This document shows positions 1 to 64,000 of a stretch of DNA of 64,000 nucleotides, one piece after another (the stretch's first letter is position 1; the number at the start of each line of letters is the position of its first letter). Made by a program: the position numbers and the translations under genes. The DNA is from Oikopleura dioica (taxonomy: Eukaryota > Animalia > Chordata). A model generated the notes under the pieces. That model saw only the letters and a list, made by a program, of their open reading frames with translations. It did not search any database and was not told where the DNA came from. The stretch is taken from contig OU015566.1 in the NCBI GenBank assembly GCA_907165135.1, forward strand, positions 6,882,001-6,946,000, given 5' to 3'.

Positions 1-44
1 GGATGAAACGGAGGAAATTAAGCTGTAACAATTTTACGCCTTAA

Positions 45-559
45 GGGTGTCAACATTGATTTTTGCATTTTTTCTGTTGACACCCTTAAAAATTAAAAAT
101 TGAATTAAAGTGACCTTTTTTATAACGAATCATCTTCAACAGTTCATGAGATCTCAATTTGAGACTTTCATTATTGACATAAATTGACCAGACGCTGACT
201 TTACTTCAGACATTTTAATCGTTTTCTGATTGCGCTACATTTTGCGTGCGTTTAGCCCATCCACGTCTTGCAATTTGTCGATTTGAATAATTTTATTGAA
301 AGCTTTGCGATCAGACTACTGATTGATCGAGGCGATTAACATGTTCTTTTCTAGCGACCGAATGGCCGAAATCCAAGTGGACATAGATCACAATGAAGAT
401 GATCGAGACGTAAGTACCAAGCTCTTCAGATCTTGAGACTTTTAACTAAGTGGGCTTATTAGTAATTATCAAGAAACGCGGCTATTTTAAGTGCACCAAA
501 GAGGAATTTTTACTATAGAAACCTTCGAGCGAAGTGGGTGAAAAACCTTGTTGACACCC
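45..559. mobile_element. TTAA-flanked TIR remnants (GGGTGTCAACA), Kolobok-like
   Basis: TTAA|GGGTGTCAACA at 41-55. Its reverse complement TGTTGACACCC|TTAA occurs at 75-89 and again at 549-563. Confidence 0.5.
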
Positions 560-3500
560 TTAAAAATGTCATCTGATATGAAATCGCAGAATAATCAACC
601 CCTCAAAAGCGTGACAAAGAGTCCCAGAATCAACTAGTGCCACCAAAACCGGATCATGACTCGTTCCAAAATTGGCTTAGTTCCGCATATGTGGATCAAT
701 CGAAATCAACGTAAAAACGGTTCTTCGTTTCTTTCGCTCAGCATAACTGAATGGCTGCTCCCGCATTTCCCAAAATCCTGGATTTCCCAAATCCTGGATT
801 TCTCAAAATCCTGAATTTCTCAAATCGCCAAATCAGGATTCTGCCGATTCTGGATTTTGGGAAATGCAGGATTTTTATTTCTTTTGAATTAGCAAAGCAA
901 GAAACTTGCTTGGTTTAAAAATCCAACCCAGATTCTTCTTAGTCAGAATCTTCCGCGCTGAAAAATCCCTTCCGAATAATTTGTCACCTCCAAAAAAAGT
1001 CGCGCCTCCTAATCCCTGCGAAAACAATCGGTTGAAAGTCGGTTTTTGAACTTGGAAGTTCCAAAATAGATTTAGTTGTTGTTACAGGCACGACCCAAAA
1101 GAATGTACATTTTGGTGGAACTTGAAAACAAAATTTATCAAAGGATTTTTTAATTGGGCCGAACCAAAATAAGGAAGTAATAAGCTAGGAAGTGACAGCG
1201 TAGGAGCGAACAAGAAAGTATCATACACGAAAGGATCAAATAAGAAAGTATCATACATGAAAGTATCAAATTAAATAGGATCATGCATTAAAGGATCGAA
1301 TTTTTTTGGAACCAATAAGATTGCCGTATAAGGCCTACCGGCCTATAAGAAACCCATCCTCAATCATTTTCAAATGTATGCCCGATCCAATCTTGCACGA
1401 TACTGGCTTGGATCTTCCATTATAATTTGATCCTTTCGTGTATGATACTTTCTTGTTCGCTCCTACGCTGTCACTTCCTAGCTTATTACTTCCCTATTTT
1501 AGTTCGTGCCTTTTAATTCCCTGGAGACATCAGTTATTTGCCAATTTCATATATTGCTAGATGTAATGGTAGAAAAATAAACCCTTTGATTGCCCTTTTA
1601 AAACTGCAAATATGAAACAGATTTAGAATCGCCAGATCGGCGATCATTTTGGTACCGAAGTCGTCTGAATCGGACAAGATTTTCGATCAATAATGAGAAT
1701 CTGAAGTCCCAAAATATGCGCTAGAAATTTTCGAGCGCCCGGAAAGGGATGAACACTCCATCCAGTCATTTAACCCATAGTCTCAGTTTGTAGAACAGCT
1801 TCTATTCTACCAGAATCAATTCACAGAAGTTGTGAACAAAGACTCTAGTAAGAACCAGAGCCGAAAGAAGCCCAAACATTCTATTTTAGTTTTGACAGAT
1901 AGAGAAAAACAACTGTTTTCGACGAAATTTCAGCTGAATCCTGCATTTCTAAAAATCCTGCTTTTCCCAATCCTGCATTTCCCAAAATCCAGAATCGGCA
2001 GAATCCTGATTTGGCGATTTGAGAAATTCAGGATTTTGAGAAATCCAGGATTTGGGAAATCCAGGATTTTGGGAAATGCGGGAGCAGCCTAACTGAATAG
2101 TAGTAACGAAGCAACTGCACGCAGTTGGCGGGATAGAAAATTATTCACGCGAATAACAAAATCACCACTTTTCAAAGCTTTCAAAGCTCCATTGACGAAA
2201 GTAGCAATCCTTGGGAAGCTCATAATCAGCATACTTTCGCCTGCGCTAGAAATGGGTGCTGAAACATTTATTTGTAGAACTACATGGTTCGAAATCCTGT
2301 TCATGCCGGGACTCAAGCCGTGGTACAGTTATCAGAGCATTGCGCCAATACAGATACATTCGAAACTTCAACTAAGGAACGGCTGATAATTTGATAATTT
2401 AACAGCGCCATCTAGCGCATCTTCTTCGACCAATCAAATTGAGTCTTCAATTTTGATTGGAGACTCAATTTTTTCTCCAATGCAATAAAACTCTTGTATT
2501 CGGTCTATTTTCGGCTTAACCAATTTATGGAAGTGCATTTATAGATAACCAATAAGATTGCTGTATTTGGCCTCCCGGCCAATCAAAACCCTGATCCATA
2601 AAATCACTTCGATAAATTGGTTTAACCCTCATTTTCAACGAAAAAAGATGACCCAGATCAATTTAAATTCATAAATTTCTCACGTGGAAAAGAACCAACT
2701 TGAAATTAAGATACTGTTTTTCAAAATTAGAACTTCAGTAATTACATGCTTTTATGATAATGAACATATGTTTGTTGCGCAATCAAGCAGCCTTGTAAAG
2801 CACATAGTACACGTTGAAGGTGGCTGGCCAAAAGATATTAATGCAGCAGATATGGAAGCCACAAGTCGATTTAGGAAGAAAACAGAAAAGGTAAATTTCG
2901 TGGCAGTATTACCATAAGAAAGAAAACCGCGGATCCGCCACACGTTCAGGCAACAGCCTGTTGCGAATAGAGAGCTAACTTTCTTCTTTCTTTCAGGACG
3001 AAAACTACAGTAAAACAATCAGCTCCCTCGGCGAGCGAGTCGAGGCAGTCATCCGCCAAAATAATGCTATTGACATCTACGAAGAATATTTTACCGACGC
3101 TGGAATCATCCCCACCGTCGACGAGCCACCACGGTAAGTCAGCCAGAAAACCTCGAGTAACCCTCGTTGAAAAAGGAAATATTTGAAGCTTTCAATTGCG
3201 CCGGAATCCGCGCAATCTCCTGACCGAGTCATGAAAACGTTCACATGTTATGTAATCTCAGTCAATTAAAAAATGACCCAGCAATTCGACTAAGCCCTAC
3301 TTTTTTCTGAAACTTTTGTAAGAAATAATCAAATCAGTAGCGTTACTAACGTCACATGTGGCTTGTAAAGGTCTAACTGGGCGCGTTTCATAATTCCATT
3401 TCCCGCTGCATAGGGCAACGTGATTTGCATTTGCCCTGTCCCCAGCTTCTAAATTTTCGCCGGGAGAGCCGGACTTCCAAATCCGGGAGCGAGATTAAAT

Positions 3501-6500
3501 GTCCAACTTGATTTTCATCCTTGATTCTTCAGACTCTCGTATTTACAGATTTAATCGGCACTTGATAAATGGGCGTTGGTTCAATCAATCCTAGAAGGAA
3601 ATGATCGAGATTTTCAGACAACTAATGCACTCATTTAACTTCTGGACATTTCAGCATATTGACCAATCAGAAAGCTGGATGGAAAAATTCTTTATCCGTT
3701 TAAGCCGCTGTAGGAATATTTTTTAAGTTTTATTTCAAATTCCTACAGCGGTTTGAACGAATAACGAATTTTTCCATCCAGCTCTCTGATTGGTCAATAC
3801 GCTGAAATGTCCATAAGTTAAATGATTTTTTATCTTAGGAATTACCATTAGATTTATTCTAACTATTATTCATTTAGAGTAAGCACTGTAAATCTTTTCC
3901 GCGATCCTGCTGGAAAAGGCGCGCGATCTGCAATCAACATTGCCTGGCATCCGGATGGGGGCAAACACGCCGCCGTCTCTTACGGCACCGTTGGTTTCCA
4001 GGCACCCGTGGTCGATCTCCTTACGTATTCGCAATTTGTCAAAATGCGCACCCTTTTTCTTTCTTGTTTAGGCGAGAAAGAATGCCTTTTGACGAGTAAG
4101 GTCGACCCCGGCGAAATAGGCTAGCCTCAAGGATCTCGAAAGTTATGTCTGGAATGTGGAGAACTCGAAGGAAAGCGTTCGACAGAAATTGATATTTTCT
4201 AAACCCTCCAAGCGTGAATATGAAGATGAGTGCATTCAGGAGTTACTTTTGGTTACTTGAAAGTCTTAAGGGTGTAGCACTCGTTGCTTGAGCCCGTTGT
4301 AATGAAGGTTTATTTAGACTGTCCAGTAGATGCTATTGAAAATATTCGGTCATTTTTTCTTGGAAAAAGATCAAAATTTCATTTTAGAAATTAATGAATT
4401 TTTCGCCATTTTAGTAATCCTTGGCGAGAATCCTGTTAGAGGCTGCTAGGCCTCTGCGATGGCCTTTTGCTTTGGGTCCGTTAAAATTTGCGATTCTGGG
4501 CTCCTCCTTTTTTTAAGGAAAATCTTGCAGGCATTTTGCTGAGCCGCGCCTGAAATTGGCATTTTTAGGGTGTGAAGGGAAACCGCAGATTACAAGAAAG
4601 TCTAGACTTGAGGGCATTCAAATTAGAAGGACTTATGAAAAACGCTCCGTCAGAAACCCTTAATTACCCTGCGACCACGAAGCAACGTCCTATGTATGGA
4701 GTACAATCCCAAGGACTCGAACATTATCCTCGGCGGCCAGTTCTCCGGCCAGGTCTGCATCTGGGACTTGCGAAAGAACTCACCAACGCCCACCGATATT
4801 ACAGCGGCGGAAGTCGCCCACCGAGACCCTTGCCACAGCGCGCTTTGGATTCAGGTACGTTCTAACAATTTTTGAGCTTATTTGCGGCTTCCGCTCTTGA
4901 TTTTAAAGAGTCACCATGTCATTTTTTATATATTCTTCTTCGAAATTCTTTTACAGAAAAAACTCTTAGTAAAAATTTAGAAAAAGTTCAATCGATCATC
5001 ATTTTTGTATTTAGTCAAAAACCGGCACGGACTTCTTTTCCTCCTCGACCGATGGCACCGTGAAGTGGTGGGACACTCGGAAGTTGTCTGAGCCAGTTGA
5101 GGAGCTCATCCTGGATCCGACCAAGCAGCTCAATCCTAAGTAAGTACTCAACTATATCTTGTTATCAGCAGTTTTTCATCTTCCGAGTCACTGTACTGAA
5201 GTAGGTTAAACCGAACTTTCACGAGAAATTCTCCACTAAAAATATTCATTTTAGTGCTGCTCTTGGAGCTATGTGCTTGGAGTACGAACCAACAATGCCT
5301 ACTAAATTCATGGTCGGCACGGAGCAGGGTACCATTATTATTTGCAACAGGTAACAATTTATACGATATCTCCTACTACACTTCACGTGGGCCACTAGAA
5401 AATAGCGGCGTATCAAGTCTCTTTTATATAATTTCGCGGGCCAACTCTAAAAAAGTTGATTTGTCAGACATGGAATGGGAATTTTTTTTCTCATCCGGAA
5501 GATGGGACATTCCGGAACGTCTCTGATTGCGGCTTTATGACGTTTTTGAATTTTCCGATGATGATTATTCGTTGGTTAGAATGTTCCTTTAGGTGGCTGA
5601 TTAAGGGTATCCTTGATAAATGTTCTAATAGAGTTAGGGAGGCGCTTTGTTTGCGTTTAATTACTTCTCTATTTTCCTCTTAGTCGAAAGAATAGAAAGC
5701 GTGAGATGCTAATTCACTTTCTTACCACTTATTTTGGCACTTATGATTACTGTAAACTTGGTCTCATTGCGTTGAAAAATGAACTCGCCCACCGCACCCA
5801 CGAACCGCCGAGCAATTTCTTTTGGTCGCACTAACATCTGTTTAGAAGTGCGTCAACGCATTTCACTAATAATACAGAAACACATCTTCGTGAAAAGCTC
5901 AAGGAGTACTCTTGACAATATACTCTTTAGAAAAGCAAAAACAGCGGCCGACAAGATTGCAGCGCTGTATCAGAGCTACAGTGGTCCAGTGAACACGATC
6001 GCGCGAAACCCATTGTACCCGAAAATGTTCCTGACCGTCGGCGAGTGGACCAACAGAATCTGGTCAGAGGATATCAGAGAGTCTGCTATCATCACAATGA
6101 AAAATTCCAGGCACGGGGGATTTTCTCAGCGGCTCAGATCTAGAATTCTCTAGGTACTATTTCGCAGCACCTTAACTTTAAAACTAATTCTTCTTACATA
6201 TACCGCGATTGGCATTTCTGACTGACTGATTCTGATTTTCGAGTGAAATAGCTAATCAACCAATTAAAATTTGACTCTAGTGTCTCTTCTTTGAGAGTTC
6301 CGTCAAACCAGTGACGCCTACGCAATCTACGTTACAAATCTCCTATGTTTTTAGCATGGAGAATTGTAACGTCAATGTGCATCTTTCAAAAATCAGTCAG
6401 TCAGGACTGCCAATCGCGGTAATTTAATAGCGGAGAAATCTACGCAGAAATCACTAAAATTGTAGGCACGGTTTTAGTGAGTCACTGTAGCTAAAAAAAG

Positions 6501-8434
6501 AGGTTAGTTTCTTTAGTTAACTAATCCTGGCAGAACGCTTTTCCGGCACCCTCAATCATATGGACTCTGTAATATGCGAATGGGGCCCAAGAAAGCGATA
6601 GTAATCCGGCTCAAAATCGAAGGTTGAAATGACTTGGCGGTGATTTCATCTCTTTCTCGAGTCCGACCGGACAATCGCAACTTCAAATCCCCCTGAAAAG
6701 ACACCACACTGCTGCTGCTCGCTGGTCACCAACTCGGCCAGCTGTGTTCTTTACGGCGAAATCGGACGGAAGTATAGATATTTGGGACTTGATGGTGAAA
6801 CAGGCGCAACCAACTTTGAACATTAACGTCAGCGACGCACCTCTTTGCTCGATGCGAGTGACAGGCAATGGGGTCATCAGCATAATAAGCGAAATGATTG
6901 TAGAAGTCCGCTGTATTAGCTATTAGGGCGTGGAATTTTCTAAAACTTAAAGACCATTTCATTCCATAATTATTGAATTTAAGATTCAACTAATTTCTTA
7001 GCTGTATCAAAATGGAACTGATCAATAATTAGCTAGAATTGAACCTTCGTAAATTGATAATTAACAAATTTATAATCAAAATAAACCGTAAAAAACCCTT
7101 GTTTATATTAACGCCAAATATATTGATCCTGAGCTACGTTTTTTGATTGCGCTTTTGATGACCTTTTGAAAAGATAACGGTAATCTTGTAGCTGCAGGAG
7201 ATCGAAATGGCAACGTGACACTTCTTAGTCTCAACGATGCCCTTACTGAGGTACGTACCCTTAAGGATATAGCCGTTCTCAAGGCACTTTCGTAGCGCTA
7301 AAAGGGGACGATAAAATTTTTTCATTTCAAAAGGAACCCTACCTAAAATTGCCTAAGAAACCCGATTCTAGTGTTCTTTTTAATTTTTTCATGGAAAAAT
7401 TTCTCTCTAGAGCAATTTTAAATCTTACGATCACTTTTTCTCGAAAATTTTCCATTAAATCGGTCGAGTTTTTTGATAAATTAAAAATTTGGACCTTTCT
7501 CTACATTCCCAGGGTCTAAAGTTTAATAGATTCCAATTATTTATGATTCTAGAGCCATTTTTATGAGGCTTACTTGAATAAGCCGAAGCGTCAGACAACG
7601 CTCTGGTTTGCTGCGCTGAGCGCCCTCCTCCATCGCGCGGTGAGGCGCGCATGTGAAAGACCACGCTGATTGGTCGAGCGCCCTGAACGCAGCATTTATG
7701 AAAAACAAAAGCCAAAAAGAAGAAGACGCTAGAATAAAAATTTGCTCGGGTTTTGAAATTTTGAGGCCCTAAGAAGGTAGATAAGCAGTTATTTATAATA
7801 ATACACGGTTTAGTTTTAGCGATTTAATTGTAAAATTTCGAGAAAAAGTGATCGTAAGATTTCAAATCGCTCTAGAGAGAAATTTTCTTTGAAAAAAATT
7901 TTTAAAAACATCAAAATCGAATTCTAGACATAATTTTAGGTAGGACCTGTCTTGAAATGATAAAATTTTATCGCCCCATTTCGGCGCTACGAAAGTGCCT
8001 TGAGAACGGCTATATCCTTAATCAAATTTCAAATTTCTAACAATGCTTTCAGCTTCAAAAAGACGAGAAATCGTTCTGCAACTTCCTCTTTGAGAGAGAA
8101 ACTCGACGAGAGAAAGTACTCGAAGCTAGGAATCGTGAACTTCGACTAAAGGAAAAGTAAGTTGACACCTTTAACGCCACTTGGGAAAACCCTTCAAGCT
8201 ACCGTAAATAACACTTTTCCTCTAAGGCAAAAGAATAAGCCAAAAATGGTGGAGGAAGAAGCTCCCGAAGAGCCTGCGGATGATCCATTAACTGATATCG
8301 CAGACGAATTAAGCAGAACCCTCGATGCGGAGAAGAAGAAACACACTCTTCTGGAACGCCAGTTCACCTTCGAACTCGACCAGCCAGCCAGCGAGGACGA
8401 GGAAGAAGAAGAGCAAGCCGAAAAAGCCGAGTAA
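355..8434 (+). CDS. DNAI2: Dynein axonemal intermediate chain 2 (WD40, outer-arm IC); multi-exon, first exon probably upstream of the window
   Basis: Spliced exons give [12 protein letters not shown] (355-409), [80 protein letters not shown] and [23 protein letters not shown], colinear with remembered human DNAI2. Acidic tail ends at TAA 8432-8434. Confidence 0.95.
753..2089. mobile_element. Non-autonomous Mutator-like (MULE) element in a DNAI2 intron
   Basis: ~120-bp TIRs starting GGCTGCTCCCGCATTTCCC, built of AAATCC(T/A)GGATTT-type subrepeats. Perfect 9-bp TSD TAACTGAAT at 744-752 and 2090-2098. No transposase ORF. Confidence 0.9.
1157..1510. mobile_element. MITE nested inside the MULE-like element
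   Basis: Inverted repeat of ~85 bp; core AAGTAATAAGCTAGGAAGTGACAGCGTAGGAGCGAACAAGAAAGTATCATACACGAAAGGATCAAAT (~1175-1241) is mirrored at ~1425-1491. TSD not resolved. Confidence 0.7.
3631..3825. mobile_element. Hairpin (foldback) MITE in a DNAI2 intron
   Basis: TCATTTAACTTCTGGACATTTCAGC...TGTAGGAAT pairs with ATTCCTACA...GCTGAAATGTCCATAAGTTAAATGA; ~85-bp imperfect arms with a short AT loop. Confidence 0.75.
6203..6419. mobile_element. TA-flanked MITE (Tc1/mariner/pogo-type ends)
   Basis: TA|CCGCGATTGGCATTTCTGACTGACTGATT ... AATCAGTCAGTCAGGACTGCCAATCGCGG|TA. Confidence 0.75.
7265..8017. mobile_element. TTAA-flanked Kolobok-like MITE with ~190-bp imperfect TIRs
   Basis: TTAA|GGATATAGCCGTTCTCAAGGCACTTTCGTAGCGC ... 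GCGCTACGAAAGTGCCTTGAGAACGGCTATATCC|TTAA. A TTAA TSD with RR..YY termini is the Kolobok pattern. Confidence 0.85.
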
Positions 8435-10964
8435 AAAGCAAAGAAAAAAGCCATATTTTGAGATTTGAAATATGAAAGACTGTACATTCGCTCCATCGCT
8501 GTAAATTTTAAGTAATAAATGTATATTTTATCAAGAAAAAGAAAGGAGAATTACGAAAAAGTTCTAAAACGCTCGAGATTCTTTTTTCCTCGCCTTGCAA
8601 AAATTTATGCAGCGCGTGCCAAAGAATGGAGAGCTTTCACCTCGGAGGCTTTTTTATTTAGAAATTCAGGAGTACTTTATTTTCTAGGTCAAAAACGGGA
8701 ATAATTGATCAAGATGTACAAAAGAAACTTGAAAAAATAATGGCTGAGGGAGCTATTTTCATCGATAAATCCTGTTATTGATAACTAAAAATACGTTGTT
8801 TTCCGCGATGTTTCGATTAATTATTAATTGCAGCAGCAGGTAATTAGCTTTGTTGAACATATTGAAACGAAATTAATAACAGTGATAAAGGCAATTGCAA
8901 AATCACAATCGTGATTCTTCGAATGCTCTTTTTTCTTTTTGTTTTCCAGTTCCAAGTTCCAAGTTGGCAGGACAAATAGAATTAGGTATTAAGAGCTTTT
9001 TAGTTCCAATGATCATCTTTTACTAGTAGAGAGGATGGCTGCTATTGTTAGTAAAACTCGTACTACGAAGAGCGAGCCAATGGTGGAGCTCCATATTTGC
9101 TCCCCTGGTCGCTTTCGATGGAGGAGGAGGTGGAGGAAAAGCGCCACGGGCAGAGCGCGGCGCTCGCCTGACGCTGAATGCGCTGATTGGGCCCAGTACC
9201 CGAATTCTCCAGCAGCGAAATAATCGCATAAGGGATGAGACCTACCAGCACCACTCACGCCAGCCACTTCACGTTGCACGACTAAGTCAATAGTGTCTTA
9301 AATCTCGAGTCCGCATTGCAATAAAGCACTCTATCTGGAGATTATAAACGACGACCAACTCTCTAATTAAGCTATTCTGACTATTTATAAACCACTACTT
9401 TATAAACCAGTCTAATTATTAGACTCTATTTAGACTCTAATAGCCATTTTTCACTTTTCAAAGTAATTTGAAAACAGAAGATTAAACAGGAGGAAGGTCC
9501 TTAAAATTAACCTTACAAATGTATGAGCAAAGAAAATAATCCGCCAAAAATAAACAGTTTCTATCAAGGCTAGCGCACTTTTTTACGCGAAAATCACAGT
9601 CTTAAAAAGAAATAGCGCGGTAGAATAGCAATTAAAAAACTGCAAAAATGAAAATTAAAAAAAAATGCTCAAATATTTCTGAATAAAAAAATATTTTTCA
9701 TCAAATCGATAATTTTTAAATGGAAGAAAATCAAGGAAGAGAATCAGCCATGCTCCGATTTTTGAACTTACGCCTTCTTTTTTCATAAAAACGGCTAGTT
9801 TTTCATTGAAAGAACAGAAAAAATAATTGAAAGAGAGCAGGATAACAGCTTTGTATGACCATAAGTCTAATTTTCAAATTGACCTGAGATAGTAAGGGCG
9901 CATACTTATCACATTTTAATGCCCCTTTGATGTTACCATCGAATACAGATGGTACAAGCTTCTAAAACTAGTTGACATGTTCTAGATCTCGATCAGGGCT
10001 CCCCGGCGCTGGCTCTTTGGCGCCCTCCGAGTAAGCGCGAGTCGCTTCTCTTTCTCTGACTTGGTACTGCTGAGCTCCAACACTTAACCCTTATTGCGCC
10101 CTTCAGAGATTGAAAAAAAGAAAGAGCTTTCTGAAATAACGAAGATCCGCCTTTTTCAAACACTGAAGATCATAAATTGACGAATTAAGGAACTCCGATA
10201 ATTTGTTAGATTTTGCGTCAAAAAGAGATTAAAAAGAAAACGACTGAATTTTAAAAAGGTATTTATTCAAACAAAAAAGACCTTCGCTAGACCCCATAAA
10301 AACACCTATAAACAGGTCCTGAAGAACATTTGTGTAGTAAAAATGCATCATTGCTGTTGTTTATTAGATAAAGCCCCTTATCTTCGTTTTGAGCCGACTG
10401 TAACTCATCACGTTACTGCGATAAGCAGCTCGAATGTTTCTAAAATCATCGTAGGAAACAACCCATTTTTCTAAATAACAAAAAAATATTTCTAAAAAGA
10501 GCTCGCACTACCTCATCTTTTCAACCCTAAAATATTCACTGTAGCAACCCTTATTCAAAAATACATCACGTCAGACGAAAGCTTCTAAAAATACATTTCG
10601 CTAAAAAATATTCTACGCTCCAAAGCTGCAACACAGTTGTTGAGACTTCCTGATTAAAAGTGCACGTTTAAACTTCTTCCTGGTTGCTGTAGTAAACAAT
10701 AAATTACGTTGACAATGTCTTGTTCAGCAATTCTAAAGGGCGCACCAGTAGTTGACCCATAATAGATAAGAATATTGTTCGGGTTATTTTGAATACCGCA
10801 GAATGAATTTCAACTCGGTCGGTTTCAAACTTTCGAGGAAGAAATATTTCAATAGACATGTCACATGTACTTCAATTAATCTCGACCTCAAAGATATTTT
10901 CAAAATAAATCGTCCTTGACATAAATTGATAAAAACCATTTTAGCAGGAAAAAAAATATAAAAA

Positions 10965-12270
10965 ATGAAAATTTCAACGTTGATGTCCGCGACAGTAGCC
11001 GCCCAAGAAGGATGTTTGATCATGGAAGAAGCTGCCAATGGATGGAAATCTTTGACCTCGCCAGATTATCCTAAAAAGTTCAACCCCAACGCTGAATGTG
11101 TTTACAGGTAATTACAGTAATGAGCTCACGGGTGGGGCGACGGAATGTAGAACGCGTTTTGGTGGGTTAAATTGGTCGGAATTCTTCTCCATAACGGGCA
11201 AAAAGGAGGTTAAAAAAGGAGATAAAGCTTCATTTAAGGCGATCAGAAAATATAAATATTTGAAACTTAGATTCTTTAGATCCAAAAATAGGGGTTATAA
11301 AGGGCGTTTTTATTGTTCAAAATTTTCGTTTTTTCACTCTTGCCGCGTCAACAAGTAATTAAGGGGATCGCTTAATATATAATCGTTGATGCTGGGAAAC
11401 TTCTAAGAGCTTCAAATACTGGATTTTCTTAGAGCAAGCTCAAATAATTATAAACTGTGTCTTGTGACGCTTGTTGTTTGATTCAACAAAGTCTAAATCA
11501 TCAGCCAACCTCTGCGAATAAATATTTAACTGGCGTTAGTTCCTCAGTCCAAACAGCCCTTCCCAAATCCTCCTTTATTCGAGCATCTTCTGACTCAATC
11601 AATGTTTCGCCATGTTTTGTGAAAAGCGGTCGAAAATAAAAGAATTTCTAAAATTTAAACTTTCACTCTTTTTTAGAATCACGGCGCCAGAAAATGAAAG
11701 AATCGAACTCGAATTTGTCGATTTCTTGCTTTTCAACAACCAAATCGAAGATTGCGCTGCACAAAGTTTGACCATTAGAGATCCTCTTTCTGATTCTCCG
11801 ATTGGCAAATACTGTGGAAACACGAAGCCACCAAATTACACAACAATGGGCAACTCCTTGTTTATGGTTTTGGACTCGAATACAGATGGCGAATACAAGG
11901 TAAAAGGAATCTTAAAGAAGGAACTTTTCAAATCGTCATTAAGGGTTTCCACATCAAATACCGAATCCACGGTTCTTCCCCCAAAATGGCCGTCGAAGCC
12001 GCCGCCAGCGAAAACCCCCGACAAAAACTCTCCAAGGGAGGCAACATGAAGAGCCAGCGCGAGGCACGTCCCGGCGAGTTCGGTGCCAAGGTCCTCGCCG
12101 CCGCGAAGCACCTTTCGCTGAAGAACGCCGCCGCCGCTGCTTCCGAAAAAGGTGAAATTGAAGCGCAGCTTCTCACTCAGGCTAGTGGCTTGACATTTCC
12201 ATTTTCGAAAGGGCTGTGGCAACTTGCTGACCCCAAGTGGGGCGGCACGAATGCGCAAGTGCCCACGTAA
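10965..12270 (+). CDS. Secreted CUB-domain protein (3 exons; may continue into the next gene)
   Basis: MKISTLMSATVAAQEGC..LTSPDYPKKFNPNAECVYR|ITAPENERIELEFVDF..CAAQSLTIRD..IGKYCGNTKPP..SLFMVLDSNTDGEYK|GFHIKY is a canonical CUB pattern. GT-AG introns at 11108-11676 and 11900-11943. Confidence 0.85.
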
Positions 12271-12516
12271 TACTGTAAACCGAAAGTGGCTACCGATGGA
12301 GTCACCTTTTTCGATGACCTTTAGGGTCTCATCCCGCTGTAGATTATGAAATTAGCGCACTGAGACGTAATCCCTTCAGCACTTTCTAGTGATTTCTAGG
12401 AAAAAAAAGATGACGCTTTGCTTGATTTTTTACAGCTTTATAAATAGTTGCATGACTCGTAAAAATAAAGATCCGAGAAAATCTAAAATGGAAAATGAAA
12501 AACAAAAAATGATAAG

Positions 12517-13580
12517 CCTCGACAGAATGAGGTAAACCACCGACGTCGTCGTCAGGTGAACCGAGGATATGGCGGTCCACGCGGTCGCGACTACAACGAC
12601 TATCAATACGGTTCTACCCCTTACGGTACAATCAGACTCACGAAAATATATTACTCTTTGTCGGTGGTTTTTATTTTTGATCGCGGTCGACGAATTCGTC
12701 TCGCGAAACAACAAATTTTGAAACATTTCAAATTTACTGATCGAATTTCGGGATCAAAGGAGATTTTCCTTTCCCATTTCTTGTGATTACTACTCGTTCC
12801 CAATCGGTGTGTTCAACCCCTGCTTGCTTTCGCTTTTCTCCCCGCTTAACCCCAACCCTAGGCGGTCGAGGTGGAAGACCAGCTGCTCCATCGGGCCCCA
12901 AATGCCGACCCGGCTTCCCCTGCCCCGGCACCGAATATAACCCCGATACCGCTACCTCAAGCTCTACCAAACGCGAGATCAGATGCGTCGGCGCCAATTG
13001 CAAGAAGGCTGGGGTAAGTGTAAGAATCAATCACATTTGCAGTCCGTACAAGTATCACGGTTGTGAATCAGAGCACATGAAATTCACTTCCTTTGAGTTT
13101 GAGATTTTATTTTTCCTCTTTTCAATTGAATATCATGCTCTCACGCGCTTATCATTATTCTAAACAATATCCTAGTCTGGAGGTAACTCCAACTTGATCC
13201 ACGGATTCGTCTGGGTCATTGTCATCGGCGTCTTTGGTGCTATTGGTTGGTACATCTACAAGACCTACTTCATGGAAGACGAAGAGGCCAAGAAGAAGGC
13301 AGAGGAGGATGAAAAGAGACGAGAAGCCGAGGGAAATATTGGCGCTGCTACTTTAGGAATGGTTACCTTTTCTTCATAACAAAAAATTACAAGCTTTTTC
13401 TTATGAAAAAAAAAGATCTTTTTTCGAAGAGATTTTTCACTCGTTTTTTGTGGACAGCTTTTTAAAGGTAACCCAGCTGCAGCACGCGGCATCGGAGGTG
13501 CTCCAGCCAAAGGCTTCGACGCTCCACCACGATACGAGTCATGGCAGGACCATGCGCAGCCCATCAGCGAGGCCAAGTAA
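12517..13580 (+). CDS. Single-pass membrane protein with RRRR site, Gly/Pro/Cys-rich stalk and cytoplasmic PPRY (PY) motif; 5' end unresolved
   Basis: Phase-compatible exons give HRRRRQVNRGYGGPRG..|GGRGGRPAAPSGPKCRPGFPCPG..|..FVWVIVIGVFGAIGWYIY (TM)..|LFKG..APPRYESW..AK*. Confidence 0.7.
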
Positions 13581-14098
13581 AAACGCTTTTTGGACCAACG
13601 ATGCATTTTCACACACAACCGTGCAGCCCCCCAAAATGTGACCTCAAGATGGACTTGCTTGATTTCATCCCCCCTGTACTATAAAACCTACCTTTCTAAC
13701 AGTCGACAACACTAACACAAAACAACACAAATATGCGGCAGTTTTTACCAATATCAAAAGTAGCGTCACCAGGAAAAACTTGAAAATGAGCGAAAATAAT
13801 TCACGATTACGGCATTTTTCCCGTTGATTTCTGTAGTTATGCCGTAAAGTGATGCTCAAAACCTACCCGGTGGCGCTAGAAAATGCCAATACAGTCAAGA
13901 GACAACTGATTCTGACTACTGACCACTGTAAATTTATCCAATGGAGTAAAAACGTCACTTCTGCCATCTTTCATCATCTTATAATTTGTCAAAAATAAAT
14001 AAGAAAACAACTGAAAGAATCGTCTTGTTCTCGTTTATTTTGCCTAAGGAAGTGAAGGTCCCGCAGGAACTTACAGGAAGAATTTTTTGTCTAAAAGG

Positions 14099-14980
14099 TC
14101 AGAGCTCGTCGTTCAGCTTTGCATTCGCGTTTTTGAGAATTTCCTTTGTTTTGTCATTTCTGGTCATCCTCTCGCAAGTGACCCCGTTGCCTGCTGGAAG
14201 ATTTGGGTCCACGCCGTTGTCCAAAAAAGACTTTAGAACGGATAAACAAGTGCGTCTAAAACCAAACAGGGACATGCAATAATATGGTTATCCGTGTACC
14301 GATCCTTGTACAGTTTGAGAGTGGCGTTCTTCACCTCCCCAGCAGGCCCTATGAAAAGGAGCGTAACCGTCTTTGTGTTCAGTTCCGCTGATTGGAACTC
14401 CATGATCCAATAATGCCTTTACTTTTCAAGATTTTTTTAAGTGGACACGTCACAAAGATGTTACCAATTTAACGCCCAATTAGTAGAAACCCTTTCCTAG
14501 TTCTGCTCTGCCCTGGAAAGCCGCTCCATGCATAGGCGTATAACCATCCATTTCGGGTACAGTAACATCCGCTCCCAATTCAAGCAGGGCCTTGGCGACT
14601 TCCAAATGACCGCCCAAGCAGGATGCCATCAGGGGCGATTGAAGACTACCCAGCATTTGCTCGTTGATGTCTTGTCCAGCAGCGATGAGTTCTGGAAGTT
14701 GCCCTTATGGTAGCTGAAGATGTTTGCTGACCTCACCTCTTACTTTCGCAGCGTCATTCTCCATCACTGCTTTGAAAATTGGCTTGTTTGCGGCGACGAG
14801 ACTTTTTAAACGATCAACAAAAGCCTTTCAAAAACAATACGGCCCTTGATTTTGTCTGAACTGAACCTGGACATCAATACTGCAACTTTCACCATGGTAC
14901 TATCTCTGCTTGTCTCTATAGAATTCTAGTGAATAGGAAAACACAGATAGAGCTTTGGTATGAAATCTGACTCCCTCCGG
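14099..14980 (-). CDS. Small ankyrin-repeat protein ending in NDEL; 5' end uncertain
   Basis: Exons give PIFKAVMENDAAKVRELIAAGQDINE..SPLMASCLGGHLEVAKALLELGADVTVPEMDGYTPMHGAAFQGRAELVKALLDHG..DGYAPFHRACWGG..FLDNGVDPN..KLNDEL*. The last junction needs a non-canonical splice or a 1-nt homopolymer correction. Confidence 0.85.
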
Positions 14981-15245
14981 GCACTTCATCTTGCAGAGTT
15001 ACTCATTTTTGATGGATTATTTTATGATATGATCTCTTATCATTGATAAGTTATCAATAACGATAAATGTAGGTTTCCATACACGTCCGTTCCATCACAT
15101 TATATATTCTTGTGATTTTTATCATGATCAACTTTCTAAACGCAATTATGCAACCTGCACGAAATAAGAATAAATACTCAAGAGCTAAGCGCAAACTTGG
15201 CAACTTGGCAAGATTTTAGAAATAAATAAATAAAATTAGTTTATT

Positions 15246-16700
15246 CTATTTGGAATCAGAGGTTTTTTCAGAAACAGCCAAGCTGGACAATGCTTGTAAT
15301 TCTTTGTTATAAGCTTCTTGGAAGGCATCAGATTCGATAGTACGTTGGTTTTGTCGCTTTTTACGTCCCCACATCCACATTCCAACTAAAAATACGATCA
15401 AAATGACCTAATTTCGAAATAAGGTTTTTCGATGTAAAATCGTAATTCCTCGGATTTCGGCGTGACGGAACTGCAAGACAGACCCTGGTCAGTTTCCTTG
15501 AAAGGCTCATCTACGCCCACTTACGGATTATAAAAGCAACGGCCCCAAGACCGATATTAGCATATCGCCTGACATTCGCGTCCACTTCTGCACCGGCGCC
15601 CAGCACGCTCGGCACTTTTAACTTCTCCGACTCGATGTTAGACAATGTCTCTTTCAATGCGTTTCGGCGGAGGGCTTGGGATTCGCGAAGGCTGTGTTCG
15701 ACGTTGTGCTCGAAGTTTTCTTCGAATTTCGCTGTTCCAAGAAATCTAAACTTGTTTCAACACTCATTGATTAAAATGAATAAATGAGGGTGAAAATTTT
15801 CATCTTTATAAGCGCATATCATGCGCCATCCCTCGGGGACGTCTGGTTTGGTGGTCCAGGACGAGGCATTTAGGAAATCAGTCAAGATAGATCCGGTCAA
15901 TGAGCTCGAATCTCACTAAAAGAATCATTCTTCTGAGCGAAAAGTCGAAAGGAGGAAATTTTCTTCCTACGATTTGGTGATTTAGTCCTGGGCAATGCCC
16001 ATAACTTCAATCGCCCCTATAGAAAAACCCTAAATTGACAAAAGAGCTTCCACCAGCTCCTGAGGTTCTTCTGGGTTCCCCATACAACGAGGATGAGGAT
16101 AATAGCTAGTCCGAAGTCCCACGCCTCCCAGAAGTTTTTGATATTTTACCTTGGCTGTTCTTTTGCTTCAGCATAAAATTCTTTCTCCAGGCCTTTCGCT
16201 TTGTCCAAAAGTGTTTCTATATTTTCCTCCTCTGGATCTTGCTGTTTTTCTAACTTGAGGAAAGCCCCATCTCGTTGTCTTTTCACTTCATCAGTTTTCT
16301 TTTTGAAATCCCCGCGACGGTACATTTTCAACTTGACATCATAATCAATTCTTCTACTTGGATGCGACAGCGTCTTATACGCATCTTTTCTACTGATGGA
16401 AATTAATTTATCTCAATAACCACTTCAAGGAAAAAATTGAATTGACCCGTTCCACCAGTACCCATAATAATCATATTTTGATCTAAAATATCATCGACCT
16501 CTTTTTCGCTTTGGGAATTGAGGTTGATTTCTGTCTTCGTGAGTTTGTCGTAAAACGCCTCTTCAATCTCAGCATGTGTCGCCGATTCTTTGACCCCGAG
16601 GACGGCGTACCACGTGTGTCTTTTTTTAGGTCAAGAGAGATCTTGGAGATGTTTAGTTTTCTGGTGCTGACGAGTTTAGGAACGATTATAAAAGGATTGA
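15246..16700 (-). CDS. Degenerate J-domain protein with hydrophobic segments (possibly two genes)
   Basis: TWYAVLGVKESATHAEIEEAFYDKL..DAYKTLSHPSRRIDYD matches J-domain helices I, II and IV; no HPD. Later hydrophobic stretches FGLAIILILVVWG and IGLGAVAFIILP. Confidence 0.6.
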
Positions 16701-17103
16701 AGTAAAAAATAGAATTCAAAAAAAAAATGAGACTTGTCGAATAACTTTGTTATTCTTTACTTTGTCATTACGAATGAATCATTAGAAAATATCTTTTTTT
16801 AAATAAAATGCAAAATGCACGTGGAATATGCTATGGAAGTACATTACATGATTCCGAGAATCAATCTGACTACATCTTTTGAATCAACGAAAGAAAAAAA
16901 CGTCCGGCCTATCCTTAATTCATCATGTCTTCTGTTCAATGTTGCTGCCAAATTTCGTCGCAGCGCTGAAAACCTCCCGAAGACACGAAGCATCTAAAAT
17001 GAAACAATAATATGTAGTGCCAATTCATCTATCGTTGCCTCTGGATTATACTTAAATACAAATATATTAGAAATAAATAAGATGTCATATTTTATACATT
17101 TCC

Positions 17104-17850
17104 TCAAAAAGCAATACTATTCGTTTCAAACGCTTTGCGTCTCAAAATACTTTTCAAATCTTCAAGTGGCGGCAAGGCGCTTTCAACGAACTTCGCAGGC
17201 TCAATAAAAGCAGGAGCAACAAAATCTGCAGATGATTTTTGTGCGTTTATTTTCGCAGCCTCTTCAATAATTATTTTCTTTTCTTCTGAAGTGAGCCGGC
17301 GGCGGCGAAAGATACAGCGCTCTGGCTCGACAGAGGTGAAATAGAAGAATATCAGTGGCAGCGCTAGAAATAAGGACATCACTCCGTTTTGGCAATAATT
17401 TACCGAAAGCAATGAACATCATTCTTTGCTGCTTCGTATTTGCCGTTTTATCGACTTCGTCCATTTGCCCGACTTCGACCATCGCTTCAATTTCTTCCAG
17501 CGAGTAATTCACGTGCGTCACGACTTCCCTCGCATTATTATACACATAAATATTCTCCTCTCTTTCTCCGATATTTTCAAGTTCTTCATCTTTCTGCGGG
17601 ATGATCAAATTTCGATTTTCGAAGTCATACGAAGACCGCAAACTTGGGTCAAGGAGTGTTTTCTCGATTTTGCGAAGAAGAACTTGTGCTTTTTTCGATT
17701 CAAGCGAGTTTTCAGAGTTTTCTTCGGAAGATATGAGTTCTTGGAGTTTTTGATCAATTGCGGTTTTTATCGTTTTATCTGTTGCGTGGTAGTCTATTCC
17801 TAGATATGCGTAGTAGCGTTTGAAGGGTTGATAATTATATTTGAAAATAA
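17104..17850 (-). CDS. Second degenerate J-domain protein; 5' end uncertain
   Basis: KRYYAYLGIDYHATDKTIKTAIDQKLQEL..KIEKTLLDPSLRSSYD; no HPD. Continues through ORF 17264-17641 and 17104-17412. Confidence 0.6.
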
Positions 17851-18391
17851 CAAAGGGAAGCCATTATTTTATTCCATTTTCGGGAGAGATACCCTTAACT
17901 TAGGGTCCTACCTTTGAAAATGAAAGATTCACAAAGTAGAGACCCTTTATCTTTTGCCAAAAAATCCCTTGCCAAAATTCATATGCAACCCTAACTAGAA
18001 TTTCTCTGACAACTTCTGATAACCCTCAGATATCTGCAAGCTCTCGCTAACCTTACGGACATCTGAAAAAATAGCGTTTTGTTTTTTTCCAAAATAGGTG
18101 TTTATTCATATATTTTGAATTGCATTTTTCGATGACAAGAAAATAAAAAAGAAGGTAGTACGAATGTTTCCTATTTTGTGAGATTGAGATTGTTTGAACG
18201 AAATGTTTTCGTAGCGGGAACAAAGTAGAGATAGTATTTTTCGATATATACAGAGAGAGAGGCCATTATCTGGCACTTTCAGGGGTCAGTTGGGGGTGGG
18301 GATAATAGAGTATTTGGAAAAGAGGGGGATAAGAAGATGCCGCTGATAGTTACAGTGAAAATATGCTACAAAGAAAAAATCTGTTATTTTC

Positions 18392-21326
18392 CTATCTGTA
18401 TTTGAGGATTAATTTTAACCCCTTTGTACCGCGAATGTTGAGACAGTGCTCCTGATAATAGGAGATTAAGTCGGGAACAGACGGAAACTCAGCTTGGATA
18501 ACGCCGCCACCGCCGATGTACCAATGGCCAGAGTCTGATTTTTGAATAACGAGATGGAGCACGCCCTGGTCGTCGGTCATGACAGAAATGGAATACCACT
18601 CCGGGTTCTGGGTGTTGCGGCGGACGACGAAGCTGCCTTCGATTTCGTTGTGCAAGACCTAAAAAGTGGATAGAAAGGGCGCTAAATGTGAGCTTAAGGG
18701 GGTAGAAACAGCTTTTGCCAAAGATGGAATACTAAAGATTTTTTCTAAGATTCTGAAAGGCTAGGACACAAAGAATTAAAACGCTATCAAAAGTTACCCC
18801 CTTACTATGTTGGAATGTCCTTTAAATTGCCTTCAAAGTTGGAGTTTTGCGAAAAATTTTTAATTTTCGAAGTTTATCGAGGCTTAAAATCATGAAATAA
18901 AGGGTTGAACGCCGATGAGATAGATTTGTTTGGATCATGTTATCATCGTGAATAACTTAGGTAGGACGATAACTTAAGGGTATCACGAAAAAATTCTGTT
19001 TCAAATTCAAAATTTTGAAAATTTGTTACAGAAGTTGCAATCGAACTCCAAGTACTATCATTTTTTATGATTACGCAATTAAAATCATAGATGCTCCTAG
19101 AAAAAGGGTTAAAGTATCTTAAAATGAAAAAAGAAATTCTCGGTTAGTCACATGTCTCGAGATAATCGTGCTTGAAAATGGGCGAAAATCGGGATTTTCG
19201 ACGAGATGGGTTGATGTTTCGCTCTCTACCGATAAACTGGGTAAACAAAAATTAATTTTAAAAACAGATGCTCTTAGATCTAAGATAAATCTAACTAAAA
19301 TCGAAGAGAGAATTCAAAAATCTAAGGTTGGCTGAGCTCGGGCGCTGTTCAAAAATCGGCTTTTTTCAAGAAAGCTGTTTCTACCACCTTAACGTACCTT
19401 TTCGGCTTCGTGTCTCGTCATCGTCGAGCGATAATAATCCATATTATCGAGCAACTCGGCCTGCTGTGACCTTGAAGAGGAAGTCTGGTTTCCCGAAGAA
19501 TGACTCTTATCGCTCGCACTTGATCGACCGGTCGAACTCGAGTGGCCAATGTTGTGCGGCGCCGAGTACTTCATTACCGGCTCGATGGCGTAAATGTCGT
19601 GTTCAGCAAAGTGCTGCAGGTTTCGCATCATTGTCGATTGCATAACGGGACGTCTTTTATTTTAGAAATTACAAATTGGCTTTGGTCAGATTTTTCTAGG
19701 CTTACCGGTGGGGGGATGGGGACTTGTGGCCGGCGTTGGGCTGGTGTCTGCGCATCCCAGACGAATTTCTCTGCGATTTCGATCTGGCCATTGGAACAGG
19801 AGGCTGAATGACATTCCTCTGACCATACAGTAGGTCATCTAGCGACGTCGAAATCGAATCATCTTCAGAAGAATATTAGGTTAGCTATGAACTGCGCTTG
19901 CTGAGAAATCTTACCCGTCTGACGGAGTAATTGCTGTAGATACGCGGATGAGCCAACTTCGCCCGATTGATTTCGAGGTTGCGAATCTTGTCGTTGGTGG
20001 AAGACGAGCGGACTTTCGGCGATGATTGGTGTACATGTGCTTGGAATGTGATCGTAAACTACCTCATGCCTCAGTGAGTCGTGGGAGCGAGCTGAAAAGA
20101 TTAAGAGTTACTAGATGCAGGAGGAAAGATGCATTAGGTTAGATAAGATTCACGCTTGTGCAACTTTTGCATTGAAATAATATTAATTAAAGCACTCCTT
20201 GTTGTTTTCAAAATGACAAAGTTATTCAATCTTACCCGGACGTAATGGAAAATTGGAATGAAGAGAGGGTGGGTGCAAGTTTTGAGGATTTCCATGAAGA
20301 GGATGATTCGTTGGGCTTTGAATTTGATTGGAATAGGAGCGTTGGTGGTAGATTGGATTATTGTGTGATTGAGCGACTGATGGCTGTTGCGATCGGGGAT
20401 TTTGATTGTTCACGAAGGATGGGTCGACGACGAGGCGTGGATCGGGCTGGAAATTCGCACGGTCGTTTGAACGCTAGAATGACTTTGAGGAGCAGAATAA
20501 AAGAGGATGGTCTTACCCTGGAATTATTTATTTGAGGAGGTCGATACATATTTCGATTTTGCGAACGGCCAGATTGTCCTGAAGAGTGTGAAGAAAGGGT
20601 GGAAATGGTTCCAGATGCGCCTGAAACCGTCGTTCTGTCATGTGACCGAACCCAAGGATCATCATATGCTTGCATAGGCTCCTTTTTCGGATGAAGCGGG
20701 CCGCTGGGGATGAATTCGCAGCCATTGTCACCCCAAGGTTCATCGTAGTTGCATCCTTGCGCGACTGGCTGATCCCCTGGCCTGGGTCGGGAGAGCTGCT
20801 GCGATTTGAGCTTCGCTTGAGCTTGGCGATTTTGATGAGCCGCAGTAAGATTTGCATCCCAAGGGTGGTCGTAGTTGGACATGCACTCGTTCGGATTCAC
20901 AAAATCGATCGGGTCGACGTAATCGTCGCTAAAAGCCGTTAGTAAATTAATTATCACTATTCTATATAAAATGGTCGCTAATGGAACGGACAGATGTCAA
21001 TTCGTAGCTGTCAATTGTATTAAAAAGTCAACTAGGGAGAATTAAGAAATACTAACGATATAAATTATTTATCAAGAAACAAACTGGTCCTACTGTGAGC
21101 TGTTACTGTTGATCTTAACTTACATGAACTGAATCGTTTCTTTCGGCGACTGCAGCCTTCTACTAAGCCTCGGGGAAGCCATCTTCTGGAATGTTTGAAA
21201 ATCATCGCTTCTTGCAAAATCCAGACCGCCATTACTATCTTTATCTTTCTTCTTTCTCCCTGAGCTTCGATCTTTTCCGCCTCGATTGAAAAACGCAGAT
21301 ATACTTCGCTGGAGTCCGTTCGGCAT
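18392..21326 (-). CDS. SH2-domain adaptor, SHB/SHD/SHE/SHF family
   Basis: Repeated YDHPW/YDEPW/YDDPW and YVDP tyrosine motifs, then a C-terminal SH2 domain (MTRHEAEK..GSFVVRR..YSISV..LHLVI..FPSVPDLISYY). Confidence 0.85.
18698..19388. mobile_element. Kolobok-like MITE family B, copy 1 (in an SH2-gene intron)
   Basis: TTAA|GGGGTAGAAACAGCTTT ... AAAGCTGTTTCTACCACC|TTAA. Same TIR and internal blocks as 58360-58744. Confidence 0.85.
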
Positions 21327-21478
21327 TAGAATCAGAATCGAACGCGATTCAATTTACATTCTGAATCAAAAAATTGAAATCAACAAGGAGTAGAAAAATA
21401 AACTTTAAATTATGGGAAAATATAGAAATAGAACTTCCGGAAAGATAAAAAATAGAAAAAAGAAACTTCTTTCGTTTC

Positions 21479-24400
21479 CTATTCAAAAAGACATGGTCGG
21501 GCTTCAACTCGCTCGTAAATTTCATTGAGACTCTTTCGATACTCAATTCTTCGTTGCAAGTCGTTCTTCTTCAGCTCTTCACGCGTTTGCTCTAGAATGG
21601 ACATTGAAGATGGCTGTTTACGCTGCTTTCTGGGCTTACTTTGGCTACGAGTGTTTGTTTTGCCTGGAATGGACTTCCTAATGGCTTTGGCGCGGAGTCG
21701 CTGAGCACGGCGTTTTTCGAGTAAGTTTTCGTTTTCCTTTTTTAACTCTTCTTCCATCAAGTCTATTTATCGGGTTCAAATAAGTAAATATAAAAGGGTT
21801 TTTCTGAGTATTCGACCGAGATAAGTTATCTCAGATAACAAAAGTCTTAATCTACGAATATCCGATGATGAGAAATTTTATTCAATACACAGGAAAATGA
21901 TTAATTAAGGAACAGTAATCGTAGTTACCGGTAGATATTTCCTTGCTCAATCTGTCAAGAAGATTAATTTGATTTCGTTTTCATTTTACGAATAAGTTGC
22001 CATCTCAATCTACGAATTTTTATACTACCAAAAAGCCCCAGAAGAGGGCGCTATCTAAAGACTCTCCCAGCTGGAGTGACCCACTATCAACACCTGAAAT
22101 CTTTAAACTAGGCGGATAATATCAGCCTGATATAACTAAGACAATCCACTGTTCTTTTTTTTTTATAAGAAACCCGGGTAATCTCAATGTGAACCCGTTT
22201 TACCTAAAGTATGCTTGACAAAGTCTCTGCGGCGCGTGAAGCTGTCGTTCTCTCTGATGGGCGGTGCCTCCGGGGAGAAATTAATCTTTGTTGCCTTGAA
22301 GACCTTTGAATCGGGCTCTTCAGCCGCCACTAGCGCTAATAAAAGGTTCCTCATTAAATTCCAAACGGCTGTTTGTCTTTATTCAACAAAATATTTGAAT
22401 AAATTCCTCTTTCTCCTTTCCATTCATAAACGCTCGAGTTTTGTTTCACTGTGTTTGAGCGCGTCTTAAATTATTTCCCCCTTGAGCTAAAACCCCATGG
22501 GGCGAGACTACTACTAATGGACTTGCCCTTGGGGGAGCGCCTCGATTAATTGCAGATTGTTGAATTACAGAGACGACAGTAATTTCTTATTACCTTTCTC
22601 TTGCGCCTTCTTTTCCGCTCGTTTCATTGAAGCAAGTTCAGGAGCAGCCGATTTCGGCCTCGTTCTCTCCCTTTCCGCCTCATCTCTCTTCTTCGCCAGT
22701 TCTAGTTTGCGCATGTTTTTCCGATGCAACGCCTTGAAATCTGGCACTGGTTTGTCATGCCGTCGCGTTTTCGCCCATTTGTCCTCGTTTACTGATCCTC
22801 TTGAGCTCGAGGCTCGTGCTGATGGAGTAGGAGCCGAGTTCATCCTCGGTGGAAGAGATGAGCATCTGAAAAAGCCTGCTCATTACTGTCAAAAGCGCAT
22901 AACTATTAGTTGACTAAGCATTTTCTCTACGTGAACTGTCTCTTTTTTCAATTTGTGGCGCGGTTTTCGTGCGCTCAAGGGATGTTCTGATTCGGGTTCA
23001 TTCGCATTCAGAGTAATTCCTTCCCCTGAATCGATATAATCCAAAAGGTTACTGTACTGCACATTTGCGGCATGAGAAGAAGAAATTGACGATGCGCACG
23101 AAAGATGCCGGTTTCTCACGTAATTCAAAATAAAGATGAATTAATTTAAATAACGATTTGAAAAGGTACAATTCGATGGAACCCCTAATTGATTCTATGT
23201 TTTACTTACTGTAATAACTTCTCAGCTCTAGCTCTGATTCTCTTCTCTCTGTCCGCCTCAAAATCTGCGTGGCTTTGCTTTGGCGCCAGTACTTCTGGAG
23301 CAGGCTCTTTGGCTTTGAATGACGAAGCTGAAATGAATTATGATGCGAATTGGCGAGTTTAATTATTCAACTCAAGATTCAATGATTCAAAAACGAAGCT
23401 GGAGATATTTTCTTTCAAAGTGTTCCTCGACCATTCAATTCAAAATATTCATTTCACAAATGAGCATGACATGAATCAAATCATCTCTTTTGATTGGGCT
23501 CATTTACGAGCTCCGAATTGAAGGTCAAGAATCTCCAGCTCATAAAAACCTCGTTGAATGCAATAATTTTGCATCGTTAGCGATTACCTAAGGTCTTCAA
23601 AAACGCCTCTTCTTCATCCCTCATCTCTCTCAATGCCATCGCCTTTTCCCGCTTTTTCGCCTGGTCTCGATCGACAAAGGAAGGTGCGGTAGACTTTTCT
23701 TGCAAATCTTTCATCCTTTTTTCGAATGTCAGCTTTCGTCTTGTATCGCTGTGTTCTACAATGTCGTGGTACAGGGGGTAGTAGACATGGGCAGGCACTG
23801 GGCGACAACTAAAGATTATTTTAGAGCTTTTTTTCTTTAGGGAAAATTAACCGAAACTCTTTGGAAATATTTTTCTCTTCCTCTTCTCGTTTTCTTTGCG
23901 CCTCTCCGACCTCCAGACTCGCGCTACAGTAATCATTTGTTACAGTAAACTAAGATGGATTATTTCTTGTCATACCGAGTATGTTTTGGTCCCTTGGGTC
24001 GTTTTTCTTCGCGAACAGTCATTGAAAACGGCTCAGGGACTGTAACTCGCGGTCGCCATTCATGAAGCCGTTTCTTGTCAGATTCAAAATCGGACTTGGC
24101 GTGGATGTCAACGGGTATCTGCTGCAAAGATGGATACCGCTCGAGAGTCTCTGCCAAGTTGAAGTCGCTCCACATTTCTTGAATCGTCTTGTTGTGGTCT
24201 AGCCGAGATTCTATCGGCTGATGAGGCATGTTGCGATTCTGAAATTGATTTTTAATTTCAGAGGCCATATTTTCAAAACGAGCATTAATCAGGTTAGGGT
24301 CATTGATTTCGGCTTATCTACCAATTTTCTTATGTTTTATTGAATTAAACAAATTTATTTCTACGCAAATTGCGTTCATCCCCCAACTGAGATATAAAAT

Positions 24401-24643
24401 CAAGGGGTCCCTTCTGGTTGAACTTAATTTTTAACTGAATAAAGCAGATGAATATTATTTGGTAAGACGAAATATAGGGCCAGTTAAAAATAAGAACTTT
24501 TAATTCAATCAACTAACCTCTAAGTAAGCGTCGATTCTCAACCTTTCCAATTCCCTCAAATTCTCTTTCTGGTCCTTTTTCAAATTCTCTAGTCGGTTCA
24601 AAAACTCCTCCGAGAAATTCCCATTCGAATCGGTTATCGACAT
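21479..24643 (-). CDS. FAM161A: FAM161-family ciliary/centriolar protein
   Basis: NFSEEFLNRLENLKK, VTVPEPFSMTVREE, PVPAHVYYPLYHDIVE, PVPDFKALH and VEARPCLFE match remembered FAM161A motifs. A versus B orthology not resolved. Confidence 0.85.
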
Positions 24644-25710
24644 TTTTGCTTTTTTGTTGTCCGTTTCTTCAATAATTCAGATTCAGAATCGCGCAAACAG
24701 CAAATCTCACTCGCCGCAGGCCAAATTGGATTTTCGCGCTCTTTCTCTCGCTTTTTTGAAATTTCCGACTGAGCAATTTTTTGTCTTTCCAGACAGATAA
24801 CCTTAATCGATGATTTATTGATCACGATCATTTCAATCAGTGGCAGTAGCGATGCGTTTTTCAGATTGGGGATAATCTCTTAGAGTAATATAATCCATTA
24901 GTAATGGGATTAGTTTGGAATAGACAGGAACTGGATGGGAAAAAGGGAACTTTTCACGAGGTATTTTTGGTCTTTTGGAATATTTGATGGTCACACAGGA
25001 AGTATAATTTTACCAGTGATAGGGTGATAAACTCGTACAGAAAATCGTTGAGATATTTGAAGAAATGGATTAAGTTCTGAAGATATTTAACCAATGCACA
25101 CTTTTGGGACAAATAATTGGCAAATATGATGTTAAAATATTCAAGCTGCTATTTTGATATTCGCCTGAATTTTGGTCCACAATCAAAAGGTACTCTGGTA
25201 AAAATGACGTTTTTTCACTCTTTCTCAACTCAAGGACGAAAAAATATTTGTCCAGCAAATGTCAAAATCAAAATTGATTGCTTCGCTTTTTTGCTTTTTT
25301 CAATATTTATTTTAAAAACAGGCGCGAGAAGAAGATACTTTTTTTTTGAAAGAAAGTCAATGGAGAAAAACTGGCAAGGAGTAACACTGGCACATAGAGT
25401 TCCGGAATCGTACAGTGACTTGAGTACAGTAGCGAGTTCCGGAATTGAAGCTGCAGAAATCTCCCAATTTCGAATGTTTGAAATCATGGAGGAGCATGAA
25501 AATGACATGAACTGGGGGGCTGGAAGACGAGTTGAACTTTTCGATAAAAGAGAACTTGAGAAAGAGATGAGAGAAAATCAGAAAAGCTTTTAAAGTTTTC
25601 ACATGTAAAGACGAGTCGAGATTCGGTCAGAACTTCATGAGCTCAAAGTAAAGAAAAGAGAAAAAGAAGAGAAGTGCAGATGGTGAATCTTTGTTGTAAT
25701 TTCGAGGAGC

Positions 25711-26929
25711 TCAGACGGCGAAGCAAGGCTGCATTTCCGCTGGGAGGTTGTTGATGAACTGGCGCATTCTTACGTTGAACTAGAATAGAATAAAGTTAGG
25801 GGCTTGCTGCTTGAAACAAGAAAATCTACCTTGAGTGTTTCCTCCAGCCGTCGTTCAGCTCTTGAGGCTTTTGTCTCGAGCTCGATGCACTGTTGTTGCA
25901 TGTGAATGATGAGCTCCTTCTGCGTCTGCGTCTCCGAATGAAGCTCGATCAGCTTCTTTTGAGTGTTCTCCGTCCTCAGTTTTGCGCGTTCCCGGCTTTT
26001 TCGCACGGCGATGTTGTTCCTTAACACTCCCATGAGTCCTTTTAAATCATTGTTTTCTGATTCCAATATTACAATAACTCGTAATATGAGGAAATCGAAG
26101 GCCGGGCTCTGATTATATACCGAGAAGCTAATAATAACGAGCGTGGGTGGTGACGGTAGGGTGAATTTCGAATGCATCCGGCATTTCATGTTTTCGAAAT
26201 TACAGGCTTAGAGTCCGCGAGACAGTCAAAATTGAGTCTTGTCCGGCAGTCCGTGTGTATTGCAATTATCTGTCTTACCGTATTCTTTTCTTTCGGTAGG
26301 CGTCCGTCTCAGCCTCGCATTCAAGCGTTTGAAGCTCCTCTTCCTCTGATGACTTTCGTTTTCGTCCTCGACGGGAGGTCTTCTTTCCGATCAGCGTTTC
26401 CAAATCGACGTGGTCGTTGCGCAAAATCTGCTCTACTAAATGATTCGTGTCTGCTTGATGAGGCAATTGGAATGCTAAACGATTTTCAATTTCTTAACTT
26501 TTAGGACTAAACCGATATTGCGAAAAGTTGGAGATTTTGAAATCAAGGAGGAATAACTATCGTTCTTTTCTCACCTTGTTTTGGCTTGTCGTTTTTGGGA
26601 GGGCAAATCGGTGATGTAACGGTGGAAACAGGCTCCGTCTTTGTTTGTACGTCGTTTTTGACGTTCATTGTTGTCGGTATCTTAGGAGTGTAAGTCTAAT
26701 TATACAGACGAGGTTTCTTTCAAAGGTGGTATTTTTTTCTTACCGAATAAGGAAAGAGGTATTGATGCTTTGGGTAATCCCTCGCTTTTGAATAGTCGTA
26801 TTGGATGACTTCCGGGTCGGATGGAACTGCTGGTGGTGGGCAGTGATACGCATTTACTGCTGGAACTGAAGCTGCAACTGCAGTTGGCATTGGTGGTGGT
26901 GGGTAAGCAAAGTCAGCGAAAATCTCCAT
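25711..26929 (-). CDS. C/EBP-family bZIP transcription factor (intron-containing)
   Basis: DAYRKKRIR|NNIAVRKSRERAK is the C/EBP basic region, followed by a zipper. Pro-rich N-terminus; final exon FNVRMRQFINNLPAEMQPCFAV*. Confidence 0.85.
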
Positions 26930-26984
26930 TCTAAAAACGGACTTGATTACCAGTGAGCTATTTTATGCTTATCCACGCAGCTGT

Positions 26985-29919
26985 TCAAACAGAAATAGTT
27001 TTGAAAACATTAAATCCAGAACTAGCCGTGGACAGCATCAACCCTTCGATTTGGGGATGCCAATGCACTTCCTTGATGTCTTGCTGGCCCTGATGCACAA
27101 ACAGTAGCTGTGGGGGCACTTCCGGTTCTTCACTGTGTCCTTCTTTTTCCACCGCCAAGTCCCACTGAAAAAAAATATTGCTCAATTATTTCTCAAGCTT
27201 GTTTTTGCTCTGTCTGATGAAGAAGTCATCTGAATGGGAAGAGGATCATCCGAGCATTTGGCTTCACCTCATGCCATATTTGGCATAAGTAATGTTTGCC
27301 CAGGGTTTTTAGGAAATTCTACGTTTGCCTCTGACCCCCTTTACTTCGGATCATCATAGTCTGTTACGCTAAATGTTGGCTGCATTTTTATTTGTGCAGC
27401 GTGCAGCTCGCGTGCTTGGAAGAACCCTGTGATGAGTTTTAAGTGATACCTGTGTGACTTGGTTGTCTTCTCCCGACGCGGCGAACACGCTTGAGTCCTG
27501 AGGACACCACTCCACTGACGTAATCGGCCCTAAACTCTCAGTCGCCGGTCACTAGAGACTGTTACTCTACCTGAATGATGCTTGAAGTGAGCGACGCACT
27601 CTTTGGACTGAATCTGCCTCAGATCCCAAACTTTGACAACTCCGTCGTCTCCACCCGATACAATAAACGGCTCTTTTCGATTCCAACTAGTTATACAAAA
27701 TGAACAACGCTGATGCAATCATTGCCTCATTACCTGATTCCATTAACGTCTAAACTATGAGCATTTTCCACTGCTATCATGCACGCGTTATTCGGTTTCG
27801 CTCGAATATCCCAAATTCTGATTGACTTGTCTGTAGAACACGATGCAAAAACTACAAGAAAGTGAATGTTCTGCTCTTAAAAATCCTCCTGTAAGTACCT
27901 GATGCTTCCATCGGACTCCACTGAATATCCTCCACTGCAGCTTGGTGTCCAGTGAACGAGCTTTGATTTACATTCCAATCCGTTCCATTTGGCGCCCAAT
28001 GATGGATGTTTTTACTGTTATCTCCTGTTAGCAAATTTCCTAAAAACCAGGGTTGAACAAGACGTCTGTCTTGCGTCTTACCTGGCTTGGTTAGCGACCA
28101 GTCGAGCGCGTATCCCTCGGCTCGGTAGCCCGAGAAGGTGAATAGCGGCTTTAGTGTTTTCTGATGATTACTGAGAAGGAAAGTCAAGTTACTGAATTTT
28201 CAGAGCTTTTACCTGATGAAATTGCTCATTGCATGCTTATCATGCGTCGCCTTGAGCTGCTCAGCCAGATCCCAAACGTGCACCTCTGCTCTTTCAGACC
28301 AGTTTGCACAGAGCACGCGATCGCCTGCATTCCATGCACGGACGCGATTCACCGCGCCTGCATGTCGCACCATCGCCGCGCTCAGCACCGGTCGTTTTTC
28401 TAAAGAATTCGTTTTATCGGTCAAATTCCGCAATGAATTTTATCCGAATTTTTCTCGAATAGCGCGTGTACCAAATAACGTGATGAAATCACGAAGCTTT
28501 TCGATTATATAGTCGGCTAATATGCCTCAGGCACGCTATAATGGGGAGCTAGATCAATTAAATCCATTGCCAAGGGTTTATCTTAAATTCTACTGAATAA
28601 AAATTTATTTTCATAATCAAATTTTGCCTAAAATTGACTTTACGTCATACTATTTCGTAATATCAATGTTAAACTTTCCGATTCTAGCGTAAAACGCGGC
28701 GTTTCGGGCCCGTGTTGACTTTGGGCACACATGGGGGTTGTAGCTAGTTATGGGAAGCACTGATTTTGAGTTAAAAATGTAATAATTTCAATAATCTTCC
28801 GCACATTTCAAAATAATTTCCATCTCAATCGTGATTTCGATTACGTAACCCTAACGAACCTAATAGCGAGATTCATGGTGCTTTTCGTAACGAGGGAGCT
28901 TTACTTGGCCCCAGGGCCGTGTCTGCTGCCATGTAGGTGCATGAAAAGCTGTTGTATAATCCTCCAAACGCGGCAAAGACGTTCTTGTTTATTTGAAACG
29001 ACCTTTCCATAGGTTCAGAAGACGATTCTCCGTCTCTGAGACTGAGGATCGAGCGTTATTATAGGCGATACGGGTGGATGGGTTGAGTATTCAGCACCCT
29101 ACTTATGCATAAACGCGCCTCGGATCCATTTTAATCCGTAAATTATAGAGAGAAAACTACACTCAAATCATGTGGAAAGAGAGAATATTACCCCGCATGA
29201 TGGCAGTCAGGGGCTAGAAAAATAGGCTCAGATTTATTGAAATCTGTTACATCAAAAATATAAACAAAGTAAAACGAGGGGAACCTTCTTACTACCTTAG
29301 ATTTACAAAAGCAAGTCTATTAGACTAGAATTTCTACTGGACTAGGTACTAGATCGTTATAATAGTCGAAAATAAAGACCGATTATTTCAAAAGAATTTC
29401 CCAACCTAGCTATTTTTGATGCTTACCTGGATCTACAGGAGGTTCTTCTTCGTCATCGTCCAAGTCAATCGGCTCTTCTTGTTCGTGCATGTTCGAAAGC
29501 TTTAGGACAATCAAGTGATCTCGGGCAGTTTGCGAATTCGTTCCGGCGACGATGAAAGTAGTAGCTGGATAGGCGCCGTTCGAGCGGTTGACATCGTCGG
29601 AAATGATGTCGAAGGAAAGACATGGAGCGCCTGTTTGAAATTCGTGGTATAATTTGTAAGCGCTAGAATCGTTCTATAGAGGGAAAAAGCAGTTTTCTCA
29701 CCTCTCGTCTCTGACCAATTCTTCGCCTTCTTTGAGCGTGTGTTTTCCAGGAATAAATGCTTCTTGCGCGACTTTGTTTTTCCCATTCGAACTGGACATT
29801 TCCTCATCGTCGTCTTCTTCCTCTTCCTCTGAGCTTTCATTTTCTTCGTCTTCCTCTTCTTCTGGCATTGGCGGTTCCAAGTCCATGTGTTCTAAGTCGC
29901 CTTTTTCGATTCCGTCCAT
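26985..29919 (-). CDS. GRWD1: Glutamate-rich WD40 protein 1 (Rrb1)
   Basis: Acidic N-terminus, [96 protein letters not shown]. Confidence 0.95.
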
Positions 29920-31090
29920 GATTATTTTGAAATCAACTCTGAAAAGAAGATTGCTGGTACGACATTAGGAGAGTTCAAGAAAATTTTAAAGCAGACTAAA
30001 GTCTAAAAATAATTTATTTAAAATATACTATCTGCTGCAGCAGCAGACGGCAGACGATATTTATCGTTTTTATAGATGAATTTAGAAAACTTTTTGCATC
30101 ATAGTGTACTCCTTATGTTAATGCTTCATTTTAATATTTTATTATTCATCAAAAATCATAAAATAAATCTTTTAATAATTTTGAGTTCAAAATTTTTGAC
30201 AGTAAGTTACAGCGTAAACTTTTTCAGAACAAATCTTCAGACCCGGATTTAAACGGAATGGTTAAATTGAATGGTGATCGACGATTTCAAATAACTCGTT
30301 CAAAAATTTTTTCTAACACCCCCTTTTTTTGTGCTCATTTGAAAGAGCGTGAAAAACTGGTCCAGAAAATGCTGGTCTTATCATCGGTGACGTCACAAGT
30401 GGCGCGCGGGCGCCCCCTAAATGTCTAATTAGGTCAATTGCGGGCTACGCGATTTCTCCGGTCATGCATATCGCACATGCATGGTTAGCATCTAGAATTG
30501 ATCGTCGTGAGCAGGGCTACATGTCCCGGCCAAAATCGTCAAAATCGGACCACGTCTTCACCAGCTGGTTGACCGGCAAATATCTCAAAATGACAAAATC
30601 ACTTACTTTTGATAAAGGCAACCTACCGATGGAAGTAGGGGGTTGCCCTGGACTCGAACCCGAATTTCTGCCGTATTCGGCCACTTAGTGCCGGAGGACC
30701 TCCCGGACGACTCCTCTGCTGGAAGAAAAGCTGCTGGAAGACTAATATCAAAAAATATAAATACAAATAAAATTTAAAGCCATGATTGGCTAGTAATTGC
30801 CGTATTCAGCCACTTAGTGCCGGAGGACCTCCCGGAGGACCGCTCTGCTGGAAGAAAAGCTGCTGGAAGACCAATTTTTAAAAATAAAAATACAAATATA
30901 AAGCCTGGATTGGCTAAATATTGTCTAATAAGCCGCATTTAGCCACTTTTTGCCGGATGACCTCCCGGAGGACCCGCCTACTGAAAAACCGACTGCTGGT
31001 AAGCCAATATTTAAAAAAAAATAAATAAAAAGCCTTGCAACATCTGGCAAAACTCGATCACTTTAGTTCATAAGCCAGTTCATACTTTTC

Positions 31091-31520
31091 AATCAGACTC
31101 AGAGCGAAGCCGACCCGAAGGGGAGGCCACGCCCGTTCAACCTTTTCAATCAGAGTCAGGGCGAAGCCGACCCGAAGGGAGGTCAATCCCGTTCATTCCT
31201 TTCAATCAGAGTCAGGGCGAAGCCGACCCGAAGGAGGCCACGCCCGTTCATTCTTTAAATCAGATTAAGGGCGAAGCCGACCCGAAGGGAGGCCAATCCC
31301 GTTCATTCTTTTCAATCAGAGTAAGGGCGAAGCCGACCCGAAGGGAAGGCCATGCCCGTCCATTCTTTAAATCAGATTAAGGGCGAAACCAACCCGAAGG
31401 GAGGCCAATCCGTTCATTCTTTTCAATCAGAGTCAGGGCGAAGCCGACCCGAAGGAGGCCACGCCCGTTCATTCTTTTAAATCAGAGTCAGGGCGAAGCC
31501 AACCCGAAGGGATGGCAACG
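31091..31520 (+). repeat. ~56-bp tandem array, left arm (about 7.5 units)
   Basis: Unit AATCAGAGTCAGGGCGAAGCCGACCCGAAGGGAGGCCACGCCCGTTCATTCTTTTC with variants. Confidence 0.9.
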
Positions 31521-31689
31521 TCTAATCTTTTTATTCAATAAGAGTCAATACGAATTTGATTGAAGAAGTCTACGCTGGTTCGCTTTCAGATTTTTGTAAA
31601 TCCCGAATGTTAGATCTCTTGAAAACCTCCCGGATTTTTCAACATTAAAGTTAGGAGTATCTCGAAATATTCGGGATCATAAATGATGC

Positions 31690-32214
31690 TTCGCCCTGAC
31701 TCTGATTGAATAGAATGAACGAGTGCGGCCTCCCCTTCGGGTCGGATTCGCCCTTACTCCGATTGAAAAGAATGAACGGGCGTGGTCTCCCCTTCGGGTC
31801 GGCTTCGCCCTGACTCTGATTGAAAAGAATGAACGGGATTGGCCTCCCTTCGGGTCAGCTTCGCCCTAACTCTGATTTAAAAGAATGAACGGGCGTGGCC
31901 TCCCTTCGGGTCGGCTTCGCCCTGACTCTGATTGAAAAGAATGAACGGGATTGGCCTCCCTTCGGGTTGGTTTCGCCCTTAATCTGATTTAAAGAATGGA
32001 CGGGCATGGCCTTCCCTTCGGGTCGGCTTCGCCCTTACTCTGATTGAAAAGAATGAACGGGCATGGCCTTCCTTCGGGTCGGCTTCGCCCTGACTCTGAT
32101 TGAAAGGAATGAACGGGATTGACCTCCCCTTCGGGTCGGCTTCGCCCTGACTCTGATTGAAAAGGTTGAACGGGCGTGGCCTCCCTTCGGGTCGGCTTCG
32201 CTCTGAGTCTGATT
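31690..32214 (-). repeat. ~56-bp tandem array, right arm (about 9.5 units, inverted)
   Basis: Ten occurrences of a TCGCCC(T)GACTCTGATT-type motif at ~56-bp spacing. Confidence 0.9.
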
Positions 32215-33480
32215 GAAAAGTATGAACTGGCTTATGAACTAAAGTGATCGAGTTTTGCCAGATGTTGCAAGGCTTTTTATTTATTTTTTTAAATATTGGC
32301 TTACCAGCAGTCGGTTTTTCAGTAGGCGGGTCCTCCGGGAGGTCATCCGGCAAAAAGTGGCTAAATGCGGCTTATTAGACAATATTTAGCCAATCCAGGC
32401 TTTATATTTGTATTTTTATTTTTAAAAATTGGTCTTCCAGCAGCTTTTCTTCCAGCAGAGCGGTCCTCCGGGAGGTCCTCCGGCACTAAGTGGCTGAATA
32501 CGGCAATTACTAGCCAATCATGGCTTTAAATTTTATTTGTATTTATATTTTTTGATATTAGTCTTCCAGCAGCTTTTCTTCCAGCAGAGGAGTCGTCCGG
32601 GAGGTCCTCCGGCACTAAGTGGCCGAATACGGCAGAAATTCGGGTTCGAGTCCAGGGCAACCCCTACTTCCATCGGTAGGTTGCCTTTATCAAAAGTAAG
32701 TGATTTTGTCATTTTGAGATATTTGCCGGTCAACCAGCTGGTGAAGACGTGGTCCGATTTTGACGATTTTGGCCGGGACATGTAGCCCTGCTCACGACGA
32801 TCAATTCTAGATGCTAACCATGCATGTGCGATATGCATGACCGGAGAAATCGCGTAGCCCGCAATTGACCTAATTAGACCTTTAGGGGGCGCCCGCGCGC
32901 CACTTGTGACGTCACCGATGATAAGACCAGCATTTTCTGGACCAGTTTTTCACGCTCTTTCAAATGAGCACAAAAAAGGGGGTGTTAGAAAAATTTTTGA
33001 ACGAGTTATTTGAAATCGTCATCCTTCATTTTAATATTTTCTTCATATATTTATTCGCAGTAAGATCTCATCTCAGAATCGCAAAAACTCTTAATAAAAA
33101 GTTTTGAACTTTGCTTATTCATGCATTTGCATGTTATTTATTCAGTAAATCATTTTAGAACAGGGAATCATATAATTGTTTATCAGAAAACAAAGTATTC
33201 AAATATCGGGGGCTAGCGCTCACATTGTAACCTCTGGATTGTGCTTCATTTCATCTTCTCTTCATAATTTTTTTTATTTCATTCTTAATTTTTGACGTCA
33301 AAATCGACCATTTTTAGAAATCAACATTTTTTTTCATTTTTTTTTTTGTGATTCGCCCGGAGCGCTGCCCGAGCGAGGCTGCTATTTGCGCTCAAAGGAA
33401 AATCGAAAGCGTGAGAAAAAAAAGGGAAAGGAAGAATTTCAAGAATTAGAAAATCGAAGAAAAGAAAGTGAAAGAAGAAG

Positions 33481-36410
33481 ATGGATTTCTCGAGTTTTGG
33501 GGATGAAAATTGGGATTTGCTGACTTGGGTCAATTCCGCTTTCAAGTAAGACAAGAAAATCATGATTTTATTTATTTTATAATTATTTCTCATAATTTTG
33601 TTAAAGAAAATTTCTTATCTGTGACCTAATACGGCAAAACACGATCCATTAGGATCTCCGCTCCAGTGGAAGTTTATATCGAGCAACCCTTATTTATAGA
33701 TTTCAAATCTAAGAGTGGCAGATTTCTCATTTCAATAATAACAAGCCTGGGAATCTGATGCTGATTTTGCATATTGCTGCTTTTCCCAGGCTTTTTTAAG
33801 TATTTTTATAGCAAAATATAGGGGTTTTTAATTGACTTTTTCTGAGATTATTCTTTAGTTATTGATGCAAAAAGCATATTTAAACTTACCATTCCCACAG
33901 AAATAAGATTTGTAACAATCAAACTTTACGACAATAACCGGATCTTTAGGGATGTTACAAAAGAGAAGCGGGATACGTATGCCGCGTCACTTCTTACCAA
34001 GCTACAGCTTGTATCTCAGGTATGTCTTCGTTAAACGGGTACATCCTAAAGGACTTTTAAAAGGGGCACCAATTTTATATCCCTTTTTTATTAAATTGAT
34101 TTCCATTTTTAGGACATTTCAAAAACGATCGAAGAAGCAGCTGAGCAAGGCGCTCAAGCAGTTCCAAAAGCAGCTCGGGAGCTAGAAACCGTCCGGCAAG
34201 AAGCAAACTTCCTCAAGCGCCACATGAACCAAGTCAAAGAGGGACTAGAAGACGTCGAGCAAAAGACGAATTCTTCCATTCAAGTTCTCTTTTCGATTGA
34301 CCAGATCAAAGAGCGAGTGGAAAGTTCTGAAGCGTCGTTGAAAAAGGTCGACAACTGGGCTCAAATAACGCAGGAAGCGGAGAATGCTTTCACGGAACAG
34401 GATTTGAAGACGATTGCGGAGAAGATCGCACAGTTGGACCAGTCGATTTTGATCTTTCAAGGCGCGCCAGATTACGGAGAAAAGCAGAAACTCTTGGATA
34501 CTTTCAAAAACCGACTTGAAGCCACTCTTAGTTCCAAAGCGATCCAGTCGACGAAAACTCACGATGTCCAGGCGGCGAAAGAAACGATTCAGCACTTTGC
34601 AAGCATCGGCCGCGTCTCTCAATTCGAAAGCTACTACATCAAGACCTCCAGAGCGAAGTTCAAGGAATCTTGGGAGCTGACTGAGCAGTTTGATCGAACA
34701 ACGACGCTGTATGAAAATTTGGTGCAGAAAGCAGCCGGCGAATTGAGCTTTATCAATGCTGTTTTCGGAGAAGAAAACGCAGAAAATATTTTGATCAAGA
34801 GCTATGCCGACATTTTGAAGAACTTGCCGATAAAGGAAGCGATCAAGGACTTGATTGATGAAAATGGTATGATTCGTACTGTGAGAATCGGGGGTAAACT
34901 GGTTTAGATCCATCGATGTCAATGGAGAAAATCTCCGCGCATCGTCTCGCTGCGGAGCAATTCGTTGAAAAAATGCAATCCTTCCTCGACAACTCCAAAT
35001 CTCCCATCGCTTCTTCCAACATTCAAAACTTCGTTCAAGTCCTTTGGGTCCCCTACGGTGCAGCGATCATTGCGTTCAAAGATTTGATGAGTGCTACTCT
35101 AGCAGCTAGGTATAGATAAGGGTATTTAAAGATAGTATAAAGTTGTTTTCAAGAGTTTCGGACCTGAGAATGGATGGTGATTCCATGGCGCTTCTTGAGA
35201 ACATCAGCAACGCGACAGGCCATCTTGTCGAAATGCACAATTACGCCATTGAGACATGTAAAGAGTCCACTGGCTCTCTCGGCCTTCTCATGCTCGCCGA
35301 GGCCATCGCCGTCGCGCATAAAAAGCTGACTGAGCGGGCCGTTTCAGCCATTGAAGACGCAAAACTCAGATCAAGAAAAGAAGAAACTGAGGACATTTGG
35401 CCGTTCTTTGCGACGAGTCTTCAAATGCTCGAGCGATTCGGTCCTTGGATAAAAGAACTTGATCGATTAGAGAGCGTTTTCCACGAAGAACTGTACGCCA
35501 TCGAGCGATTTTCGTCCGCTTCTATGATGAACAAGGTCCCTTTCTCCCCTCTCAAAATTTGCTTTACGGACATTTAGGAAAGCGAAGAAGATCCTTGGAA
35601 TTTCAACATTCTTCGTCTCTGCGCTCCGAAGAACTTCGGTGAGCTGCAAGGCTTCATCGACCAGAGCATTTCAAAATCATCGACTCTTCTTGCCGATTCC
35701 AACGAAAGTTTCGCGCGACTCGCTCAACTTACAACCGATGTTGCTTTCGACACCGCTTTTGTACCGATCAGATGTTCTTTCAAATCACTAGCGGCCATGG
35801 ATTTGTGGAACAAAGCAGAAGCGCCTCTTCCAGGTAAATTCAAGAGAAATCTGTTTTCTTAATTATTGTAGAATTCGGCTACTCCCCGAGTGAAGAAATC
35901 ACGCAAGTAGGAGACGCTCTTCTGACAATTCCACAGCATTTGGACCCGTTGCAAGCCGATAATTCCGATCTAAAACGCGCGGTATCATGCACCAAGCTTC
36001 CGTATACAGAAAATCTTCCAGATCTACCAGGTAACTTCATTTTTCTCCTTCAATCGTAATTTTCGCCTATAGATTCGCCTGAAAACACGGACGAGGACAT
36101 TTTCGAGCATCATCACGGCGCTGGAGCCTGGCTGGCTAATGCTGGTCATGGAGCGTGCAAGTTATTCATGGAGCAAATTTTCAAAATCCCTGAACTGTCC
36201 GAATGGGGCCGACTCCAACTTGTCTGCGACCTCCGATACCTTGAATCCGTTGGTGACTCTCTCGGAGTAGAAATCTCCGAAGAATGGACAGCTCTTGTCC
36301 AGTTACTTGCTGCTAGCAACGACGATTTAGATCAATTAGCATCTACTGCGCCACAGACTATCGCTGATAAAGTTTACAAGATGCGAAAGAGTCTTAGTCA
36401 AAAAGAATAG
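33481..36410 (+). CDS. COG7: Conserved oligomeric Golgi complex subunit 7
   Basis: MDFSSFGDENWDLLTWVNSAF, KLQLVSQ, QEANFLK..VKEGLEDVEQKT, DQIKERVE, PDYGEKQKLLDTFKNRLE, LPSEEITQVGDALLTIPQHLDP and QLVCDLRYL, colinear with COG7. Confidence 0.95.
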
Positions 36411-36772
36411 AAACTTTTAGTTTTCTCAACCTGGTGTGCCTATTTCAGTTCAACTATTCATCTTATATTTTACCTTGTGCAATAATAAACGTAACTCATA
36501 TTTAATAATTTCGTTTATTTGTTCAAAATCTTTAGAAGCAAGAGCATTCAATTGAGTCTCATTTTACGAAGATAATTAGCTGCTTTTGACGAATTAGAAA
36601 TACGAATCATTTCTGTTTCATTTCATAAATAAGTCGCTTATTGTGAATTCCGGTTATTTTTATGACAAAAATTGTCAAAAGAGGGCGCATTCGACTCTCA
36701 GCGGGAGATCGTTGGCTTTGCCCAAAGATGATATCGTGGTTTGATCTGATAACTAGCCATTTGCTTTTAGAT

Positions 36773-38750
36773 ATGGCAAGAACCGAGTGGTGTTTGAAAT
36801 ATAGTGAGGTTAAAAGATGTTCCACGACAAAAGCAAGAGCTGGAGTTTTTGAAACGAGCAGGGGAAAAGTTCACACTCCCGTGTTCATGCCAGTTGGGAC
36901 GCAAGGAACGATGAAGGGGATTACAGTCGAGCAGATGAAAAATATGAGTATGGATTGCTTTTGAAATCGTGAAGTTGATTGTGTTTCAGATATTGAAATT
37001 ATTCTGGCAAATACGTATCATCTGGCGCATCAGCCAGGCACGGAAATTCTCGACAAATTTGAAGGCGTCCATAAGTTCATGGGCTGGGACAGGAATATTT
37101 TGACCGATTCTGGCGGCTTCCAAATGGTCTCTCTTGTCCATCTGACTACTCTGACGGAAGAGGGAGTAGAATTCGCTTATCCTCACGATCAAACTAGGAA
37201 ATTAATGATGACACCAGAAGAAAGCATGAGAATTCAAAAATGCATCGATTCCGATATTGTTATGCAACTAGACGACGTGGTTTCCGCTGGAATTGGCCGT
37301 GGCCCGAGAATTGAAGAAGCTGCGGAAAGATCTGTTAGTTGTTAGGTTTTCCACGTTTTGTCGAGCGCAATTTCGACCGGATACATATTCATTCCCGCGC
37401 GGGGAAAAAGTTAAATATTTGAGCAAATTGGAAAACCAGGTTAAAGATGGCTAGATCGATGCTTGGAGTCGCCATTGGGCGTCAATCAAAATATTTTCCC
37501 GATTATTCAAGGTGGCCTTGATCCAGAACCGAGGATCAAGTGCTCGGAAGAAATGACGAGGAGGAAGGCGCCTGGATTCGCGATTGGTGGCTTGAGCGGC
37601 GGAGAGACGAAGGATGAGTTTTGGAGAGTTATTCACAACTCTGCGCCGCTTTTGCCAGTTGATAAGCCGAAATATTGTGTGAGTGAACTAATTGGAGATG
37701 GATTTTCATCTGGCCTTTGGACGAACAAGCATTTAACTAATAGTTTCATTTTACAACGCTAATGCCAACGGTCTGTTGAAGACATTATTCGTCATTTACC
37801 TATTCCTTTATGGTTTTTCTAAGATGGGAGTAGGCTATGCTTTGGACCTGATCGTTTTGGTCTCGCTTGGAGTAGACATGTTCGACTGTGTGTACCCAAC
37901 ACGAACAGCGCGATTTGGCCACGCACTTCTGATTGATGGCAAAGAACTTGACATCAAGCGAGGCGAATACTCGCTTGACACTCGTGAACAGGGTTTCTGA
38001 TTTACAAGTCTGGAATTCGCGTCCAAATAGTCAATGATTGACTGGTTGATTGATTCAATTCACAGTCAGAAACCCAGAAAAGCCCGGTCGAGCCCGGATG
38101 TCCCTGCGAGTGTTGCAAAAATTACACAAGAGCCGGTCTCCACATTCTATTCCGTTCCCGCCAGTCGGTTGCAAGCTCCATTTTGTCGATTCACAATCTG
38201 ATGCATCAAAAACGACTAATGGTGCAAATGCGTGAGGCAATCATTGCGGAGCAATTTCCTAGTTGGGTTTATGCATATTGCGAAAAGAACTACTCAGGTA
38301 AGATGCAGCTAATGTGTTTTCGATTTCAAAGAGGAAAGACCCCGTTTTATTTCATTTAAATTTCATCATAAGCATCAGATGAGCATCGATTTAAAGTTCT
38401 CATGTATGGTACTTTAACCTCTAAATTATCTACGGTACCCAAACAAATTAAATAAATGCCCGGGCATATTAAATACCTGATAAGAATGGGTGGGAAGATT
38501 TGGGAATCATTTTATTGGTATTTTCTTTTTGTACAAGTTGACAACTCAAATTGAAAATTGAATTTCGATTTCAGACGGCTCACTTCCGCAATGGGCATCA
38601 AATGCCTTTTCCGAGGTCGGCATTGATGTGAGTAAATTTGTTGGCAAGAATATGAAGGACAAGGAAGAAAGATCGAGCAGACATGATATGAAGAGTTTCA
38701 AGTCGAATCCGAAGGAAAGTGAAAGAAAAGAAGATGCTGTAAAATTGTAG
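36773..38750 (+). CDS. QTRT1: Queuine tRNA-ribosyltransferase catalytic subunit
   Basis: [87 protein letters not shown] and the Zn site CPCECC..HN. Confidence 0.97.
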
Positions 38751-38840
38751 AATTCTGTTGCGCTCTGGATCTTTCAAAATATAGTAATAAATTTTGGCAA
38801 TATACACAGAAAAAATGGGCTAGAATTCATGCTTCGAGAG

Positions 38841-40108
38841 CTAGCTCTTTTCGTCTTCAGTATTTGTAACCGTCAGATCAGCTTCTCCAGCAAGTGGAGC
38901 TGCTAGTGGAGAGCTCTCGTTTATCAATTCTGAGTCTATCTGGGGATCCTCTTTGATTTGATTGATCGAGCTAAATGTGACTGTAAGTCGTACGTTTCCA
39001 GTAGCGACATTATTATTATCGAGTGGCCATTAGTCTTAATTTGGCACTAAATTCTCCTTCTGGCAGGACCTACCTTTCAAACTCATCATCATTAGATCGA
39101 CCTCGTTTCACCATCGTAACGATGATCAAGGCTAAAGTGATGAAAACAAATCCGCATCCAAGTGCGATGACGATCATGACCATCAGTTCTTCTCTTCCGA
39201 TATTCTCTGACTCGGGATCTTTCAAATACTGAAGCGCTGTTTTTCTTTGAAATTTTGACATGGCGTACCTTTCTTGCGAGACTCTGCAGGTCTTCAACGA
39301 AAATCGGTTGAGCATTGCAAGCATTTTGGTGATCCCATGATGAGTCTGCGCATGCACAAGCAAATTTGTAAGACATCGTCCCATTTGGCGTAAAATGAAC
39401 CCATTCCTCTGAAGAATATTATGTCATTCTCAAAGCTGAAATTCCCAGACTATCAACTTTTTCATTGATTATACATTCCTGCTGATTCTTCGTAGAATAC
39501 TTATTTCTCTCAAATATAAACTTTACCTGGATTCACGCGACAAACTCGCTCAACTTCTGGATTGAATAGGGGAAATAGCTAAACACAGTTATTGCGGAAA
39601 AAGAATCGATTACAACCTTTTTGATATCAGCAGATTTCTCACATCTAAACTTCGCCTTTATCCTCATCGTCGTCAGCGTTCCATTCATGAACCCATAATC
39701 CTCAAAGGTCTTGTAATCTCCAGGCTGCAAGTCAAAGCTCGCCAAGCACACTTCTCCCTCACTACAAATCTCGCATTTTTATTTGACAACTACATTCACT
39801 TCCTTACTCGCAAAGGCTGACAGCGTTGCAATTTGTTCTATCAGTAGTAGTGGAGCAACTCGATCTGTCGCAGCTGATTTCTTTATATTCGGCGTACTTC
39901 GTCAGTGGATCCATACATTGGCGACACCAGACTGGTGGTTTTTTATCTGTAGGAGGTCCTTCAAATTAAAATTGAGAACTTTGTGCATGCTACAGTGTCT
40001 TCAAGAAAAAAATAGACAAGAAACGCGATGGAAAACACTGCGTTTTCTGTTCTCCTTGATACCTTGTGCTTTTGTCAATACAAGCAATTCTAGTGCCAAT
40101 AATCTCAT
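38841..40108 (-). CDS. TGF-beta type II receptor-like ectodomain + TM + ~55-aa tail, no kinase domain
   Basis: Signal peptide MRLLALELLVLTKAQ; 12-Cys ectodomain from WCRQC to FACAC..ACNAQPIF; TM MVMIVIALGCGFVFITLALIIVTMV; stop at 38841-38843. All junctions can be read as phase-compatible GT-AG. Confidence 0.8.
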
Positions 40109-40452
40109 AACTTCTCAAGCGTAAAATCTCTAATGTACAAAAAAGGTGAAGAAAGACAAATCTTGGAATTAACTAGGGTCAGATAATGGAAGGCGCTTGA
40201 GTTTGTTTGTTCGTGGCCACAACCTTCCAGTCAATTAATCACAAGTCTAACGTACTTCCTTTTAAATCTTTCTGGTCAATTCTTTTCAAAAGAAATCATC
40301 TTGCATCGGTGTTATTTTATTTTGTGAGGAATGGAACATTTTTTTGCGGAGAGAATTGTACAAACTTGATTCTTGCTAAATTTACAATATGGTACAGCTT
40401 TTTTCACAGAATTGTATAAATAAATAAACTTGTCTCTCGACATCGAGAAAGT

Positions 40453-42524
40453 TCAAAGTTCAGGGCTTCCACAGATAGTGTTTGTATCTGTCGTGAATGT
40501 TTCCTTCCACACGTTGTCTTTGCAGGTCAGTTTGGCGGTAGGCACATACCCAGGGATGAGGCATTCGAATGAGCAATGCAAGCTCCCTCGTTTGTGGCTG
40601 CACTTGATTGCTTCAATGTCTGTATATACAGAGGAGAGACCTTGCGGAGAGCAGATGTTTTCTTCATCTGCGTCTAAGTCTACATAGTTCCAGTTAGATC
40701 CTTGTCTTCAAAGTTTAACCTTACCAATGCTCCGCATTTTTTCAATTTGATTTGGTCTCAAAAACTCTTTCGAAGATATCTTTTCTTGCAAAGAAAGCTT
40801 CACAAATCTTCGAATATCTTTCGGCAGAAATGCTTTCTTCCGCCGGAGCATTCGTTCTTTGAATCGGTCAGCGAGCATTTCGCGTTTCTCGAGTTCTTTT
40901 CTTCTTTCGACCATTTTCATGGCGCGGCGCTGTGCTTTCAGAGCTCTGCGTTGAGCTCGAGGAGATTCTGAAAAAGTACTTTTATAAAGCTTTTGATGAC
41001 TTACAGTACCATCGATGCTATTCGCGCTTTTGAGATTTATCTTCCTCGCCATGCTCCTCATCTTGCCGGATGTCATTTGCGCGCCCATATCAATCGCCTG
41101 AATCAAAATTTAGCGCCGCTCAAATAGAAGCTTGTCAGACCTTATTCACGAGCCAGCCAACAAAGGGTTGAATCTGTGTCTGAAGACCAAGTGGCCGACC
41201 CATGTCGCAACCGAGCCCAAGTGAAGTTAATCCAGCGATGACCGGTCTATAAATAATGTCAGTGAATCTCTTCCTTGATTTCAGCGTTCTTACTTGTTCT
41301 TGTTCCACATGACAAATGGCGATCCGCCGCTTCCAGTGCAAGTTGGTCTTTTGCCACTCCTCATCATTTGACCAGTGCAAAACGTTTTCTCCTTAATTCT
41401 AGCGTCTTTCCGAGTTCATGAACTTGAACATTACCGGATCAAAAAAGTGGAATCCTCGCTGACAAGTCTCAACAGGCTGTATTCTTAGCGGATCATCGAT
41501 GATCTTTTTCGAAGGCGTTCCGAACTGGCTCAAATCTCCCCAACCAGCAGACGCGCCCAGGCTGTTTTCTTTGATAATCGTTGATTTCCGGTGAACCAGG
41601 CAAATTGGATACGACGAAATGGATATCTCAGCGGGCTGGGCGAGACGCAAGAGGCAAATATCGTACTAAAAGGCTCATGAATAAGAGTTTCTCAGTTGCT
41701 GCTTACTTGATGAGTTGCTATATTAAATTTTTCATGCCTTCTGAAATCGATGATTCTGACCGACTTCTCAGAACTCCAAGGACCTTTGCTGGTATCAAAA
41801 AGATGAAATACAATCATTTTACATAAGTGTGTTTACGTCAGAAGACGATTGAAAGGAAAGCTAAATTATCCGAGCTGATACCGTCCTTGACTTCCGATAT
41901 ACACCTCGTGTCCGACCGGATTATGGCAGCAATGAGCGGCCGTCTACCTAAAGGTCCAAAAACGCACCCATATTTACCCAAAACAGGTGGAATCATTTTA
42001 TATTGTCAAATTGTGAAAGGAAGAGGGGAGCAGCTTTTCACGTGAAAAACAAGTGACTAAGGGGTAGGGGAAGGGTGAGTCCGATAAATCTAATAGACTT
42101 GTTCCGGGAACGTTTTGGACCCCGACCAGAACAAAACGCGGACCGAGGAGCGACCCGACGCAACGACCACCAAGACTGACTAGCCAAGGCCAGCGATAGC
42201 GATTCTCGCTACTTTTTGGGTCCTGCAATTGTTGAGCAAAAACGGTGAGATTGGAAGGCGGCGGGTAAGCTTCGTTTTCAAAATAATCCTGAAATTGATC
42301 TGATTGAGGTAAGGTCATCTTTTACTGGAGAAAACAAACAAGTTTCAAAGTTCCACGTGTTTTTGTTGATACTCAAAATTTTAATCAAAACCTCGCGCAT
42401 TCAAAAATCAAGGTAGAGACTCCAAAATGCTTAGAAACCATCATTTTACCTCGCAATAAAGTTCTGAATCTTCATTTGCCAAGACTGCTTCCAACAATAA
42501 AATCCAGAAGCATGCTAGCTTCAT
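40453..42524 (-). CDS. Secreted trypsin-fold pseudo-protease with basic linker and C-terminal Cys-rich (sushi-like) module
   Basis: Signal peptide MKLACFWILLLEAVLA; WPWLVSLGGRCVGSLLGPRFVLVGVQN (no TAAHC); YDICLLRL; SAGWG; CTGSGGSP in place of CxGDSGGP; GLTSLGLGC. Confidence 0.8.
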
Positions 42525-43124
42525 ATCTTCTCATGCGCTTCTTACTCTCTTGTTTTGACTCTCTCCAGTTCTATCAGTTTTAATTAGCGTCGTTATAAAA
42601 TGCCCATAATCAATTTCTTTATGCAGGAATACAAAATTTCAAGGAAAGAAGGGAAATTTTGCCGAATGAGCCGATTTGGAGAAAAATTGCTCAGGGGGCG
42701 CCACAGGGGCCCTGTGATGAGGCGGCGCCATCATAAGTTTCGTCCCATTATAATGAAAATCCAAGTCATTGGATATAAACAAAAATTATAAACTGTTAAC
42801 ATTGGACGTGGGTCAGAATTTTCTGCAAGCTATGATTTTAATGAAACATAAAATTTGATTGAATTTCCTCAAAAAATTTTGATTGAACCACGTGACTGAC
42901 TTGGATTGCCGGCCCAATATTTTTTGTTTTCCTTAAATATTTGCAAGAGAAAACTTTTCATCCTATTTGGGGGGCTAATCGGGTAAAACAATATTTGTCT
43001 TTGACACAGTGTATCCCTTTTTCCGCATGAGTTGATTCCTTTTCCCGGTTTCTTATACCGACAGTAGAACATTTTGCTTGAAAAGCAACTTAGTAGTAAG
43101 AGAACGTATTCTGAATACTCTGCA

Positions 43125-43695
43125 ATGGCACCGAGAGAAGCACTTCCAAACAGGATATCGGATCTGAAAGCTTTTTTTGAGTCTGAAGGGTGGAGTACTG
43201 ATGATGATGGCAGATCTGACACTGAAAGTGAATATTCTGTATGGTCACATTCCGATAACGAAACCGATCAAGACCAAGTTGAGATAGAGAAGGAAAATAT
43301 ACAGCCACCCATAGATACAAATGCTCCCATGAACCCGTTTACCATCATTCGTAAGAAATTAGGATAAACAAGTAAACAGGGAGTAAATTAGAAGACGCCA
43401 AGCGCTACTTCACAGAAAATGCGATCTTTGCAATTGTCAACCACCTTGGCAATGTCAGAGTCTACGGAAAGTACCGGAATAAAAACGAAACGCCCTTTAC
43501 GATTTTCATCAACAAATCCTCTGGTAAGAATTGAAAAATATCAATGGTATAAAATAGATTTCAGGCAAATTGGTTTTCTACTACCCTGATTCAAACAGCT
43601 CTCATACGAAAAGAAATGGTGACTGGACATTGAAGGATATTCCATTGGATGAGCTTCAACGACTTGGGCCATGCGAACGTCGGTTCTCTCGCTAA
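43125..43695 (+). CDS. Uncharacterised 3-exon protein with acidic N-terminus
   Basis: Two short GT-AG introns join MAPREALPNR..PFTII|QDAKRYFTENAIFAIVNH..NKSS|GKLVFYYPD..RRFSR* in frame. Confidence 0.6.
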
Positions 43696-44322
43696 CTTTC
43701 CGACTTTATCAGTACACACACACTCTCGTAGGATAACGATTATGAAGAACTCAACTGATCATCATTCGACTCTAAATTTTCATTTTTATGAACGATTTGA
43801 CATAGAATAAATCTACCTCAATCTTTAATTATATTAATTTCGCATTGACAGATTACGAGGTCGTTCGTCGCATAAATTTTTTCATGAAACAAAATGCGCG
43901 CGGCGAACTTTCATCCAAGTACTTGCGCAACATTTGTGTGTTTTCTAACTGGGCGTCGCGTTTACTTTTCTTTTAATTTTTTAGGTTTAGGTTTTTCAGA
44001 AAAATCGGATTATTTAGTCGTGCACGTTTTGGCTCTCGCAGCGCGCCTAGCTTTAGAAACAACGTTCCAGTAGCCCATTTTCGAAGCAGTTTTGTTTGAT
44101 TTCAACAACAAAGTTTAAAGCCTTTGAAGCTCCATTTTAGATGATCGCGTAATTTGGGCGCCCGTTTACTCCCAACAAAAAAGCATCTGCGTTCATCAAA
44201 ATCAAAACCCGGATATATACCAACAAAGAATCGGAAGAGCCTCCGAGTTTTACATAATCAAAGTTTTTTCTAAAAATTAGCCAATTGTTTGAATCCAAAA
44301 CGAGACAGATTTATTGCTCAGC

Positions 44323-46344
44323 TTATAAGTTTGGTTTCTCTTCAGCAAAAAGCTTATCTGCATCAAGCTTGTAGTAGGAGTTTTCGTAAGCGTTTCTTGG
44401 AACTCCGGAGTATACGTGAGGAGAAGCAACGGAAAAGTAGAAGTCATTGTTTGTCAAGTCGTAGACGGCATTGTGGACGTCTCCTGTGCATGTGTGAGCG
44501 ATGATGTCTGAAATTGCGTTTTCGGGAGAGATATTGCCCCAGTGCTCGTTGATTCTCTCGGACAATCGGCGACTGTAATTTGGACAGTTCCAGTCCATTC
44601 CGTGGTAGACTGCGTTTTGAATGTGTGGATGCCAGTCGCAGGGCTGTGTCTCCTCGATACACCATGGTCCTGGTTCCATTGTCTAAACAGGTTAAATATC
44701 TCTCAAAACTTGTGTGAGTCACAAGAGCATTCATACCTTGTCATCAAAGAAATCTGCTTTGGAGTAGCTGTATCGGACAGAGTTGAACTCGTTGATCTTT
44801 CCGTCACCGACGCCAAGAATCAAGTTGCATGTTCGCGTTGCTCCTTTTACTCGAGCCTTTGAATCGTCAAGGCTCTTGTCCCACTGAAGAATGTCTCGCA
44901 AAAGGTAAGTGAATGGAATGCCATGTCGAGACTCGTGTCCAAAAGTATGATCAGCCCAAAGCGCGCCGATCTCTGAAATACCCATCAACTGGTCGTTCAT
45001 TCCAGTTAAAGAGCCGATCCAGCCAGGCCAGCCGAGGTTGATGAAGTCGTTGCCCCAGCCTTCCGATGGATGATAAACGGTAATGTGGGGATAGTCTCTG
45101 AATGGTCCGCCCATGTCCCAGTCGAGCGTTCGTCCCTGAAGAAGACCTTTTCCGGACGCCAAAGCTTCATCCCAGACTCCGAACATGGAGCAGGCTCCCT
45201 TGGTGATTTCACCAAACATGTGGATCTGTTGCAGTCGATGAGCAGAAAGTCCAGTAGCTCGCGCAATGCCTTCGATCTCTTGGTTGAAGTAATCCGGCGT
45301 GTATGGAGCTGTGATGTTAATTGTCTTGTCCATTGCCCATTCAATACCTCCTTCAGCGATGTCTTCAACAAAACTCGGTGGAAGATTTGGTTCAATATGG
45401 TTGTTGATCTCTTCCGTGATCTCGTTGAGAAGGTATTCGAACAATGTTGTCATGAATTCAACAATGGTATCTTTGAGAAGTTCTCCGTGAGCCTTGCCCA
45501 TTTCCATTGGTGTACCAAAAACGTGCGCGATGGTTACGACATTGTTGCCTTAGAGAAATAAATGTCATCCGAAATACTGTCAGAATTTCAATAAGGATTT
45601 CTGAGTGAAATCCTTACCCCCCTTTTTTATTGGCTCATTGGAAAGAACGTAAAAAATTACCCTGGATGAGTCGGAAAGATTTGAGAATTTTCGAACTTAT
45701 GACGTCATAGCACGTGACGGAAGTTACTAAAGTACCAAACTTTGGACGCTTATCATTTTCATGTCGCTTGAGCTATCATGACATGCAATACATGAAAATG
45801 ATCGTCGCGACGAGAGCTAGGTGTGCATTTAGGTTTCATCCCTCGAAAAAAAGTTCATCCCTTTTATGAAAATCAGGTACTATTGATAAAGAGTTGAAAG
45901 AATTTTTGGAGGGATGAAACAAAGATGCACACCTAGCTCTCGTCGCAACGATCATTTTCCGCTATCAAACGCCCTGATGGCTAAACTGGATCGAAAATGC
46001 GGAGCGTCCATAGTTTTGGTACTTTTTGAATTTTGGTCACGTGCCATGACGTCATTTCGAAGGAAATTTCATCCTTTTTGGGCGAATCTAGGATAACTTT
46101 TTACGCTCTTTCCAATGAGCCGATAAAAAAGGGGGGTAAGGATTTCACTCAGAAATCCTTATTGAAATTCGTCTGAAAACTTACCCGTATTGACGTTATA
46201 AAGTCGGCCATTCTCAACTTCCTTTACGAAAGTAGGCTCATCGGACAAAATGGGCATCTCGTTGTCCTTAGGATTCTTTTGAGGGGAACCATTACAGTAC
46301 GCTCCAAGAGCTACTGTTGGTAGAAGACATGTAAAAAGTTTCAT
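44323..46344 (-). CDS. Secreted Ntn hydrolase, peptidase C45/acid-ceramidase-like (dcd1-type)
   Basis: Signal peptide, YCNGSP..PTFVKEVENGRLY, HVFGTPMEMGKAHG, nucleophile motif GACSMFG, GRTLDWD, GISEIG, GIPFTYLLRDIL, TCNLILGVGDGK. Confidence 0.85.
45583..46170. mobile_element. ~590-bp palindromic MITE filling intron 1 of the Ntn-hydrolase gene
   Basis: GAATTTCAATAAGGATTTCTGAGTGAAATCCTTACCCCC... mirrored at 46170; arms pair imperfectly over ~260 bp with a short spacer; no TSD found. Confidence 0.8.
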
Positions 46345-46539
46345 TTTACTCTGATCTCAGAATATGGTCAGACTAGAATCGTTCGATCAGAAGGAAATCA
46401 AACAGATGGGATTCTTCACATTCAAAACAAATTTTGCAACGTTTTCTCCTTCAGAATTGGAATAAAATCAACTTGGATGACTGGAAAGACGATGTTCAAT
46501 CAAAACGTAAACAACTGCGTAATTTTGATAGTTTTAAAT

Positions 46540-47850
46540 TATTTTTATTATGTCTATGGAGGATGAGATGATGCACGTTGCCACGTTTTGGTTTTGTGGC
46601 GCTGGACGAGAGGCGATTTAGATTTGCGCTAAACAACTCTAAATCACGCTCAAGCAAGCCAAACATGCGAAAAATCTGCATATTGGTCTTGTGCTCAATG
46701 CTCAACGAAAATTTCTCAATAAGTTTTAAGTCGAACTCAGTAAAACAATACTTTCTTATCAAGAAATCTTCCAAAAGGAGCTCTTGATTAATTTCACCTG
46801 GCAAGGTGCAGATCATAAGCTATGCTGCCTATGCAGCAGTCACTAGTGTCAATGTCTGTTCGCAAACCATAAGGTGCCTCAAATGTCAAGTAAAATGAAG
46901 CTTTAATTAAGAAAAAATTTCCATAAACAGCAAAGCCTTCAGTTACCGTTTACTGTTATTTATTCTTAATCCTGATGAGGTCCCATTAACGACATTCCGT
47001 AACGCCACACTGATGGTGCCTCTTTCTCTCTTTCGCATAAAAACCATCTACTTCGAATAAACTCATCCTGAAATCCAGTCATTAGCATGGCAAATATCAG
47101 CGAAATCCTATCCGGAGGAGCAATAGACTCTTATTATTCGCGAAAACGATTTCTGGAATGCAGAATTCCGAATGTCATTTGAATAAAGTTACTAGCAAGT
47201 ATGCATGTTGATAACTCAAAGCAAAATTTAGAAAGCCCGGAAGTGATTTAAACCACTTCCGGATCTTTCGATTACGGTCAAAAGACCTGAAAAACGTAGT
47301 GAGAAGCCGATTAACCGATAATTTGGTTGTTTGACGCTCATCTGGCGGTGATCTGGCAGCGGGTGATCCATCGTTTGGGAATTATTTATTTAAAAAATGT
47401 TATTTATTTAAATAAATCTGGCTTAAATGGGCTGGACATTGTGGGCTGAACTTATTTCCCAAACAGGATTGTTACGAAACAACTACACGCTAAGAATAGA
47501 GCATAGTGTGCCCAAAACAAAGCCTCTTTATTCTCATAAAACCGTTTACAAAAAGAGGATTAGCCACCAACTCACGCTATCTAACGCTTTAAAAGGTCAC
47601 CTGCGCCCAGGCGGTGATTCTAGTAATTTTCCCACTTTCCTGAAAATTCGGAAGAAAAATGTCGGAAGAAGGTGAAAGGATTCACACCTGAGCCGTGAGA
47701 AAGTCAGAGATGTCAGCGGGAGAGACAGGTCTTTGCTGCTGCTCTTTCAAGGTCAGAATTTTTGATGCCTCTGCTAAAAATAAACCTTCCTCCTCTAGAA
47801 TAACCTGCATCAGACTTTCGCTAACGCAATAAATCATTGACAGCTAAGAA
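46540..47850 (-). CDS. Possible unassigned spliced gene(s) between NCBP3 and the Ntn hydrolase
   Basis: Short open segments with splice-like ends, e.g. SLMQVILEEEG..DFLTAQ|ESGKITRITAWAQ| (phase 0/0). No homology recognised and no complete model. Confidence 0.3.
47237..47262. promoter_or_regulatory. Inverted pair of ETS-type sites
   Basis: CCGGAAGTG-ATTTAAAC-CACTTCCGG; two perfect inverted CCGGAAGTG motifs. Confidence 0.4.
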
Positions 47851-48237
47851 GCCATAGATTGTAGGCTTTCTTTTTTGAAGACATTTCAAACGCTTTGATA
47901 ACTTTATTTGAAAGTACAGAAAAGAAGATTCAAGTTCATTAAACATTAAATAGAATTGTTCGTTTGAGAAAAACGAGTCTTTATTTTTGACACTGGTATG
48001 ACAACGATCTCATAGCCAAGGGTTTCGGTGTAGGGATATCTCAATTTTTGGTGTACGTAAAAATTATTGCAAAGAATTGGTGAGAGGAACTTAACTTGAG
48101 CAAAGTTGAATGGGGAAATCAAAAAGAAGAATATTTTCTAAGCTCGAGGAGAGCAGTTTTTTCATAGGTATCGTCAAACTTTTTGCAAATTTACTGGCGT
48201 GAATAATTTTTATCTAACTCAGTGGCGCTGGCAGGCA

Positions 48238-51200
48238 TTAATCTGTCTCCATTCCAGAGGATTGAGAGGGTTTTCGGCGGCGATCTTTTTCTAGGGTTAG
48301 ATATCTTTAGAGGGAAAACTTTCTTTACAATTAAGTTCAAAATTTCTCACTAGAAACATTTAAACCCGTGCCAACATGAACATCAATCGTCATGTTCATA
48401 TGATCAAGTTTTCTCTTGTCGAACTTTCCACCAGAAGGTCCAAAAAGCGGTCTCTTCCGCGCAGCTAAAAATAATTAGAGGCTCGATTACATTCTAATGG
48501 CGCTCCACGAAGGGTACCTAAATTCTTGGCAACTGCCAATTTGCAGATCGTCGCTGAGGGGTATGCTCGTTTGGAATCGCGGCGGCCAATGTAGGAAACT
48601 TCGGAATGGGCAGAATCGGAGTGCGCGGTGTCGGAGTCGTATTCAGAATTGCTCCTGTAATAGAAAAAGGGTTGGGAAAGAGAGACAAGGGGAAATTAAG
48701 AACCTGTTGAAAGTAGAAGAAGAAATTCTGGACGAAGTGGCAGAGTGTCCAGAAGTGACAGAAGAATCTGACTCGTAAGGGTCGATAGGTTTTCTGAAGG
48801 AAGTAAGTTTCAAAAGAAAAAAATGGTGAGTTACCTTTTCTTTCCGTATTTCGAGGCCTCAGAGCTCGTTGAAATTCGCGATGAAGCGGCTTAAAATGAT
48901 AAGATTCGTAAATTCTATGAGGTTCTATTTACCAGAAGTAGCGGAGGATGAAGTAACATTAGAGCCATAAGATTTGACGGACTCAGAGTCAGACTCGGAG
49001 TATTTGGATCCACGGCGGTCTTGGTTCCTGTAGGACTGGGCGGAGGAGGCTTCGGACACATCGGAATCGGATTCCATCGTCTCGTAGCTTCGTTTTCGTT
49101 TCTTCGAACTGTCTTTTCAATAGCTCAACAATTGAATTTTCGCAAAGAAAAAGAAAATGGATTGATTTGAGCTAGAACCGTGGCTTCAGATTTCTTGCGT
49201 TTGTCGTTTGCGTTTTGTGACAGGGTGATGGTGAGTCCAGTAAGTTCGTTGCGTTTCTTCTCTGGCTTGCTTTCTTTCTTTGGCGTGAGTGATCCCAATC
49301 GGTCTTTGATGGATCCTCTTCGAGAGGAGCTACGAGAGGACTTTTTGATGTCGATTTCTGAATCAGAGGTTTCGGACTGGCTGTACAGACGTCTTCCGAA
49401 TACACTTCCCTAAGAAGGGTAAATGAAAAGCATGAATGAGGAAAAAACCTTCGTAGAACTCGATTCAGAGTCAGAGTAAAGCGGAGCGGCGGGAAGTTTG
49501 AAAGCATCAACGGGAATCTAAACACAGCTTTGGCAAAAATTCTCGCGTTGAAAACCTACCGCTTCAGGAATTTCATCAACGGTAGAATTAATCAGTTCCA
49601 CATCAGCTCTTGCTCTGCTCGAATCCAACTTCTCCTGGTTCGGATTGTAGTCGGATTCCTGCGCCTTCAGATTGACTCCAAGTCTTTCGCCCATTTTTCG
49701 GATCTCTTCACGCGTCTTCTTGTAGTTGTACCTATCAAAGTTTCATTTTAACAAAAAGAAAGAATGAATTTGTTTGTTCACCTTCGCTTGAAAGTTTTCG
49801 TAAGTAGACCACGCATGCCACCATAGTTGGGATTTCCGTATTTCACGTAGTACTTGGATTTGGACTGCGCTCCTCTGATCTTTTGATCGGATTCGAGGGA
49901 GGATCGTACCGCTAGCTTCACTTTTTCGCCGTCTTTGACCATGATCTCGACGCAGTCTCTTGGCTCGCTCAAGTCTCCATCGAATGGCCAGTAAGACGCA
50001 ATATCGAGGTCCATTTCTTCCTCCTCTTCCGTCAAATTAATCGTGTCGCCGTTTTGCTTCTTCTTGTTCTTGCTATTCGCTCGATCTTTGAGAAGCGCGG
50101 CGGCTTTTGCTTGAAGACCAGCAAGGTCCATGGCAGTGTGAGTACAAGATATCATACAACGAACAGCAGCTGATTCCTCATGCCAGAGAAGCTTGCATCT
50201 ATCATCATCTACCCAGTCAACCTATCGAACGAGCTTTCAGAGCGGATTAAAGAATGGAATAGCGATCTTTCTTTGATGGAAGTCAACAAATAAATATTTG
50301 CGGATTAGCGTTGGATTTTGACACCAGCTTTGTGTTAGCAAAACGTGAAATTTTCCATGGAGATACAATACTTATCGACTCTAAAGAGGGGGCTACTTCC
50401 TTAGCTACTGAATATTCAAGCTACTGTAAAAGCTCGTTCCTTGTCGGGCGCATATGTTTTGAAATAGTTCAGTAAGTGCTCTGTATTGAGATCTTTGCAG
50501 CCAAAGACAGTAATAGACGACGCTTTAATCATTTTTCCTTCGGCCATTTCATCGAGATTGAGCCCTTCGTTCAGTTCTTCAACGCGTTTTGAGTACTCCT
50601 TGATGATGTCTTCGTGAACTCTGTTGATAACATCGTCGTCGACTTCGCCTTCTTCCATGTTCTTGTTGATGTCGAGTCCGAATCGCTTGGCTCGAGCTTG
50701 TTGTTTCTTGAGTTCGGAAGGCGAGTGCTTGTCGATTCCCAAACCAAGAACTGGGATTCCACGAGCGATATTCCATTCTTCCTCGGAAATACGCGCCAAT
50801 TTCATGTTGTTTCTCACCACTTTCGTTGGGGATTCGCCTGAGCTTTCATCTTTGATCTTGACGAAGCAAATTTCATAGCCCGGCTCATCGTCTCTATCGA
50901 TGCAAATGGACAAGTTCGGCAAAATCGCCGACCCAGCTCTGACTTCGCTAAGATCTTCGTCTTCAAATTCAGTTTCTGTTTCTGAAACCATCGAGTCAGA
51001 TTCAACGGCGGAACTCATCGCCATAGAAGTTCGATGATCGGAGGTGATGTCCGTCGCCACGCTGACTTCGATGTCTGACTTTTTGTCCAGCGGACCGCGG
51101 GCAAAACGAGACGCAATTTTCGAGGAGTCAGAAATGTCAGTTCCAGAGGATTTGGTACTCAAATGCGATACGAGGGAGGATCGGGAATGAGCTGAAATCG

Positions 51201-51963
51201 CCGATTCTGCGGTAGATTCAGCTGTAGAAGACGCTTCCGAACGATGAGAAATGTCGGACTTTTCCGATTCACAGTCGGACTCGCTTTCGAACACTTTTCG
51301 CGGCTTTCTTCGCTTTTCTTTCTTGCCTTTGCCTGTCTGCTGGAAGGGTTCTGGAATCTCGTCGGGGTAGAAGTTTTCATGCTGGACTTCGGAGAGAAGG
51401 GATCGTTCGGATGCAGTGGTGATATTCGTCGCGGCGGAAATTCGAGAAGAAGTTTCGGAGGCCTTTGAAAGACCAGAAATATGAGAGATCCCGGAGAGCT
51501 CCGATCGTCCAGAGCGAAGGGACGTCTGCGAGACACCAGAGACCCCGGATATTTGAGAAATTCCTGACTTGATAGAAGTGCCTGATTTGATAGAAATTTC
51601 TGACATTCCAGACTTCTGAGAGGACATGGACTTCATCGAAGCCGCCTCGGAAATGTTGGACTTGGTACTTCGGAGCGATGCAGTGGACTTTTCTGATAGG
51701 AGGGATTTCGATGATTGATGGGATTTCTGGGAAATTGCGGATTTTTCGGACTGTTGCTCGGAACGCACGGATTTTTCGTCGTCGTCTGCTTTTGGTAGAG
51801 AACCGAGGTCGTCGTCGTCCATAAGAAGTCGTCGGGCCTTAATTCATTCTAGCTCTTGATACCCCTAAAAATTTCAAACCTCATCGGGTCCGATTCTTTC
51901 CACCAAAGTGAGTTTTTGATAGGCCATTTGTTTCTCATCTTCTGTGTCCGATCCTCCGCCCAT
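48238..51963 (-). CDS. NCBP3: Nuclear cap-binding protein subunit 3 with long Ser-rich extensions
   Basis: ITVFGCKDLNTEHLLNYFKTYAP..VNWVDDDRCKLLW and KSKYYVKYGNPNYGGMRGLLTKTFKRR. The 3' end depends on a GA donor; alternative stop at 48518. Confidence 0.88.
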
Positions 51964-52497
51964 TTTTTCACAAGATAGGTCTAAAAATTAAAGAGATAAC
52001 TTGCTATTCTATGTCATTTAATTCAAGTTTTTCAGAATTGACGAGAACGATAAATCCGCCAAAAAGTTCCGCAGTTTTGAAACTTCGCTGCGGGGCAAAT
52101 GTTAATAGAAATGGGATGGCATTTCTTTCTGTATTGGAGATCACTTTACTACCCATTCTGTAATTTTTGCCAAGTTTCATTTTATTGAAAGTTTCCATTT
52201 AAAAATTTCAAATTAGTACAGATGGGGGAACATAAAAAATTGTAAGATTTTTTTTAAGCTGGATCCTGTACAAGACTACGCGAGTCTCATGTCTCATTTT
52301 ATTAAATTATAATAAACATTTTTAAAAATAATGTCTCATATCCGAAGTAAATACCGAAGTATAATATTATCCGTTGTTCAGAACAATGCCATTAGTACGT
52401 TTGTTAAGATTATCTCATTTAAATACTTTTGATTCGCCGATTGATCATCCAATCAAAATTCACATCATTCTAAAAGGAGAAATATTTAAGAAAGAGA

Positions 52498-54190
52498 ATG
52501 AATATTTTGCCGTTTTTGAGGGAATGTCTAAAAATCAAGAAAACCGTCCGAACTGGCTGGGTGCGACTTGGTAAGAAAAAAAGTGACATATTGAACTCAT
52601 TTTTATTTTATACATTTAGGAGTGAAAGAACCCGAAAATGTGTCGGAGCATATGTATTTCATGGCGCTTATGGCATTGAGGTGAAAGCAAATAATAATCG
52701 AACATGGGGTTTCTTAGCCAATAAGAAGAGCGCTAGTCGTACTTCTTCTTCGAATCCGTTTTTATCAGCGCTATTCCAGTAATAATAAGGGAAGTGCCAC
52801 AGATCCACTGAAAACTCACGTTTTCGCCGAATAATAAATATCCAGTAAGACCTAGAGACAAAATTATACAATTTTCGATCAAAAAATTTACCGGAAAAGA
52901 TCATATTCGACGCTGAATTGAGTAAAAAGCCTATTGATGTGTTAGTTTTTTGCATGCTCGTTATGAGCATGGTCATCGAAGAAGTATTAACTGCCATCAT
53001 CGCAAGAACAAGAACTGCCCGAATCGGATGAGACAAGATACAGTAGTCTCCTGGGCAAAGAAACTCTGTAAAGATCTCCGAAAATGCCCACTTCCCAAGA
53101 ACAGAGCCTAGACAAGCTAAAACGCCGGATAACAAACAGCCGTTTACAGCATTCATTCTGAAGGAAACAACATTTTTAGTGCGACTCCGAAAGAATTGAA
53201 CAAAGATAGATGCATGAAGATTGCGATTGTGCATGACCTGGCTGAATGCATTACTGGAGATATTGTGCCTGAAAAGTACTCTGGCGTTTCTGAGACTGAC
53301 AAGCATAAGATGGAGAGGGAAGCGATTGAGAAGATTTTAGGACTTCTGAAAAGGGATTTTATTGAACGAGTAATAAGTTCTTCTCGAATAAACGAAAGTA
53401 CCGCGGTACAATCAATTTTTTAGCATCATTTTTGGAATCCATTTTTAAAACGCCATTTTTGATAAAGAAAACTCTGAATTGAAATTTCTTCACCATAACT
53501 GCTGCACTGGAATACACAAAAAACTGTTTTGACACATTTTGCAGAAATAATGTTGAAATTTTTTCCCTCTGTATTTATTGCGCTCAGTAGTCCACCGATG
53601 TCAGCAGATATTGAGCAAATATCTCTTGCTGTGACCCTAAAAACACCTCGAGTAAATATAAAATCCCCCGCAGCCGGACAAAGAAACCCGCGACCATATT
53701 CGAGAGCTTTACGATGAATATGAAAATCAAACCACTCCAGGTTCGATCAACCACTTATTGACCTACTGTAAATATCGTTTTTAGAAGCAAAGTGGGTCAA
53801 AGACCTGGACAAACTGGAATTGATCCATCAAGGAATCTTGGTTCTATCGTTTTTATTAGGCGGAAGAAATTAACTCACGCATCGTAAAAGAAAAGTCCGA
53901 GTGACCTACTAAATAGTAGAAAATCAAGAACCCGCGATAAAGCCATTGCCTATGAAAAATCTGACAACTTGGACCTCTCTGGAATCATCGAAAACACACA
54001 AGGTAGAATAAAAGACTCCTCGGAAGCGACAAGTCAACTTAAATTATCGTCCCCATAAATTTCAAGCCCGATAATTGAGACCCTGTTTTCAGCAAAAGTC
54101 AAAACGGATGCCGGTAAAGAGCTCCTCCGCGAACTGGAAGATGAAAGAAATGCGTATGCACAGAATACTGCGGATAAATCCCCTAAATAG
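52498..54190 (+). CDS. HDDC2: HD-domain 5'-deoxynucleotidase HDDC2
   Basis: KKTVRTGWVRLG|VKEPENVSEHMY..|..LNKDRCMKIAIVHDLAECITGDIVP..|..ELYDEYENQTTP|EAKWVKDLDKLELIHQ|AIAYE. Confidence 0.93.
52733..53156 (-). CDS. TMEM42: TMEM42-like small multi-pass membrane protein nested in HDDC2 intron 2
   Basis: MNAVNGCLLSGVLACLGSVLGKWAF..VNTSSMTML..NSASNMIFS|GLTGYLLFGENVSFQWICGTSLIITGIALI..* with one 40-nt GT-AG intron; matches the remembered TMEM42 pattern. Confidence 0.85.
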
Positions 54191-55889
54191 CTGTCAATGA
54201 ACATAAAGACAAATTGAAAATGTGACCTTGACGTTTTGGCTTACTCGGAATTTGTGGTTGGATAAAATGTTTCAAAGTAACAGTGAATATTTCGTCTAAA
54301 AAGAAAACTTTCAAACCAGATTATTTTTTGCCAGATGCCGCTAAAATGACTGTTTTCTGTAAAATCTATACTGCAGACTTTCTTAAAATTCAAAAGCCTC
54401 TTATCTTACGCTTGAAATTAACTGAATTTCTTTTAATATTTCCTGATCAAACCACAATTCCCAAGAAAAGCGAGTCAATCAAGGTCACATTTGATAGAAA
54501 GGAATATATTTTTGAATATATTTTTACTCTGACAATTATTGAATGACTGAAGAGAATAAAAGGGAACAAATTTGAGTAGGAAAATCTGAAACTAAAGGAG
54601 TAATTATTAATAACTCCGAGAAAGAGCGATAAAAGCCCTCGAGCTTGAGCCCGATTTCGAGCTGCTAACGATTATCTAACTTGGTGATGCCTAAAGTGAA
54701 ACATACAGAACTATGGGATGATCGAGCGAACTTAAGATTATGAGTGAAGAGGTACATAGAAGTACGGTACATGTAATAACTTGAATTTCTTGAAGCGAGT
54801 AGGTCACCTTTTATCAGAATCGAATTTGTTAGCGGTACTCTTTTATAGGAGTTTTTTCCTTCAGAACGGGCTTTTATGAATTCGCTAAACAGCTAGACTA
54901 AAAAACCTGCTCTAAAAACTCCGGAGAGAAAGTAAGCCGCGGCAGAACGCGAAAATACTTTTTTTAAAAAGATATTGAAAACTCATGGAAATTAAACAAT
55001 TGCTGAATAATTAAGGAATTCGTCGACAATCCAAATTGAACGGTTCATTGAAGAGATTCTCATGATTTATTTGAGAAGCAAATCATCGAATAAACCGCAC
55101 TTATTTGGCTGAATAGGAGGCTTACTTCCTGAAGAACTAATCCTACTAAGTAGTTGACTGAAATCATAAAAGACCACCGTGACAAAGGAAAAAAGACTCC
55201 CAAAAGACTAGTACCGCTCCTTACAAACAGGCTCCTGCAATCAATGAAGAGGAAGGACATTATATCCAAATAAAGCTTTTGTTGTGAACAGAATCGAACG
55301 CCTTTGAAATTTGTTGTTTTGTTTTTATCACACGAAATTATCGCAGTTTTCGAAGCTTGTAAGTTTTTTTGGTGTTTTTTCTTTTGTAAGAAATGATTTT
55401 TCGAACATTGAGTGAAGGAACTCGGCGTAAATGATACATGCTCAGGTTTATGGAATAGTTGTAGCTGTACAAGAATTCTGAAAGATACGCGTTGGATTGT
55501 TGATTTTTTTCAAAATTTATTTTTTTTAGTTAAACAAACGTACCTGTAACAGTAGTCAAATCTCCTGTAAGTCGGTAATCGCGAAATTTTTTTTATGTAG
55601 CAAAAGAAACAGATTTAAAACGAAAGAATTTGGTTGTCTAGAATGGGTGGAAAAAGAAAATAGTAAAAACGGTGCAAACACTGGTTAAATTTCATTTTAG
55701 GCTTTAGATTTTATAACTATGCGTTTTGAAGTTTGTTTTAATTTTTTGTTGACGAAGTAAGAAGAGGTGTGGGTGGGGAGATTCTTCTTGAAAAATAAAA
55801 TTGTAAGAAAAGGGTATGTTTCAGTATGTGTGTTTTTTTAATATGGCCCGTGGTGAAGGGTAATATTGGTGGGTGCACTTTGAGAGAAT

Positions 55890-56904
<1,015 letters not shown>

Positions 56905-57492
56905 TTTTGATTGTTTTTTCTAATTTGAAGTGTGTGGAATGGAAATAGGCGCAAGCACGACTCTCCGTCTGAAAGAAATTTGGTTAGTTTTTTCTTCAAA
57001 TTTTCCAACTGCGACTGAAAAAAAACAGAAAAAGAACAGTGCTTCTGTGGTGAAAAATGAGCTAAAAAGAACTGGTTGTTACCTGTTTGAGCCAATTCAA
57101 AATCTGAACCATTATTATCAAAATAACGGCAAAGGATGAGTGTTCTAGAATCTTTGATTTCTCAGAAAAATGATGCAGCGTTATTTTTAACTCAGGCGGA
57201 TTTTAAATTATTTCACGAAAACAAGGAATGATTCTTATTGACAATATTAACCTACAGTTGCCGAGGATAAAATTCATAAAAATGAAACTAATGAAATCAA
57301 TTGATCAAAGTTCTACAAATATAAAAAGACTTTCAGCAGAAAAAAATTGAAACTGAAATTCAGCGAAATATCAAATTCGTAAACAAAGCTCTAGAAATTT
57401 TCACTGGCGGCAATAATCTGCCTGGGAATGAACAAATTGCGCTAATCAACTGGGTTAGAGCAGCAGCAACAAGCAGTTTAGTTCATCAATCA

Positions 57493-57858
57493 ATATAACA
57501 GGCTTCAAATAAGTCGGACATACGATGTCTGTAACTTTCGATTGGGCTAAGATAATTACGATCTGTAACTTGCAGACTGTAGCCGGATATAATTTTACAT
57601 ATTTTAAGAAGAATTGGTGTCAATAAAGTTTCTGGTGGTGGAGTTATGACGTCATGAAAATGCATTATAGAAGGGCACTATCAACTTTGTGACGTCATTA
57701 CTCCACCTCCACATATTCAAATAACACCAAAATCTTATTTAACACACATCAGACCCTCCCCAACATGGTGCAAAAGAGAGAATCGAAATATCTCGACTCT
57801 AACACTTTCAAAATCGCTCCACCAATTTATGTCCGACTTATTTGAAACCTGTTTATAT
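57493..57858. mobile_element. MITE with 24-bp TIRs and an internal inverted repeat carrying TGACGTCA
   Basis: CAGGCTTCAAATAAGTCGGACATA (57499-57522) pairs with TATGTCCGACTTATTTGAAACCTG (57828-57851), one mismatch. Confidence 0.7.
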
Positions 57859-58359
57859 CAATATCCTCTCATATGTGCTCTTATAAGAGCGAGCCAGGCT
57901 ATTATACATTACATTATGCCCCCGTCCGCGGCTAAAAGGGACTGTCACTGACCCCTGTCATCGGCTTATTACTTTTGTTATTGCTGATGCGTGTTAGATC
58001 CGACACAAATGTACTATTCTATATCTACAGTTTCATTTATTATGCGGCTGAAACGAAGAGATGCTGGGTAAAAACGTCATAATTCGATATAAACTGGATC
58101 AGTAATCACTCACTGACTCCCAAAAGCCTCCCAGGCATAATTTGAAGAGCCAGAAACGGCAAATATTTGATGAACTTTTTCTTTATACTAGGGCTACGTC
58201 AGAAAGTAGATTTCCACAGGAAAAGTGTCAGGGCCCGTCGGCTCGGTACGTCATCCTAGCCTCTTTATTGTCCCAAAAGTCCAGCATGACAGGTACGCGG
58301 TGCAACAAAATGCGACACCTGAGTCAAATACCTGTAAGCTAGGTAAACTGGACTATTAA

Positions 58360-58744
58360 GGGGTAGAAACAGCTTTCTCGATTTCGGACTGTAGCTATAT
58401 AAAAGAAAACGTAAGATTTATTTATATTAACGGTTATTCCTCATAAATGTTCCTAGAAAAGGGGTTGAGGTTCACAAAACTATGAATGAAATTTGTTTAA
58501 CTATCAGCTGACTCGAGATATTCGTGTTTGAAAAGTGGCGAAAATCGAGAATTTCGGAGAGATGAGTTGCTTCTGAGCCCGCTTACTCAAAAATTTGATG
58601 ACTAAAACAAATTTTGAGGGAGATGCTCCTAGATCTAAGATGTTTCTATCTAAACCTGAAGAGAAAATTTGAAAATAAAAGATCCTCTTGTCTGTAACGC
58701 CGGTCAAAAATCGCCTTTTTCGGAAAAAAGCTGTTTCTACCCCC
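58360..58744. mobile_element. Kolobok-like MITE family B, copy 2
   Basis: TTAA|GGGGTAGAAACAGCTTT ... AAAGCTGTTTCTACCCCC|TTAA; shares GATGCTC(C/T)TAGATCTAAGAT and GGCGAAAATCG blocks with 18698-19388. Confidence 0.85.
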
Positions 58745-59944
58745 TTAACATAAAAAAGACAGTAAGACATTAAAGAGGTTCAAAAACGCAAAGGATGACG
58801 TAACAAATAGGTCCATAAGTTTATGAAATCAAGGAAGAAAAGTCATAAAAAGGAGTCATTTCGGAATCTGACTTCGTATTCTACAAAAAGGCGTTGGCCT
58901 AAAAACACAATAAACCCAATTTGAGATCATAAACAATTCAAAACTGGCTTTTAATGGCCTAAAATCTCTCGCTAGACTTTCTCAGCTTGCTGAATCCACA
59001 AAACGGGCTCAGAATAAAACGATTTTGCAAATATTGGCACTGAGTAAAAAAACCGCAGTGCAGAGGAAAGCAAACTCAAACATTATTATCGGCGAAAACA
59101 TGAAAATTATTCCACGGAAAAGTCTCACTTTATGGCTGGTATAATTAGGGAAAGTAGCGACATCTGTGGTCACAATTTGTGACAAACTTTTGGCAGGAAA
59201 TAATCTCGTAAAGCCGTCACGTGGTGATTCCTTTTTGGCTCCAGGAGAAAAGAAAATTTGTACATAGAAAGAGGAGACCCTCGTCCCACGAGATCCCACA
59301 TAACTTCCAACTGCTTTCTATAGGAAATTAAATATCGCTACGTCCGGAGCGCCCTTTGTCAAAGTCTCTAAGTTTGAGCTGTAATTTACTCGCTGAATGC
59401 GCTCATAATTGGCCCCCACCGTTTAAAAATGCGCCCAGCGCACTGATTCCGGTCGCTTTCGAGGAAGCTTCTCTGCTGACAAAAGCTCGCCAAAAAGGCC
59501 GAAGCCATGAAAAATTTAGAAAGGGATAAGAATCGATGAAAAGGGGATAGAATTTATACGAAATCCTGTAATCTATTCTCATCCCGTGATCGCCGATAAA
59601 AATTGATATTGATTAATCGATGTCTTTAAATTCCGCTGCTATTTTTCTGGCTCCCGTGTCTCGAAAAAACTGGTTTATGGATCAGTGGAAAATTGAGGAG
59701 AATTTACAGTTGGTAGAAGTTGAATTGAAGCTCAAACAGGAGTGGTTGTTCGCTCTTTAGAATGATAGTCGTCTCTGTAGTTGTAAAGAGGGTTTGTTAA
59801 ATCTGATCAACTCTCTAGCTCTGGTTTAGCCTGCGGGCGTGTTCGGGCACACGGGCACACAAAGTGCTGCTAGTTGCTCTCTTCTTCGTTAGCGGGTCAA
59901 TGGACGTGCTCCGAGTAGGCCGTTAGCAGGTCCTCGGATGATCC

Positions 59945-59982
59945 AACTGACGCGGGAGCGCCACCGTCGCCACCGCTTTATA
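59945..59982 (-). promoter_or_regulatory. Candidate TATA + Inr core promoter facing calmodulin
   Basis: Minus-strand TATAAA (59982-59977), a GC-rich spacer, then TCAGTT (59950-59945). Spacing of about 34 nt is slightly long. Confidence 0.35.
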
Positions 59983-60882
59983 GCTCTTTAGTCACACTTC
60001 TGAACGAACAAGTCCGCTGAAATATCTCTCGAGCATTCTACCAGGCCTAGGCCGTCCTCTTCCCTTTCAGGGATCATTCGATTATCCACTAAGAAATCCT
60101 TCGTTTTGAAAAAAAAGTTCAAAGCTCATAAAAACATATGAAAAAGTTCATTCAAAACACTCCTCAAAAGCAAAAGCTACACTTTGTAGCTCTCTAAAAT
60201 CCTCAAAAAAGAATTTCTAAAATGAAGATTCTAAATTCGCACATCGATGAGTGGTGATTCAACAGACTCCATAGCGACGGAATACAGAACACGCGCCCGG
60301 GGCAACAGAACTTGCTATAAATTTTGAGTGAGGATCTTCAAGTTTCCCCTCTGTCTACATTTTCTCCTCCTATAATTTGAAATTTCTCACAGGCAATTAC
60401 GGAAACTTATAAAGTTGTTTTTCGGAAACAGATTTTTTTTATGAAACCGGCAGTAAAAGGCAGTAGGATAAGAAACAAATGCAAAGAAAAAGAGTTGCAA
60501 TAAAGTCTTCCAAGATTGTCTTTGATGAAGCGGAACTTTTGAAGCGCAGGTTTACAGAATACAGAAAGAAGCTAAAGCTATCAGACGTTGGGATTGCGTC
60601 TGTGCTGGTTGATGTTGTTGGCGTGCGTTGACGTCAGCGTCGACTAGAATTATTTTAGTATTGTATGTTCTACGAAAATTAACCCCTTCAGAGTTGTTTT
60701 TTCTGAAGGCTTTCTTTCAGTAAGGGCCGCCATTGTCCGAAAAATTCTACTTTTCAGCGAAAGACAAGGGATAAAACATTCATGGAATTCGTTGAATTAT
60801 TAACAATCAGCACTGTGAAAGCGCACAGTGAAGCGACTGACAGAAAAGATAAACCTATTCCACAATAGTTCGCCAGTCGCCA

Positions 60883-63800
60883 CTATGGGGCTTGTTGAGC
60901 CCCAGAGGGCATATTGTGCCCAATCTGTATGATTATCATCTTCTTATGGACACCGATATAGAAAATCGTTACGAATAAATTTATACTGAACAGATTGCTC
61001 GATTACTTCGCAGAACGCTGCTTGTAATTAATTATTGCCCGGCAGTAACTTATAAAAAACAAAAAAACATACGTGAATAACGCTTTGGGGATGAGCAGGT
61101 TGCGAGTGCGGGTGGAGATTGAGGATCGGAGACTGAGAGTTGTAAACTTCCATTTTGATTTATTCACATGAAATTGACAAACAAATTGATGAGAGAAAAT
61201 CTTTGAGTAAACCGATCCTTGATGTTGCTGCTGCTGTTGTTGTTGCTGCGACATGAGCTGTGGATGGTCTTGATTTGTCTGGTACCAAGCGTTATTCATC
61301 TCAGCTCGCGAGACGGATATATGCCCAGCTTGAGCGAGGCTTCTACTCGTTGTCGGCTGGAGCTACATTAATTATAATAATTTATCGTGATTTGAATTGG
61401 CTAGACTTTTTTTGGAAAAGAATTAATTCTTAGATGAAATGAATTTTATTCATTTTCCGTACCTCCGTGAGCGTGGGCCCCGATGTTGATTTGTTTTCGA
61501 CAGGGATTTTTGGCAAGATGCGCTGGTGCTGGTGATGCGGCCGAGTTGCTGCTTGTTGATTCTGATGTACCTGATTTGCGTGAATCAAGGGTCGAGAATG
61601 ATGCTGTGCGTTTTGCGGCGTCGCCATTGTGATTGTTGGAGCTGAACCAACTGGTTTATTATCCATGCAAAAGTACTTCATTCTGCCGCGATTAATGATT
61701 GACAAGGGATGTGGAGAATAATTAGACTACTCACTTGCCCCTTTTTCTTTTGAACTTTTCACGCGGTTACCTGAGGAATGATTTTGAATAACAGAAGTAG
61801 CTTGAATTTGTTGTTGTTTTGACAATTGTTGATAATTGTTCGGCGCGTGACTGGTGATTGGGACTATCGTCGAGACTTGAGTCGCACTGACACGGTTGTT
61901 ACTTGCGGATTGTTGCTGCTGATGGCTAGTGCTGTTGTTGTTCGATTTTGGTCCTTTCTGGAGCAATTGAACGCCGGATGGGCGAGAGGAGGAAGAGGCA
62001 GTTGAGGAATTCGAATTCGTCTTTCCGCGGCGAGAGGAGCTACTCGACGGCGGAGCGGACTGAATTTATTCTGTAAGGAGTACAGTAAGATGAGCAAAGA
62101 AAACAGCAGCGCAATGATTAAAAATCGAAAAATGGAATGCTTGCCAAAGTAGCCGGCAGAAAGCCGAGAAGTCAACACGGAGGAAAATAAGAATCAAATA
62201 TGTATCGATGAGGATGGGTGATTGGTTATTTATTACCTGTACAGAGCCATCGGCGCCTGTCACCACTTCGATAATGCGCGGCCGCTCGATCACTGTCGCA
62301 TCTCCTTCACCGTCTTCGACGATTCCGACGATCCAAGCTTGGTGGCCCTCGATTCGTCGCAGCTCGGCGCAAAATTTCGCAGCCTGAATGACTCCAATTG
62401 AGTTCGCGAAATTGGAGAGCTTATGATCAATTTCTGCTCGCCAAGCAGTTTCAAGAATTGTATAAAAATAAATTATACATAGCAAGAGTCAGGACGAAAA
62501 ACCACGAGTCAATCCTCATTTCACAAAGAATTAAGTAACCTCACTGTGACAAGAATCAATCGATAGTATAGTTTCAGGGCATTAATCATTTACAGCTCTT
62601 GCTTTAATTTGGCACATAAGCTCAAGCCAAGAGGATTTGTTATTTCCTACCTCTTCGCGAGGGAGGGCAATGAGCATCCCTCCGGAGATTTCAGGAGCGA
62701 CGCCTTTTGCTAGACCGAAGGAATTGCCCATTGCTTTCGCGATCGTGTTCATTTTCGCGAGAACCGGCAGATTGTGGATCACAAAGTTGACCTTTTTCTT
62801 CTGTCGCTTTGCAAGGAGTTTAGCGTGACCCAGAATTCCGTAGCCTTGTAAGTTTAAAAAATAATGAGTAGATTCTAGCATGGGTTCGAGTTACCGGCGA
62901 CAGCTGTTGCGCCATGCGCGTTGAATTGAGCCATGAAGCGTGAGGCGTCGCGATTTAATCTCACCATATTAAACATTGCATCCTAAATAATAAATTTCCT
63001 TCTTCCCGAGGATCGCTCATCAATTTAAAATGAAATTTGTGAGGAGATAATAACCAATGTTTCTATTCGCCAAACATATTACAGTAGAGTCTATTCAAAA
63101 GACTATAATCAGATTGAGAATATTTCAGACTAACGACATAATTGGCAATTATGATGGGTAGGATGACTGGACTGTCAAAAATACACTAATTCTTCTGGAA
63201 CTGAATAATTGGCTGATAGAGTGGTCGTCTTTTGCCCAAATTGTCTATTGCCCAACTTGGGTAAAAGTCGGCCTGGGAAAAAGTCCTATCCTCCGACAAA
63301 CCTATGAATGTCAAATCGTTGAATTCCTCCTATTGAAGGAAATGCCCTCAAAGAACCATTTTTTCCAAAATTAACATAAGGGGTCAGATCTGAAAGTAAG
63401 GAGAGCTTACCTGATAGCCTCGTTCGACATCCTGTTCGGTAACAACTTGCTTCAGTCGATTCCATTTTTCTTGGTTCTGTTCCATCCACATATGCGCCAT
63501 ACACGCCACGTGAGTTCCAAGTGGCTTCGTTAAGACTAATTGGTTGATTTAATTAACGGGAGCTTATTCAATCTCCTTCTATGGATTGACCGAAAAACCT
63601 TACCTAAGACATCGCCCTTTTGTGCCGCGTCGGATGCCACAAACTCGCGACTGCCAACGTTCATGAACGCATTTACTTGACCAGAAATGGTCAGTGACGG
63701 GTTCAGCGCAAGCGGCGACTGGGTCATTATTGCGTTTGCCCTTTCACAGCATTCTTGAAAACCAGCCACGATCTTTGGAAGGACAACATCGCGTTCACGG

Positions 63801-63944
63801 TCGGACATTTTCGTCGACGAGGTCATCAGAAGATTGACTGTTTCTACTTCAACGACTCCAGCGGCGTAGATTGGGGCAAGACAATGAGCACATGCTGCTT
63901 GACCGGCTATGTGCGGGTCGTCTACTGGTGGCAGGGTTTGAAAT
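60883..63944 (-). CDS. Divergent selenophosphate synthetase (SPS/SEPHS) homologue with Q/N/S/H-rich C-terminal extension; N-terminus outside the window
   Basis: [31 protein letters not shown]|[52 protein letters not shown] are colinear with SEPHS1/2. No stop before the 62239 donor. Alternative last exon would end at 60581. Confidence 0.9.
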
Positions 63945-63947
63945 CTG

Positions 63948-64000
63948 ACGAGCTCACGAGCACGTGAGCACGTGAGTGAGCTCGATGAGCATGCTCACGC
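63948..64000. repeat. GAGCAC/CACGTG-rich short repeat in an SPS intron (truncated by the window edge)
   Basis: GAGCTCACGAGCACGTGAGCACGTGAGTGAGCTCGATGAGCATGCTCACGC. Confidence 0.5.

Follow-up and report, generated by a model that had tools for sequence, protein, structure and literature searches.

Among natural pseudo-receptors of the TGF-beta pathway that lack a kinase, BAMBI is, to our knowledge, the only well-known one; it mimics type I receptors and acts by forming non-signalling receptor complexes. Engineered dominant-negative forms of the type II receptor TbetaRII (TGFBR2) block signalling by binding both the ligand and the type I receptor without phosphorylating the latter. The appendicularian Oikopleura is a chordate characterized by heavy gene loss and fast evolution, and it has reportedly lost Nodal.

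In LU domains, the last Cys is always directly followed by Asn, and the boundaries of LU exon sets are mostly of phase 1 (PMC6600238). In humans, it is the TGF-beta receptors that combine a transmembrane anchor with a single LU domain, and the LU genes listed include BAMBI as well. Loop 1 is long in type II receptors. TbetaR2 stands alone in that one ancestral disulfide is missing from its ectodomain and two have been added, in loops 1 and 3, which brings the count to 12 Cys residues (PMC6600238). The count of 12 ectodomain Cys that an earlier, sequence-only reading of the locus described here had given for human TGFBR2 agrees with that review, and the human peptide string that it had quoted proved correct as well, as human TbetaRII chains in the PDB read SNCSITSICEKPQEVCVAV.

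The analysed window, i.e. the whole stretch of DNA under study, comprises 64,000 nt of Oikopleura dioica (assembly GCA_907165135.1, contig OU015566.1, positions 6,882,001-6,946,000 of the forward strand), and all coordinates given below are window positions. At 38841-40108 of the minus strand, the sequence and its three-frame translations yield a seven-exon gene encoding a 272-aa ORF, the six introns of which (104, 46, 38, 118, 40 and 103 nt) all have GT..AG ends (Table 1). The ectodomain of approximately 150 aa contains 12 Cys residues with spacings of 2, 14, 4, 8, 5, 5, 34, 20, 21, 1 and 10, which span 136 residues from the first to the last, beginning with C27-x2-C30 and ending with C162-N163, and includes the strings NCNAVSLCDEGEVCLA and FACAC...ACNAQPIF. 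A TM helix at approximately residues 193-218 (19-residue hydropathy peak of 2.98), which carries one further Cys, is followed by KRGR and a 53-aa acidic tail, in which a Pfam search recognized no known cytoplasmic domain. The Cys spacing given in the sequence-only reading matches the spliced ORF exactly, both of its strings were located in the translation, and the TM helix and tail of about 55 aa that it described are borne out by these measurements. As read from its sequence, the product is a type I membrane glycoprotein with one disulfide-rich ectodomain and six predicted disulfides.

Table 1. Features of the receptor-like gene and its surroundings (window positions). X1, marine metatranscriptome contigs; X5, oligo-dT RNA-seq; L007, cDNA contig of a second lineage.
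Feature	Position	Strand	Description
Exon 1	40063..40108	-	Start codon and 15-aa signal peptide MRLLALELLVLTKAQ; 46 nt, followed by a phase-1 intron
Exon 1/exon 2 junction		-	Also spliced in L007, second lineage
Exon 2	39808..39958	-	Residues 16-66; Cys 1-6, C-x2-C-x14-C-x4-C-x8-C-x5-C
Exon 3	39617..39761	-	Residues 66-114; Cys 7-8, long loop, conserved NGT sequon; 3' junction in X1 contig
Exon 4	39527..39578	-	Residues 115-132; Cys 9; both junctions in X1 contig (39575/39617, 39408/39527)
Exon 5	39269..39408	-	Residues 132-178; Cys 10-12, FACAC-x10-CN-AQPIF, second NGT sequon
Exon 6	39074..39228	-	Juxtamembrane linker, TM helix, KRGR, acidic stretch; junction with exon 7 in X1 contig and X5 reads
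Exon 7	38841..38970	-	Cytoplasmic tail and stop TAG (38843-38841); first 24 residues conserved
3' UTR	38714..38840	-	At least 127 nt, unspliced; overlaps the end of the QTRT1 coding sequence
Ultraconserved stretch	38935..39046	-	Last ~77 nt of intron 6 and first 35 nt of exon 7
QTRT1 (queuine tRNA-ribosyltransferase) last exon	38575..38750	+	Stop at 38748-38750

By the criteria of PMC6600238, the Oikopleura protein shows hallmarks of LU domains: its Cys array starts with C-x2-C and ends with CN, and the signal-peptide exon is followed by a phase-1 intron. Its first loop is long, as in type II receptors. The canonical LU size of 60-90 residues with 10 Cys is exceeded, a departure from the consensus that TbetaR2 displays too. 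As judged by the order of Cys residues and not by their connectivity, a 12-Cys TbetaR2-type framework with a C-x-C...CN end is present and invariant in the three Oikopleura lineages compared below, and the partial Cys spacing of chicken TbetaRII (x6 ... x5, x6, x16 ... x1, x4) is colinear with it, the Oikopleura loops being longer.

The Pfam, PDB, ESM-Atlas and AlphaFold2 analyses of the protein were performed with an orthologue from a sister lineage that is 79 % identical overall to the window protein (ectodomain encoded by L007:75-608). Pfam and PDB searches with single-exon pieces from the window, which are too short, were empty. The comparison with receptor and LU profiles that the sequence-only reading had proposed for its type II derivation did not bear it out: neither the whole ectodomain nor any of four sub-pieces matched Pfam ecTbetaR2 (PF08917), Activin_recp, UPAR_LY6 or BAMBI at E<=10, although very weak matches might be hidden by HMMER filters. 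The better profile match to Ly6/uPAR proteins that the same reading had named as contrary evidence was likewise not seen. Matches to the bacterial PF13316 (DUF4087; E 0.004-0.03) fell below the cut-off and were taken as chance. In the PDB, where TbetaRII represents 12 of 177,635 distinct sequences, the sole match at E<=10 for residues 55-84 (the finger-1/2 core) was the chicken TbetaRII ectodomain 1KS6, a weak hit (E 2.4) that pairs RSNCNAVSLCE-DGEVCLAS with TSNCNITSICEKNNEVCAAV and is lost when the query is lengthened; phmmer retrieved no TbetaRII for the whole ectodomain or for residues 22-84, 44-87, 140-172 and 155-178. Single-sequence AlphaFold2 prediction gave a pLDDT of 35 for the precursor and for the mature core alike, and thus no usable model, and no deeper alignment was available because the relatives are limited to three close Oikopleura lineages. 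An internal duplication of the ectodomain, hinted at by MAFFT, was rejected, as 0.63-0.92 of 2000 shuffles scored at least as high in local alignment.

Embedding comparison with ESM-Atlas (7.7 million clusters) pointed in the same direction as the PDB match. The nearest cluster, annotated as 'TGF-beta receptor type II' (PF08917), reached 0.86 with the mature ectodomain as query, 0.84 with the full ORF P0003 and 0.77 with residues 100-178 only, a piece that does not overlap the one matching the PDB. As all of these scores lie below 0.9 in the tool's own calibration, they serve as leads only, and the Atlas recognition value of 1969 is lower than 2300. The remaining named neighbours are mostly families of the same three-finger clan (Activin_recp, UPAR_LY6, Toxin_TOLIP, CD59 and LYPD6). 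With no Pfam match, no relevant whole-domain PDB match and an AlphaFold model of such low confidence, membership in the TbetaRII family is not demonstrated by any standard test. Nevertheless, the claim of type II derivation keeps a weak footing in three agreeing leads, namely 1KS6, the Atlas cluster and the colinear 12 Cys, from which we infer a three-finger fold and TbetaRII ancestry.

These leads can also be read as the signature of a generic three-finger membrane protein of the Ly6/uPAR type, an adhesion or junction organizer or a modulator of channels or receptors with no relation to TGF-beta, the likeness of which to TbetaRII would reflect a convergent Cys framework. The UPAR_LY6, Toxin_TOLIP, CD59 and LYPD6 clusters score only slightly under the TbetaRII cluster, no receptor family gave a significant profile match, and an N-terminal C-x2-C with a terminal CN is a general trait of LU domains (PMC6600238). 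On the other hand, the TbetaRII cluster ranked top in three Atlas queries, including the C-terminal half alone, and the only PDB match was again to TbetaRII. The protein contains 12 Cys rather than 10, with C-x-C instead of a CC box ahead of the last disulfide, and it has a TM anchor and a conserved tail rather than a GPI anchor, an arrangement that characterizes the TGF-beta receptor group in humans (PMC6600238). A generic Ly6/uPAR protein is therefore considered unlikely, if still deserving of attention.

The failure of the profile searches would also be accounted for by a lineage-specific orphan, with a disulfide-rich fold that is new in appendicularians or has diverged there beyond recognition, and with a function on which known families shed no light. 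A search of 1.84 billion representatives with exon 2 returned one real relative, the 80-aa fragment P0001 (a second hit, P0002, was a spurious repeat protein), and searches of 5.8 billion proteins with the ectodomain and an exon 5 profile, restricted by length range and shared words, added no relatives from outside the Oikopleura dioica complex and no exon-5-sized candidate fragments from other species. The lack of homologues in these collections, the lack of significant Pfam or PDB matches, the pLDDT of 35 and the low Atlas recognition value are all in keeping with an orphan. However, Oikopleura proteins evolve fast, so that failed profile matches are to be expected, and the independent weak signals agree on one superfamily and, inside it, on one family. 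The Cys-Asn end and the phase-1 boundary of the signal-peptide exon also suit LU domains. Taken together, an orphan fold appears quite improbable. The protein collections searched hold only the ORF fragments P0001, P0003 and P0004 and no complete model of the protein, and in the literature searched we found no description of the gene, no relevant paper on Oikopleura TGF-beta receptors and no hit for the TbetaRII peptide string.

The contigs that encode P0001 (L001-L006), together with L007 and a third lineage reached through P0004 (L008), provided two complete orthologous models of 274 and 275 aa. In these two other Oikopleura lineages, the gene has the same exon boundaries, and its product retains all 12 Cys together with the two NGT sequons, the TM helix and the tail; the amino-acid identity among the three lineages is 78-89 %. 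Exon 2 is 82 % identical to P0001, every Cys being invariant across the three lineages, and exon 5 is the most conserved of the coding exons, with 42 of 46 residues invariant. Divergence from the window lineage has brought synonymous sites close to saturation (pS ~0.7), while pN is 0.08-0.10; dN/dS is ~0.05 in the ectodomain and ~0.03 across the TM helix with the proximal tail, the latter value coming from the comparison of the window with L002, the only one with an estimable dS. Approximately the first 36 residues of the tail (KRGR..DDEFESSINQIKEDPQ.D..LINE) are kept in all three lineages, and the last ~20 evolve almost neutrally. The ectodomain, the TM helix and the proximal tail are thus under purifying selection, and the conserved part of the tail, in which D..LI comes after an acidic, Ser-rich stretch, may have a role in sorting or partner binding.

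Transcription of the gene was followed with reads and contigs mapped onto 36800-42300. Introns 3, 4, 5 and 6 are spliced in X1 contigs, which are 90-99 % alike to the window and derive from a near-identical strain; small mismatches at the joints are explained by the in-frame deletion of one codon together with synonymous changes. A search for the exon 4/5 junction among public metagenome contigs recovered L007, a metatranscriptome contig of 1504 nt that lacks introns 1-4 and 6 and keeps intron 5. The two sources combined provide cDNA support for all six introns. Ends of X5 reads across the exon 6/7 joint, encoding ...RGRPDDDEFE and ...LINEGSPL, correspond to the sequence of the diverged L008 lineage. 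The spliced mRNA is therefore present in at least three independent data sets. The 74-nt 5' UTR of L007 is colinear, and thus no trans-spliced leader is seen on the receptor-like mRNA.

The sequence-only reading had regarded the protein as kinase-less, and had named splicing to distant kinase exons as the observation that would contradict this. One X1 contig, which spans 38714-38970 and 39074-39106, runs from exon 6 through exon 7 and past the stop without further splicing, and L007 likewise continues beyond the stop codon as 3' UTR. When the entire window was scanned in six frames, the minus strand, including the 38.8 kb downstream, proved free of HRDxKxxN and other receptor-kinase motifs, which makes splicing to kinase exons very unlikely, and the protein terminates at the same place in all three lineages. 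The kinase-less character of the product accordingly stands, and the gene is supported as real, expressed and devoid of a kinase.

Intron 5 (39229-39268) is spliced out in an X1 contig and retained in L007:609-790 and in the corresponding ORF P0003, which then ends with ...ARKVRSYN. The retained form could be a secreted ectodomain without the TM helix, i.e. a soluble isoform, or could be just pre-mRNA.

The gene converges on a neighbour identified as QTRT1 because three of its exons match Pfam TGT (E 1e-6 to 1e-17). The gap between the two stop codons is exactly 90 nt, as the sequence-only reading had stated, and the identity that it gave for the neighbour is upheld. The 3' UTR of the receptor-like gene overlaps the last coding exon of QTRT1 at 38714-38750. 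On its opposite strand, L007 contains the 3' end of QTRT1 as well, likewise spliced (L007:1075-1469), so that two mRNAs are joined tail to tail in this contig; since it holds both in spliced form, the convergent mRNAs overlap and have sense-antisense 3' ends in common. Within QTRT1 (37957-38084, plus strand), reads from the diverged lineage (X5-X7) jump 126 nt, with 28 other letters between and GC..GC ends, which is probably an alignment effect of an intron and diverged exon ends rather than a non-canonical intron. Upstream, on the same strand as the receptor-like gene, 40708-41400 contains a 132-aa basic ORF rich in Lys, Arg and Glu that is expressed and spliced in X5 reads (41096/41140) and that has no match in Pfam.

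A decaying remnant or mis-modelled fragment of a full-length receptor kinase gene, as might be supposed from the presence of ORF fragments alone in protein collections, is effectively refuted, because low dN/dS (~0.05) and a layout conserved in three lineages, with frames, splice sites and stop region intact despite saturated synonymous sites, rule out a pseudogene or chance ORF, and because the mRNA is spliced in independent data sets and the gene, with no kinase motifs downstream, adjoins and overlaps QTRT1.

The highest conservation in the locus is found outside the ectodomain, in the stretch that straddles the intron 6/exon 7 boundary, counterparts of which lie at ~2225-2335 of L002 and ~4840-4950 of L008. 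Its three-way invariance is 0.88-0.95 per 40 nt vs 0.65-0.80 in the coding exons, despite saturated synonymous sites, and its substitution pattern is not coding-like. The element matches no family in Rfam, shows no significant fold on either of its strands and has no second copy in the window or in viral contigs. It may control splicing of the tail exon, where use of an alternative acceptor (38980) would give a product ending in ...EFESHI, or it may be tied to the overlap with the antisense QTRT1 transcript.

Overall, the protein lacks a kinase and is probably a TbetaRII-like pseudo-receptor. Its architecture, which is that of a kinase-deleted TbetaRII and is analogous to that of BAMBI, makes a non-signalling pseudo-receptor for a TGF-beta-family ligand, a type I receptor or both the most likely function, to which we assign about an even chance. 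The protein would be exposed at the cell surface, where its ectodomain would bind the ligand and/or the type I receptor; with no means of phosphorylating its partner, it would serve as a naturally occurring decoy or dominant-negative receptor, the type II counterpart of BAMBI. Within the same reading, it may alternatively serve as a ligand-presenting co-receptor. Both ligand binding and an inhibitory role are suggested by analogy with these systems. A more elaborate and somewhat doubtful scenario is that appendicularians evolved a natural dominant-negative type II receptor from a TbetaRII-like ancestor, which has been strongly selected since the split of the cryptic Oikopleura species, and that its output is tuned by the intron 6/exon 7 element and by retention of intron 5 to give membrane-bound, tail-variant and secreted forms in a rewired TGF-beta pathway.

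What is probably new is a BAMBI-like pseudo-receptor with an ectodomain resembling that of type II receptors, the family link being the main uncertainty. If the pseudo-receptor reading is true, a conserved natural type II mimic would represent a second, independent animal route to damp the TGF-beta pathway and would provide a ready-made, evolution-tested 'dominant-negative TbetaRII'. It would also help to explain the reorganized TGF-beta/BMP signalling in Oikopleura. Even without a link to TGF-beta, the gene encodes a conserved and expressed protein, predicted to be located at the cell surface, that is known in protein collections from ORF fragments only, and it therefore deserves annotation.

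Among described proteins, TGFBR2/TbetaRII (PF08917; 1KS6, 1M9Z, 1KTZ and 2PJY) offers the closest comparison. Each is a type I membrane protein with one disulfide-rich, 12-Cys domain at the N terminus. The order of Cys in the two is colinear, with a C-x2-C start, a C-x5-C-x5/6-C core and a C-x-C...CN end followed, after three residues, by IF, and SNCN..S(I/L)CE..EVC provides a weak local match (E 2.4). In contrast to TbetaRII, the Oikopleura protein has a 53-aa acidic tail and no Ser/Thr kinase, and four of its loops are much longer (x14, x8, x34 and x21, with x10 before the last Cys). Glu119 of TbetaRII, which we take to be a ligand-contact acid at the interface with TGF-beta, aligns with Ala. 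The type II receptors ACVR2A/B and BMPR2 (PF01064, Activin_recp) are also type I membrane proteins with a three-finger ectodomain, which is predicted here, and a long loop 1; they differ in having 10 Cys, a CC(C) box and a kinase, and their profile finds no match in the Oikopleura protein. CD59 and LYPD6, of the Ly6/uPAR group, have the N-terminal C-x2-C, the terminal Cys-Asn and the phase-1 intron past the signal peptide in common with it, but are proteins of 60-90 aa with 10 Cys, such proteins being mostly GPI-anchored or secreted, whereas the Oikopleura protein has a TM helix and a conserved tail.

BAMBI resembles the Oikopleura protein in the succession of a signal peptide, an LU-type ectodomain, a TM helix and a short non-catalytic tail. 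Its ectodomain, however, resembles that of type I receptors, with a CC box and a total of 10 Cys, in contrast to the 12 Cys and C-x-C-x10-CN end found here, and the Oikopleura tail is unrelated and shorter; the Pfam BAMBI family matches neither ectodomain nor tail. The Oikopleura protein is thus not a member of the BAMBI family, though it may work like BAMBI. The engineered, kinase-deleted TbetaRII likewise consists of an ectodomain, a TM helix and a short tail. It is an artificial truncation, whereas the Oikopleura gene, with its much diverged ectodomain, is natural and has been kept by selection.

What the first reader, a model, noticed from the sequence alone, without database searches (positions are those of the whole stretch)
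60883..63944. Apparently catalytically dead SPS paralogue fused to a glutamine-rich tail: possible single-chain transcriptional co-regulator
Seen: the SPS fold is well conserved but active-site motifs are replaced. ACANVLSDLYAMG becomes [19 protein letters not shown] becomes ATAVAG, GGQT becomes QSPL, PETSGG becomes PEISGG, and the TTD aspartate probably aligns to F. The C-terminal PRIIEV motif is intact. There is no stop after it: splice junctions in phases 0,1,0,0,0 join it to about 250 aa of S/N/Q/H-rich low-complexity sequence. Established (from memory, human SEPHS1 numbering): D87, D110 and D265 bind the catalytic metal ions, and the R of PRIIEV is Arg371. SEPHS1 works non-enzymatically with glutamine-rich QRICH1 (Zincore complex), using Arg371 to clamp zinc-finger factors on DNA. 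Inference: this gene may be a pseudo-enzyme that keeps the clamp surface and carries its own Q-rich activation or condensate domain. No QRICH1 homology is claimed for the tail.
Basis: partly seen in the sequence, partly recalled or inferred. Interest (0 to 1): 0.9.

Follow-up and report, generated by a model that had tools for sequence, protein, structure and literature searches.

The report
Inactive selenium-enzyme relative with a floppy tail
This sea-squirt relative (Oikopleura dioica) has a second, strongly conserved copy of the enzyme selenophosphate synthetase that has lost most of its catalytic residues and carries a long, disordered, glutamine-rich tail, so it most likely works as a non-enzymatic scaffold, perhaps in gene regulation.

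Summary
The core observation holds. The window is Oikopleura dioica OKI2018_I69 chr1. The gene is the annotated 12-exon protein CAG5105092.1 (617 aa), on the minus strand.

- **Fold:** its body aligns colinearly with human SEPHS1 and models confidently as that fold.
- **Active site:** the Sec/Cys site, Lys32, three of four metal-binding Asp and GGQT are replaced. The same losses occur in every member of a larvacean-type clade of about eight forms.
- **Tail:** trans-spliced or polyadenylated mRNA contigs from sister lineages and species contain the junction GSVQ|SAPP and a 190-258 aa tail predicted to be disordered.
- **Selection:** dN/dS is 0.03-0.05 for the body and 0.05-0.23 for the tail.

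Corrections:
- The 'Asp to Phe' change is an artefact. Those codons lie in the terminal repeat of a hAT-type MITE inserted in the exon, seen only in this assembly. Sister lineages keep the Asp.
- The last exon is at 60643-60581, not near 60883.
- The tail is not specific to the dead form. Catalytically intact ascidian SPS1-Gly proteins and a group I take to be thaliacean carry it too.

A separate, intact SPS2-Sec exists in this species. Mariotti et al. 2015 reported only that one gene. The co-regulator idea stays untested, though it is compatible with the kept Arg371 and with QRICH1 being vertebrate-only. I class this as a new variant of the known SPS1 kind. Another first-stage note (s1-409196) flagged the same stretch.

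The parts
63604..63924 (-). Exon 3 of the annotated model. It encodes the N-domain with the replaced motifs [13 protein letters not shown] and TQSPL. The acceptor CCACCAG| lies in the MITE target-site duplication.
63932..64000 (.). Right part of a 192-bp hAT-type MITE inserted in the ancestral exon. The whole element spans window-equivalent 64123-63932 (L005 4543-4734). It has a 17-bp perfect TIR, CAGGGTTTGAAATCTGA.
   Evidence: absent from the orthologous loci L002 and L003
63924..63931 (.). One copy of the 8-bp target-site duplication CCACCAGT. The other copy is at L005 4535-4542, beyond the window.
63411..63535 (-). Exon 4 ([12 protein letters not shown]...ERGYQ).
62895..62982 (-). Exon 5 (DAMFNM...GATAVAG). 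The Asp265 equivalent is Ala.
62651..62844 (-). Exon 6 (YGILGHA...PEISGG...LPREE).
62237..62383 (-). Exon 7, the C-terminal end of the SPS fold. It holds RPRIIEV (Arg371-equivalent codon at 62278-62276) and ends ...DGSVQ| in phase 0.
61771..62059 (-). Exon 8, the first tail exon ([13 protein letters not shown]...IQNHSS). The junction is identical to the one in sister-lineage mRNA.
61463..61641 (-). Exon 9, tail (APTITM...GPTLTE).
61218..61362 (-). Exon 10, tail (LQPTTSRSL...polyQ). It has a non-canonical GA donor.
61073..61146 (-). Exon 11, tail. It holds the conserved C-terminal motif SPILNLHP...HPQSVIH.
60581..60643 (-). Exon 12. It encodes the last 20 residues (STLTST...HRRNPNV) and the stop codon.
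60530..60553 (-). A 24-nt block in the 3'UTR, AAACCTGCGCTTCAAAAGTTCCGC. It is identical in three O. dioica lineages although synonymous sites of the coding sequence are near saturation.

Best explanation
This is the O. dioica (Okinawa) copy of a larvacean-wide, non-Sec, non-Cys SPS1-type paralogue of selenophosphate synthetase.

Shown:
- It keeps the SEPHS1 fold, especially the C-domain and the C-terminal hairpin with PRIIEV.
- It has lost the Sec/Cys residue, the catalytic Lys (now Arg), three of the four metal-binding Asp, and the GGQT loop.
- It is under strong purifying selection.
- It is expressed in sister lineages and species as one mRNA that joins the SPS body to a 190-258 aa C-terminal tail rich in Q, S, H and P. 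The tail is predicted to be disordered and carries a few conserved short motifs.
- A separate, catalytically intact SPS2-Sec without a tail exists in the species.
- The tail and its junction motif are shared with ascidian SPS1-Gly/SPS-ae genes.

Inferred:
- The protein cannot make selenophosphate or bind ATP-Mg in the usual way.
- It works as a non-enzymatic dimeric scaffold that carries out the conserved 'SPS1 function'. In vertebrates that function is transcriptional co-regulation with QRICH1 (Zincore).
- The tail supplies partner-binding, activation or localisation motifs.

The non-Sec form probably dates to before the larvacean-ascidian split. In larvaceans, labour was then divided: the active SPS2 kept the N-domain chemistry and let the C-end drift, and this paralogue did the reverse.
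For: - **Identity:** 100% match to CAG5105092.1 on OU015566.1.
- **Fold:** the AF2 model of sister-lineage P0183 has pLDDT around 90 over residues 60-375. Foldseek top hits are 3fd5 (TM 0.92, 48% identity) and 9hjt.
- **Signature residues:** larvacean-type proteins have S/A, R, S/G/N, D, H, P/A, QSP(L/I), A/E, I/T, R. The canonical set is x, K, D, D, N, D, GGQT, D, T, R.
- **Family scores:** the Pfam AIRS N-domain score falls to 22 bits against 54 in fish SEPHS1, while AIRS_C stays at 68 against 76. TIGR00476 scores 131 against 267-297.
- **Selection:** body omega is 0.025-0.045 and tail omega 0.19-0.23 among three O. dioica lineages. Tail omega is 0.05 between P0177 and P0178.
- **mRNA evidence:** L006 aligns to genomic L002 and L003 in exon blocks with the junction GSVQ|SAPP. 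L010, L011 and L012 start with the same 22-nt leader end as the O. dioica SPS2 mRNA L009, and L011 ends in poly(A).
- **SPS2-Sec:** L009 has an in-frame TGA, an intact active site, no tail, and Gln at the Arg371 position. Mariotti 2015 places it on scaffold_18.
- **Domain identity to fish SEPHS1:**

| Protein | N-domain | C-domain | C-end |
|---|---|---|---|
| This paralogue | 32-40% | 63-67% | 64-67% |
| O. dioica SPS2 | 54% | 47% | 39% |

- **Tree:** the larvacean clade has 100/100 support and a 1.04 stem. It sits inside a 98/99 tunicate clade with ascidian SPS1-Gly. Forcing it together with O. dioica SPS2 costs 16.6 lnL, p-AU 0.035.
- **Shared features:** the N-terminus M(A/S)LRPRFDP and the loss of Lys27 are shared with the ascidian Gly isoforms. 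Long tails occur only in tunicate-clade sequences among 131 homologues, apart from P0032 (probably an ascidian SPS2) and two probable vertebrate mis-annotations.
Against: - There is no biochemical, localisation or interaction data, so 'inactive' and 'scaffold or co-regulator' are inferences.
- Asp87 is kept in the family, and Asp265 is Glu in most members, so some metal or ligand binding cannot be excluded.
- The tail also sits on catalytically intact ascidian enzymes, so it is not by itself a mark of a regulatory role.
- Q-rich low-complexity tails are common, and this one hits no Pfam family.
- In this assembly a MITE interrupts the exon. The annotated model removes 19 residues that form a core beta-strand. 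No Okinawa-lineage transcript was found in the databases. The AF2 model of that isoform is less confident, but it was built with a shallower alignment. This copy may therefore be impaired.
- The placement of O. dioica SPS2 in the tree is unreliable because of its long branch (1.19), and the AU rejection is only marginal.
Confidence: 0.6

Rival explanations
1. Scaffold for the selenocysteine machinery rather than for transcription. The dead SPS body would heterodimerise with active SPS2, or bind SepSecS, SECp43 or tRNA-Sec, and regulate or channel selenium use. The tail would serve localisation or regulation.
For: - The PurM-type fold is dimeric, and the fold is kept.
- The species uses selenoproteins and has SPS2-Sec.
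- From memory: SPS1 has been reported in complexes with Sec-synthesis factors.
Against: - Insects that lost all selenoproteins keep SPS1 (Mariotti 2015), so the conserved SPS1 role is not tied to Sec synthesis.
- The N-domain, which forms the dimer interface, is the less conserved half here.
Confidence: 0.15
2. In this individual or assembly the gene is a recently disabled or hypomorphic allele. The MITE in exon 3 either truncates the protein or forces a 19-residue deletion of a core strand, so the locus as sequenced may not make a working protein, even though the family is functional.
For: - The TIRs and the 8-bp TSD are perfect, which points to a recent insertion. The MITE is absent from L002 and L003.
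- Read straight through, the MITE gives an in-frame stop.
- The annotated isoform lacks residues that sister lineages keep.
- No Okinawa-type full-length ORF is present in the protein collection.
Against: - All downstream exons are intact, and body omega against other lineages is 0.025. A recent insertion would leave that signal untouched, however.
- An in-frame GT...AG intron removes the MITE.
- O. dioica tolerates many non-canonical introns (earlier notes of this scan, not checked here; from my own knowledge, Denoeud 2010).
Confidence: 0.3
3. The protein keeps a different enzymatic or small-molecule-sensing activity in the remodelled pocket, for example binding a selenium or sulfur compound or a nucleotide in a new way. 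It would then be a neo-enzyme or sensor rather than a pure scaffold.
For: - The replaced pocket residues (H, P/A, QSP(L/I), A/E) are themselves conserved across the clade. They are not random.
- Asp87 and the VDDP motif are kept.
Against: - Three of the four metal ligands and the catalytic Lys and Sec/Cys are gone.
- No precedent is known to me.
Confidence: 0.08
4. Annotation artefact: the Q-rich exons belong to another gene, or they are non-coding low-complexity DNA.
For: - There is no Met in exon 8.
- A competing AG lies 11 nt upstream in this genome.
Against: - Uninterrupted full-length ORFs occur on spliced-leader-bearing or poly(A) mRNA contigs in at least seven related forms.
- The tail is under purifying selection.
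- The competing AG is absent in L002.
Confidence: 0.02

Closest known systems
SPS1 / SEPHS1 (non-Sec, non-Cys paralogues of selenophosphate synthetase: vertebrate SPS1-Thr, insect SPS1-Arg 'inactive selenide, water dikinase-like protein', ascidian SPS1-Gly, clitellate SPS1-Leu; Mariotti et al. 2015)
   Same: - The fold is the same.
- A residue other than Sec or Cys sits at the catalytic position.
- It coexists with a true SPS2-Sec.
- dN/dS is very low.
- The PR(I/V)IEV C-end is kept.
- It is nearest to ascidian SPS1-Gly in the tree and shares that protein's N-terminus and tail.
   Different: - Ser or Ala sits at the Sec position.
- Lys32 is Arg, and Asp69, Asp110 and Asp265 are replaced, as are Asn106 and GGQT. 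Among the roughly 150 homologues examined, only clitellate SPS1-Leu and a few singletons (P0091, P0073, P0049) show comparable partial or full losses.
- Mariotti 2015 reported a single SPS gene in O. dioica and dated the Gly form to the ascidian root.
Zincore complex (SEPHS1 with QRICH1 on zinc-finger factors; PDB 9HJT; Bianchi et al. 2025)
   Same: - The SPS body matches the SEPHS1 chain of 9hjt (TM 0.88, 47% identity).
- The Arg371 equivalent and its hairpin are conserved.
- A glutamine-rich disordered region is associated with the SPS module.
   Different: - Here the Q-rich region is in the same chain. It hits no Pfam family, and I did not compare it directly with QRICH1.
- QRICH1 binds SEPHS1 through its DUF3504 domain, and the tail has nothing like that.
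- QRICH1 is reported only from vertebrates.
- Binding to zinc-finger factors or DNA is untested.
SPS2 / SelD (active selenide, water dikinase), including O. dioica SPS2-Sec
   Same: It belongs to the same superfamily and fold. It passes the TIGR00476 cut-off marginally (131 against 125).
   Different: - It lacks Sec/Cys, the catalytic Lys and most metal ligands.
- Rfam finds no SECIS on its mRNAs, although the same search also found none on the SPS2 mRNA L009, so that test had no power here.
- It has a long tail, which O. dioica SPS2 lacks.
Extended or fused SPS proteins (Plasmodium SPS2 with an extension of more than 500 aa; NADH-dehydrogenase-like, NifS and methyltransferase fusions)
   Same: An SPS module carries a large extra polypeptide of unknown function.
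   Different: The fusions named in that paper are on the N-terminal side and attached to presumably active enzymes. That paper found no convincing fusion in non-protist eukaryotes. Here the extension is a C-terminal disordered tail in tunicates.

Membership tests
SelD/SPS fold (PurM superfamily) | AIRS N-terminal and AIRS_C domains, and structural similarity to solved SPS structures | tested here: met
   AIRS_C scores 68.5 bits. AIRS N scores 22.3 bits, just under the cut-off of 24. TIGR00476 scores 131.4 against a cut-off of 125. The AF2 model matches 3fd5 with TM 0.92.
Active selenophosphate synthetase (SPS2/SelD) | Sec or Cys in the N-terminal glycine-rich loop | tested here: not met
   Ser in O. 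dioica, Ala or Ser in relatives.
Active selenophosphate synthetase (SPS2/SelD) | Catalytic Lys (human Lys32, E. coli Lys20) and four metal-binding Asp (69, 87, 110, 265) | tested here: not met
   Lys is Arg. Asp69 is S/G/N. Asp110 is P/A. Asp265 is A/E. Only Asp87 is kept in the family. GGQT is QSP(L/I). The residue roles come from memory of the human SPS1 structure paper.
Active selenophosphate synthetase (SPS2/SelD) | Selenophosphate synthesis or ATP hydrolysis activity | not testable with these tools
   This needs a biochemical assay or selD complementation.
SPS1 as defined by Mariotti et al. 2015 | [quoted passage not shown] | tested here: met
   Ser/Ala at the position. SPS2-Sec of O. dioica is recovered as L009 and listed in the paper. 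I did not locate SPS2 in the Okinawa assembly itself.
SPS1 as defined by Mariotti et al. 2015 | Stronger purifying selection than on the duplicated SPS2 | tested here: inconclusive
   Body omega is 0.025-0.045. I did not compute omega for O. dioica SPS2. Its branch is long, 1.19.
Zincore-type co-regulator | Conserved Arg371 'clamp' residue and C-terminal hairpin | tested here: met
   RPRIIEV is invariant in all larvacean and ascidian members. It reads EVQIVNV in O. dioica SPS2. The role of Arg371 was not verifiable in the papers I had access to.
Zincore-type co-regulator | Partner with a DUF3504 domain (QRICH1) bound to the SPS1 dimer | not tested
   QRICH1 is reported only in vertebrates. A different DUF3504 gene is reported for tunicates, CBY34656 in O. 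dioica. I could not fetch it.
Zincore-type co-regulator | Binding to C2H2 zinc-finger factors on DNA, and nuclear location | not testable with these tools
   No data.

The most novel reading that the evidence does not exclude
Tunicate SPS1 is a single-chain counterpart of the vertebrate Zincore complex. Before QRICH1 existed, the SPS1 module carried its own glutamine-rich effector tail. In larvaceans the module then gave up its ATP and metal site altogether and became a dedicated pseudoenzyme co-regulator of zinc-finger transcription factors. This would show that the essential, long-puzzling SPS1 function needs no nucleotide chemistry at all. It would also move the origin of the non-Sec SPS1 form in tunicates back to before the larvacean-ascidian split.
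Probability: 0.22. Interest if true: 0.8.

Novelty: new variant of a known kind. Interest (0 to 1): 0.6.

Why it matters
What SPS1/SEPHS1 does, and whether it needs its nucleotide site, has been an open question since the paralogue was found. The 2025 Zincore work proposes a transcriptional role.

- **Natural mutant series:** a whole animal clade has kept an SPS1-type protein for a very long time under strong selection after dismantling the catalytic pocket. The protein kept the C-terminal hairpin, while the same species' active SPS2 let that hairpin drift.
- **History of the family:** the finding revises the published account. O. dioica has two SPS genes, not one, and the non-Sec form is probably older than the ascidians.
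- **Unreported tail:** it reveals a tunicate-wide disordered Q-rich tail on SPS proteins whose conserved short motifs can be tested directly.
- **Automatic naming:** databases call this protein 'selenide, water dikinase', which is very probably wrong as a functional label.

Tried and rejected
- **Arg371 and Zincore details:** the Science paper is not in the library I could search, and searches for SEPHS1 with Arg371 or R371 found nothing. That part rests on memory.
- **Okinawa-lineage transcripts:** the P0184 cluster has one member, and a tail-only search found only the two sister lineages. How the MITE exon is processed stays open.
- **AF2 of the annotated 617-aa isoform:** confidence was lower than for the full-length sister protein. 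The alignment was shallower (20 rows against 49), so the comparison is not informative.
- **Rfam scan for SECIS:** no hit on L009, L006, L007 or L001. The absence on the SPS2 mRNA means the test had no power here.
- **Pfam on the tails:** nothing.
- **Run accessions searched in papers:** nothing, so the relatives are called larvacean on the strength of the tree and the shared spliced leader only.
- **Notes of this scan for QRICH1, DUF3504 or SPS2:** nothing.
- **Tail exons as a separate gene:** considered and rejected, because the mRNA contigs span the junction.
- **Larvacean-specific recent duplication of SPS2 as the origin:** considered and rejected. The AU test gives p 0.035, and the N-terminus and tail are shared with ascidian SPS1-Gly. 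The long SPS2 branch keeps this from being firm.
- **Sequences left out:** I did not type the SPS2 coding sequence printed in the Mariotti supplement into any tool. I fetched a natural copy (L009) with a short degenerate pattern instead.
Full report
**Where and what.** The finding lies on the minus strand of a window that matches 100% the NCBI protein CAG5105092.1 (P0184, 617 aa, 'Oidioi.mRNA.OKI2018_I69.chr1.g1826.t1'; UniRef name 'selenide, water dikinase'). That protein is from Oikopleura dioica assembly GCA_907165135.1, record OU015566.1. I fetched the whole locus as L005, where window position x corresponds to L005 position 4666+64000-x. I rebuilt a 12-exon model that translates exactly to P0184. 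Exons 3-12 are in the window, and their coordinates are given under 'parts'. Exons 1-2 lie beyond the window end. A tubulin gene lies upstream here and also in two orthologous metagenome contigs, L002 and L003.

**Check of the observation.** Each exon aligns to human SEPHS1 (3fd5, 9hjt) colinearly over residues 90-376, with E-values from 1e-9 to 3e-22.

- The tail is real. It is 249 aa after the ...DGSVQ junction (258 aa counted from PRIIEV) and rich in S, Q, N, T and P.
- Two details are wrong. First, the 'RFQTL' codons, and with them the claimed Asp-to-Phe change, lie inside the terminal inverted repeat of a 192-bp MITE. The MITE has a 17-bp perfect TIR and an 8-bp duplication, CCACCAGT, and it sits in the ancestral exon. 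It is absent from L002 and L003, where the exon reads ...FVASDVVYPPVDDPH... with the Asp kept.
- Second, the last exon is at 60643-60581. It ends in HRRNPNV, as in the sister lineages. It is not near 60883.
- Intron phases in the tail are 0,1,0,1,0, and exon 10 has a GA donor.

**Are the tail exons joined to the SPS exons?** Yes, in every relative for which RNA-type contigs exist.

- A search of 1.84 billion representative proteins with exon 3, followed by a word-index search, found a family of long proteins of 484-620 aa.
- Their contigs are about 2 kb long with one uninterrupted ORF.
- L006 aligns to genomic L002 and L003 in exon blocks at about 99% identity.
- L010, L011 and L012 begin with the same 22-nt leader end, TCCGATTTCGATTGTCTAACAG, that also heads the O. 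dioica SPS2 mRNA contig L009. L011 carries the full 40-nt leader and a poly(A) tail. From memory, this is the O. dioica trans-spliced leader.
- The competing acceptor in this genome, 11 nt upstream, is not present in L002.

**Is the active site dead, and is that old?** In an alignment of 154 homologues I read 13 positions, numbered as in human SEPHS1.

| Group | Residues at the 13 positions (Sec site, K32, D69, D87, N106, D110, GGQT, D265, T of ETSGG, R371) |
|---|---|
| Canonical SPS1 and SPS2 | x, K, D, D, N, D, GGQT, D, T, R |
| Larvacean-type proteins | S/A, R, S/G/N, D, H, P/A, QSP(L/I), A/E, I/T, R |

- All eleven larvacean-type proteins show this pattern, so the loss predates the divergence of the clade.
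- The Pfam N-domain score falls from 54 to 22 bits, while the C-domain score stays at 68 against 76. TIGR00476 falls from 267-297 to 131-147 bits.
- The fold is kept. AF2 gives pLDDT around 90 for residues 60-375 of P0183. The best structural matches are 3fd5 (TM 0.92) and the SEPHS1 chain of the Zincore structure 9hjt. Residues 385-618 have pLDDT below 50.
- The roles of the four Asp and the Lys are from my memory of the human SPS1 and E. coli SelD literature. I did not test activity.

**Selection.**

| Comparison | Region | dN/dS | Notes |
|---|---|---|---|
| Three O. dioica lineages (OKI, L006, L007) | SPS body | 0.025-0.045 | dS up to 1.5 |
| Three O. dioica lineages (OKI, L006, L007) | Tail | 0.19-0.23 | dS up to 1.5 |
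| P0177 against P0178 | Tail | 0.05 | 88% aa identity at dS 1.6 |

The tail has conserved islands in otherwise fast-changing sequence:
- (V/I)TGDDGSVQSAPP..RR, directly after PRIIEV
- TLTPR
- LTELQPT
- a C-terminal Y..P(I/V)L.N..H.Q.VI(Q/H)

**Relatives and history.** O. dioica has a true SPS2-Sec. Mariotti et al. 2015 placed it on scaffold_18 and stated that it was the species' only SPS gene.

- I recovered its spliced-leader-bearing mRNA from a metatranscriptome (L009). It has an in-frame TGA, all catalytic residues, no tail, and EVQIVNV in place of RPRIIEV.
- The two genes are complementary when compared with fish SEPHS1:

| Protein | N-domain | C-domain | C-end |
|---|---|---|---|
| This paralogue | 32-40% | 63-67% | 64-67% |
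| O. dioica SPS2 | 54% | 47% | 39% |

- In a maximum-likelihood tree the larvacean proteins form a 100/100 clade on a long stem (1.04). The clade sits inside a 98/99 tunicate clade with ascidian SPS1-Gly proteins and four probably thaliacean proteins.
- Forcing them together with O. dioica SPS2 costs 16.6 lnL, p-AU 0.035. The SPS2 branch is long, so this is only suggestive.
- Independent characters agree. The ascidian Gly isoforms and the larvacean proteins share the N-terminus M(A/S)LRPRFDP, the loss of Lys27 before the Sec position (LHG or LLG instead of LKG), and the junction motif T.(E/D)DG(S/T)VQS(A/V/I)PP followed by a Q-rich tail.
- Among 131 homologues with the PRIIEV motif, tails longer than 60 aa occur only in this tunicate clade. 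The exceptions are P0032, which is probably an ascidian SPS2 with its own P/Q/H-rich tail, and two probable vertebrate mis-annotations.
- So the tail is a tunicate feature that predates the loss of catalysis, and the non-Sec form is probably older than Mariotti et al. inferred. Neither the main text nor the supplements of that paper mention such a tail, and the paper reports no convincing SPS fusion in non-protist eukaryotes.

**Mechanism.** What is shown: a conserved, expressed protein with an SPS1-type fold, without the catalytic set, with a tail predicted to be disordered that carries short conserved motifs, alongside an intact SPS2.

What I infer: it acts without enzymatic chemistry as a dimeric scaffold for the conserved 'SPS1 function'. 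The vertebrate precedent is Zincore, in which SEPHS1 binds the DUF3504 domain of the glutamine-rich QRICH1 and sits on zinc-finger factors on DNA (PDB 9HJT title).

- In favour of a related role: the C-terminal hairpin and Arg371 are kept in this paralogue but not in the species' SPS2, QRICH1 is reported only from vertebrates including lamprey, and the tail is Q-rich.
- Against over-reading: the tail is also present on catalytically intact ascidian proteins, it hits no Pfam family, and nothing is known about location or partners.
- Tunicates do have another DUF3504 gene, which is a candidate partner.

I put the identity and 'pseudoenzyme with tail' part at about 0.9 and the transcription-co-regulator mechanism at about 0.25-0.35.

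**Caveat for this copy.** The MITE sits in the ancestral exon that corresponds to annotated exon 3 (codons ...VVYPPV|DDPH...). The annotated model avoids it by using a GT donor 36 nt inside exon 2 and the AG of the duplicated target site. This removes 19 residues that form a core strand (E76-85 in the P0183 model). I found no Okinawa-lineage transcript. This allele may therefore be impaired, although the insertion looks too recent to have left any trace in the downstream exons.

**Verdict.** This is a real and interesting gene. It is a new variant of the known SPS1 kind, a larvacean SPS1-Ser/Ala with a dismantled active site. It also reveals an undescribed tunicate-wide Q-rich tail and corrects the published gene count for O. 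dioica. The single-chain co-regulator reading is a reasonable, testable hypothesis, not a result.

Noticed in passing
window 63932-64000 and beyond (L005 4543-4734): A 192-bp hAT-type MITE is inserted in a coding exon. It has a perfect 17-bp TIR, an 8-bp TSD (CCACCAGT) and three internal repeats of about 41 bp. The annotated model splices it out in frame at the cost of 19 residues. It is absent in two sister-lineage genomic contigs.
   Followed up: partly
window 60530-60553 (minus strand; L005 8113-8136): A 24-nt block in the 3'UTR is identical in three O. dioica lineages whose synonymous sites are near saturation. The neighbouring 11-nt indel argues against antisense coding. It may be a regulatory element.
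   Followed up: partly
window 61216-61217 (donor of exon 10); L005 4447-4448 (ancestral donor of exon 2): Two GA...AG introns occur in this gene. The ancestral exon 2/3 intron is CAG|GAAGG. Both fit the non-GT intron class of this genome noted elsewhere in the scan.
   Followed up: no
L009 (Ga0123377_1042450), reverse strand: This is a full-length O. dioica SPS2-Sec mRNA with spliced leader and in-frame TGA. Its C-end reads EVQIVNV, so the Arg371 equivalent is Gln. Rfam found no SECIS in its roughly 350-nt 3'UTR.
   Followed up: partly
L008 (Ga0115011_10048659) 154-197, reverse strand: Exon 1 of a second, different larvacean-type SPS2-Sec gene (MEGFDPEKEGL...LKG-TGA-GCKVPQEKLL) sits at the end of a genomic contig.
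   Followed up: no
protein P0091 (393 aa): This is another SPS homologue from an unknown organism with a dismantled active site (T,R,G,G,S,S,GQQI,A,M) and the Arg371 equivalent kept. It sits on a very long branch.
   Followed up: no
proteins P0252, P0259, P0244, P0276 (clitellate SPS1-Leu type): Leech-type SPS1-Leu proteins have also lost Asp87 (now S or C). P0252, P0259 and P0276 have also lost Asn106 (A) and Asp110 (N), while P0244 has Cys at 106 and keeps Asp110. Partial loss of the metal site in SPS1 paralogues is therefore not unique to larvaceans.
   Followed up: no
protein P0032 (389 aa): This is probably a stolidobranch ascidian SPS2. It resembles the Botryllus SPS2 printed in the Mariotti supplement. 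It has its own 113-aa tail rich in P, Q and H but lacks the DGTVQSVPP motif.
   Followed up: no
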